DNA of 64,000 nt from Cenococcum geophilum (GCA_050273025.1 CP158635.1:17608001-17672000); one strand, 5' to 3'. Positions 1-64,000 are shown, counted from the first letter of the stretch. Translations and numbers: made by a program. Notes: generated from the sequence alone by a model not told the origin.

Positions 1-3000
1 TCGTTATTTTATAGTTTAGCCTTTCTACTAAGTGCATCTGCTCTTACATTCTTAGTTCCTTTAGTGTACTAAATCTTAAAATAGTATTCTATAAGCATCT
101 CTGCCCATCTAACCTATTTTTAATTAAGTTCTTTTATTATTAGAAACCCCGTTAGGTTCTTATAATCCGTCTTAACTATAAATAGTTTCTCTATACCTTA
201 TAAGAATGCTCTCTATTCCTTAAGTGCTGTAACTATACCTAATAACTCCTTATTGTAAACGTTATAGTTTAACTCTAGTAGTGTTATCTTTCTACTATAG
301 TATACTACTAGATGCTATACGTCCTTATACTTCTATAGTAAATATACTCCTAGTACATAGTCTAATACGTCCGTTTTTACAACCGTATCTAGTCCTAGTT
401 AATAGATTTTAAGGATTAGCTCTTAGGTAAATAACTCCTTAAGTTCCTTAAACAACTTCTTTTACTTATCTCCCTATACCTATAGTTCCTCTTTCTTTAT
501 AAGCCTAGTAAATGGTTTAATATTCTTTAACTACTATGCTATAAACCTTCTATAGTAGTTACAAAACCCTAAAAATAACCTTAACTATATTACGTTCTTT
601 AGTTTTTGCTAACTTACTATAGCTTTAATCTTCTTTAGGTCTATACTAATATAACCTAGTTTAATAATAAATCTAACGAAATTAGTCTTCCTTGTGAAGA
701 ACTTGTATTTCTTAATTACTACTAGCATCTATTCTTCTTATAGTCTCTTTAAGACCCATTTAACGTGTTCCCTATATTCTTCCTTAGTTATTAAGTAGAT
801 AATAATAATATTAAGGTATACTATAACAAACTTATTAAGGTGTTCTCTTAATACACTATTAATTTGTTTCTAAAACGTTACGGGTGTATTTATTAATCCA
901 AATTGTATAACTAATAGCTTATATAGTCCTTTTCTTAACCTAAAGGCTGCCTTCTATTTATTACCTTCCTTAATTCTAATTTAATGGTATGCCCATCTTA
1001 GATCTATCTTTGTAAAGATTTACGCATTACCTATCCAATCTTAAATTTCGCTAATTAAGGGTAAAGGATATTTATCCTTTTAAGTAATGCTGTTTAACTA
1101 TTTATAGTTAATGCATAACCTAAGCTTTCTATTTTTCTTTAGTATAAATAGTACTAGATATCCTGCTAATAACTATAATGGCCTAATATATCCCTTTTAT
1201 AAGTTCTCCTAAACAAACTCTTTAAGTACGCTTAACTCCTCTTAAGTAAGCTTATAGGTTAGAAAGAACCTTAGACTTATTCCTAGTTCTAACTCTATTT
1301 TATAGTCCTATGCTATATAATCTACTAGCTTCTTACTTTCTAATAACTATAGCTTTTTGCTATACTTGTGGTATCTCTTTAGTATATAACTTAAGCCTTA
1401 CTTAGTCTCTTTATATATCGCTCTAACTTAGTACTATACTAACTTAGTTTACTATCGCATCTTATAGCGTTAAGTATCCCTAATATTAACCTAACCTGTA
1501 ATCTAATTAATCCTTAGATTGTATTCCTATAACTAAGGCATGCCTAATACTGCCTTATCCTGTCCTAATAGTAGGATATTAAAAAACATCTTAATTTGTC
1601 TTCCTTTAATGGTTATCTAAATAGGTCCTATTTTAAGATTAATAATCCCTCCTCCATAGGCTATTAGATCTCCTAAAATTATAACTAATAGGTAAAGTTG
1701 CTCCTTCTGTCTATAAGGTAATCCTATTTTCTTAACTGCTACTAGTAAGATATGGTTTTGCGTTACTCCACTATCTATTAGCGCTTTAAACTACTAATCT
1801 TACTAATTAACTTATGAATTTAGGTGTTGTCCTTAAATTCCTTTAAGGGTCTAAGGCTCTATTACTAGCTCCCTTTGGTTCTATAGGCCTCTACTTTTCC
1901 TAACTATTGGCTACTTAATCCTATTATACTTAGCTCGCTCTTTAGCTAATGCTTAGTTCGCTTTTTATCTTTAATATACTATAAATACGTATTCTCTAGG
2001 TATTTTTACTACTATTATCCATCTAAGCATTCTTCTATAAGGAATCTTCCTAGTTAAAGTATTAAGTCTCCTTCCTCTTAAACTTCTGCTAGATGCTATC
2101 TATGCATATACTTAGCATTCCTGTACTATTATTTATCTATTATCTAATATATCCTTACAGGGTATTTCTAATTCTTTTCCTTTGGATTCTTATGCATTTC
2201 GTATATATCGTCTATATATATAATCTATAATAGCGTATAGTATACTAGGTGCTTTAGGTTAACTCTTAGCTCGTCTTTATCCTTAAGTTTAAACCTTTAT
2301 TATGCTAATCTAAACGTTATAACTTCGTTTATAGGTACTAAGATGCGTCTCTCGCTTCTCTAATCCTCTAATTATTCCTTTAGATCCTTTAACGTTATAA
2401 TTAAGGCTCCTTTAATGTAAGTTATAGCCTTTTTTATAATTGGGTGATCTTAAATAACTTTTTTATCCAACTATATATAGAAATCTTCCCACTCATTGTT
2501 GTGTCGCTGCCTATACCACTTTTAGTACAGCTACTGGAGTGTATACGGCTTGTCCGTAAGGAAGTATCTTCTTATTACTATATTGTAATAGCCCTTAGTA
2601 TATTGTTCTTTAAATCTAGTAAAGATCCCTAAATCCTCTTTATCTTCTAGTTTAGTAAGCCACTTAGCTCTTAATATGCCTGCCCTAAGCCTATTGGTAA
2701 TCCTTCATACTAGCGCTCTGTCCCTAGTACGTCCTAATATACTAGATCTCTTATCTAGTTTCTATTCTTACTATACAATAATTTATTACCTAAATTCTTT
2801 TATAGTTTCTTTTAGTTTACGTCTTATACTTAGATCCTTAAAGTCTTTCTACTTCTTAATCTTGGTATCGATATTTTAATCTTTAGGCTAAACACTATAT
2901 TCCCCTAGTAAGTCTTCTAGGTCTATATGTCTATCTCCTAGTCTAGTTGCTATTTACGCTGTAGATTCTCTAATCTATAAAAAAGCCTCTTACCTCTTAT

Positions 3001-5288
3001 TCGTGGGTGTCTTTATTTATACTCTAAATTCTTAACCCTTTTAGATTCTTAATCCTGAGCTTACTTCTATCTTAAGCTTTACTCCAGCCTTAGTCCAACT
3101 AGGCTTTACTAGTGTTCTTATCTCGTCTTAAGAGTCTTAAATCTCACTTATCTCTTCCTAAGAATCTTATACCTTTAGGAAACTTCGTCCTAAGCTTATT
3201 TGTATATTACTAAACTAAGCCACTGCCCTACTCTATCGGTTATTATCTATTATAGGTCCTTAAGCTTACCTCATCTCGTCTTAAGAATCTTGGTTATCTT
3301 ATATCTTATCTTAAGAATCTTAAGCCTTTGGCCTTTTGCCTTTATTAAGTGCCGAAGTAGTTCGCTGCCCTACTTCTCTTACGTCTTATAAAGTAATAGA
3401 TATTATATCTAGTGGGGTCTTAATCCCTACTAATGTTCCCTATTCCATAGTAGAATTATCCTTTACCTCTTATATAATATCTCTTAGGTTTATATACTCC
3501 TAGTAAGCTACCTTTATTGCCTTATTAGTACGAAATATTTCGCCTATATTAAATTTATCGTCCTTAATATCCAATCTATAAACTAGTTTATTAGTTCCTC
3601 TATATTCTATAGGTGCTAGCTCTTATAGCTAATAGCTTACGCTATACTTAGCGTCCTTATAAATTTGGTATACGTTGTTATAACAAAACATAAAACTTTT
3701 AATTAAACACTCTTTTGTTCCTTGCAGTATATTATTGTCCCTTTATACGTATATATTGTCTGCTAGTCTTATGCCTTTTACTATATAGTAACTCTAACTA
3801 CTTCTACAGTCTCTAATATAATAACCCTATTTTCCGCAATTTATATAAGCTCCTTCTTTAAACTATTTTTCTTGCTATAGAGTCCGCCTAAACGTCTTTT
3901 ACTACTAAAATCCCTAGTTCGGCCTCTACTCCTTAGACCTTTAATTACTTAATCCTTATCCTCTAGGTTTCTATAATTTCTTATTCTATTTCCTAAATTC
4001 TTTAGTACTACTTAAGTCTATTAGCTCTACGCCATACTATAGTTTTTAACTTAGCTTTAGTCGTTGCGTACTTTACGCCTTATATAACTATAGAACTTTA
4101 TTCTAGCCTCTCTTAGCCTATTCCCTTTGGTAGATCTAATTATTAATTTTAATCGCTTAATCTATTAGTTCCCTTAGGGTGTCCGCATCTTTTATTAGGA
4201 TAATTATATTTTAGACTTTAGCCTTAAGTCCTTACTTATACTGTGCTATAAGCGCCTTATCATTCTACTTAACTTACGTCACTAATGTCTGGAACTGCGT
4301 TATATACTTAATTACTAAGGTTTATTACGTAATATTTTAGAGTTTTCTTTTTACTGTGGTTACTGCCTCCGGGTCTCTAAATATCTATATTAGTTATTCT
4401 GTAAACCCTTTTTAGCTTACAAATATAAACCATACTTCTTAATTAGTGGTCGTTATGCTATTCGCTTGTATTTCCGTAAGGTAAAGCTTAAACCACTTAA
4501 GTGCCCTTCCTAATAGGAATAGTCCCGTATATGCTATTTAATCTATAGGTATTAGTAGCTTTGCCCCTTTTTGCGTAACTTTAAAGTGTATTTATATAAG
4601 GAATCCTTTAAGTTTTAATCTTTCCCCTAAGTACCTTTTAATTAATAGTAGCTTAATCTTTGCTACTCCTATCCCGTTAATCCTATTTTCTAACGTTATA
4701 TTATTTTCTATTAACTAGTCAACTATCTCTTATAGTTGTCTAACCGTTATAGGTTACTATAAGTTAGTGTCTGCTATACTAGTGTCGTTACCTAATCTTA
4801 AAGTAGTTGCCGCCGTCAATAGCGTTATAGCTAGTGCTTTTAGTGGCATATTGTTTAACTTTATTAATACTATAACCTTAGTAGTAAATGTATAATAAAG
4901 CCTTGTAGCAGGAACTACGGTGAACTTATTAATAGGCTAGGTATATAGGTAAATAAGATATTAACAACGTAATAATAACTGGTAGAGTGGTTGCCTAATA
5001 GATTAACTCTAATTATATTCTAAGATTTACTATAAAGAAGAGAACTATCTAGGTAGGGACTATGGTCCTTTAAATACATAACCGCACTCCTAAGAAATCC
5101 CCTTAGTATGTAAGGTACGTATACTCTATCTGCTCTGTTATAGATCCTATAGATTATATAGATTATATAGATCACGTCATGTAACCTTAGTTACTATTCC
5201 TCATTACATGGCTCTATCGGCTCCATCCTAGACCGTGCTTGTATTAACCAACTAGCTTCCTTTAACTCCCTTCTAAGTAGTCGTAACA
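1..5288 (-). mobile_element. RIP-degenerated Ty3/Gypsy LTR retrotransposon, 5' part (5' LTR ~4904-5288, gag ~4300-4850, protease ~1500-1800, RT/RNase H 1-1300); continues beyond the window start
   Basis: Minus-strand remnants of Gypsy pol motifs (YPLPLI-like ~1050-1075, FGLINTPVTF-like ~870-905, RNase H DKELL-like ~240-260) with many TAA/TAG stops. LTR edge reads TGTTACGA on the minus strand at 5288; the inner LTR edge is approximate. Confidence 0.85.
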
Positions 5289-6160
5289 TTGTACTTAAAG
5301 CGTTCGTAATAAAAAATATTTTTTTAAGCTAATAATATTAGTTCTTTTAAATATAAAGGGTAAAAAATATTATAAATACCCTTAGAATTTATAATAGTTT
5401 TTATAAAATATAAGATCTAATATAAAGAGAGTAAATAGTTTTAATATATATATATATATATAATTATTATTATTATTAAAAGTAATAAAAGCTAGTATAT
5501 AATAATAAATATATAAAATATATTTATATTTATATTTAAGCCTTATTTATATATATAAAGATATATAGTTTTTAGTTATAATAAAGTAGCTTAAACTACT
5601 AAAATCATATTTAATAATAATTCTTAATATATTTTAATTATATATAGCTAGAATAGGTTTGTAATTAGTTATAAATATATTCTAAACGTATTAGAAACAT
5701 GTTTTAAATATATTAGAAAAAACTTATTATTTACCTTTATAGGATTTTATTTTAGTTTAAATAGGCTTTATAAATAGCTTAAACTATTAAAATTACTATA
5801 AAATAAGCTATAAATAGCCTATATAGCTCTTTAAGGTAATAATTATTATATAAAAAATATTTTTATAATAGATTTAAGATAGATATATAAGAAAAGATAG
5901 GGTGGATGGTAGGGTCAGTTTGGGAGGGGAAGGGTGGGGTTTGGTGTGGCGGGCGGAGGTTTCGCCTATCGGGCCGACCTTTTAGCGTGGTCTGGCCGAC
6001 CTATACGCACTCCTCTAACGCTAGACCGCAGCTCAAGAGGTATACTATGTTGCGTTATTATATCCTGTTATGCGTAGAACCGATACCCCCGTACATGTAC
6101 TAGCATACTAGCAGGGAGGGCGTCTGCCCCGTACGTGTTACCCCCTTATAGTCTAGTACA

Positions 6161-9100
6161 AGATACACCACACGCATACCTTTGTAACAGTTTGCCAGGG
6201 AGGATATTCATCTCGGACTTTCTTTTAATCGAATCCTAGTCTTTCGTTTAGCTAGTTCCCGCTGTAAGGCGGCCCCTACGGCCCACCGAACGAAGCCCCG
6301 GAGCCCTAATGGCTGCTTTAACCCCTAAACGCGTATCAGCAACACCACCTCTAGACCCGCTAGTAGCTCCACTAAGACGTACAAAGAAACCAAGCGCGAA
6401 GGTGCAAGAGGCCCAGCAGTCGCTAAGGACACGAGCCTAAATATTAGCATAGTTTAAATAGCAGACAACCGCACTATAAACCAGACTATAAGCTACACAG
6501 TATATACTACCTCTATTCCCTACAGTAAGAGTCTCTACCTTACCCGAACGTAAAGGAGGAGGTATTAATTATAACGAATTTTATTAACTTATCGAAAGCC
6601 TTAAAGAAACTATAGTATAGTAGAGCAATATTATTACAAACCAGAATAGCATTATTGAGAGCATTAGAAATAACCTTATAGACATTAAATCGGAACAGCG
6701 AAGCCTTAAAAAGCAAAACGCCGAACTCTAAAAGGCCATCTAGTCCTTATAAGCGCAACTAAATACTCCCTTAGCTCCAATATAATTATAGGCATTAGTA
6801 GCAGCCAGTGGAGGTATAGCAGGGTTAGAGATAACCTTGCCATAAACGATAAGCGCTAGGAACCCTAAGGAACCTAATTAGTAGCTAGTAATAGACGTTA
6901 GCTAAGCGGGTTTAGAGGCAATAGAGAGGGTAGCTACTACTAAAGCAGTAAAGTAAACTATTGCGTAAGGTATAAAGGATATTAAGGGGCTTACAGGAGC
7001 TATACTTAAGGACTTCTGCGTATAGCGAACAAGCGACAGCGCGAGCATTATTAGATTCTCGGTGGAAAAAGATAAAGAAGCTACGTTTAGGCAAACAACT
7101 GCTTAATAGCTTAAACCGCATATCCCTAGGGCGAGGCTTGTCGGACCTAAGTAGTATACAGTTAAGGCGGACTGGGTTAAAGTACCTTTAGCGATAGACA
7201 TTAACAGCGGAAAAGTAAGTAAGTTAGCTATAGAGCGCTTTAGGGTAGAGAATAGGGTAGAGGTATGCATAATAAGATAGCTAGGACAACCAAGGCCGCG
7301 CGGCTAGCACGCGTCGGTGATTATTAAAGTGGCAGTAAAGGAGGATATAGAGAAGCTGCTTACGTCGGACAACGTATTATTTGGGGGAGGCGCGATTATT
7401 ATATCACCATTTAAGGAGCAACGCACCCCTATAGCATGCTATAAATGCAGAAGGTTTGGACATAGGGCTAGAGACTATACGCGACCTAATACGTGCGAAA
7501 TGTGTGGGCGGGAAGGCCATCTCCGGTATAAGACGGTGAATCTACACTGCGTGAACTGCTAGGGTCCTCACCAAGCCTTATACTGTAAATGCCTAGCATA
7601 CAGGAAAGAGATGGACAGGATTCTTGTACGACAGCGCTATAAATAGAGAACTTTAGATCCTTTAGGCGAATATAAAGAAGTGTAGGGAGGCGCAGCATGC
7701 GCTATATAATAACGAAGCGCTGGCGGACTTCTACTTTATTCTAGGCCAGGAGCCTTACTGCTTTCTCTTAGATAGGGAAGTGGTGCTGGCTGGCTTAAAT
7801 CCCTAGTGGATGAGGTTCGTCCCAATGGGCAGGCAGCAGCGGTATCCCCTAGTTAGGTTATATATCTGGGCATCTAAAGAGCTGGTAGCTACACAGCTGT
7901 AGGTAGATTTAGCAGACATTATGGCGGTGGTAGCGCACGTTGGCTAAAGAAGACTTATAATTGTGTTGGTATATATTCTAGATAGATATTTAAGGAGAAC
8001 CAAGGAAGAGAACCTAGAGGAGCTCTCTAGCAGACTAGAGATAATTAATAGGCTAATCTAGGGTGAACTATTACGCGACCTATATACTAAGGTAGTAATC
8101 GCAGGTGACTTTAATCGGCATAATCCACTATAGGGAGGAAGTTATATTAGTACTATATTAACGTAGGAAGAAAGCGCGCTAATTATTAACTTTATGGCGG
8201 ACTGGTTACTCTAGAGCCTACTTCTAGTGGGAATACCTACGTTTAAAAGCGACGCGGGGCGAATATTAACAATTGACCTTATGCTTGTAACCCCGGGCCT
8301 AGCAAGTGAATTAGCAAAGTGCGCTATCTAGGAGTATAAGTACAGATCAGACTATAGAGCTATCTACACTAGCTTCTGGGTTGATATAGACACGCAGGAG
8401 AGCTAGGAGAGGCTGCTTATTAAGAATGCAAACTGGGATAAGATACGAGAAGACGTGGAGCGATAGAAAGAGATGGGATTCCCTATAGAAGATATAGACG
8501 AAATGGTTAACTGCCTTAATAGGTGGGTTAACAAAGCCCTTAAAGTATACTGCTAACGGGCCAGACTATTACCGTATATGAAAAGATGGTGGAACGAAAA
8601 CCTTATAACGCTGAGGAAGTTATACATATACTAGAGAAATAGGAATAGCGTAATGTAGAGGTAAGGAAGGGATGACCCTAAGCTATATAATGTCGTAGTA
8701 AGAGCGAAGAAGCTCTTCTATAGGACTATTTAGCGACATAAGAAGCTCCATTAGGACAAATTCCTTAGTAATAGTGACAATATATAGAAAGCATTAAAAT
8801 ACCTTAATCCGCAGGCTATATCCGCGTTCGCTAGAATACCACTAATTAAGAAGGATAAAGGATAGGGAGAGGTTATTACGGAGAACCACAATATTGTAAG
8901 AGAACTATTCCAGGTATTCTTTCCGGTCCCGCCGCCGTGCGAATAAGAGGAGGAAGCTATAACTAGCTATAACTAATTGCCATAGGAGCCTATCGCCAAA
9001 CACGAGGTTAAGGCAGCTATATTTAGGGCTAGCCCAGATAAGGCTCCTAGAAGGGACGGCCTACTAGCCAGGGTATAGTAAGAGCTGTGGCCCGTACTAA

Positions 9101-11886
9101 GTAGTGAGATTACTACTCTCTTTACCAAATTACTTAAGACAGGAAAGGTACCCTAGGAATGGAAGGTAGTAAAAATTATACTACTGTAGAAGCTAAAGCG
9201 GGGGGACTATACAGTAGCAAATAACTATAGGCCGATCTCCCTCCTCTTAACGCTAGGAAAAGCACTTAAATCGCTAGTGGCGGAGAGGATAGCATACCTA
9301 GTAGAGGAACACAGCCTACTACCTAAGACGCACTTTGGAGCTAGGAAGCAAAGGTTAACAATATATACGCTATTATATCTCTATAAGGACGTATTTAGAG
9401 CATAGAGAGAAAAGAAGACGCTGTCTCTAGTATTATTTAATATTAAGGGTGCGTATAATAATATAGCCATAGAGCCGGAAATTAGGAGATTATAGCAGCG
9501 TTAGATACCTTAGACGATTATATAATAGGTACAGGACTTTTATACAAACCGTTAAGCCTATATCCTAGTTAACGGATACATATTAAAGGTACAGGCGCTT
9601 CCGCAGGCGGGTCTCCCGTAGGGATTAGCACTAGCCCTAATACTCTTTCTATTCTTTAACGCGGATCTTATATAAAGCGTACCCAGAAATAGTAGCTCCA
9701 TAGCCTTCGTTAATAACTACTTGGTATAGATTATAGGCCCTACGGCGGAGGAAAACACGCAGATTATCTAGGGCGAGATTATACCAATGCTTAAGAAATG
9801 GGAGAGGACCAGTGGAGCCCAATTTAAAGTAAAGAAAACGTTATTTATCCACCTTACTAGATATAAAGAAGTAGGCAGGGATGCTACCACGCCGCTCTAA
9901 TTTAAAGGAAAAGGGATCCCCCCAACTTAGGAAGTTAAAATCCTTAGGGTAATCCTTAATAAGGAGCTACGGTTTAAGGCGCACCTAGTAAATAAGGCAG
10001 GCAAAGCCACTAAGGTGGCGCTAGCGTTGCGCAGATTAAAGGGACTGTAGTTTAAGAGCGTTAAGCAGCTAGCTAAGAGCTCGGTTTTACTAGTAGTAGA
10101 CTACGCGTCGCTAATATAGTACCCGCTTGCGATATAAGAGTTAATATAGCTCCTCTAGTAGGCGCAGAGGATTATAGCATAAGCTATTATTAGGGGGTTT
10201 TGCTCTGTTGTCCTGCTAATAGCGGAAGTAAAAGCTGGCTTGCTCCCTCTTAAGCAAAGGCTGTATAACCAGGCTATCGTGTTCTAGGTGTTAATCTATA
10301 AACTAGGTAAATTATATCCTTATTAGATAATTTAAAGATAGAGGCTCTATAAACGGCACCGATTGCCACTCTAGAGGATAGTAGAGATGTGCGAGGATAT
10401 CTAGGTAAATAGGGTGCTGGAGGTTAAACCGTATACATGCCTACCGTAGGTGGCTAAGCCTAATGTAGTAATATATAAGGACGAAGATTATGCTTAAGCT
10501 ATTATTAAAGACTATAAGCTAGGGCAGGTTAATATATACGTTAATACATCGGTGCGCAATAGTAGGGCAGGAGTTGGTGTGTATGCTACGCTATCTAAAG
10601 CAACGCTTTTAAAAACGGTGGCGAGCTCTAATTAGGCCAACGCCTACCTTATAGAGCTTCTAGCAATCAGCGAGGCAGCTAACTGGCCGTGGGACCCTAC
10701 GTGCACGGCTGTTGACTAAGTAGGTTTTCCAATACCTGCATCTAGTATAAGAATATTCTCCGACTTATAATTAGCGTTGCTGTTAGTATAGAGCTAAAGG
10801 GCTGGAGCCTACCAGGAAATAGTCGTAGAGATCTTAAAGAAGCTTTGGCTAAATAATGTCACGCTATACTAGATTCCAGGCCACTTAGGATTTATAGGAA
10901 ATAAGAAGGCCGACAAGCTTACCAAAGCAGCAACAAGACTAAAGAGCGAGGAGCCACTATAGAGAGACGGCCTCCTATAGTACCTTATAACGTAAGCGTT
11001 AAAAAGAGTTAAGATAATAATAGGACCGCTTCTATCGGGAAGATCTAATACGGGCAAGTTTACAAGAAAGATTAACGCAGCACTCCACCTTAGAAAGGCT
11101 GCAGGATTATACCAGCAGCTAATTAGCTTAGAAGCTGCTATCCTTACGCAGCTATAGACCGGTAAGTTATTTCTAAAGGAATATCTCCACAAAATTAATG
11201 CATCAGAGACGGCGTTATACAACTACGGGCTTATAGAGTTAATACAGCACTTCCTCTTCTTTTGTAGGAGGTGGGCGCAGCAAAGGATTAAACTAAGAGA
11301 GCAACATAGAGATTAATTTGGGGATCTATTATATGTATTAGGAGGCTACTTACGCAGACAAAAAGGAGGCAGGAATATTAACGGCCTAATTAAGCGCTAG
11401 AAGCCAGATATTAGCGTAGTTAAAGCTACAATTAAATTTATAAAAGAGACTAGACGTTTATACCTAAGCGTATAAGATATAGAGAGTATAGAAGCCGACA
11501 TTAATAAGCGAAGACTCTTAAGAATTTCTCCTCTAATTATCTAACCGAATACACCGCGAGCCTCCTCTATACGTGCCTTTACTGGTACATTGCCAATCAA
11601 GAAGCGCACAACGCTAGAATAGCCCTGCGGACACAAGGCATCGAAAACTACTTACTTAGGCTCGCCTCTAAACTCTAACTTTCTTTAATAGTAACACATT
11701 ACTTTCCTTTATTTTTTCCTTAGTTGAGTATAGTGTTAGGTAATAGATATATAGTTCTTATAGTTGGCTTCTAAACTAGAGCAAGCATGTTAATGGTAGG
11801 AAGTATTTAGTTAGCGCTCTGTAACGGCCCATACCCTAGATGGTGCATGGCCATAATAGAATATACATACATACATATATACATAC
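6161..11886 (+). mobile_element. Full-length Tad1-like LINE (ORF1 with CCHC knuckles; ORF2 with APE endonuclease, RT, RNase H and C-terminal zinc finger), RIP-inactivated
   Basis: ORF1 knuckle CYKCRRFGHRARD (7317-7562). ORF2 motifs AGDFNRHNP (~8101), SDYRAI (~8347), KAPRRDG (~9040), NYRPISLL (~9220), GLP.G..LA.ILF (~9610). (ATAC)n tail ends at 11886. 13-bp TSD atagtctagtaca (6148-6160) versus gtagtccagtgta (11887-11899) differs only by RIP-type transitions. Confidence 0.92.
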
Positions 11887-12106
11887 GTAGTCCAGTGTAT
11901 AGAGTCTACTTATCATCGAACACTCCAGGCCCCAGCCCCATTAGCCTCCTTCGCTTTAATCTTTGCATCATGGCACAGAGTCATGATCGCCAGGGCTGGC
12001 ACCCCCATGGGTAAATCCCATGCAGTCATGAATTATATCTCCAAAAATAATCCGTAATACTTGAGCCACAAGTTTCACAAAGCGGAGATCTGATAATACG
12101 TTCACT

Positions 12107-14479
12107 ATGGCTTCTCGAAGCTCGCGATCACCCTATAGAGACTTGCCGGGCATCTCTCCAGAAATTCCACCTGAAAGGTACGACCCATTCGATCCTCCTT
12201 TTGACCCTGTCGAAATGCAGAATTTCTCTACGCCCTCATGGGAACCCCGGGTGTTAGGTGAGGGACCTCAAGAACCCCAAGAATCTCAAGCAGGCCTTTC
12301 ACGAACGAGATCCGGGGCGTCTTTCGTATCGTCTCTCACAGGAGAGAGCTCCGGCCAAGCCGGTTACGCGCCGATTCCTCCCGCGCATTATTCAATGAGT
12401 CGAATGCCACCTCAAAAATCCGTCACCAGCTCTGGTAACACGTTCGGAACCGGCATAACACCCTCAAAAACGATAGATCCGGATACGCAAGCGTTGGTGG
12501 AGCGGAGAGCAGGGGAAATTGCGCAATGGCATATACACTGGGAAACACCTGCTATTATACTAGTACTCTTTGTGGCGGGCCTTATGGGTGCTGTTGGGCA
12601 TCATCTCTTTTACACGCATTTGGACGGCAAACCAGCAGTGGATCAGCTGCTAATGATCCGGTATGGAACGGCGCTGGCTTTCTTCACCAAGTCCACACTC
12701 GTGGGGTCAGTTGTTATGAGTTATAGGCAGCGGATATGGCATACCTTCAGGAAAAAGGCTATGACAATCAGCGCAATTGACGGACTCTTTGCAGTCACGG
12801 AAAATCCGACAGAGTTCAGGAAGTGGGAGATGCTTCGGAATGCGAAACTTGCATCTTTTATGGCGGTGGCTAGCTGGCTCATTCCTATTGCCGCAGTCTT
12901 GTCACCTGCCTCTTTAACGTCGGAAGTCAAAATCGTGACAAACAACACGCACTGCCCAGAAGTTGCGAGTCTCAATTTCACTCATGAGTCCGTATACAAC
13001 TTCAGAAATGGGGGCTACTACCCAGGATCATCGTTGGTCTACTACAACAGTACGGACGTCAACGCGACGCAACCGGGCTGGTTTGACTATTACGATCAGC
13101 CGTCGAAAATCGCGAGACGGCTTACCATCACAAGCGCATACCTCCAGAAACCAGTAAGCTACCCCGATGCAGCTCTTCAATCATGTGGCGACGGATGGAA
13201 CTGCACCTATACTATATCATTCCAAGGTCCTGGATATAACTGTGAGGAAGTGGCTAATTCTACGAACCCGAATAATGAAGGACTGCTTGCTATGCACGCT
13301 CCCTTTAACACATCGTCTCTCGCGCCAGCAGGAACCTTTATCTATTTGTCGAATGTCGATATGGGAGAATATGCCAATCCGCAAACTCCCACCAACAGTA
13401 GTGGTGAGCCTGCTGAAGGACCACCTTACCCCGAGAACCTAGGTGTATTTCTAGCCGAGCCAGTATTATGGATTGGCTACAGCATAAATACCACCATACC
13501 GTATGACCCGTCCTCGCCGTATTACTCACGCTGGGGTGCGGTACATGAACCGAAAATGTTCAAGTGCACGCATTACCAAACCAACTACACCTTGGAACAG
13601 CGTTATAAGGATGAGATTCAGAACTCGGTAGTCAAAAACCGCACATTCATCTCTCCAATTGTCGACACTACCGTCAGTCCGAACCCTGAGAATAAGAGTG
13701 ATCTGATCATCACCCCTAGCAACAACTACGTACGCCCGACTACAGATGTTGGCAAATATAAGCTGACCGCCGCCTACCACGCCATGGGGTCACTTCTCCG
13801 CAATTTCCTTCGCGGCACCATTAACCACGACTCTAAATATCCCCTCACCACGTCCGACATCTCAGAGACTCGTCTGATCGACTCCCGCACATCCTACCCT
13901 GTATCTGAACTCATGGGGAGCCTCCAATCATTCTACGAAGACATGATCATCACTCTGCTTAGCGAGCCGCACCTCATTGTTGCCTCGTCAGATTCTGTTC
14001 TGTGCGAAAAAACTCGGAGCGTGAACGTTTTCGTCTACCACGCCGAGGGCCTCTGGATCGGCTACGCGATCGTTGTCGTGTTCACTTTTGTCTTCCTGGT
14101 CGTTGGCGCCTGGTCGATCCACCAGAACGGCGTCGCGAGCGACACGCAGTTCAGCCGCATCATGGTTACGACACGCAATCCGACCATTGATCGACTGAGC
14201 GTTGGCGCTTGTTTGGGCGGCGACCCCTTCCCTCCGGAGCTGATCAAGACAAAACTGAAGTTCGGAGTTCTGCTAGAGGATGAGGAGGCACTGAATGTTG
14301 CAAGCAGAGGAGAAGGTCCGCTTGGGAGAGTGGAGCACTGCACGTTCGGGACGACCGGAGAGACCAAAGAGATTGTTAAATATGGGGTCTATGCGGGGTT
14401 GAAGAGATGGAGGAAGGGCGGGAAGGAAAACGCATTGAATGCGGAAGAGAAGGAGGGTCTTCTAACGAATCATGATTGA
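12107..14479 (+). CDS. Uncharacterised fungal multi-pass membrane protein with large N-glycosylated luminal/extracellular domain (resembles family often annotated 'formylmethionine deformylase-like')
   Basis: Intact 790-aa single ORF. Three hydrophobic segments at aa ~148-270 (GHHLFYTHLDG motif), many NxS/T sites, C-terminal TM segment followed by FSRIMVTTRNPT. Confidence 0.85.
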   Translation: MASRSSRSPYRDLPGISPEIPPERYDPFDPPFDPVEMQNFSTPSWEPRVLGEGPQEPQESQAGLSRTRSGASFVSSLTGESSGQAGYAPIPPAHYSMSRMPPQKSVTSSGNTFGTGITPSKTIDPDTQALVERRAGEIAQWHIHWETPAIILVLFVAGLMGAVGHHLFYTHLDGKPAVDQLLMIRYGTALAFFTKSTLVGSVVMSYRQRIWHTFRKKAMTISAIDGLFAVTENPTEFRKWEMLRNAKLASFMAVASWLIPIAAVLSPASLTSEVKIVTNNTHCPEVASLNFTHESVYNFRNGGYYPGSSLVYYNSTDVNATQPGWFDYYDQPSKIARRLTITSAYLQKPVSYPDAALQSCGDGWNCTYTISFQGPGYNCEEVANSTNPNNEGLLAMHAPFNTSSLAPAGTFIYLSNVDMGEYANPQTPTNSSGEPAEGPPYPENLGVFLAEPVLWIGYSINTTIPYDPSSPYYSRWGAVHEPKMFKCTHYQTNYTLEQRYKDEIQNSVVKNRTFISPIVDTTVSPNPENKSDLIITPSNNYVRPTTDVGKYKLTAAYHAMGSLLRNFLRGTINHDSKYPLTTSDISETRLIDSRTSYPVSELMGSLQSFYEDMIITLLSEPHLIVASSDSVLCEKTRSVNVFVYHAEGLWIGYAIVVVFTFVFLVVGAWSIHQNGVASDTQFSRIMVTTRNPTIDRLSVGACLGGDPFPPELIKTKLKFGVLLEDEEALNVASRGEGPLGRVEHCTFGTTGETKEIVKYGVYAGLKRWRKGGKENALNAEEKEGLLTNHD

Positions 14480-15137
14480 CGAACGCAAAGTAGCCGTCTG
14501 AACGAATTTCTTAGGGCTGGTCCTCTGAAAATCGTTTGTCCTCCAGCTGAGGCGCGACTCATCTGGTTAACGCCACTCTCACGCGCCACGCATCCCAGGC
14601 AAGCTTTCGAAGGTTTCCAGAGCGAGTTATTAGCGGTAACAACCGAAAAACTTGTGTCTAGGGGTTGAAAGAAAACATTGATACATTTGTCTAGGCCGGG
14701 ATTATGCTTTGGATTTGGCGAGCACCCTTGAAGAGAACTCAGAAAGCTGTCGAGAATTCGTGTTGCACGACAACCACTGAACCAGTCGTGACTTGAGTGT
14801 GTTATAAGGTAGAGCTGCAGGCAACGAAATCCAAAATATCACGACATTTTGCGGTGCTTAAGGACGGTAATATAGAAGGTATATTGGGTTGAACCATACT
14901 TGGCATAGTTTAGCGAGCAGCGCGGCGTATTTGGCACTTTGAGTCGTATTTTCTCAATCCAGGAGTTTCCAGTGTAGGAGGTTGGTGTAGCATCTCCGGA
15001 ATATTCCTCGTGAGATACCCCCGAGCGAATTAGTACCTCCATTGAAAACGGAGTTAGGTACGTCGAAGATTCTATCCGTAGGATGAATATCTAAGTGTTT
15101 ACTTAACGACATTACTTCCTTCCAATTGCATTCGTAC

Positions 15138-16537
15138 TCAGAGTCTCGCCTTTTCTTTCAAAATGCTTCCAATGAGCATCTCGACCTCCGTCGCGCATCC
15201 GTAGCTTGACTGATAACCATAGCCACCGTGCCCATAGTTGTGCACAACCCACACATTCGCAATCTTCTCCTTCTCGACTCTTAGCCCATCCTTCCGCATC
15301 GGCCTCAGACCAACACCATGACGAATGACGCTCAAAGCTTCAATGCCCTTACCCTTGGTTAACTGGGGACAGAGGTCTACACACCGCTTCATGATCCGCA
15401 GTGCAAGGTTGGGGTCGGGCTGTGACTCCCAATTGCCCTTCTGCAGGCAGCCTCCAAGGATGGTGCCACCGCCTGCTATGTCTTAGCAGGTGCGGCCGAG
15501 GGGAGGGGGTCAACAGGGGGTCAACGAGGGGTTAAATACCAACGGCGCGCTGCATGATATACGTCGCCTCGTCCGAGCCGTCGTCGGTCCCGGATATCGT
15601 GGTCATCACTCCGGGTTCATTCCTTACTGTCACGATCTGGCCGCGGCCGGGGAAGACGGTGGGATCTTCTACGCCGCCTAGCTTGCCAGCTGAGAGACCA
15701 GTGCAATTGATGACAACGTCAGCTGGTTTTCCTGTGTGGTGGAGCGAGGCAGCTTCAGCTACGTGCGATACGATGCCACGGTTGAGCATAACGCCGGCCT
15801 TGACGCATTGCCCAACTAGCCAAGGGAGGTAGACGGCCGTGTTGATACACAAGGAGGTGAAGGCTGTTGCGGAGTCGATGCCTGGAGAGAGCTCCGAGGC
15901 AGGGAGGATACGGAACTGTGAGATTGGTGAGTAATTGGAGGAGGCTTGGATACTTAGGCAGTGACTATAGTGACAATATTGCTGCGTATATCAATGTGGG
16001 GTTGATAATGGGGAGCTGCTGCCTGAGAGGCGCTATATCAAAAAGCACAAGACGCATTCGGAATACAAATACAGCCACGCACGTTTGGTAAAATATCCTT
16101 AAACCACGCATCTTTATTACACAGTTCATTCAACCATTCGCCGGTATCTGAATGCGCATCTTTTTCACGCTTGTAGATGATGGTGTCCTGATAATGAATC
16201 CCCGCCTCGACGACCTCGTCGCAGATGCGATGCAACTCGGGCCAAGTGTCACGCTCGAAGCGCTGCAAGTTGGTTCCGGGCACTCCGACAGGCAAATAAT
16301 TCGCGCCGGCCCAGGGCGAAGCGTATTCGATGTCATAGTCGCCCGGCATATGCTTAGCGACGACGGTGACTTTGAAGTTCGCATGTTTGGACAGCACAAG
16401 GGCGGTTGTGAGGCCCACCACGCCAGCGCTGCGAGGCTTTATATTTAGAATGAGAGATGCAAAGCAAACTGGTGAGGAGGGCTGAGCGCATAAATGCTTG
16501 CTGCTTACCCGAGCACTGTTATGTTTGCTTCAGCCAT
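15138..16537 (-). CDS. DAO1: D-amino-acid oxidase (FAD-dependent, peroxisomal); exons 16537-16509, 16428-16083, 15915-15540, 15472-15138
   Basis: Spliced N-terminus ITVLGAGVVGLTTA (GxGxxG), ASPWAGAN, VVINCTGL, GLRPMR, VVHNYGHGGYGYQSSYG. C-terminal -ARL is a PTS1. GT-AG introns restore the frame. Confidence 0.93.
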
Positions 16538-17382
16538 TTCTTTTGGGATTATTAATTGGGTTTTAATTGTTTAAAAGTTCAGGATGCTGGAATTTGAAAT
16601 GATCTGGGCAGATGGCATGGTCAGCTGAGATGGCTCCTGAGGAACCCTAGTGATGGCTGAGACTCCTGGGATGTGCAGAAACGGAATAATCGCACAGGAC
16701 TGCGCGAGGAGGCGATGGGGTGGTTTATTTACCAAGTCACGCTGGGAATGCACGGCAAGACTTCAGCTCTCGTGCCTGTGTATTTTACCACGCGCAGCAG
16801 AAGGCACCCGTCTTATATTAAGAGTCATATCCCCTGGTCATTCGGGATATCCGTTAGAGAACTCGCGGGGACGGGAGTCCGTTTTGGGACAACTCGTTTC
16901 TCAAGGTTTGCTGGAGTTCAAACAGAAAGCTGTCGCGAGGCTTCGGTATCTACGCAATCTACGCAATTTTGACATAACAAATCGAAAGAGCTAGAGTTGC
17001 CATTTGAATCAATAGTACTAGCAGAAATAGGGGTAATATCGAGATAAAATTTTCTCTCTGCACGAAAGCTATTTTTGCAGAAAGCTCCGTGAAAGGCGGA
17101 GGAAGCGCTGATGTGTCGTTTTTTTCGAGCGGATTCGGTAAGTATCTCGCTTAATCAGCGCATGAAACGGGGATAGTCCTGTATTTCGCCAGGCTCACCT
17201 TCTGCTTGGTGAAGCGTCATTAACCCACGGTTCAGAACAACAGCTATTGTTCGTCGCCTGATGGTGAAGAGCCAGCCTCCTCGATTTATATCAAACCTCT
17301 CTTCCTCCCCTTCTCTCATGCAGGCCTCTTCTTTCTGTACAAACTCTCCCCAAAATTCCTCGTCACCAACCTTACACCCAAC

Positions 17383-18878
17383 ATGCGTTCCGAATCCGAG
17401 TTCCCCCTGCTCTCCGCACTGGGTCTCTACGCCAGCGAGATTCGTGGTGATGGTAAGGCCCTATCCACTCTAATGGCGACTGTCTGCTAATATGTACGAC
17501 TTGCACAGGCAACTGCCTCTTCAATGCTTTATCTGACCAGCTGTACGGACATCAAAAGGAACACCACGAAATCCGTGCCAAGGTGATCGCGTACATGCGA
17601 GAACACGCTTCATATTACAAGCAATTCATCGACGTCCACCCTGGCGGTGGCACACGCCGAAATCCAAAACGCAAGAATGCCGGGGCCTTCTCAACACCTG
17701 TCAGCTATTCTTCACCTACTGCCGAAGAGATTGACCGGATTTTCGAGAGCCATCTTGAGAGCATGGCCAAAGGTGGTACTTACGGCGATAATATGGAGAT
17801 CACCGCCTTTAGTTCGGCATTTGAAGTTGATGTGAAGATATATCAACGAGATTTCGCATACATGGTGACCGGCAATGGGGGTGAGAGCAGCAATCGGGCA
17901 GTTGCTCACATTGCATATCATGTAAGTGGAAGCCTTAGGCTGACGTACCAGTGAATCCCAGTTTCATTGCACACATGCTGATTTTTGCTGTTACTGCAGA
18001 CGTGGGAGCATTACTCGTCTATCCGCAACCTCGACGGGCCCCACTCCGGTCTCCCAAATGTCCGGGTCAAATCCCTCAGCCCAGCAGAAGAACAGCGTCA
18101 GCAGGAACAGCTGACTCGCACTCCATACACTCAGGATTGGATGCTTGACGTCGTGTCAAAGTCACTCCCATTCCTTGCCGATAAGCCTACGATACGAAAA
18201 GCTCTCGAAGAGTCAAAAGGCAACATTGACGCTGCTGTCTCTAAGCTTCTTGATCGTGAGAGCTCTCAGTCTGCTCCAGAAAGCTCAAGCGTTGAGCGAG
18301 ATCCCGATAGCGATAACGAAGCTATATATGGTCCAAACAAGCGTCGTGATCGTCGGCTGAGTCGCGCTTCTAAAGATGCCATCAAGAAAAATGAGCAGCG
18401 TCGCCGCGAGATCATATCTAAACTTGCTGTGCAAAACGATTCTCAGGAGTCTCTTACCGACGCTGATACTCAGTCACCTGCTCCACCACAACTAGAACCT
18501 ACTCAGGTCATTGAAACCCCTGACACTGACGAAGAGTGGCAACCCAACCCAATCAAGGGCGAAGACCCTGTCCCTGGAACCGACTCACCCCAAAAGATCC
18601 CTACTCGGGTCAAAATCAATTTCAATCAGACTCCACCAGAAGTAGTTGCTCGCAAGACCAAGCAACGTCAGTCAGGCCCTCAGCATCGTAAGGGTCCTAC
18701 TGCACGTGAGAAAAAGGACATGAAGAAGCAAGCTCAGAAAGCAGCACGCAAAGAACGGGCTCTTGCTGAGTCGAAGGGCAAAGTCAGTGGAGAGAACAGC
18801 AAAGACCTCCCAATCCTCACTAAGTCTAAGAAACCATCCCCTGGTCTTGATGCTGGCTTCAGAATCCTCTACATCTGA
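17383..18878 (+). CDS. OTU-domain deubiquitinase with CUE/UBA-like segment and basic C-terminal tail; exons 17383-17452, 17509-17921, 18000-18878
   Basis: Splicing yields IRGDGNCLFNALSDQL (catalytic Cys motif), YGDNMEI and HIAYHTWEHYSS (catalytic His). ALEESKGNIDAAVSKLL is CUE-like. Confidence 0.9.
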
Positions 18879-19935
18879 GGTGACTGGCAGCTCTCATATC
18901 TCGCGGATCTCTGCTTTTCTCTCATATAGTCACGAGATCAACGGCCGATCGTCTTCGTAATTCACGCATCTCACCCCCGGATCGATATACCCACACAAGC
19001 GCCTGCCGGGAGGCCTCCTGGATTTCACATTTCTCTTTCACGGTATCATATCAGTATACAACAGCATTGTCATGATCATTAGCAAGCGTAGCATTGTGGT
19101 TGGCGTTTGTATGCATGATACACTTTTCATCTCTGCCGAAAACACGACTCAGGTTGGCAGTATTTCACGTTTCATCTCTTGAACTAGCATAGGCATATTT
19201 GGAAATTCCATGACGGCGCTGAAGGGCTCGGGCCGTCATTGGTTTTCCTTATTGTCATGGCGGACTTGGACTTTGCAGCGACCAAATATGGCGGGGCGTG
19301 TTTGGCGTTATTGGCACCATTGGACTGGTAGATTGGCGGATTGACATGAGTGGTGGCCACTATGGCGGTTTGGACAAATGGGTACCTCTTCTAAGGCAAC
19401 GGGCCTTGCCTTACTTCTGTCACAGATACCATACAGGGTAGAGGCGACTAATGTACTGTCTCATGTTCGCACCTGCTTAACCTTTTTCTACATTGGTTTT
19501 GGATTTTGTGAATACCCCTGAACTTGCGGAAAGGACACGAATTATTTTCTCCCCCTCGCTTCTAGCTTCGGCTGTCCGTGCGTGAATCTTCCCAAAACAG
19601 ACGCCCGGCTCCTCATCGGCAACATTCGGCACCCCTGTTGCGGTCTTGTTAAATAGGACAACCACGATGATCGTGATTTTCTGGCTCTGCTTTGCATAGA
19701 CCGTACGCGCATACATAGTTACTTTCTAGAATCTCCTGTAACCGATGAAGGTACTTCTAAGGCGTTTGAAGAAATACAGTCTGCACAGCCAATGGTAAGG
19801 CCAACAAACAAACAAGCTCATATACAATTGAATCTATCCATCTTTTACCAAAATCTCTCAAATTATCACACTCATGCCTCATAACAAAAATACATGAATC
19901 AGCCTATCTGCTTGCCACCACCACACAACCCAGCT

Positions 19936-20930
19936 CTACCCCCTGGCCGGCGCCGTCCTAACCTTGACACTCCCATCCTGCATCCCAAAATAAACCGCGA
20001 CAGGCCTCTGCCCGCCCAACTTTCCCGCCGTACTCCTCCCCTCCCCGCGCAACCTCTCCGCCTGGACCCCATCCAACCCACAAAACAGCCCAACCTCCAA
20101 CACCCCGGTGATCAGGCCGATCTCGCGGCTCAGCCGCTCGACCTCCCAGCTCCCGCCAGTGCCATCGCCGGCGGCCGCGCCGGCGGCGACGTCGGCGGTG
20201 GTGAGGAGGGCGGGGAAGGGCGCGTCGACGATGAAGAAGTCCTGGTCAGTTTTTAAGGGGCCGGCTTTTGGCAGCAGGTTTTCGCGCACGCGGGGGTTGG
20301 CGCTGCCGAGTTGGCGCAGGGAGTGGATGACGGTGTGCGCGGAGATTGGGGCGACTTCGATGGGGATGGAGGGCCAGTTTGTTAGGAGGCGGGGTTGGTC
20401 TTTGCGGTAGTCTAGGAGGAGGGGGGTGGGTTAGCTTAGGTAGAGAGAGAGCAGGTAAGGGAGAGGGAGTAGCGAGGGATAGGCAGGTGTGAGAGGGTTG
20501 CAGAGTTGCAGAGGGGGTGTATGGGTGATTATATGGGCTGGACAGACGCACCCGCGACGCAGACGAACTTCCGTGCGCGCTCCGCAACCAGCTTCTCCTG
20601 GAACAGGCAGGCGCCGCCGCCCTTGATGCAGTTGAGGTCCTCGTCAACCTCGTCGGCGCCGTCAAACGCCACGTCCAGCACCGCGTCCTCGGGCAGCGAG
20701 TCGAACGCGATGGGCGTCAGCCCAGCTTTCACAATCACCTGCCGCGACTGATACCCCGTCGGCACGAAGCGGATGTTCGGGTTCGTGCTGCGCTCTTTGA
20801 TCGCCTCGACCACGTAGACGATGGTTGTGCCAGACCCGATGCCGATGTAGGTCGCTGACGGGTCGAAGTGGTCCTCCACGGCGCGGGTGGCGGCTTTGCG
20901 CTTGGCTTCTTCGATGCTGTGGTCGGCCAT
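19936..20930 (-). CDS. RKI1: Ribose-5-phosphate isomerase A; exons 20930-20552 and 20411-19936 (possible upstream in-frame ATG at 21149)
   Basis: GIGSGTT, DGADEVD, IKGGGACLFQEK, KAGPLKTDQDFFIVD and GVLEVGLF motifs; one GT-AG intron. Confidence 0.95.
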
Positions 20931-21542
20931 TGTCGAAGCGGTTGAGAGGGCGGAGCGGCGCTGGGAGGGAGGTTGTGGGAGGAGTTGCGGGGCATGCAAT
21001 TGAGGTCGGTGATGATAGAGGTGTCGGTGGAGGAGGGTAGGAGGAGGGAGAGCTTTGGGACTGGATGGCTGGTAGTGGGTGGTATAACTGAGCGGGCGCG
21101 GTGAAGTTTTCTGAATCAGCGTTGGGAATGCTTTGCAATTTACCCGCATGAACGTCGGGAGAGGTTGGGGTGATGTTGGGCTGGAGATGCTGGGGAGCTC
21201 TGCTGCTCTGGACAAAATATTTAAAAGGCTTCAATGGGTTAAAGGTCGACATAGGCAACTTCTATGATTGCTATACGTCAATTCCAGATTACTTCATGTG
21301 CTTCCGTATGCGGCCGTTGTTGTTTGTTAGGTCAGGATGACTTCAAGCCCGCGGTGAATCACGGCTGTTCACCCCCGCTTCGCTCTTTGGCGTCGAGGAG
21401 GGCCGAGTCGCAAGGGTACTTCACCGCCCGGCAGTATTTTTGGCGGTGCCTGAATTCGCGATGACAACCGCCTCTCTGTTCTGCCTCGAATATAACCTCG
21501 TTTCTTGTACAAGTGCTCGAGGAACTGTATGGAATTTTCGTC

Positions 21543-23541
21543 ATGACTGGCATTACGCCTCCGCCTCTCCATGGGCCTACGTCTAAGGAAAAGAAGTAGG
21601 TTTTTCAAGGTTAATGTGTAGCTGGAGCTTCGTTGTGGATAAACTTGTGCTGATATACTGTAGATATGACCGACAACTTAGACTCTGGGCGGCCAGTGGC
21701 CAAGCTGCTTTAGAAGAGTCTCATATTCTGCTCATCAATTCTGGACCCGGGGTTGTAGGAGTTGAAACCTTGAAGAACCTCGTACTGCCAGGTCTGCCCT
21801 TTAGTTCCGGTCTCAGCATGCCGAGCTAAATATTTACAGGAATCGGCCAGTTTACTATCTTAGACTCGGCCATAGTTACGGAAGCCGATCTAGGAGTCAA
21901 CTTCTTTCTGGAAGAGGAGCATCTGGGTGGCTTTCGAGCAGAACATAGCTGCAACCTGCTGAAAGAGCTTAATCCAGACGTCCAAGGCAGCTATATTACC
22001 GAGGTACAGCTCAGATATTGAAGATTTGCACAGACTAGAATTTCTCTAACCGCTTTTCTAGCCTGTCGAGTCTTTCCTCTCCAAGCCTGACGCACTGAAA
22101 CCATACACATTGATCCTCGTATCAGCACCAATCAATCCCCAACTCGTCTCCAAACTTGCAACAAATGCCGTAACCTCCGAAATACCAACCTTCTACATTC
22201 ACTGCATAGGCTTTTACAGCCACTTTTCTGTCCACCTCCCATTCGCTTTCCCTATTGTCGACACGCATCCTGATCCAGTAACTACCACCGACCTCCGTCT
22301 TCTCACATCATGGCCTACACTATCACGGTTTGCGGAACAGAAAACAAAGGGACTGGAGGAAATGACCCACCACGACCATGGACATGTTCCGTATGTTTTG
22401 TTGCTGTTATACTACCTCGAAGAGTGGAAGAAAACACACAATGGCCAGGTTCCGCAGACCTACAAAGAGAAGATCGCATTCAGGGAGGTGGTAACGAAAG
22501 GTGCGAGGACAGATAGCCCAGAAGGTGCGGAAGAGAATTACGATGAGGCGGTGGCGGCGGTATTAAAGTCGCTGAACCCAGCCTCGGCGAGCAGTGCTGT
22601 GAGAGAAGTCTTTAGGGCGGAGGAGTGCAAGTCCTTGACTCCGGAAAGCGCGGGTTTCTGGATAATAGCGCATGCTATCTCGATTTTCTATACGAAACAT
22701 TCCGAACTCCCTCTTCCCGGCTCTGTGCCCGACATGAAAGCTCGGTCTGCAGATTACATCCAGCTTCAGAATGTGTACAAGTCCAGAGCGCGGCAGGATC
22801 TTGCGGAAGTACTTGCTACCGTCCGTTCTTTAGAGAAGCAGTTTGGGCGCACAGTAGCAATTGATGAAAAGGAAGTTGAGGCGTTCTGTAAGAATGCTGC
22901 TCATATTAAACTCGTGCGAGGACGACCATTCCATGTCGTGCTGCCTGGAGAGAGAATTAGATGGGGTGATAGAGCCAAGTTTGCTGGTATGTATTGCAGG
23001 ATTGCACTGTAGCGATTGGAGTAAGGCTAACAGTTACCCTATAGCTCAATCTCTAACAAACCCAGACTCTCTTATCCTTCTTTACATTGCCTTTTTAGCC
23101 ACTGATGCTTTCACTGCCACCCATCCTGCGGATGATCTTGGTGGCGCGGCAAACGCCCCTGGTGAAGCTGATACGGAGACAGACGCGGAGAAAGTTACAG
23201 GCATTGCCCTTAAGATTATCGACGATCTAATAAGTGAAGCGGGTACATTTGTTGAAGATCCGGAGTATTCAGAAGTCAAGTCGAAAGCTGGGGAATATGT
23301 GCAGGAGATGTAAGCTCTTTCTAGCAATTCCTCTCATTACCTTCCGTTCTAGTTCCTCATGCTAATGATCGACCAAAACAGCGTTCGAGCCGGCGGCGCC
23401 GAGCTCCACAATATCGCTGCTCTTACGGGCGGTCTAGTGGCACAAGAGGTTATTAAAGCTGTCACGAAACAGTACATCCCAGTTGACAACACATGCATCT
23501 TTGATGGTGTGACGAGTAAGAGCTCTGTGTTGCGGTTTTAG
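21543..23541 (+). CDS. ULA1: NEDD8-activating enzyme E1 regulatory subunit (APPBP1/NAE1); exons approx 21543-21595, 21664-21791, 21840-22003, 22062-22986, 23045-23309, 23382-23541
   Basis: [83 protein letters not shown]; five GT-AG introns. Confidence 0.93.
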
Positions 23542-23998
23542 GCTACTATAGTTGAGTAAAGCCGATTCTATAAGCTAGCGCGGTATAGATGCAGGTTCGT
23601 ATGGCATTGCACAGTGTCCCGGGAGGAATGATTGAGTAGTGGGTGGAGATCATTGAACGGATGCATAGATGTAGAGCGCCGAGGCCGCACAAAATAGTGT
23701 GAACGGTTAGATAAAGAGGTTGTATACCTTACTGCATGGAGCTTTGGCTTGATGAATCAAGCCTATGGGAATTTTCAAGAGTTTCCCAACAAGCATCAGC
23801 CACAGTGAGTATTATAATAATCCATTCGAGTTATCCTCAGATCAAACACGATTTAAGTGATTGGTCCCTTTCGCGCCAAGCTTTTCCGCCTCTCCAACAC
23901 GCCTAAATTCCCGTGCACGCGTGATCGCGAACCTCAGCTGGAGCCTCCAGCCATCCAGCCCGAATTTCCCACTCCAAAACTTCCCAATCGCACACACC

Positions 23999-25551
23999 AT
24001 GGACAACAACTGCGGCAGCTTCGACATCCCCGACTCGACCGACTGGCTGCACACACCGCTGGCCTCCTTCGAGCCCCTCGAGGCCGCGCTGCGCTGCCAG
24101 GTCTGCAAGGACTTCTACGACACGCCGATGCTGACGACGTGCTCGCACACCTTCTGCTCACTGTGCATCCGCCGCTGCTTCGCGGCCGACGGCAAGTGTC
24201 CGACGTGCCGCGCCAGTGACCAGGCCAACAAGCTGCGCCGGAATTGGGTCGTGCAGGAGATTGTGGATGCGTTCCAGGCGGCGCGGGCGGCGGCGCTAAA
24301 GCTGGCCCGGGAGGCGGCGGAGGCCGAGGCGGGGCAGAGGACGGGCGGGAAAAAGAGGAAGCTGGATGAGGCGGATTTGGAGGATCGGGAGCCTGAGAGT
24401 GGGGGCAGGGCGAGAAGAACGAGGAGTCGGGGGAGGAGAGTGGACGAGGCGTCTTCGCCGCCTGAGCTGGTCGATCTGGAGGAGGGGGGCGAGGATGCGG
24501 AATATTGGCCGGATGATGGGCTGGTGAAGTGTCCGATCTGCAGTAGGCGGATGAAGGAGGAGGCGGTCTATTCGCATCTAGACCAGTGCGATGGGGAAAC
24601 GAAGCCGACGAGTAGGCGGAGCACAAGATCGAGGTCCGTATACCGCTGAGGAAGTTATATTCGTTGCTCTCCGCGTTCTGATAAGCCGCTAGGTCCATCG
24701 CTCCAGCTCGAAACCTTCAGCGACCTGCTACGAAGGAGACATCGCTGGCGCCTGCCCGTATCCCCCAGCTGAACTATTCGTTGCTCAAGGAAAACGCCCT
24801 CCGGAAGAAGCTCCAGGATCTCGGCATACCGTCCTGGGGCTCTCGCCAGCTCCTTACGCGCCGCCATGTCGAATGGGTCAATCTCTGGAACTCGAACTGC
24901 GACTCCGCGCGGCCGCTGTCGAAGCGGGAACTGCTGAAAGAGCTAGAAACTTGGGAGCGAAGCCAGGGTGGAAGTGCGCCCAACACGGCTGCCGCAGTCA
25001 TGAAAAAGGACTTTGACGGCCAGGGTTGGGCGAGCAGTAACAAGGACCAGTTCGATGCGCTTATTGCTAACGCGAGGCGGAAACGAGGGACGCCGGTGGA
25101 GAAAAATGAGAAAGATGGGCTTCGGGATGAGACGGTGAAGATGCTGCCGAAATCCGTAGAGTTGATTGAGCTGAGCCCTGGGTCAAACCAGCAAGCTGAT
25201 GTTCCCCGACCGTACGAGAGCAATGAGGATGCCTTGTCAATTATTAGGGAAAATGTGGGCCAGGCGAATCGGGATGGATTTGCGCCACGATCGCTGAACC
25301 AAGCGTCAGAGCCTACTTCGCAGAAAAATGGAGATAGTGCGATTACGGATAGAGAATCATTGCCGGATGCGCCAGAGGAAGATGGCATTCCAGTCAACTT
25401 TAAGTCGCCGACACAGAGCCAGACTTCACAAGGGCCTCCATCGTCGTCTTTGTCGAAATACCCGTTTTCTTCGCCGACGAGGAAGCTGCCGATGTTTCAA
25501 GTACCTGAGGACCCAGTTGTGGATATGGATAGTGGGACTGCGGTACAGTAG
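23999..25551 (+). CDS. RAD18: Post-replication-repair E3 ubiquitin ligase Rad18 (RING, UBZ zinc finger, SAP); intron 24634-24692
   Basis: DSTDW, RING CQVCKDF..CSHTFCSLCIRRC..CPTC, UBZ CPIC..HLDQC, SAP LNYSLLKENALRKKL, RHVEWVNLWNSNCDS. The intron keeps the frame. Confidence 0.95.
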
Positions 25552-25839
25552 GATGCTGTTAAAATCTATGTATTGTTACCCCTTCAGTTGGTCCTCCGAA
25601 CGTATTGAACGTGATGTTTTGCTATGGTGGTATCATGCTTTTTATATCAGTTCGAAGACACTCGATTGACAGAGCTCGGTGTGGCCAACAGGCAGCACTT
25701 AGTGAGCGATAGATCACTGCCGCTGACTGACTGTTAATCAAGTCGCTCGCTGAACCCTACGCTGGATATATATACATTGACCGCATCGCTGTCAGCGCGC
25801 TTATCCCAATTGGGTAAATTATATAGACGCGGTAGAATC

Positions 25840-26182
25840 ATAGAGTTAAACTTTAGATTTTAGCAGTACCTTAGTATATACAAATATTGACATTACCTAA
25901 TCTTAAATCTATCCTAATTAACGTTATATAATATTTGAAACCGTTAGATTTAGCTAGCGCGCCACGGAGGCTTTAAAGGAGACATTTTACTAGGACTACT
26001 ACCTAAACCTAATTCTACTCTATATATATTAACTAAGCAACTAAGTTAACAATACATACCCTTTCTTCCCCTTTTTTTACCTTCTTTACGCAACGTCTTA
26101 ACTTTATTACGCAGTTTTTATATATAGCTTAATAGAATCTACTTCGCTATATATTATCGCCGCTTGTACTTATTCCGTAATA
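25840..26182 (-). mobile_element. Solo/partial LTR of the family also at 43689-43974 and 53128-53449 (opposite orientation), abutting the ankyrin array
   Basis: Reverse complement of ~26010-26182 (tattacggaataagtacaagcggcgataatatatagcgaagtagat...) aligns with 43689 and 53128 onwards. Left boundary approximate. Confidence 0.8.
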
Positions 26183-27275
26183 TAGCCTTTATATAACGCC
26201 GCTTAGAGAATATTACTATACTATCTACCTTATATATTAATATTAGCGCCCTTACTAAGGAGCAACTTAATAATCTTGTTATAGTCTCCATACGACGCTG
26301 CTTAGAGCGCGTTGCCATAGTCTCTACCTTGTGTATTAATATTGGCGCCCTTACTAAGGAGTAGCTTGACGATCTTGTTGTGGCCTCCATATGACGCCGC
26401 CCGAAGCGCATTGCCGTAGTCTCCACCTTGCGCGTTGATGTCAGCGCCCTTACTAAGGAGTAACTCAATGACCTTGTCATGGCCTCCATACGACGCTGCC
26501 TGGAGCGCGTTGCTGTACCATCCGCCTTGCACGTTGACGTCGGCGCCCTTTCTGAGGAGTAGCTTAACGATCTTGTCGTGACCTCTATATGACGCCGCCT
26601 GGAGCGCGCCGCCGTACCCTCCACCTTGCGCGTTGATGTCGGCGCCCTTGCTGAGAAGTAGCTCAACGATCTTGTCGTAGCCCTCACACGACGCCGCCTG
26701 GAGCGCGCTACTGTACGACCCACCTTGTGCGTTGACGTCGGCGCCCTTGCTGAGGAGTAGCTCAACGATCTTGTCGTAGCCTCTATACGACGCTGCCTGG
26801 AGCGCGTTGCCGTACCACCCACCTTGCGCGTTGACGTCGGCGCCCTTGCTGAAGAGTAGCTCGATGATCTTGCCGTGGCCTCTATATGACGCCGCCTGGA
26901 GCGCATTACGGTACGGCCCACCTTGCGCGCTGACGTCGGCGCCTTTGCTGAGGAGTAGCCCGGCGATCCTGTCGTGGCCTCCATGCAACGCTGCCTGGAG
27001 CGCGTTGCCGTAGTCTCCACCTTGCGCGTTGATGTCGGCGCCCTTGCCAAAGAGTAGCTCGATGATCTTGTCGTGGCCTCTATATGACGCCGCCTGGAGC
27101 GCGTTACCGTACCGCCCACCTTGCGCGTTGACGTCGGCGCCCTTGCTGAGGAGTAGCTCGACGGTCTTATCGTGGCCTCCATGCAACGCCGCCTGGAGCG
27201 CGTTGCCGTAGTCTCCACCTTGCGCGTTGATGTCGGCGCCCTTGCCGAGGAGTAACTCAATGATCATATCATGGC
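26183..27275 (-). repeat. Tandem array of ~11 99-bp ankyrin-coding units (last one beyond the stop and heavily RIP'd)
   Basis: Repeated GHDKxxELLLSKGADxNAQGGxYGNALQAASYx units with 99-bp periodicity. Confidence 0.92.
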
Positions 27276-30111
27276 CTCCTTCCGATGCATGATGTATAGC
27301 TGCTACACCATCGTTGTCTCTTTCGTTAACATCACAACCTTGCTCTAATAGCCGACCGACGGCGTCTAATAACCCAGTAGAAGATGCATGATGCAAGGCA
27401 TTTTCAGGGGGAGTGGAACCTGCCCAACGAGTCCGGATTGAGGATATCTCGTAGAGTCGAGTTGCATATATGATTCCACCTGCGGACAAAGGGAACGAGC
27501 CCGGATTTTTGTACGTATAACCCCCGAATAGCCTAAAATGCACACGCATTTTTCTGAGTTGAAAAATCGAACTTAAGAATGCACTGTCTCGCGAAAGGAC
27601 ATCATCAACCAGGGGCAGGATATTGTCAGGAGCTCCGCATTCAAAAAGATGATAGTCAAAGAATTGAGCTGCGTAGCCAGCAAATGGGTACTTATAATGG
27701 ACCTCGAGTAGCTTGGATGGCGCGGTTTGAAGGTATCTTAGGCAAATTCGGGAAAGCTGTTGATGTGCGGATGCAGGATTCGCGATCGAGTCCCAGGTGC
27801 CTCCATATATGGATCCGCGAAGGCCATCTGTAAAGAACTCTTGCACTGAGAAGTGTATCGGGCGGATCGTTCCGAGCCGATCATAATTAGCTTCCTCGAG
27901 CAGACCGCAGCAAGCATCGAGAATCACCTCGACCGGGTAGTCTCTTGCGTCCCGCTCGCTTTTATCTCCAGCTGTTGCAAGTGCTGCCTGTAATGTTCGA
28001 GCTTCCAATGGTTCTTTGGCGTATATGACACACATCAAACTGTTTATCGCAAGATCTCTCATGTAAGGGATCTGACATTCGATACGATGGACTAATCGGT
28101 CGTAGGTGTCGTCCAGGCCATTTGGTAGCTTTTCCAGTGCATCTTCAATCTGCTGGTCGTTTTTCGTCCGACTACTCCAACAAAGACTTTCCAGTTGCAG
28201 ATTGACCCAGAGGAACCTATTTCATAATAAGAATAAAGGGATCTATACCGTATGCAGAACCTATAAACTTACATTCCATCTGCCTTGCTTACCAACGTAT
28301 CGATGATTTTTCCTTGTAGCTTGTCGCTAGTTAAATAGAGCCTCTTCCCATTCCAACCTCCAGGGAGCTTTGCTTTTGCAACCTCATCGCGAACGTAGAG
28401 CGCGATGTCTGCTGCAACATTCTTTGCTTCGATCTGGACTGTGGAAGTTTTGCCCTCGAAGGCTTCGACAATGTCTGCCTCCCTTCTACTCGTGATAAAG
28501 ATTTTAGCGCATTGCAGTTCTGCGACGACTTTGTCAATGAAGCCAATGATACGATGCCTTTCGTGCTCGGGACACTCATCAAGAGCGTCAAGTACAATAA
28601 AAACTTCCCTGAAGGGTTTGGCAAGAGAGACGAATGAATCCGGATTACTTGCAGTCAAGTTGCTGTGGGAATCGTGCCTCAACCTTAAGAGCTCACTAGG
28701 GATACAGTCCTTCTTCTGACACAGCTGTTTAATTAGAGCCCCTACAACAATGCTGGAGTCGCCTAACTCGGGCTCGCGGTAGTTGTAGTAAGCAAAAGAT
28801 ATACCGACGTTATCATGCAGGGCGAATTCTGTAGTGATGTGTTCCAAGACGTTTGAGCTTCAGAAAATATTAGAAAGTGGAACTTGACGGATTTGCCGTA
28901 TGGGGACATACGCAAGAACGGACTTGCCTGCACCAGCTACGCCTAAATTGAGCTAATTCTGTACGCGGAGCCCGTGGATAAAACTCACGTTTGCCATAGC
29001 ACCAAAGAAGGGATGATTGCTGACTATTCAACCACCCTTCAAACTCCGTCCTTTGGAGTAACCAGGCCCCTGTGCCTCCGTGTTTCTTTGCGTATATGTC
29101 ATCGTGGACTTTCTCAAAGTCGACTTTGGAAATCCAGTCAAGGAATTCTGATCTTTCTTTCCCTGTGTTGAAATTAGCGTAATGGCTCCACTTCTGAGAC
29201 ACTTCACCCGGACCCCATCTTCTTCTACAATTTCTCGTTGAGGGATGAGAAGTCCTTACACCCACTATGGCATCCCGTGCTTAAATAACATGCCTCACTA
29301 TAAGTAACTTACTTTTATCTGCTTCTCGCGAGAAATTTAACAACGATGCTTGGGCAGAGTGTTGCAGCACGCCTAGGTGATGATCTAATTTCGCTTTCAT
29401 TGAACCGAACTCTGACTCAAATGGCACCCATTGGTGGCGGAAGAATACCCTAAACGACGTCAATTTCCGTCGGTGCCCATGAGCATTCATAAAAATTGTA
29501 TAGGCCTTCCTGCAGAACTCAATCAAATCGCCATAGACCATCGCAACCATTTCCTGCAGCGATTCTATGTCATGAGAGGCCGTTGCATAATCTGCGAGAG
29601 GTGCGAGATAATCCTCAAACTCGCAAATCATATCAGTCAATTTTTTGAAGAAACACACAAAATTTATGGCGATGTCGAGAACAACACGCACGGCTCCGAC
29701 AACGATACACGAAGTCTCAGGATTCGACTGTATACCGATGGCGACCCCTCCCATGAACCGATTGAGGAGTTCCAGGAACTTAGCGATACGTTCGGCTTGA
29801 GGGCGAAAAGGGGAGCTGTGCTGATGCTGCTCATCAAGGCTTCGAGCTATTGCTAGCAGGTTGTTTTCGTCCATCGTCTTCGCAGCCACTCGGAAGGCCT
29901 CCTTTTCATTATCTGGAATCTTGTCAAGCTGCCTTTGTATTGCCAGTGCAAGGGCTCGGTTTCTCAGCACTGCCGTTGTCGTAGTAGGTGCCTGCGAGGG
30001 CGGCGATGCAGAGGATGCGGCCGTTGGGGTCTTAGGCCGCGATTTGGGTTGAGCATGCCGCGTGCCTCGCTGCAGCCGAAATACCGTGGAGAGCAAATCA
30101 AGTTTGGGCAT
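26302..30111 (-). CDS. Fungal NLR: N-terminal helical domain, NACHT, winged helix, ankyrin repeats; exons 30111-29313, 29162-28989, 28936-28912, 28857-28273, 28216-26302; C-terminus shortened by a RIP-type stop
   Basis: Splicing gives LLWCYGKPGAGKSVLAS (Walker A), FIVLDALDEC (Walker B), KIFITSR, ADGMFLWV, IHFSVQEF, then ~10 near-identical 33-aa ANK units. All four introns are GT-AG. Confidence 0.9.
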
Positions 30112-30558
30112 CTTTGACGAGATTTCGAGTTCCCAAAGAAATAGTGCCGGAGAGTGTCACCTAACGACCGTAGTACTAAGTTTGTACAGGTCCTTAAAAG
30201 CGAAGGATGCTATCCCTTCGTGTGGCAAGTTTTTCATGGACTTTTCGTATATGCACGCCTCAGAAGCCAATCTAGAGGCTCCATACCGTATAGAGCTTGG
30301 TATTGAAGCCTCTAATCAGTGCGGTTGCTCGGCAGTAAGGGCGCTGGCGCCTCATTGACGCTTGGATATCGAATAGCAGCTGGTTGAACCGTTTAACCAC
30401 TTATAGCACTTAATACGCCTTATTTAACGTATATAGCACGTCCTCCCTTTTAACCTTAAGCTAGTCCTTTACTAGCTTATTATTATTAATATTAAGAACA
30501 CGTATAAGCGGATAGGTAGTAGTAATTTAAGGGAGGACTCTAATAGAGGATTTTCCTA

Positions 30559-30955
30559 ACGTAGTCGGTAAGCAAGTGGGCCATGCAAGCATCCGGGCCA
30601 CCGCAAAACCCCACCAAAAAAAACCAAAAATCGGTCTTTAATATCTTAACAACGGCTTAATAATAAATTATAAAATTTTATAATTAGACTCTTATACTTA
30701 CTTTAAGACCTCTATTAGAGTTTTGGAGTAATTACTTAAGCCATTATTAATATATTAAGATTTAGCTCTTAAATCTAAGCCAAATTATTATATCTTAAGA
30801 ACCACTTATTAAATTACTTTAAAACTTTAATATAGGTCTTAAGGTAAGTATAAGAGTCTAATTATATAATTTTATAATTTATTATTAAGCCGTTGTTAAG
30901 ATATTAAAGACCAATTTTTGGTTTTTTTGGTGGCCCACTTGCTTACCGACTACGT
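30559..30955. mobile_element. MITE of Tc1/mariner (Fot1/pogo-like) type with long internal palindrome
   Basis: TIR acgtagtcggtaagcaagtgggcca at both ends, TA at both flanks (30557-30558, 30956-30957), ~90-bp inner inverted arms. Confidence 0.92.
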
Positions 30956-31014
30956 TATATAATTAGTAGCTGATTAATAGAGGGTGGGTGGGAACCTATA
31001 GTTATAACGTTATA

Positions 31015-31899
31015 TATTACGGCTTTGACGATGGCTCTGGAAGAGTCCTCCACATGCGTTTTCCTGCTTACATAAGCAGACTCCTTTGGTTCGGTCTCCG
31101 CAGCAACTACTTCGGTATCTGTAGATATAGGCATATATTAAGGCCTATATTCCTCGTAGTTAGATTCCATAGCTTCATTCATTCATTCCAATATCATTTA
31201 GTTCATCAGGCTTTTTGCCTAACTTCCTTAAAATATATATATAGGTGTTTTTAGTAGTGGCCTTCTACGGCATTTTATCGGCATCGCAATATTGACGCGT
31301 TTTGGTAAGGCTCGCTAATAAAATTACGCTAGCTAGGGTGCCTGTAGCATGCTAACCCAGGCAGGAGCGCCCAAAGCGCCCAATACGAAAAGTCCGTTCT
31401 GCCACACAAAAGGTATCGGAGGTCCGGGTTATGGCTTGGCATAACCTCGGGTTACGCACGACCCCCCAAGGTCCTCGACATATCGTCCAAATATTACCCC
31501 CCCCTTGGGTGGTGGCCCCTACTTTTCGGACGCGTTTTTGAGGCCGAGGTTAGTACTAGGTTAGTATAGAGGGCCCTAGAGAGTTTCTGGGGAAATTAGA
31601 CTAAAAGGTAGTAGAAAAACTAAGTAAAAAGACTATAATTGTTCGGCACTGGCAGAAAATGGCAGAACTTGGTTGGCAGAACTTAGCAGAGCTTTGCAGT
31701 CCTCCGTACTGGCAAGGTGCTACAGATTGCCGCATATTGCGGTCACGTGACGCGAAGATCTTATAAAACATCGAGCGGCGCTACTCTTCTTCTCCTTTCC
31801 TTTCTCTAGCTTTAGATCCTCGTTTATAGACAATCCAATCGTATAGGCTTGCGCGTCCCTCTTACTGTGCTTGTGCCTTAATTGACTGAGTCGCTAACA
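31015..31899. mobile_element. Putative solo LTR or LTR-like remnant
   Basis: Begins tattac (RIP'd tgttac) and ends ...gctaaca. Contains gtcacgtgac and a TATAAAA box at ~31742-31768. No convincing TSD found. Confidence 0.4.
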
Positions 31900-32285
31900 A
31901 TAATAGTTATTTTTTTTCTCTATTAAAAGTAGAAAAAAACTACTAGAAAAAAGAACTTATTAGGCTTTTATTGGCAAAAAAGCCAGAAAAGGCTATTTTC
32001 CTTTTACTAAGGAAAATCTAACTAAAGGAGATATAGAAAAGTACCTACACCCCTATTTTATTAGACTTTTGCTTTATTAAAAGAAAACCCTAAGAAAAGT
32101 CTATTTTTTAGCTTTAGTGTTCCTATCTATTGGTTATACAAGGTGATATCACGTAGCTACGGTTCGTAGATAGTATGATGATGATTATTCTGTCTTGATG
32201 TAGAAAGCAAAGGATCGTAAGGATCGCAGTGCCTAAGTAGGGGGCTGATAAGTCACCATAAGGGTGACTAATCAGAGACAATATA

Positions 32286-32709
32286 ACGTGTTTTATCACT
32301 TATCCGCCAAAATCAGTTATCCGCCAGCCCCAAAAACCACCAAAAATTGGAAGAACTGCACCTTGATATCTTAACAACGGCTTAATAATAAATTCTGAAA
32401 TTTCATAATTAGCCTTTTATGCCTACGTTAAGACACTTAATAAAATTCTAGCGTAATAAGCCTGGCCGTTATTAAGATATTAGGTTTTGGCCCCCAATTT
32501 TAAGCTAAATTGCGATATCTCTAGAGCTACTTAATAGATTACTTTTTAAATTTAATAGAAGGTTTAAAATAGGTATAAAAGGCTAATTATAAAGTTTCAG
32601 AATTTATTATTAAGCCGTTATTGAGATATCAAGATGCAGTTTTTCCAATTTTTGGTGGTTTTTGAGGCTGGCGGATGACTGATTTTGGCGGATGAGTGAT
32701 AAAACACGT
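32286..32709. mobile_element. Second Fot1/pogo-like MITE, inserted in the left LTR
   Basis: TIR acgtgttttatcact.atccgccaaaatcagt... at both ends with TA TSD. The uninterrupted LTR at ~43495 reads caatataacctc with a single TA site. Confidence 0.92.
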
Positions 32710-32721
32710 TAACCTCTATCT

Positions 32722-33327
32722 TTACCTCAGCGAGCTCAGACGTGAATTTGATTGGAGCGGATGTTCCTTCGGCCCGTCAGCAAGCTGACTAACATCCACC
32801 AAAATCACGTCTGAGAGCCTTTGGCGAGTTTTGTTAAAAGCGTAAGCAAAAATCTTAGTTTTAGCAACTTTATAAGGGGATTTCCTCCACGACATAATAA
32901 AATAAGCTTATTTAAAATTCGTCAAAATTTTTTTAGGGGGCTACTTTATATATTATTTGCCTTTAAATTACATTATCCCCTCCCAAATCTAAGATTAATT
33001 TCGTTAAAGTTGAAATTCCCGTTGTTAAAAGCGTAAGCACCTTTATATATAGGCCTATATAGGCCCATATAAAGGTATATAAAGCCTAAATTCTCACTAA
33101 TCTATAGACCTAGATCTCCCGAGTAATTTGATATAATTTTTACCTTAAGAGACGTTGTAGGGATCTTAATCAATTTCGTTGAAAATTGTGAGTTTTCCTA
33201 TATAAAAAACGCTTGTGCTTCCATACAAATCTCGCCAAAGTCCCTCAGACTAAGAAATCGATCAAATATCCGAAGGAGATTAGCGCGCCAGCGCAATCGA
33301 TTTCCTAGTATGAGTCTACTGAGGTAA
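32722..33327. mobile_element. Non-autonomous Mutator-like DNA element (606 bp), inserted in the same LTR
   Basis: Termini ttacctcagcgagctca and tgagtctactgaggtaa are inverted. 9-bp TSD cctctatct (32713-32721, 33328-33336); the right LTR has one copy (cctctatcc). Confidence 0.85.
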
Positions 33328-35095
33328 CCTCTATCTATACATTCCGACACTAGCAGTTCTTTCTTTATGCTTGTGGCGCTGCAGAAAGGCGGCAAAGTGT
33401 TAGTTTAGCTATAGGTAGAAGCAGCAAAAGTCTGTTCGGGTAGTAATACGGTACCAGCGGCGGTAGTAATAGTGGTTAGGCATAGAGCTTGTCTATCAGT
33501 CGGTCGGTTAATCGTAGGCGTATAGGCACGATCGTTTGGTCGGTAGATCGCAGGTATATTAGCGCAATCAGTATCGTAATAGTAGGCATAGCGGCGCTAT
33601 CAGTTTGTCGATGGTATATAGTAGTACAGTGCCAGCGTAGGGTCGGTTCCGTAGGTAGATTGGCACAGAGTCTTGTTATAGGGTTGGTTTACAGGCGTAT
33701 CGGCGCGACAGTTGTCAGATTTAGGTAGCAGTACAGTGCGAGCGTTAGGTGGTTCTATAATAAGTTCATTTATTTAACCTACCCCTTTATTATATCGTCC
33801 GCAGGGTGCTTAATTGCGGCTAAAGTTTCGGTTATAGTTTCAGCCTTAATTTTAATTGTGGTAGTAGCAATCCGTATAGAAGGTAGTATATACTCTTTAA
33901 CTAGGGTATTCCTTCTCCTATATAACGGTTAAAGACTATAAAGGAATTCCCTAGTAAGCTATAAACAACTTATTATCTATATAGATCTCTATAATTATAG
34001 CCACCTCCTTACTATATCTAGGTCTTTGCCTAGGTCCTTACTCTACACTATGCATGGCCGGTTTAGGTGGTGTATATATATATAGCTGCTGCGGTTGCTG
34101 TGGAGGTTCTTATAGTGGTTCTTATGGAGATTATTACGGAGATTACTGCGGAGGTTCTTGCGGTGGTTCTTACGGAAATTATTGCGGAGATTACTGCGGA
34201 GGTTGCTGTAGAGGTTCTTGTTAAGCTTGCTGCTAATAGGTTAGGATATCGTTTATAGATCTAGCTTATTATGCTAGTTGTTTAGGTACGATAGGGGTTA
34301 AAGGAAACGTCTTGGCGCTTAAGTAGAACAGAGCTTAAGGCATAGGTTAAGATACGGTAGCTTAAGGAACTTGAGGTGTTTAATAGCCTAAGGTTGTCTA
34401 TGGTGGTTGCGGAGATTTTTATGGTGGAAGCAATAGATACAGAACGTAAGAACTTATACGTAGTTAGTGCTTAATCTCTTATGTAGTCTATTTATGCTCT
34501 TCTTTTACGTTAAGGACTTACTAAATATTGTCTCTAATAGTACCCCCGTTTATAGATATAAACACTCTATTCTCCTATAGGAAGTCTTAAAAATCCTAAA
34601 TAATATTAACATTGCTAAGTGCCTAGGTGTTAGCGGTCCATCCTATAAAATCTTCCCTAAAATATTCCTATAGCTGTAAATCGGCGTAGTATCTACTTTA
34701 GTAGAATATAATATAGTGTAGGAGAAAGCTATTAACTTGTTTTGCGGTATAAGTTATTATATTAATAGTAAATTTGTCCTAATCTTTATTGATAAGTTTC
34801 GCGTACGCAGCTACCCCTAGTAGTAAGGAGTCTTTTTAGTTATTTAGAGTAGCCATATTTTCGGAGAAAGGGAAGTATTATTAGTGTAGGGATTGTCGTT
34901 TGGTACGCGTTTGTGGTTTAGTACGTATTTGTGGTTTGGTACGCGTTTGTGACGTATATTTGCGATTATCCCTTGCAACGTTAGGGTCCTTAGAGTAGGT
35001 GGTCCGTGCGGGAACACTGTTTTCAAATCAACGCTTATTAGTTACACCACCACCATGCCTTCTAATCGTGCTAGAATTAATACACACCTTGTTTA

Positions 35096-38000
35096 GAAGA
35101 CTTAATGCGATGTCCCCCCAAATAAGACTGCAAAACAGCTTCTCCTAAGCCCTACCGTTGCCCAAATTCGAACCTCTCCAATTGGGACCACTATATTTCT
35201 GAGCACGGGTACCGAATTCAGCTAATCTAATTGGTTAATTCTTATCGATAACCTAAGGACCTATTTTGACATTGCAAGGGATAGGGCTTAGGACTAGTTC
35301 TGGCCTTAAATTGCGAAGACTTAATATGCGGAACGTTGATCCCCTAATGTAAATTTTGACTTGAGTTTATAAGTAATAAGCTAATTAATTTTAGAGCTTT
35401 ATTATATAGACTTTAATTAATATATATAGAGATAAGGTTTTCCAGGGGGAGACCCCCTGGGACCCCCCTATATAGAGCTTTTGCTTAATTTAAAAGTGGT
35501 AGTAAGAGTAAGGCGCCTTAGTTACTGCTAGGTAAGGATCTACTATAGTAACTAAGGCGCCCTACTTAAGCTAGGCTTAAGGATTATATTAGTTACGAAT
35601 TTAGTATATATTTAAACTATAGAGCTTTAATATAAAGCCCTCTACGTAGGATCTAATATAGTAGATTATAATTCCAATTTAAAGCTTTATATACTAAATA
35701 TTTTTAATGCCTAATAACTAAATCGCCGCATAGCTGAAATTAAAGTAAGTCTACTACCCTAACTCGATTAAATACGCGTGTAGGAAGAGATATAACTGTA
35801 TACAGAGACGTCTAATATAATTAAGTAACTACGTTATTGCCTACCTAGTTCAGACGTACGATAACGCGATGGCTCGGTGATAATGTAATAGCTTGGCGCC
35901 GAGTAATGGGAGGGGGGAGGAGGGGGAGGAGATTGGGGGTGGCTCGGCCACTATAAGAAGGTCGTGATATTAGTGTGGTGTTGAACTTTAAAAATCGTGT
36001 CCTGGGAGCTTAATTGACGACCCCTATATAAAACGTTAATAATGTTTAATTATAGAGCTTTAAACCGGCAGATCTCCTAGGAATACCTATTATAAGTAGC
36101 TCCGAGTGCAAAATCTAGAATATTTAGTAGTGGTGTAAGTATAGGATGGGGGTATATATTTATATTCCCAAACGTTATCACGTGACGCAATTTTTGGGTG
36201 ACGAAAACCGCCGTTAATATTGCTCGACTAACACCTACCGGAGGTTCCTCTGTCCTTCCTATCTCCTCTCTTACCCGTCTCCTCATCAGATGCTATCTAT
36301 ATCGCCACGTCGACTAATAGATCCCTTAGTGGAGACTGGGGAGGGGTATTAGAGCGCCCCTAGCTCTTATAAGGAAGAAGAAAGAAGAAGAGAGGAAGGT
36401 GTAGAGGAGGGAGTATTTATAGACGGGAGGAGGCCTGCGAGTATAGGAGATTAGGCAGCTATAATATAGCTAGTGACGTTGCTTGACTAACACATACTGG
36501 AGGCTCCTCCGTCCTTTCTGTCCTCTCTCGCCTGTCTTATCGTCCGATACTGTCTATATTGCTACGTTAACCAATAAATCCCTTAGTGGGGACTAGGGAG
36601 GGGTATTAGAGCACCTCTAGCTCTTATAAGGAAGAAGAAAGGAGAAGAGAGGAAGGTATAAAGGAGGGAGTATTTATAGACGGGAGGAGGCCCTGCGAGT
36701 ACGCGATTTGGTAAGTACTAATAGTATAAGATTCTTATATAAGATAGGCTTGATTGCTTACTAAAATATGGGGTGTCTCTGTTATTATAGTGGCTACTAC
36801 AGTAGTAGAGACGCCTTAAATATTTAATGTAACCGACTACTGAGGCTGTCGATAAGTGAAAGGTAGGCTACCGATGTGGTGCGAACGATGTAGTTGTTGA
36901 TATTATTTATAGCCTGTTTTTGCTTTTAGTGTACGCGTAAATCGTCCTTGTATTTGGCGTAAAGCTGGTTATAGGCAGTAAGCTGGTTTGGGTCTAGCTT
37001 TGCTATTAATGTAGCTGTGGGTAGTATATCCCTTGGTGTAGGCCAACTTAGTAGTTCTGGCTTTAGAAGATCGTCTTTCTTCTTAGATGGGTTAATATAC
37101 TGCTATACCTCGTTAGTTTTAGCTATGTCTTAAATAATAAAGAACCATTAAATCCAATTAGATAGCTTATTAAGGATAAGGTTGATTTTTAATTTGGTAG
37201 AGGTTATCATTTTTAGAATTTGATAGGTCAGGAAGGGTCTAGGTTAGGGTTTAGCTAGCGTCTTAGTAAAACCTTATTTGGACGTTCCGAACTTTTAATT
37301 TAATTTGTTAGTTTATTTGTTAGTTGGGTACGTTTATTAACTTAGGTTAATCGTCCGTTTGTTTAATAGGTAAAGAAACTTAAGACACTATAAAGGTGGT
37401 AGAAGTAGTGACTTCTTAAATAAGGTAGTAGATTAATTGCTTAGTAAGTAGTTGGTTACATTTAACGATTTAGACTTCGCATCACTAAAATCCAAAATTT
37501 TGTTACGGGGAGCGCGATTAATGACCCCTACTAATAGCTCTAACTACGTCTAATTTTTAATTTATAAATCGGCAGATCTATAGGCAACAGTTATTGCAAG
37601 TAGCTCTAGGTGCGGTATATATAAAATCTTAACTATAGTGTAGAGAAGTTGTGGCTGCTAATATACGGTCCTAAGTAGTATGTATTTTTGGAGGTTACGT
37701 AACTCCTTATATAAGCGACATTTCCGCCCTTTAAAAAAAAAATTGAAAAATTCCAAAAATTGATTAACGCTATAGACAGTAGTAATATTGATCCGGCAAT
37801 ACTGCCAATTCTCTCTGTATACTATTGTATGTATATCTAACAGCTCTAGAAGCGGTAAAAAGGTAGGACGGATAGGGGGGTTAAAATTTAGAAAATTGGA
37901 TTTCGCGGTTAAGCTGTTTAAAAGTTAGGAAGCTAAGATAAATGCCGTATTCTTTGCTTACCTCCGAGCTAGTATATGATTTCCTAATTAGGAAAAGTCG

Positions 38001-41000
38001 TTTATAAGTAGTTGCTGCTGCCTCCATATAAAATCTTCTTATTATACCTCTTTGGTCTTACTTGTAGATGACTAAAATCGTTCTATATTAAACCCACGTT
38101 TAAATATAAGCCCTAAAAGCTTCTTAACTCGTGAGATTGCTATATAGGTTAGCCCGGCTATCTTATCCTTTTCCTTAATATCTAGAACTACCTAGTTAAG
38201 TGTTAGGCCCTGGCTTTTATATACGGTAAGAGCAAAAGCTAAAGTGACTGGAAATTGACGCCGTAAGCAAGAGCCTTTTATACCCTCCTACTTATAAAGT
38301 ATGGAAAATATAGGGACGACTTTCTTACTATCCTGCTGAGTGAATAGGGCAGGTCCGCTGTACCCATCTATTGTAATTAGTAGTGACTAAGGCTGATCCT
38401 TTTTAATATCCGCGTGTCCCTTCTATACGATATCTTTAACTATACCAGTAGTACCGTTTACTAAGCCTAGTTTAACCCAGATATTTTATATTAGTATTAT
38501 TTTCGTGCTAATATATAGGGCTAGATTATCTATAGTATTGCACTAATTAGGAGTAACTTTCTGCGTACCTATACTAGTGTTAACTAACCTAATAGCCACT
38601 ACTGGCTGTAAAAGGTCGCGAAGCTAAGTAGTGTTATACTTACCTATAGCAGCGCGTGTGCTATATAGCCGAATTGCGTTGTTAAAGCCCGCAACTTTAT
38701 TGGTGGATAGGCCCTGCTTATACCTAGTTAAAAGAAGCTTCTAGGTCAAATCACTTATAGAATCACTACGTAGCTCCGTAAAGGCGGTCCTAAATACAGA
38801 GCTCTTAGCGTCATCACTGCCCTGCCGCATAACTTGATTCAAGACAGTAGTTCGGTCAATTGCCTTATAGGCTCCTTTTCCGTAGCTGGCGAGCTCTGAC
38901 GGCCTAGCGGGTAGATTACTATATAAGGCCGCCTGATTTACAGGGGGAAGCTGATGGAAATCGCCTACTAGCAAGATATTTAAGCCTTTAAAGTAGTTGT
39001 TGTTACGCGCAGGGTAGATCTAACAAAGGCGGCAATTAATCCAGGCTAGATATACTTGCCCAATTATAGATTTCTTGTTAAGGACGAGATAGTAAATATC
39101 CTTAAAAGCTTGCTATAGAGGTATAAGACTGGTAGTAGGCAATTTCTTAAACGGGCAATTTACTGGCAACCTTAATAGATTATATATAGTTCTGCCGTTA
39201 ATATTAAAAGCAGCTACCCTAGTAGGGGCCGCTTAAGCCAATAGTATTAGCTTACTATTAGCCCTTACTATATTACAGAGCGTAGTAGAAAGAATAGCAA
39301 TAAGATGTGATTTGCCGGTTCCTGCCTCTCTATCAATATTAATCTATAGTAGGGAGGGACTAAGGCCTACTTAGATCTGCCTATAGTAATTAACTATAAT
39401 ATTATAGATATAACGCTGGCCTAGTTATAAAGAGGACGGAGTCACTGTTTAGAATAGGCGGCTTTATAGTAGAGGCTATAGCCATACTTCCTACTAATAA
39501 GTCCTCTTATTAAGCTGTGGGTATATACCCCAATACGTACTCCAGTCGTAGTTACAATTAAGCTCCCTATTACCAAGCCTATTAGGATCCTTAATTTTAA
39601 CTCCGTCGGTATTTTAAATGCGGGCATATAGGGCCTTAAAGGACTAGTATAGCTTTAAGTTGTCTATAAAATCGCCCTTAAACTTATTAATATTATTAGC
39701 AGTTTCGCGACCTTTCTCTAGTTTTTAATTGCAGAAGTAGTTGGGTGGGTGCTAATAAGAGTTAACATAAGCCTAATAGGAAGCCATATAATTAGGGGCC
39801 CCGAATCCATTAGTATAAGTAGCCACTTCCTTATACTCCCTCTATAGATGATAAAGAATAAGCTTTATACGGCAGAACTTAGGATACTACAGATAAAAAG
39901 GATCGCCCTTATATCGCGGAAAGTACGATATAACTTAAGGCCTTACTCTTAGTCAACGCTTATAAGTAGAGTGATTAAAATAGAGTAGAAAATTGAGGAA
40001 AGTAATGTCCTCTACCCTATCTAAACAGCGCTTATATTTCTTATAGTTAGATAGTCCGTACCCTCTTAGTTGCCCATCCTTAAGCTTATATATAGCGCTT
40101 TAATTATCCTCCTAGCGGTAGTTTAAAGTTACTATATTCCTTAAGCCTTCGGAAAGTGGAATATTAAGAAGTAGATAGCATACCTTCTACACTAACCAAT
40201 CACGTTTAGTAATAAGCTTATTTATAAACTTAGCTACTACTAAACTAAAGGTATAAAGACTGTTAGCGTGCGGCTATACTAATTAGAGTAACTCTTAGTA
40301 GGAAGTCAACTTCTTCTCTTCCTTACTGCAATATTTGCCTATATAGTTAACTATTACTAATATGCTTATAGCGGGCGACGTATTAATATTTGCCATCCAC
40401 GCCAGTATTATAGCTGCATTATAGCTATTAAGAAGCTTATCATTACGCTATAGATAGAACATCTAGTAATATAGATTTTAATCCTTTAATATAGCGGCCT
40501 TATTACAAAGAGAGCGTGGAAAGTAGAAGCGGCACTCCTTTACTCTAGCGGAGCCTTTCTTTAATCTTAAGTAGTAAGACTTAGTATAATTACGGTGCTG
40601 TTGAAATCGATTAAGGCAGGCAGTAAGAAGCTTATTAGTATTAAGCTATTCTTTATAGCTAAGAGTAGAAGGATATTAAAGATTAGGAGGCCTAGATTAA
40701 TTAGGATTCATTACGGATATAAAAGCAGCCCAGTGCTTAGCAAAAGTAGCCCTTAATTCACCAGTTAACAGATCTAGCTTTAGGGCTATTAAACTCTATA
40801 AGAAGCCATATATATAGCCGCTACCTCGCACCTGCCACTTATATCGGGACCAAAAGTCAGTGCTATTAAATAGACCTATAAGCACGTGCTTCCTAAATAG
40901 ATCGAAGCGGCGATATAGCCAGTAAGCAGTAATATGCGGATTATTATTAAGATTCTAAGAAGCAATCTAGTAGCGTTAAGCCTTATTAGCAGCCTTATAT

Positions 41001-43237
41001 TCGTTAAATAGAGGTATATAAGAGTGTAGATTATACCAATATAGATTAGCTACGCTAAGTGTAAAGAATAGAGACCCGCTCTTAATATTTTCAGTATAAG
41101 CCGTAAGCTTATTTCTCTTCTACTTCTAGTAGGGCCTAGTGCCTTTAAGCTTCTATATATACCGTACAATCTTATTTAGAACTTAGTCACCCCCACTACC
41201 GTTTATAAGATTACTAAGCTTATTTAAAGATAGGCTATTCTTATCTAATCGGCTATAAAGGAAGCGGGTGGCATTAAGGGCTTACTCCCTTATAATCCGA
41301 TTAAACACATAATAGCGAAATAAGGGGTGGCGGCCGAACTAACCGTCCTAATACTTAAGCATATGCTTGGCGTACGCAGCCAGGGTAACTATACGGCTTC
41401 GTAGCATATTAAAGTCGGCTTTGCTATAAGGAAATAGAGTAGGAAAGGCGCCGCGCATAATAAAGCTAGCTAATTATTTAGAGAGAGGTATCTGTCGCAT
41501 AGTAGGAACCTCTAGGCCCGCTTATAGATCTTGCTAATATTAAACCTTGCGACCTAAAAGCTCTAATTTATTAAGGTTAGGCACTAGATCAGGAACTAAA
41601 GTATCTAGTACGTCATTATTAAATTCGCCGTCTAGTATATTACTGCCAAGCTTGGCAGGCAGAGGATTAGTAGGAGAACATTATATAGAAGTAGTAAGGT
41701 AAGCCGTCGGGCTACTAGAATCTAACTTTAACTTATTAATATAAGGTAGCTAATCTAATATAGAGCCATTTTCGGGTAAGCTGGTAAGCCAGGTGCTCTA
41801 TATTTCAACGTCGCGATAATCAGGATAATTAGCCTTTAGAAAGTAAAGCCATAGTACTATAGCAGAGCGCTTTACGGTATACCGCTTAGTAAACCGCCGA
41901 CTTAGATATTAGCCACCCTCTACTACTATAGGCCTTACGACTAGTATATCAAGTTTGGTAGGTAGCTGTGGTAGCTACCTCTAAGTCTTTAGTATGTTCT
42001 GGCCAAAGCAGCAGACGTGGCTAGTATAGCGATATTGCTGGCCGTGTATACGCACGACTTATAGATAAACGTATACGCGCGCAATTAGAAGCTCCTCCAC
42101 CGCGGTAAGTATAGATAGGAAGCCAGGAATAGGCCCTAGATCGAGCCCATTGCTTTCACCAAATAGGGGAGGAAGGGTTAAATCCTTAAGGCCATTGGCA
42201 TCCTTAATGCAGGCTTTATATATACCTATATTGTTACCCTCCATAGCTAGGCCTATTTAGAACCACCGCTCCTTACAACAACTACATATCTCCATACATT
42301 CAGCCTATAGTATGCTCCTAAACTTCTTGATTTACTCCCAATCAATAGCTAAAATAGGTAGGGGTATAGCCGTAGTCGGAGTAGGGGTAGGTATTAGCGG
42401 TAGAGTAGGCATAGGAGCTAGTTCTAGTAAGGACGTATTTAGGCTATTTAGAGCACCTCTTCTACTATACAGAGCTTCATCTATAGTATACAGCGGAGAA
42501 GTAGGCGAGTGAGTTTCACCCCGCCAATCAAGAATGCGGTGCTCCCGTTATATTATCCTAATTGTCTTCCGCCGTTAAGCTATTTTAGGGGTATCTTAAC
42601 TATTCTGGCCACGGGGTAAAAAGATATCTTCAGTATCGGTTTCAGGTAAAGTATTTCGCTGGCGCTTTATAGGACAAATTTCAGTGGAACCAAGCTCTGC
42701 TTTCCGCCTATTTAAATTATATTTAGAGCCCTAGGAAAGTAAGTAAAAGTAGAAGCAATATACAGGGAAAACGTGCCTTTAACCGACACGATTAATATTG
42801 CTTTAAAAGCTTAGTAGATGGGCCGTTTTTAATAAAATTAATACGGGGTTATATTAAACAGCACTTGCTATACTTAATTAAAGCAGGTTCTACTATAATT
42901 AAGACGCGTATAGTAGTATTAATAGAGATGTTAATAAAAAGGTCGGTTTCTTAATAGTGGAATCTTAAATATTTTAATGTTCATCACGTATATTCTACAG
43001 GTAGATACCGCCCGCGGTTTTTTTTTAGACTAATTAAAAGCAGGCTTGGCAAAGTTTAAAAATTGGAACACTAAAAGTATAGACTACTTGTACCTCGGGT
43101 CAATAAAGCGTATTGTTCTGCGTAATAGACGCAAGAATCTATAATCTTAGAAAGGCTTAGGACCAGTTCTGACCTTTAAATCCTTAGATTTGTAGAAGAG
43201 TTCTATTTAAGGCTTAGGACTAGTTCTAACCTTAAAA
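35096..43237 (-). mobile_element. Helitron2-like (non-canonical) rolling-circle element with RIP'd RepHel gene (~42700-37950); boundaries approximate
   Basis: Minus-strand remnants VEELLIARV (DUF6570-like region, ~42070-42100), LFFTLS.A.L.W (~41040-41070), HUH motif RYEWQ.RGSGH.HG (~40805-40850), YIGKYCSK (~40325-40345), PIF1 Walker A G.AGTGKS (~39310-39335), GDFHQLPPV (~38940-38966), Y.AISR (~38130-38145). Terminal motif ggcttaggacyagttctrrcctt at 35284, 43154 and 43211. Confidence 0.8.
36222..36701. repeat. Diverged tandem direct repeat of ~220 bp (36222-36443 and 36481-36701) in the Helitron2 3' region
   Basis: Both copies share atcccttagtgg.gact.gggaggggtattagagc...ctagctcttataaggaagaagaaa...ggagggagtatttatagacgggaggaggcc. 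Confidence 0.9.
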
Positions 43238-43688
43238 GACAGCTTTCTCTAGCACGAGTAGCACTAGTATAGTAGCTTATCTCTTCTTAGTGGAATACCT
43301 AGCTGTTCTATAGTATAGCAGTAAAGTTAACCACTAATTAGTGTTGGTTATACAAGGTAATATCACGTAGCTATGGTTCGTAGATAGTATAATAATTATT
43401 ATTTTGTCTTAATATAAAAAGCAAAGGATTGTAAGGGTCGCAGTGCCTAAGTAGGGGACTGATAAGTTACTATAAGGGTGACTAATTAGAGACAATATAA
43501 CCTCTATCCATACATTCCGACACTATCCCTATCTTACCTATTTCGCTTATAAGCTAAGACCGCCCCTTTAGAAAAAATTCTTAGGGGTAAAGGGGGTAAA
43601 AAGGCAAATAAATCCACCTTTAGCTTGTTAGGCAGTAGGAATTAAGTCTTAAAAATTAGAAAATCGGTTGTTTTTAATAGGGAGATAG

Positions 43689-43974
43689 TGTTACGAAGTA
43701 AGTATAAGCGACGATAATATATAGCAAAGTAGATATTATTAAGCTATGTATATAAACTATATAATAAGATTAAGACGTTACGTAAAGAAAGAAGGTAAAA
43801 AAACAAGAAGAAAGGGTATATATTGTTAACTTAGTTACTTAGTTAATACGTATATGGAGTAGAATAGGATTTAGTAAAACTCGGCGGAATATAGCAGATT
43901 ACTATTAAATTACTATAGGTCGCGGCAAATTGCGGTCTAGTAGTTAGTGGAAATAGGTAGGCGTGTATAAGGTA
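43689..43974 (+). mobile_element. LTR copy (family of 53128-53449), interrupted at 43974 by a Helitron
   Basis: Collinear with 53128 onwards up to gcgtgtataaggta, then diverges abruptly. Confidence 0.85.
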
Positions 43975-46840
<2,866 letters not shown>

Positions 46841-46879
46841 GTCGTAGTATAAGCTAGATATAGAAGGACAGAAACATAA

Positions 46880-47103
46880 AATGTAGTCGGTTAGGAGGTA
46901 TAGGTAGGAGAAGGTATCCTTAAGGGTATTCGCTCATTGAGATCGGCTTGTTGTTCGCTTGGGTGTAAACGTCCTACTTGCACCTCCTTCGCAAAGTGGA
47001 TCGTAGCTTTGACCGCGCTAATGTCTGGGAAACGCCACCTCGACAACCCTGTGGCCATAGCGGCTCGGCCGTCCTCCCTGCTAGCGCGATCAAGGTGTTC
47101 GTC
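46880..47103 (-). repeat. LINE ORF2 3'-end relic; 46993-47103 is the left arm of an inverted repeat
   Basis: Minus strand reads PDISAVKATIHFAKEVQVGRLHPSEQQADLNER, matching the end of LINE ORF2 at 11401-11550 (PDISVVKATIKF.KET.RL..S...EADIN.R) including the following ctaaccga.taca. Confidence 0.8.
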
Positions 47104-47447
47104 CGCTTCTCAAAATATGAGCATAATCAGTCTAGTCACTTGCAATTCGCCTGATGCATCCCAGCCCTTACCTCGCCACACTTGGGGCTATGCAATCAGC
47201 CGCACCCTACCCCAACCTGAGAGCGTTCCAACTTCCTCCTCACACAACCAGAGATATAGTAAGGCATAGCAGTAATCCTGCACTATCGCTTTCAGATACA
47301 ATTATATGGTATAGCTTAGCGTCCTATCCTCCTGTAGGACCTTCTTCGGACGAGCGATTTGTCCTGCATGGCTCTTAGGCTACCGCGTTTGAACAGGACT
47401 GGGATCTAATCCCTGCCGCTTGACCCCGTCCAGATCCATGCGAAGCC

Positions 47448-50400
47448 ATGCGTCTTTTGCGATACAGCAAAGACATCGGCGATCTCAGTCTTACTCAGTT
47501 TGGCGACGATGCCACTCCTCCCTATGCGATACTTTCTCATACGTGGGGAGCAGATACCGAGGAGCTCACCTTTGAAGACCTGACAAATGCCACTGGTACG
47601 AATAAGCCGGGCTACGAGAAGATCCGATTCTGTGGCGAACAGGCGGGACAAGATGGCTTGCAATACTTTTGGATAGACACTTGCTGTATCGACAAGACAA
47701 ACAAGGCTGAACTCTCCCAGGCTATAAAGTCTATGTTACGCTGGTATCGCAAGGCTACTCGTTGCTATGCCTATTTATCGGATGTTCCTAGCCTTTCCTC
47801 TAACACCAATAATGAAGTAAATCCAAGGCAATGGGAATTGGATTTCCGGAAAAGCAAATGGTTCACCCGGGGTTGGACGCTCCAAGAGCTCCTTGCCCCG
47901 TGTTTAGTCGAATTCTTCTCCCAGGAACGTAAGCGACTTAGTAATAAATGTTCTCTAATGTAGCAAATCTATAAGATAACAGGAATTCCCAAGTTAGCGC
48001 TTCAAGGAGCTCCTTTATCGCAGTTTAGTGTTAACGAGAGATTATTGTGGATAGAACACCGCCAGATTAAGCTCGAAGAAGATAAAGCGTACTCGCTGCT
48101 GGGCATTTTTAACGTCTACATACCGCCTATCTATGGCGAAGGGACAGCGAGGGCGTTCAAACGGCTCATAGACGAGATCGAAAAGCTGGAGAAATATATG
48201 CAAGACTTACGCCTTACCGACCCACGTGATAACAAGAAGCGTATTAAGGAAATCAAGGGTGGACTACTGGAAAACTCGTATCGCTAGATCCTCAAAAACT
48301 CCAACTTCCAATAATGGCGTAACAACCAGCAGAGCCAACTGCTATAGATTAAGGGCGATCCCGGCAAAGGCAAGACGATGCTGCTCTGCGGTATCATTAA
48401 TAAGTTGAACAAGTCCATGGCTAAGACGGATTATCTATCCTACTTCTTCTACCAGGCCACTGACTCGCGCATTAACAACGCCATAGCTGCGCTGAGAGGC
48501 CTGGTATACTTACTTGTCAATCAGCAGCTGTTGCTCGTCTTATATATACGGAAGAAGCACGATCATGCAGGCAAAGCGCTCTTTGAGGATGCGAATGCCT
48601 GGGTTGTATTATCCGAGATCCTTACAAACATCATAGGACCCGAGCTTAAGCAGCACGTATCTAATTATTGACGCGCTCAACAAATGCGTAGCCAACCTGC
48701 CGAAACTGCTAGACTTCATCGTCCAGAAGTCGTTAGGATCTCCTTGTATCAAGTGGATCGTCTCTAGCCGCAACTGGCCCGACATCGAGGAACAGCTAGA
48801 TAGGGTGGGACATAAGGTGAGGCTGTGCCTCGAGCTGAACGCAGAGTTCATTTCCGCAGCCGTCAGCATCTATATCTAGCATAAGGTGCTCCAGCTAGCG
48901 CAACGGAAGAGATACGATAAGAAGACACGAGACGCTGTGCTGGACCATCTATCCGCGAATGCGAATAATATCTTCCTCTGGGTAGCTTTGGTCTGCCAGC
49001 ACCTTGAGAAAGTCTTACAATAGAACGCACCTACTAAGCTAAAGGCGTTTCCGCCTGGGCTCGACTCTCTTTATGAGAGGATAATGCAGCAGATACGCAG
49101 CTCGGACGATGCTAATGTCTGCAAGCGGATACTGGCCTTGATCGCGATTGTCTACCGACCCGTTACGCTGATGGAGCTGACATCTCTCGTTAAGGTGCTT
49201 GAAGATATGGCCGATAACCTAGAATCGTTATAAGAGATTATCGGCCTTTATGGCTCGTTTCTAGCTCTTTAAGAAGGTACCGTCTATTTTATACATTAGT
49301 CCGCGAAGGATTTTCTACTCACGCAGGCATTCAACGATGTATTTTCGTCTGGGAGAGAAGAAGTCCATCATGGGATTTTCTTGAGATTACTCTAGGTTAT
49401 GTGCAGCATGCTACGACGAAATATGCACAGTCTGCATGCCCTAGGATATCTTATCGAGCGGGTCGAACTGCCTACCCCAGATCCATTAGCGGCGGCACGG
49501 TATTCGTGTATCTACTGGGTTGATCACCTCTGCGACTGGAACCCCAGCTCTTCTGGAGACTACTTGGCCGACCTGCAGGACGGGGGCGGCATTAATACGT
49601 TTCTGAGAAGGAAATACCTCTATTGGCTGGAGGCTCTTAGCCTTTGCAAGAGCATGTTGGAGGGAGTAGTCTCCATGGCGAAACTTGAGGCTTTAACCTA
49701 TGTAATACCTCGGCGCGATTTGCTCTCTATACTACATGCTAATATAACGTAGGAGAGAGCACGCATATTGACTTTATTTGAGCTAGTTCGGGATGCGCGT
49801 CGATTTATCATGTATTATAAGGGGGCGATAGAGAACGCTCCCCTTTAGGTATATGTATCAGCACTTGTGTTCAGTCCCACTCACAGCCTAATCCGTAACC
49901 ATTTTAAAGAAGCCCCTAGCTGGGTTATAATAAAACCGCCTATGAGAGACAAATGGGGTGCCTGCTTGCAGATGCTCGAGGGCCATAGCGACTCCGTAAC
50001 CTCCGTGGCCTTCTCTACCGACTCGGCACAGCTGGCGTCGGCGTTATTTGACAAGACGGTTAAGATCTGGGACGCTTATAGCGGCAAGTGCCTACAGACA
50101 CTCGAGGGCCATAGCGACTCCGTTAGGTCCATAGCCTTCTCCGCCGACTCGACCCGGCTGGCGTCAGCGTCATACGATATAACAATTAAGATCTGGGAAG
50201 CGCACAGCGGGAAGTTCCTGCAGACGATTAAGGGCCATATGGATTGGGTTAATTCTGTAGCCTTCTCCGCCAACTCGACACGGCTGGCGTCGGCGTCATT
50301 CGACGGGACGGTTAAGATCTGGGATGCGCACAGCAGCGAGTGCCTGAAGACGCTTAAGGGCCATAGCAGCTCCGTCCACTCCGTAGCCTTCTCCGCCGAC

Positions 50401-51747
50401 TCAACACGGCTAGCGTCGGCGTCATACGACACAACAATCAAGATCTGGGAAGCACACAGCGGCAAGTGCCTGCAGACGCTCAAGGGCCATAGCGGCTACG
50501 TCAATTCCGTAGCCTTCTCCGCCAACTCGACCTGGCTGGCGTCGGCGTCCGAGGACAGCACCGTCAAGATCTGGGATGCGCACAGCAGCGAGTGCCTGAA
50601 GACGCTTAAGGGCCATGGGAGCTCCGTCCACTCCGTAGCCTTCTCTGCCGACTCGACCCAGCTGGCGTCGGCTTCATACAACAGCACGGTCAAGATCTGG
50701 GACGCGCACAGCGGTGAGTGCCTGCAGACGCTCGAGGGCCATAGCGGCTACGTCAGCTCGGTGGCCTTCTCTACCGACTCGACCCGGCTGGCGTCCGCGT
50801 CCGAGGACAGCACGGTCAAGATCTGGGACGCTCACTGGGACGCTCAGAGCAGGAAGTGCCTGCAGACGCTCGAGGGCCATAGCGACTCCGTTAGGTCCGT
50901 GGCCTTCTCCGCCGATTCGACCCGGCTGGCGTCGGCGTCATACGACACAACAATCAAGATCTGGGAAGCACACAGCGGCAAGTGCCTGCGGACGCTTAAG
51001 GGCCATCGGGATTGGGTCAATTCTGTAGCCTTCTCCGCCAACTTGAAACGGCTGGCGTTGGCGTCGGCGTCGGGCGACGGCACAGTCAAGATCTGGGACG
51101 CGCACAGCGGCGAGTGCCTACAGACGGTCAGGGGCCATAGCGACTCTGTCAACTCGGTGGCTTTCTCCGCCGACTCGACACGGCTAGCGTCGGCGTCGAG
51201 TGACAGGATGGTCAAGATCTGGGACGCTCACTGGGACGCTCAGAGCGGGAAGTGCCTGCAGACGCTCAAGGGTCATAGCAGCTCCGTCAGGTCCGTGGCC
51301 TTCTCCGCCGACTCGACCCGGCTGGCGTCCGCGTCCGAGGACAGCACCGTCAAGATCTGGGACGCGCACAGCGGGGAGTGCCTCCAGACGCTCAAAACTA
51401 GTCAACCACTTCATGACATATCATTCGATGCTACTGGCTCTTATCTTTACACTGAAATTGGTGCTATTGTTATTAGCGCAACATCCCTTTCAAATACTAT
51501 AACGGCTGTTACAGAACCCCAACATGCTCATTATCACTACGCGGCGCTGGGTTCGGATAAGGCATGGATAACATATAATTCGGAGAACCTACTGTGGTTG
51601 CCCTCAGAATATCGTCCATCATGCTCAGCAGTATCAGGGAACACAATTGGCATCGGTGTCGGATCTGGAAAGGTGTGGATGTGTAACATTCAGCTTGACG
51701 AATCTCAAGGATTTAGGAGTACTAGTAGAGAGGGAAGTATTGGTTGA
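47448..51747 (+). pseudogene. HET-NACHT-WD40 (HNWD, HET-E-like) NLR inactivated by RIP-type stops and a frameshift; HET ORF (47448-47963) and WD40 ORF (to 51747) remain open
   Basis: HET motifs YAILSHTWG, YFWIDTCCIDK, WFTRGWTLQELLAP. Walker A GDPGKGKT (48354-48377), WIVSSRN, FLWVALVC. TAG/TAA stops at W/Q codons (e.g. 47961, 48285, 48344) and a frameshift at ~48635. Intron ~49702-49752. 11 WD40 repeats, then LLWLPSEYRP. Confidence 0.92.
49966..51396 (+). repeat. 11 highly similar 126-bp WD40-coding repeats
   Basis: LQTLEGHSxxVxSVAFSADSTRLASASxDxTVKIWDAHSGxC units. Confidence 0.95.
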
Positions 51748-51913
51748 TGTTACAACTTACTGTATATTTTAATTATTCTCAACTTCATAGAGGGGTCCTA
51801 GGATGGGTGGGAATTTATAATCAAATAATTTGCCACATCTAATCTTCGAGAAGTTTATTACTTAGTGACAAGGTAGCTTACCTATGAGGATTTGCCACGC
51901 TATGGTCAAGAGA

Positions 51914-52102
51914 GACGAACACCTCGATCGCGCTAGCAGGGAGGACGGCCGAGCCGCTATGGCCACAGGGTTGTCGAAGTGGCGTGTTAGCGCTCTGTAA
52001 CGGCCCATACCCTAGATAGTGCATGGCCATAATAGAATATACATACATACGTTAAAGTGGCGTTTCCCAGACATTAGCGCGGTCAAAGCTACGATCCACT
52101 TT
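51914..52102 (+). repeat. Right arm of the inverted repeat (pairs with 46993-47103), interrupted by a 65-bp LINE-tail insertion
   Basis: After removing 51986-52063, it is the reverse complement of 46993-47103 with 2 transitions in 111 bp. Confidence 0.95.
51986..52050 (+). mobile_element. 65-bp 5'-truncated copy of the 3' end of the LINE at 6161-11886
   Basis: Matches 11810-11874 with one transition and ends in (ATAC)n. 13-bp TSD gtcgaagtggcgt (51973-51985) versus gttaaagtggcgt (52051-52063). Confidence 0.93.
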
Positions 52103-53127
52103 ATATGTAAAGGTGGCAAGCTTATTAAGTTTGCTTTAAGCAAGTCTCTAACTTTAATCTAATATATAAAAAGTTTTTTATTTTTACGCAAGTAATAAAG
52201 AGATATTCTTAATATAGAACTAACTAAATAGTAATAAAACATTACCTAGCTATAACGCATAAAAGAATGAGCTAAGGAAATCCTAATTAATGCCTTAATT
52301 CTTAATGAATGCCAAAAGAACGTAATTGCGAAAATCTTTCCTTTTAAGAAATTTCTTATGCCTTGTGCTTCTTGGGAGCCCTATTTATAGTATAATTCTT
52401 CTTTCTCTTATATAACCTTCCCCCTAATAGCTCTTCTAATAGGTCCTCTAATGCCTCTTTTAGTTAATCTCCTTGCTTATATAGTTTGCCCCTCTTAGCT
52501 ATCTCTATTATAATATCTTTAAGCGGTTTATATATCTTAGTATAACGGCGGAGGTAATAGGGATTCTTAATATAGTATAATAAAAGTTTCTTTTGCGGTA
52601 TAGCCACTGCTAAAACCTAGGTAGGATACTAGTATATTACTGCAATAGGACTATATAAAGATATAATTCCTCTATAACTGGGGTTTTAGAGATATGTTAT
52701 ATCCTTTATTATATAATAAGTAGGTAACCAGGATATAAGATACTTTACTTATCTGCTTAAGATCTTAGTATCGGAAATTATTAATACTTTAGATGGATAT
52801 ATAGGGGCTAAACCATTCTCTGTTTAATTATTAGTATTGCTAAATAATATAGGTGTCTTATAAATATACCTCTAGGTACTAGCGAAATACGTTTAAAACC
52901 TATAACTGTATTTATCTACTAGGATGAGCCTTTAACGCAGTTCTCTTTTAGTTAAAGTAAGTCTATCTTAGCCTCACCATGGTCCTCTATTAGCTTAGGT
53001 AAGTCTATCTTAGTTTTACTATAGCCTTTTAAACCCCTAAGGTAACTAAGGTATATTTTTTATACACTTACCTAAACTATATCCTCTTATATATCGTCCT
53101 TTATATTATTATCCTTTTTATAAAAAC

Positions 53128-56100
53128 TGTCACAGAGTAAGTATAAGCGACGATAATATATAGCAGAGTAGATATTATTAAGCTATGTATATAAACTGTA
53201 TAATAAGATTAAGACGTTGCGTAAGGAAAGAAGGTAGGAAAACGGAAAGAACGGGTATATATTATTAACTTAGTTGCTTAGTTAATATATATATAGAGCA
53301 GAATATAGCGGAATTTAGTAAAACTTAGTGGAATATGGCAGAATATAGCAGATTGCCGTTAGATTGCTATAGATCGCGGCAAATTACGGTCTTATAGATG
53401 GTAAAAGCAGGTAGGCGTGTATAAGGTATTATAGGGGTGTCCTATAACAGTATCCCCCCTTTATACTTAAGCTTCTGCGAGATAGGGCTATAGTAGTTTT
53501 AGGTAGAGTTTGTAAAAGTCTTCTACGGCTTATATAAGTCCTATAGAGTTAACAGGTTCCCATAAGGACTTAGTAAAGCCGCTCCATTTTATAAGATATA
53601 TATATTAGTATTTCCCCGAGATGCGAATGTGGCTGGCCAAGACAGACACCAAAACACGTAATACTGCTATGCCCCCTACGCACCAATCGAGAAATAATAC
53701 TCTTAGCAGCTGGCACAGAGAACTATAATACACTGCTCTTAACATAAAAAGGCCTTAAGGCGGTCACCCAGTGGCTTATTAGTTAAAATGTGCTAAATCA
53801 GTTCCGGGTTGCAAGGGAAATGGTAATAGAAGGCAAGGGGGCAAGCAGTAGGTGCCCCCTAGTAACTCTACAGTAGTAGAGTAATAGTTTGTAATACTAG
53901 CGCGTCCGTAGGCTTATTACGGCAGCAGTGGTTCCTAAGGAGGTTAAATAATAAAGTAGTAGAGCACTATAGGCGACTCGTAGGCGCTAAGTAGGCGAGT
54001 CCTAAAAGGCGGGGAGATAGATCACGGGGTTTTCTCATTTTTCTTAAATAGAGTTTTCTCCCTATATGTAAATAAGGAGTAGTCCGCGTGGGCCCAATAG
54101 GGATCCAAATCGGACGTTAAGCAATGAATTATTATTATTATATTAGTGTTTCCGTTTATTATACTTAATATTATTAATTCTTTTAATAAAGTACTTGTTC
54201 TTACCATCTACTTTAACTGGTAGGGGAGGGTTTTATATCTGTTTGGGCAGGGCGTCTAATATAGGGGTAATAGGGCGGAGGACTAACGTATAGAATACGG
54301 GGTGGATTTTAACCGTATTAGGGAGCTCTAGTTAGTAGGCGTAAGAGAAAATAACCTTCTTAATCTTATAAGGGCCAGCGTTTTTCTAATTAAGTTTCTT
54401 AGTAGGTTATTTTATATTTAGGTTTCTTATATCTAGCTAAATAAAGTTACTAATTTAGTAGGCTAGTGCTAGGGTTTATTTCTTATTTGCTGCGGCTTTA
54501 TAGATAAATTAGGCCTATATTATTTTATTAGTAAGAAACTATTATAGTTCCTCTATCTTCTCTATAAATTTATTTACTTTTATAATTTATAAGGCGTAAT
54601 AAGTAGGGCGAGGAATATTACTAAAAGGGTTAAAACCTATTTATGGGTGCTAGCTATAATTAGCTAGGAACGGGGAGACCTTTATAGTTTTTAAGACGGA
54701 ATTATTTATAGTAAACTTGGCGAATATAAGCTAGTTAATCCAGTTATCTTATAAATATAACGTGTATATCCAGATATACTATTCTATTATAGCGTTTATA
54801 TATTCCGTTTAACCGTCTATTTTTAGGTAATATATAATAGACAGCAGTACTTTAATATAGAGTTAGGTAGTTAGTTCTTTCTAAAATATAGAGATAAACT
54901 AGCTGCCTTTATTGGAGATAATTGTTTTAGGGAGTCTGTAGAGTTTCTATATATAATCTAGAAATAGTTAGGCAATAGTAGGCGTTAATATATTAGGGCA
55001 GGCGATTAAGTACCTTATCTTAGATAGTTAGTCTATAACTACTATAATATTTATATAGCCTTTACTTATAGGGAGGTCAATAATAAAGTTAATTAAGATA
55101 TCCTTTTATCTTCGGTCCGGAACAGGTAGTGGCTTTAGGAGCCGTTATACGTCTTATATAAAGCTTTAGCTTATCAGTAGATATAGCAGCTAGAGACGTA
55201 CCTTTGTGTTATATTATATATATTTAGCTAATAGTATTCTTATTAGAGCAGTTTTAGGGTTTTTCCTTAGCCCGGGTAGCCGGCTACTAGTAGATTATAT
55301 ATATATTTAAGAAGCTTAAGCTTAAGTTTATTATAGTTAGGTATAACTAGGCGGTTTTAGTAATATAAGCGGTTTCCATAGGCTTTATATTTACTTAGAG
55401 AAATCTTTTAAAGCGTCTAATGCCATCTTATATTAGCTTAAGCGCCTCTTAAATAAACTCGTTATTTAGGTATTTATTAACTATAATCTATTTAATTAAT
55501 TAATTAGTTATTTTAAGGACGTATACTATAAGATCTTTAGTAGGAGGGTTAAATAGTTTAGGGTGAAGTAGGGTTTAATTTCGGTAAAAGCGCGCTTTTT
55601 TTAGGGCTAGTGTGTCTTATAAGCGTTGGATTACGGCGTTAGGCTTTTAACCTTAAATGCCTAGGTAGTATATAATTAAGAATTAGAAATAAAACAGATA
55701 TTCTAACTAGTAGGCCTAATAATAACTTAGCTGTTTTGTGGTTATAAAGTACTATAGGTTCTTATAGTTACTAAGGACCTTAATTAGAAATCTAACGCCT
55801 TCTAGTTTGGGTCGCCATTATTTAAAATATTTAATAATAGCTAACAATTCCTTATTATAGATCTTGTAGTTATATTTAGCTAGGCTTAGTTATTTTAAGA
55901 AGTATACTATAGGGTATAATACTTTATCCTTATTATATTAAGACAGGATGTCTCTAGTAACGTAGTTAGATAAGTCGGCTTTTATAACACTTATTTGGTT
56001 TAGGTTAAAGTATTAAAGTATAGGCGTAGTAGTAAATATAACCTTTAGATAGGTAAAGGCCTTCTTATATTCCTTATTAAAGATAAAGACTTTATCCTTT

Positions 56101-57572
56101 TAGGTTAGAGTTATAAAGAGTAAAACTAGGGCGAAGAAGTTATTAATAAACTGTTAGTAGAAATTAGTAAATCCTATAAAGGCTTTTATATCCTTAACGT
56201 TCTTGGGTTCTTACCAGTTTATAATTACTTTAACTTTCTTTAGGTCCATTTATATACCGTTTATAGAAATAAGAAGTCTAAGGTATAGGACTTCCGTTTT
56301 ATAGAACTCGCATTTATCTATATTTAATTATAGACTAGCTCTATATAGGGCTTATAAAATAAGGTTAACGTATTTCTAATATTTAGTTAGGTTATTACTG
56401 TATATTAGGATATCGTTAATATAAGCAGTATAGAAGATATTTAGATAAGGACGCAGGGTGTTATTTATATAATATTAAAACAAGCTTGGAGTGTTTATAA
56501 GGCCAAAGGGTGTTACTAAATACTTAAATAGTCTATATTGGGTACAAAATGTAGTAAGCTATTTATTTCCTTTTATAATACGGAGATAGTTAAATATAGA
56601 GATAATATTGAGCTTTGTATAGTAATAAGCCTTACTTAATTAGTTTAGCGTCTTTTATATTAACGGGATTGGATATTAGTTCTTAACGGTAATAGCGTTA
56701 AAAGCTTAGTAGTTTATATAGAAGCGTAAACCGCCGCCAGGTTTCTTAATAAAGATTACTAGTACGGCTATAGGTAACGAGCTTGCTCTAATAAATCCTT
56801 TACTTAGGTTCTCGTCTAAATACTTTTATAGCACTTAGAGTTTATTTTAGGATATCCTATATAGGGGTCTAAATCCGGGCTGCTTTCCTTCTTTAAGTAT
56901 AATCTTATAGTTATATAGTTAGTATTCCGGTAGCTTATTAGCTTCCTTTTATAAGAATACATCTAGGCGGTAATAATACTCTACTAGTACCTTTGTAGCA
57001 GGGTTAGTGTGCTTCTTTAGTGCTAAGGCCTTCTTAATATCAGCTATTATAATAGCGAAGATCGTATACTCGGGGTTTTTTTTAGCAAGTTGTGCTAGCG
57101 GGGTAGCTCCAATTATACGGATATCTAGGGTATTAAACTCGTTTAAATCGTCTATAGTTTCTTATATAGCTTCCTATTTAGCTTTAGGTTTAGTATTAAG
57201 TATAAAGTTAGTGTTAGATTTGGGTTCGGGTTCTTTAAGAATCCTTTTTATAGTAGAATACTAGTCCTTCTAGTATTTTCGTATATTAAGCTTAAGCTTC
57301 TACTTAGCTTAGGGCGGTGTGGTAGTCAAAATCGGGTTATAGGGTTTAGTAGAATTTTTAGGTTCTTAATAGATATTAGTAGAAGTCTTATATTAGTGGA
57401 ATTCGGTGGGATTCCTAGGTTAGTGGAATTAGGTAAACTTCTCGGGTATAGGGTAGATTTTAGTAGATTTTTTTGATTTTAGTTTTAGGTCTAAGCAGTA
57501 CGTTATAAGGCACTTCTATTTATAGCGGAAGGCGGTAAATAGGAGCTTAAGGTTGTTTTAATTAATAGTTAC
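53128..57572 (-). mobile_element. RIP'd Gypsy/chromovirus element, 3' part (RT, RNase H, integrase, chromodomain, PPT, 3' LTR 53128-53449)
   Basis: PPT agggggatac before TGT at 53449; chromodomain YLIKW and WEP remnants (53550-53610); integrase and RT remnants (KKPGGGLRF ~56720-56750). Interrupted upstream by the next element. Confidence 0.87.
53618..54198 (+). mobile_element. 5'-truncated LINE of a second family (C-terminal zinc finger plus 3' UTR), inserted in the Gypsy chromodomain
   Basis: Reads CECGWPRQTPKHVILLCP...GLKAVTQWL..NVLNQFRVARE, a typical LINE ORF2 CCHC end. Higher GC than the host. Boundaries approximate, no clear TSD. Confidence 0.75.
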
Positions 57573-60500
57573 TGTAAGGGCGCGGAGAGACTTCGGGAAG
57601 ATTTGAAGGAATAATATAAATTCTATCTAAATCTAAGGATATATAGCTCTCGCTAAGAACAAGACGTTGCGTAAAGAAGAGAAAGGAATAATAAGAGAAT
57701 TATATAATTAAATAGTTAGGGGCTTAGTGGTTAATGCGTGCATATATACGCACGCGGTCTTTAATAGACTTTAGTAATTTAATTAATCTAGTAGATTTTG
57801 GTTAAAGCATTAAAATTTATCTATTAAGTGTTTTACTAAGACATTCCTACTATAACTAGGCTAGTCCCGTTATAGTACCCCCCCTTTTAGCCAAAGGTCC
57901 AAATAATTTAATTTTAGTTAAGACTTATAACTTATTACGCGTTATATTTTTGCGTTAGGTGGCGGTATAGGGTTTTACCGATTCTATTATTAAATAGATT
58001 AATTAGGATTTTCCATCCCCAGGATAGAAAATTACTATTAGCTTGGTTAAGGCGGTAAGCAGAACTAATATCTTTATAGTAGGTCTTAGCAAGGCGGATC
58101 TAACTAATTAGATAACTTTAACCGGCGGTTAAAGTTCCTTAATATCTTACGTATTACGTAATTATATCACAAACGTTATAACGTATTTTAGGTCTTTTTT
58201 AATTTTAAGTCTTTTTTAATTTTAAGCTTCCTACTATTATGTTTCATGTATTTATATTAGGTAGTAATTATTTATTTCCGTGTTATATCTATCTAGCTAA
58301 AGTAGGCCGCGAAGGATGGTTTTTATAGAATTCTTTTACTATAAAAGGCGTATCGATCTTAATCTGGTTATAGGTTTTCTAAGTTCGTGTTTTATATCCT
58401 TCCCATTTAATAAGAAGTTTAAATTATTTAGATTATGTCTTCTATTGTATATTATTAATTAAGTTAATAAAGTAAGAACCGTTACCGTTGTTAACAATTA
58501 TAGGAGGTAGTAGTGGTACTTCGCGAGTTATAGGTTTACCCCTTAAGGGTTACAGCAAGTTTACGTAAAACATTAGATGTATTTTTATCTTAGTTGGTAG
58601 TTTAAGTTTATAAGCGTATAGGCTTAATTTCTTCTTAACTTAGTATAGGCCCGTAAACTTCCAGTCTAGTTTCTTTAAGGGTTATTAAGTCTTTAGGTTT
58701 TATATATTTAGGTAAACTATATTACCTTCCTTAAAGTCCTACGCGGGAGCTTATCCTTTATTTGCATACCATTCCTATACCGTTTAAGTATACACTAATT
58801 TACTTTATAATAGTTCCGTTAACTGCTTTATTTAATTAGCGAAGTTATACGCATTAATTAGTTAAATTCTCTTAATTATAGGTCCTATTATATTAATTTT
58901 GGGTTATAGTTTAAATCTAAGCCAAGGGTCTTATTTGTAGGTTGTGTAAAACAGCGTCACGCCTATTAATTCGTTTCTTATATTATTTATAGTAAACTTA
59001 GCTAACGGTAGCCATTTTTCCCAGTTGTCTTATAGGTAGAAGTAGTATATTTATAGGTATTATTCTATAATCGCGTTCGTAATTTTAGTTTAACTATTTA
59101 TCTCCGGATAAAATGTAGTTAAGAGTTGTATTTGTATACTTAATCGTTTATATAGGGCTTACTAGAAGTCTAAAACAAACTAGCTTCCGCAGTTAGATAT
59201 TATCGAATTAGGAAGTCTATATAGCTTAAAGACGTACTTAATAAAACATTCGGCTATTAATATTGCATTAATTAAGTCTATAGGAATTATATATCGCATT
59301 TTTATAAGACGGTTAACAACTACTATAATATTCGTGAACCTATTACTATTAGGTAGGTTAACTACAAAGTTAATTAAAATATCTCGCCATCTTTATATTA
59401 GAATTGGTAACGGTTAAAGTACTCCTTACTTCTTTATATAAGAGGTCTTCCTATATACGCATATTCTGTATACTTAAACGTATTTTCGTATATAGTTGTG
59501 CATTATAGGCCAGTAATATACTCGTTAGATAATCTTATAGGTCTTTACACGGCTAGAATGCCCTACTATAGGGGAATTATATACAAATTTAAGTATCTTA
59601 AATCGTAAGGGTTTAGAATTTAGGACTACTATCTTCTATTAATAGTATAACCAATTATTACGGATTTCGCATTTAGCAAGTATAATATCCTTATATTGCC
59701 GTTTCCCTATTTAAATTGCTTTTATTATATCTACTATCTAAGGGTTATTCTTATATTTATGCTCTATTAATTTATTAATTTCTATATCCCACTTATTAAT
59801 TTCTAATTTATTCCTATTAAGCTTCGCGTTTAGGAATATAGGGTATAGTTTCTTAAAGCGTTTAGGGGGCAGTAGAATTCGTAATTAATTTATAATCTAT
59901 TTGTTAGAGGCGTTCGCAGGTAAGTCCTATAATCGTTATATTAATAAGTTAGGCTTTTAATTAAGTTTGCTAGGTTAGTACGTAATCTTAAAGTTAAATT
60001 ATAAAAGGTGTTTAGCCTAACTAATTTAGCGCTATATTAATTGCTTTATAGTTATAAAGTACTGCAGGTTTTTATAGTCTATTAATACGCGTATTAGGAA
60101 CAACGATCCTTTAAGTTCTAGGCGCCATTATTTAAAGCATTTAATAATTATAAGCAGTTCCTTATTATATATCTTATAGTTTAATTTAGCAGAGGTAAGT
60201 TTCTAGGAGAGGAAGGCTACTAGGCGCAGCTCGCCGTTCTTATTATATTGCAATAACACTCCTCCTAGTACATTGTTAGACGAGTCTATTTTAACAATAC
60301 ATTTAAGGTCTAGATTAAAGTGGGCGAGAATTAAAGTAGTTATAAAACGATATTTTAGGTCATTAAAAGCTTATTTATATTTAGTAGTCCATTTAAATCT
60401 TATATTCTTTCTTATTAAGTTTATTAATGGCTAAACAATTTTTAAGAAGTGATTAATAAATTAATAGTAGAAATTTGCGAATCCTAGAAATCCTTAGATA

Positions 60501-63077
60501 TCTTATATATTACTAGGACTTTCCTAGTTTATAATTGCAGCGATTTTTTTAGGGTTTATTTTAATTTCGTTATAGAATATAATTAAGCCTAAGTATATAA
60601 CTTCGGACGTATAAAACTTGCATTTCTTAATATCGCATTATAAGCCCGCGTCTTATAGGCGTTTAAGGACTATTTAGACGTACTTCCAATACTTAGAAAG
60701 TAAAGACAAATAAATTAAGATATTATTAATATACGCGGTAACAAATATATTAAGGAATTCGCGAAGCGTATTATTAACGTATTATTAAAACGTACTAGGA
60801 CCGTTCTTTATCCTAAACGGCATTATTAGGTATTTAAAAAGTCCCTATTATATACGGAAAGCAGTATACTTTTTATCTCCTTTGCAAACACGGATTCGAT
60901 TAAAGGCAGCGACTATATTAAGCTTCGTAAAGTATTATACTTTTACTAAGCAGTTAAGCGTTTCTTAAAGCAGAGAAATTAAATATTAGTTTTAAATTAT
61001 AATTGCATTTAGGGCTCAATAATCAATATAGAATTTTAAGCCTTTTTTAGGTTTCTTAATAAATAGTATAGGCAAGGTAAATGGTAATTAACTAAGGCGA
61101 ATAAATCCTTTCTCTAGGTGCTCTTTAAGATACTATTACATTATAAGCAGCTTTTCTCGCGATATACCGTATAATAGGCCAAACTTTAGCGTTATACTAG
61201 GTTCAATTTCTATCTTAAAATTATACTTATTTTAATATAGGGGTAGTTAGTTTATAAATTGTTTCTTAAACGTATTAACTAGATTATAATATTCTTTAGG
61301 CATAAGAGGTCGGGGGTTAATATATTACTTTAGTTCCAACGCCTTCTTAATATCTTTTAGTGTTATAGCAAAGATCTTATAGTCTCGTTTTCTTACTAAT
61401 AAATAAAAGGGTGCGGCTTATACCATACGGATTTTAAGGGGTTTTAGTATATCATCTTTATATTCTTTACCGCGATTAGTAGTCGTAACTTTATTATATT
61501 AGTTTAAGGATTATAGTAAGGGCAATTTGTATTATATTAAATTTAAATAGTTATATGCATATTTATAGGGCAAGTAGTGTTTTAAGTAATAACTTCGGCA
61601 GTAGGTTATATAAAATTTTAGTATTTCTTTAACCCAGCTAATTAAAGGGTTGTATTATTTTAGCTATCCGTATCTAAGTATTACCTTATAATACTTTAAG
61701 GGTGTTATAAATAGGGAAATATATTTAAGGTGTTCGCCTATCCGCATCTTTATAAGAGCGTAGTATGTAAGTTCACCATATATTAAAGGCTTGCCATTAA
61801 AGCCTTATAGGCCTTAGGGCTTATCGAGTTTCTTTAAATTTAAGCGTTAAGTTTTCGCGTAGTTTGTATTAATAAAGCCTATACTAGTAGCTCGGCTATC
61901 TATAAGGATTTATACTTCCTTCTATTTTCTAAATATTTAAATTTCGCTAAGTACATTAAGGGAGTTATATCGTATATTAGCGCTAGAAGAGCCTAAATAC
62001 TTATACTCTTCTACTTCTTATCCTAAAGCGCGACTTAGCCCTAGAATAATTCATTTTCTAAATTAACTAAAGGTAAGACGCTTTATAATAACCGAGTATA
62101 ATTTATAGAATAAGTGCAATTTGTAAAATAAGTACAACTTAAGGACTAAGAGGAGCTACAGCGGACCTTTTTAAAAGGGTAAGTTTGGTAATCCCTTTAA
62201 ATATATCCCTTTTTTTTATATCTAAAATATTCTCTATTTGCGGCTCGTGTTCTTTATTTATTGGTTCCTAAGGGTATATAGGATTAAGTAGCGTTAAGGT
62301 CTATAGGGTCGTACATAGGGCTTTTAGGTCTTAGAGACGGATCGCGCTTTAGGGTATATATTAATTATATAAAGTTTTAAACACAAGATGTAGTTAGCTT
62401 TAGAGAATGGGTCTACTTATTATATCGGAGGTCTTTATTAATTCGTTAACATATTATAGCAAATTTAGGTAAATCCTTTAGTAATTCTCTACCTACTAAC
62501 TATACTCTAATTTTATCCAAAATAGCTTAACGGAGAGCAGTAACTCTAGCGGCTTTATTCTAATCTAGTTTACTAATAAGGCCTAAAAATTCCGAAAAGA
62601 AGCTGGTAAAGTCTCGGTTCCGTTATCATAGGTTTTTAAGTTTAGTAATAGCTATATATTCGCGGCTAGCGTTATTATATATTCGTTCTAATAGAGAGAT
62701 AAAGATTTTAAAATTAACGAAGGTGCCGTTATAGAAGAATGGGTCTATAGTTTATATAGCGTCTTTACTTAAATAAGATATTCTATAGCTAATCTTACTA
62801 GCTTTAGTAGGGTATTAGTTATAGTTTATTAAAAGTTTAAAACGGAGCTTAGTTATAAAGGGACGTAGGTTATTTTAATTTCTATTAAATATTAGAGGGT
62901 TAGGGAGCTTTTTAGATTTCGTAGTAAATACTAGGTTTATTATAGGTACGGGTTAAGCTGCCATTACTAGTTTAGGGTTTATATTTAATAAGTCAGGTTT
63001 ATATATAGTTATTTTAATTTTATTTATAGGTGTTACTATTAGGGTCTTTAATATAAGTACTTTAGCGTTATAGAGTT
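57573..63077 (-). mobile_element. RIP'd Gypsy/chromovirus element (gag, protease, RT, RNase H, integrase, chromodomain, PPT, 3' LTR 57573-57874) nested in the previous one
   Basis: PPT aaaaggggggggtac next to the LTR at 57875; remnants GHSSRVKTY-like (~59535-59570), MPFR..NGP.TF-like (~60790-60825), protease IDS.AT-like (~61890-61910); gag ~62300-63050. Confidence 0.87.
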
Positions 63078-64000
63078 TGTTAGAAACACAGGGCAAATCA
63101 CTAATACTACTTAAGTAGATATAGTGATGGAAAAGGTTGTTATTCTAGATAGGGGAGGGTAAGGAATTTAAGGTTCCTTACTACGCTAGTGCCGCAACAG
63201 CATATAACGGCAAGTTGCCTTACGTAACGGCAATATGCCGTATATAAGGGCAAATTGCCTTATTCCCGACACTAGCAACTCTTTTTTTTATAGTTGCTAT
63301 CTATATATAAATAAACAGTATATAATAATACAACCATAGGCAGACTATAGTAGAATTTAGTAGGTAATACGCCTTATTCTGCTAACCCGGACTTCTACTA
63401 ATTAATTATAATTTTCCATCCCTAGGATAGAAAATCGCTATTAACTCGCTTACTACTAGCGCCTTAGCGGCCCTTACTGCATCTTCTACTCCCTCTTAAC
63501 CTAACCTTTAACTTATATACGTAGAGTATTTATATTAACGAACATCTCTAGTGCCTTATTTAGGTTTGCCTTTATTATTACATCTACCGGGTTATCTTAG
63601 CTATTAATCTATTAAATTTTAAAGAGTTCTTAACGCTCGTAAGATTGCCGTAGTACTATAATATTAATTATAAGGCGCTTCTCCTTTATAGTACTAAGCT
63701 TAACTAAACACTTATAGAGGGAATATAAGTTAGTGTATATAATTATAGGGATAATAGGGAGTTTAAGTTAATTTATAATTATCTTTAAGGTAGTTCTAAT
63801 TACAATTGCTATATTAACTCCGCTAACTATTCTATATATCTCTAACACTAGAACGCTTTAAGTAACGCGTTTACTCTTAGTTAAGCTCTAATAAATAAGA
63901 TTACTATAGATTATAAAGTTACTCTCTTTAGTAGATTTATTTATAATAATAATCTTATATCCTAGCTAGGAGCTAAAATCTTTATTATTTATAAACGATC
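63078..64000 (-). mobile_element. 3' end of a Copia-type element (RNase H plus ~194-bp 3' LTR 63078-63271), inserted in the Gypsy gag
   Basis: Minus-strand remnant of TDSYSLYECLVKLGTTKEKRLMIDIMALRQSYERRE...DNPAD (63580-63740) once RIP is allowed for. LTR reads tgttag...cccgaca. Confidence 0.85.

Follow-up and report, generated by a model that had tools for sequence, protein, structure and literature searches.

An inverted LINE fragment around a HET-NACHT-WD40 pseudogene of Cenococcum geophilum has the look of a local rearrangement scar

A stretch of 64,000 nt of the Cenococcum geophilum genome (hereafter the window) was analysed, in which a HET-NACHT-WD40 (HNWD-type) gene lies between two near-identical arms in inverted orientation. 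The arms are not the termini of an element; each is the same 111 bp from the 3′ end (ORF2 C-terminus) of a LINE present in many copies. The repeat has the look of a scar left when LINE fragments rearranged locally, not of the ends of a mobile or switchable cassette. Our preferred, still tentative, explanation is that an ancestral unit of gene, 3′ flank and LINE tail was split by an inversion of ~4.9 kb, with one breakpoint staggered by 111 bp. Had the arms been the termini of a vehicle that copies receptors, they would have offered a mechanism for the expansion of fungal NLR genes, as an earlier, sequence-only reading of the window had proposed. The evidence points instead to an ordinary LINE-fragment rearrangement scar around a dead gene copy.

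The left arm (46993-47103, LINE sense on the minus strand) encodes DEHLDRASREDGRAAMATGLSRWRFPDISAVKATIHF and is the inverted partner of 51914-52102, from which it differs by two transitions once a 69-nt insert and a 9-nt target-site duplication are removed from the latter (109/111 identical, with abrupt ends). A repeat search recovered the pair as two segments, 47032-47103/51914-51985 (72 nt, 97%) and 46993-47038/52057-52102 (46 nt, 100%; 46/46 match), and BLASTN aligned the left and right arm segments with E values of 1e-30 and 3e-19. The transitions fall at 47092 (A, against C at 51925 in the right arm) and at 47039 (C, against A at 51978). The right arm, on the plus strand, comprises an inner 72 nt (51914-51985), which carries both transitions and ends with the first 9-nt copy of the duplication, and an outer part (52055-52102) formed by the second copy (52055-52063) and a further 39 nt. 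The repeat, its coordinates and its two transitions are thus as the sequence-only reading had described them. An insertion in the right arm had also been recognised there, but was sized at 65; the extra bases number 78, i.e. the 69-nt insert plus the 9-nt duplication copy. Elsewhere in the 64-kb window BLASTN found no second pair of arms, and no target-site duplication lies directly outside the arms, where the sequences ...ccttcgc (before the left arm) and atatgta... (after the right arm) are unlike. Short-read contigs of run X1, which may be the sample behind the window's assembly, span both inner junctions without differences (records 47062-48778 and 51333-51955), and a run X5 record (51560-51985) has one other letter.

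The insert within the right arm (51986-52054, plus strand) is a severely 5′-truncated LINE 3′ tail of 69 nt, with the target-site duplication AAGTGGCGT on both sides (51977-51985 and 52055-52063). By BLASTN, 65 of its 69 nt match 11810-11874 in the window at 64/65 positions and end in (TACA)n. Loose ends in run X5 before 51986 read AGCAAGCATGGTGGCAGCAGGAAGTATTTA, which is the un-RIPed form of the sequence preceding 11810. The insert, which is later than the formation of the repeat, thus has the truncated 5′ end, 3′ tail and duplication of a LINE insertion. Since it is an endonuclease-type insertion inside one arm, the LINE has cut this site.

Translation and tblastn bore out the earlier claim that the arms point outward and encode a LINE ORF2 C-terminus. 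Outward of the left arm the LINE continues on the minus strand (46846-46992), through the end of ORF2 (...AKEVQVGRLHPSEQQADLNERIPLRIPSPTYTS, last codon 46894-46896) and into the start of the 3′ UTR. The reading frame extends past the arm for 33 further codons to a natural stop (ORF open 46894-47109), nhmmer matches this side to a RIPed LINE copy (11404-11583) out to 46846 (E 1.9e-9), and tblastn of the metagenome ORFs P0125, P0126 and P0131 covers the continuation. The RIPed copy, a related LINE used as reference (8800-11880, plus strand), has an RT domain (Pfam RVT_1, E 4.6e-15), RNase H-like and Cys-motif regions, an arm-like C-terminus, a 3′ UTR and a (TACA)n tail. It was translated over the RT-to-C-terminus region and contains 50 in-frame stops, all TAG or TAA. 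Its C-terminus (11359-11526, within 8800-11562) was also matched by tblastn of P0124 (E 7.7e-5) and P0128 (E 1.6e-8), and seven clusters of related LINE ORFs were present in metagenome contigs. Read depth in run X1 was ~1210 over the left continuation and 147-1210 across the arm bins, against ~50 in the gene. At an identity of at least 93% the left LINE piece has ~24-fold depth, and many copies in the genome match it. Neither a target-site duplication nor a 3′ end could be defined for this fragment. In the right outer flank nhmmer detected no LINE sequence beyond 52116, although it did recognise the heavily RIPed copy at 11.4 kb, and the remainder of the right LINE tail was not found in the window up to 64000.

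Between the arms lie, on the plus strand, the region from the left arm to the start codon (47104-47447, GC 0.51), the gene (47448-51747) and its 3′ flank (51748-51913), which is contiguous with the right arm. GC content is 0.46-0.63 inside the arms and 0.27-0.39 outside, so the GC-balanced island of the earlier reading stands. The RIP indices of the flanks are 1.5-2.0 (TpA/ApT) and 0.3-0.5 (composite index), compared with mild values of 0.95-1.02 and 1.04-1.19 in the gene; these flanks are TE wreckage. The gene contains a HET domain (~47523-47786, E 6e-15), a NACHT/NPHP3_N domain (~48279-48617; E 2e-17 for NPHP3_N, and E 1.9e-5 for NACHT at 25 bits, under the cut-off of 26.7) and 11 WD40 repeats (~49960-51400), which the repeat search recovered as 8-11 highly similar copies of 126 nt. 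Its best protein matches (70-77% identity) are from Dothideomycetes and not from Podospora. It had been described as an immune gene, but 11 exonic TAG/TAA stops and a frameshift near 48636 interrupt its frame, and it is therefore a pseudogene of the HNWD-type family. Reading through the gene frames passes 13 stop codons, every one of them TAG or TAA, and the last 626 codons (49867-51747) are open. The gene is thus dead, with a RIP-type pattern of damage, yet it is still transcribed, on the plus strand and towards the LINE tail. A run X7 RNA contig begins at 47244, and an intron present in the genomic copy (49702-49752) is spliced in RNA. Both the transcription and the apparent splicing of this stop-ridden NLR pseudogene were seen in a single run of a root metatranscriptome.

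Only one other locus was found. On a metagenome contig, L001, the same arm adjoins the same 3′ flank, here belonging to a diverged WD40-NLR gene, and one BLAST alignment joins L001 2967-4170 to positions 51984-50721 of the window. On the two sides of this right-hand junction the arm is 83-86% and the flank 73% identical, ts/tv is an ordinary 0.6-1.7, and ~10-12 sites separate L001 from the arms. In an anchored comparison of the right inner flank with that of L001, 0-5 of 2000 random pieces reached the score under plain scoring at all six k (20-150); under RIP-aware scoring the figure was 0-11/2000 at k 30-150, but 154/2000 at k 20. Judged from these alignments, the right-hand junction is old, inherited and common to both loci rather than a fresh truncation. 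The earlier argument, which held two independent LINE truncations at one base to be unlikely, is thereby lost. The common inner end base holds for the identity of left with right arm, but not beyond it, since the right inner flank is homologous to L001 across that base. The L001 gene is 5′-truncated and the outer part of its LINE is degraded; its arm is single, with no inverted partner within 5.3 kb of sequence. Two diverged loci have thus kept an NLR gene and a LINE tail joined at one and the same junction. The left and right inner flanks are not alike, as at best 205/2000 random pieces score as high. The first 10-30 nt of the left inner flank bear a weak, transition-rich likeness to the NLR 3′ flank of L001 (1-7/4000 random pieces at k=10-30; RIP-aware, with tests picked post hoc).

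Four types of junction are found at the arms. The left arm is contiguous with the outside LINE tail and the right arm, as in L001, with the gene 3′ flank, which is the arrangement expected of a staggered break. Under the inversion that we tentatively favour, an old LINE fragment would have followed immediately on the 3′ flank of an HNWD-type NLR gene, an arrangement that L001 still has. A single local rearrangement would then have inverted the gene-bearing segment of ~4.9 kb, the breaks at one end being staggered by 111 bp or repaired there with a template switch. Fill-in would have placed the 111-bp piece at both ends in opposite orientation, so that the left copy would be joined to the LINE tail and the right copy to the gene 3′ flank, and the remaining two junctions would be new. 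The 69-nt LINE tail would have entered the right arm afterwards, with its 9-nt duplication. We infer both the single inversion as the source of the second arm and the direction of the change; as no un-inverted allele or relative was seen, the polarity is drawn from L001. Some observations sit less comfortably with the inversion. Its second breakpoint would fall exactly at the border of GC-normal and RIPed DNA, a mild coincidence that counts against it, and the many genome matches of the left LINE piece at 93% identity or above are somewhat unexpected if that piece dates back as far as the junction that L001 also has. Of the three options raised by the sequence-only reading, a staggered-break inversion nevertheless emerges as the best single explanation, and a TIR-like element with NLR cargo is left without support.

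The main rival, unlikely in our judgement though ahead of the others, is a patch of gene conversion or repair between an old right LINE fragment and a younger, 5′-truncated left insertion in inverse orientation, which would have arisen independently and of which ~111 bp would have been homogenised recently. It would account for a right junction that is old (73-86% to L001, with its ordinary ts/tv) next to arms that are 98% alike, and for the depth of the left LINE piece. Moreover, identity falls abruptly on both sides of the arms, with weak, transition-rich likeness just outside. On the left this is the likeness to the L001 flank given above. On the right, 57/3000 random pieces score as high as the outer flank against the LINE continuation at k=40, with no significance at k=20, 80 or 120, and tblastn pairs FICKGGKL with FAKEIGRL there. 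Such residual likeness beyond both of the supposedly new junctions is more in keeping with a conversion patch than with junctions that are new. The motif RAAMA is also common to both arms, with RPAPA in L001, P0125, P0128 and P0129 and RPALA in P0127 (four of the six metagenome ORFs fetched span this site). However, the patch requires two events and leaves the origin of the older inverted pair to be explained, recombination would have had to work with very short and poor flanking homology, and every one of the sites that distinguish L001 from the arms must have been converted. The failure of nhmmer to recognise the right outer flank as LINE also argues against it.

It is improbable that the two arms are an unlinked, coincidental pair, the left being an independent, 5′-truncated copy of a young and abundant LINE and the right another copy that was later interrupted at 52102, by an inserted TE or by a deletion. 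The LINE is multi-copy and was recently active, as its read depth and the 69-nt tail with an intact 9-nt duplication indicate, and both the seven related ORF clusters and the TE wreckage of the flanks agree with this. Against it stand the left fragment, for which no duplication or 3′ end can be defined, and the rest of the right tail, missing up to 64000. Moreover, because the right junction with the gene flank is old, a 98% identity to a young copy would go unexplained without conversion.

We consider it very unlikely that NLR genes here form units tagged by a LINE tail, either because read-through transcripts are copied by the LINE machinery, in a manner resembling 5′ transduction, or because recombination uses the tail as a handle. 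Gene and tail would then be duplicated as one unit, and the left arm would be a short retrocopy of a read-through transcript. The gene-flank-LINE junction common to two diverged NLR loci, the transcription towards the tail and the 10-30 nt of flank-like sequence that the left inner flank may hold past the arm are all in its favour, as is the RIP-type damage, from which it follows that the gene was once duplicated. Plain inheritance, by segmental duplication or speciation, may explain the shared junction, the genomic copy retains its intron, and for the unit, known from one extra locus, no tail or duplication is definable. A broader proposal, that HNWD-type NLRs in this fungal lineage travel with a LINE 3′ tail at a fixed junction, that this tail is a handle with which the LINE machinery, through read-through transcripts, or LINE-to-LINE recombination copies, inverts or relocates them, and that the 111-nt pair is a footprint of this which could still flip the segment, is most unlikely.

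Least credible of all is a TIR-like, non-autonomous element built from LINE sequence with NLR cargo, or a cassette that the arms would flip by recombining: a near-perfect repeat does enclose just the gene with short flanks, the L001 arm likewise adjoins a WD40-NLR fragment and recombination between 111-nt inverted repeats is physically possible, but the left outer end, which lies inside a continuing LINE ORF with LINE homology to 46846, largely refutes it, and the arms lack a target-site duplication, the arm of L001 is single and the gene carried is a pseudogene with RIP-type damage. The eight ORFs scanned, which were picked from 14 of at least 150 aa, contained no transposase or recombinase family. 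No strand-changing joint was listed in the contigs of four runs, which could hardly show one, as 31-letter words are too short for contigs assembled from them to span a 111-nt repeat.

The locus is a clean, small and mildly useful case, from a fungus with active RIP, of a LINE fragment that has been duplicated in inverse orientation on the two sides of a segment the size of a gene. The NLR-LINE tail junction kept in two loci and the transcribed, stop-ridden NLR pseudogene are of similar, mild use.

NLR genes are frequent cargo of Starships, and a gene bracketed by repeats recalls these elements as well as cargo TIR transposons and Pack-MULE-like capture. A class II, TIR-type cargo transposon or MITE-like element fits poorly, as the inverted repeat is present but the left outer end is no terminus and there is no duplication. 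The locus differs from all three systems in these respects and in the lack of a transposase or captain gene in the ORFs scanned. No Starship captain tyrosine recombinase (DUF3435) was found in the eight long ORFs scanned of 14, in a window that may be too small to contain one, and the present segment is far smaller than a Starship.

The gene itself resembles the HNWD/NWD family of Podospora anserina and RIP-damaged paralogues (PMC1805685, PMC2873952) in its HET-NACHT-WD40 architecture, its highly similar 126-nt WD repeats and its RIP-type damage. It differs from that family in that its closest proteins are from Dothideomycetes and the present copy is a pseudogene.

LINE-1-induced breaks are reported to give rise to small inversions and inverted duplications (bioRxiv 10.1101/2024.12.14.628481). 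The present locus shares with these, and with twin priming, a LINE at a small inversion or inverted duplication and LINE segments that point outward from their 5′ ends; the endonuclease-type insertion with its duplication in one arm is a further likeness. In twin priming, as cited in that work, the inverted parts are adjacent, non-overlapping pieces of one LINE copy, whereas here the same 111 nt occurs twice with 4.8 kb of non-LINE DNA between. Since the right junction is older than the repeat, the event was not the LINE's own integration.

A further close parallel is with inverted duplications at inversion breakpoints, for which staggered breaks are an established mechanism; in Drosophila they are described for 17 of 29 inversions (Ranz et al. 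2007, PMC1885836). Compared with the inversions described there, the present case is very small (a 4.9-kb segment and 111 bp duplicated) and lies in a RIPed TE region of a fungus, the duplicated piece is a LINE fragment and the un-inverted ancestor was not seen in a close relative. In both, a sequence that was formerly single, as is proposed for the present locus, is now found inverted at the two ends of a segment, without target-site duplication or transposase, and one copy keeps the outside neighbour while the other keeps the inside one.

The two arms flanking the HET-NACHT-WD40 (HNWD) gene (47448-51747) form the inverted repeat that the sequence-only reading had claimed, and a repeat search of the window and BLASTN both recovered it as described. 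The left arm (46993-47103) and the right arm (51914-52102) match in inverted orientation over 72 nt at 97% (47032-47103 against 51914-51985, BLASTN E = 1e-30) and over 46 nt at 100% (46993-47038 against 52057-52102, E = 3e-19). Both mismatches between the arms are transitions (n = 2), and GC content is 0.46-0.63 between the arms against 0.27-0.39 beyond them. At 189 nt, the right arm equals the 111 nt of the left plus 78 nt, of which 69 are an insert (51986-52054) and the remaining 9 repeat AAGTGGCGT, which stands at 51977-51985 and 52055-52063. The insert ends in (TACA)n and 65 of its nucleotides match 11810-11874, within a related and heavily RIPed LINE (the 11.4-kb copy, 8800-11880), at 64 of 65 positions. 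In sequencing run X5, loose contig ends immediately ahead of 51986 carry AGCAAGCATGGTGGCAGCAGGAAGTATTTA, the stretch upstream of 11810 in un-RIPed form. The insert is a severely 5′-truncated LINE tail with a 9-nt target-site duplication; it entered the right arm after the repeat had formed and shows that the LINE was active at this locus. The metagenome contig locus L001 (5.3 kb) carries at the same arm position (~2890-2966) a (TA)n-rich insert flanked by the 13-nt direct repeat CGCCATCTCCACA, and the common position may mark a preferred LINE endonuclease cutting site. A far outward extension of the repeat was rejected, since 25 of 158 controls reached the same score in RIP-aware local alignment of the outer flanks (700 nt each), RY-alphabet BLAST being too noisy for use. 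Within the NACHT-linker coding region, 49096-49121 is 77% like 47002-47027 and 49123-49146 is 75% like the reverse complement of 47085-47108; these likenesses are probably due to chance, though their adjacency is odd.

Translated outward, both arms give DEHLDRASREDGRAAMATGLSRWRFPDISAVKATIHF. The RIPed element at 8800-11880 contains 50 in-frame stops, all TAG or TAA, and is recognised by Pfam RVT_1 (E = 4.6e-15). Both the arm and the sequence after the left arm can be aligned to the C-terminus of this element. Metagenome ORFs P0124 (E = 7.7e-5) and P0128 (E = 1.6e-8, also spanning the inner arm) matched this C-terminus by tblastn, and nhmmer matched 47028-46846 of the left side to 11404-11583 (E = 1.9e-9). 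Both arms are therefore the outward-facing C-terminus of a LINE ORF2, and the earlier assignment is borne out. Queried with the 72-aa left ORF, HMMER returned seven short ORFs at E ≤ 0.001 from the full database (the six looked up are all under ENA), so the arm LINE belongs to a multi-copy family. The depth of run X1 is 147-1210 over the arm bins against ~50 over the gene. Among longer proteins, 32 candidates for an undamaged ORF2 of the LINE were considered, none of them at E ≤ 0.01.

A metagenome scan with the 25-nt arm core recovered one locus, L001, in which the inner 72 nt of the arm are 83-86% identical to either window arm. This arm runs unbroken into a homologue of the right inner flank (51748-51913, the 3′ flank of the gene), and from there into a diverged WD40-NLR fragment, through its C-terminus and WD repeats. 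L001 2967-4170 and window 51984-50721 form one BLAST alignment, and alignment A2 has the same junction. When the right and L001 inner flanks were compared by anchored alignment, 0-5 of 2000 controls scored as high at every k under plain scoring; under RIP-aware scoring, 154 controls did so at k 20 and 0-11 at k 30-150. The transition/transversion ratio across the junction region is ordinary (0.6-1.7), so the junction of right arm and gene flank is old and inherited. No second, inverted arm was found within the 5.3 kb of L001. The sequence-only reading had both arms end at the same inner base; since homology of the right inner flank continues in L001, that base marks only the point at which the left arm stops resembling the right, and is not a shared truncation. 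The left and right inner flanks show no likeness (of 2000 controls, no fewer than 205 reached the observed score in any comparison). The first 10-30 nt of the left inner flank bear a weak, transition-rich likeness to the L001 flank; in post hoc tests with RIP-aware scoring, one of 4000 random pieces scored as high at k = 10 and seven did so at k = 30. A further segment of 525 nt (53614-54138), which lies 1.5 kb to the right of the right arm, shares 85% identity with L001 4413-4927, the sequence next to the truncated WD40 gene; the two have the same orientation but lie on opposite sides of the gene. It was rejected as evidence of synteny, as its divergence is RIP-like (ratio 6.8) and the segment is therefore probably a repeat; no other copies occur in the window.

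As to the outer ends, that of the left arm is not a terminus: the ORF continues past it for 33 further codons to a stop common to P0125 and P0131. On the right, nhmmer found no LINE match beyond 52116. Anchored alignment of this flank to the LINE continuation (Biopython) gave only a marginal signal, at k = 40, where 57 of 3000 random pieces scored as high; 884, 187, 461 and 1004 of 3000 did so at k = 20, 60, 80 and 120. Inspection of both outer ends revealed no direct repeat flanking the arms. A comparison with the tail of the 11.4-kb copy, meant to place the 3′ end of the left LINE fragment, was discarded (112 of 1000 controls scored as high). When 51780-51930 and 46350-46900 were compared for the halves of a split target-site duplication, a single 8-mer came up, with 0.45 nine-mers expected by chance.

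At least half of the sampled words are present in 20 of the 24 listed runs, ten of them being on record as RNA; the runs containing such words come from 14 studies. Besides X7, a root metatranscriptome, nine further RNA-labelled runs contain 0.52-0.64 of the words. Contigs or reads of four of the 24 were compared with the window. Contigs of X1, which may be the sample behind the assembly, span the two inner junctions and show no difference from the window, and the right junction is also spanned in X5; an assembly artefact at these two junctions is thereby ruled out. No strand-changing joints are listed in the four runs, whose 31-letter-word contigs are unable to bridge a 111-nt repeat and could hardly reveal a switch of orientation. 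Raw RNA reads of X21 were set aside as evidence on the locus, as 165 of 177 matched in part only and 93% continued into unlike sequence; they derive from paralogues and are uninformative here. Two contigs of single-copy depth join distant sites, one in X5 from 51088 (WD array) to 52057 (outer part of the right arm; side 30) and one in X1 from 47084 (left arm) to 51988 (start of the 69-nt insert; side 25), the latter two sites having TAGCGC in common. Paralogous loci, variants or graph artefacts could account for these joins.

The sequence-only reading described the enclosed gene as an immune gene. Its domains are indeed present (Pfam HET, NPHP3_N/NACHT and 11 WD40 repeats), and the best homologues are HET-NACHT(-WD40) proteins, 70-77% identical, with Dothideomycete source names; however, the frame contains 4 + 9 TAG/TAA codons. 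One of these 13 lies at a frameshift near 48636 and another falls on the terminal AG of a 51-nt GT..AG intron (49702-49752) that is absent from one X7 RNA contig through splicing (side 29; to be read with some caution), leaving 11 exonic stops. X7 contigs are identical to the genome over all 11 (47244-48778, 48764-49473 and 49753-50163), and the gene is a transcribed pseudogene. Genome-identical X7 contigs represent it over 47244-51807. Rescue of the stops by A-to-I editing was rejected, as X7 contigs over 47244-49473 and 49753-50163 show no other letters and three of the 11 stops are TAA. Several stops stand where the Walker-A region has a conserved W or Q; CpA-to-TpA RIP yields such stops. 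The flanks have strong RIP indices and the gene mild ones, and RIP damage implies that the gene once had a duplicate. No second, RIPed HNWD copy was found in the window by nhmmer --max (four query pieces, E up to 1), and tblastn of the protein query P0027 on the window returned the gene itself only. A 346-nt RNA contig of X7 (no other letters, depth 150) lacks 129 nt at 51463-51593, whose CT..AC ends equal GT..AG on the minus strand; it may stem from a spliced antisense transcript across the 3′ end of the gene or from an allele with 43 codons deleted. At a distance of 17 kb, the minus strand carries another NLR-like gene (26302-30111), with a DUF7708 ORF (E = 1e-6) followed by a 586-aa ankyrin-repeat ORF (Ank_2, E = 2e-70); it shares a GC-normal, gene-bearing block (12-30 kb) with a ribose-5-phosphate isomerase fragment.

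Two of the four junctions are continuous (left arm into LINE tail, right arm into gene flank) and two are abrupt (left inner, right outer), the pattern expected from an inversion with a breakpoint staggered by 111 nt. We tentatively favour such an event, in which inversion of the gene segment would have left an arm at both ends in opposite orientation. Inversion with staggered breaks is modelled in PMC1885836, and bioRxiv 10.1101/2024.12.14.628481 reports small inversions and inverted duplications from LINE-induced breaks. The main rival, though itself unlikely, is that conversion or repair left a patch shared by an old LINE fragment downstream and a younger one upstream. It accounts better for the weak residual likeness past both borders, and explains why the arm at an old junction is 98% identical to a copy matching many genomic copies, but requires more events and recombination across very poor flanking homology. 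We consider it improbable that the arms are a coincidental pair of fragments of this multi-copy LINE, and more improbable still that LINE-mediated copying of tail-tagged NLR units produced them. A TIR cassette, given the left outer end and the lack of flanking direct repeats at either outer end, is scarcely credible. A full-text literature search, thin enough to leave absence unproven, turned up no account of LINE-derived inverted repeats on both sides of NLR genes, and the term 'inverted repeat' has 0 occurrences in the NLR paper PMC12258605. As read here, the arm pair would be a fresh instance of an already known type of rearrangement scar.
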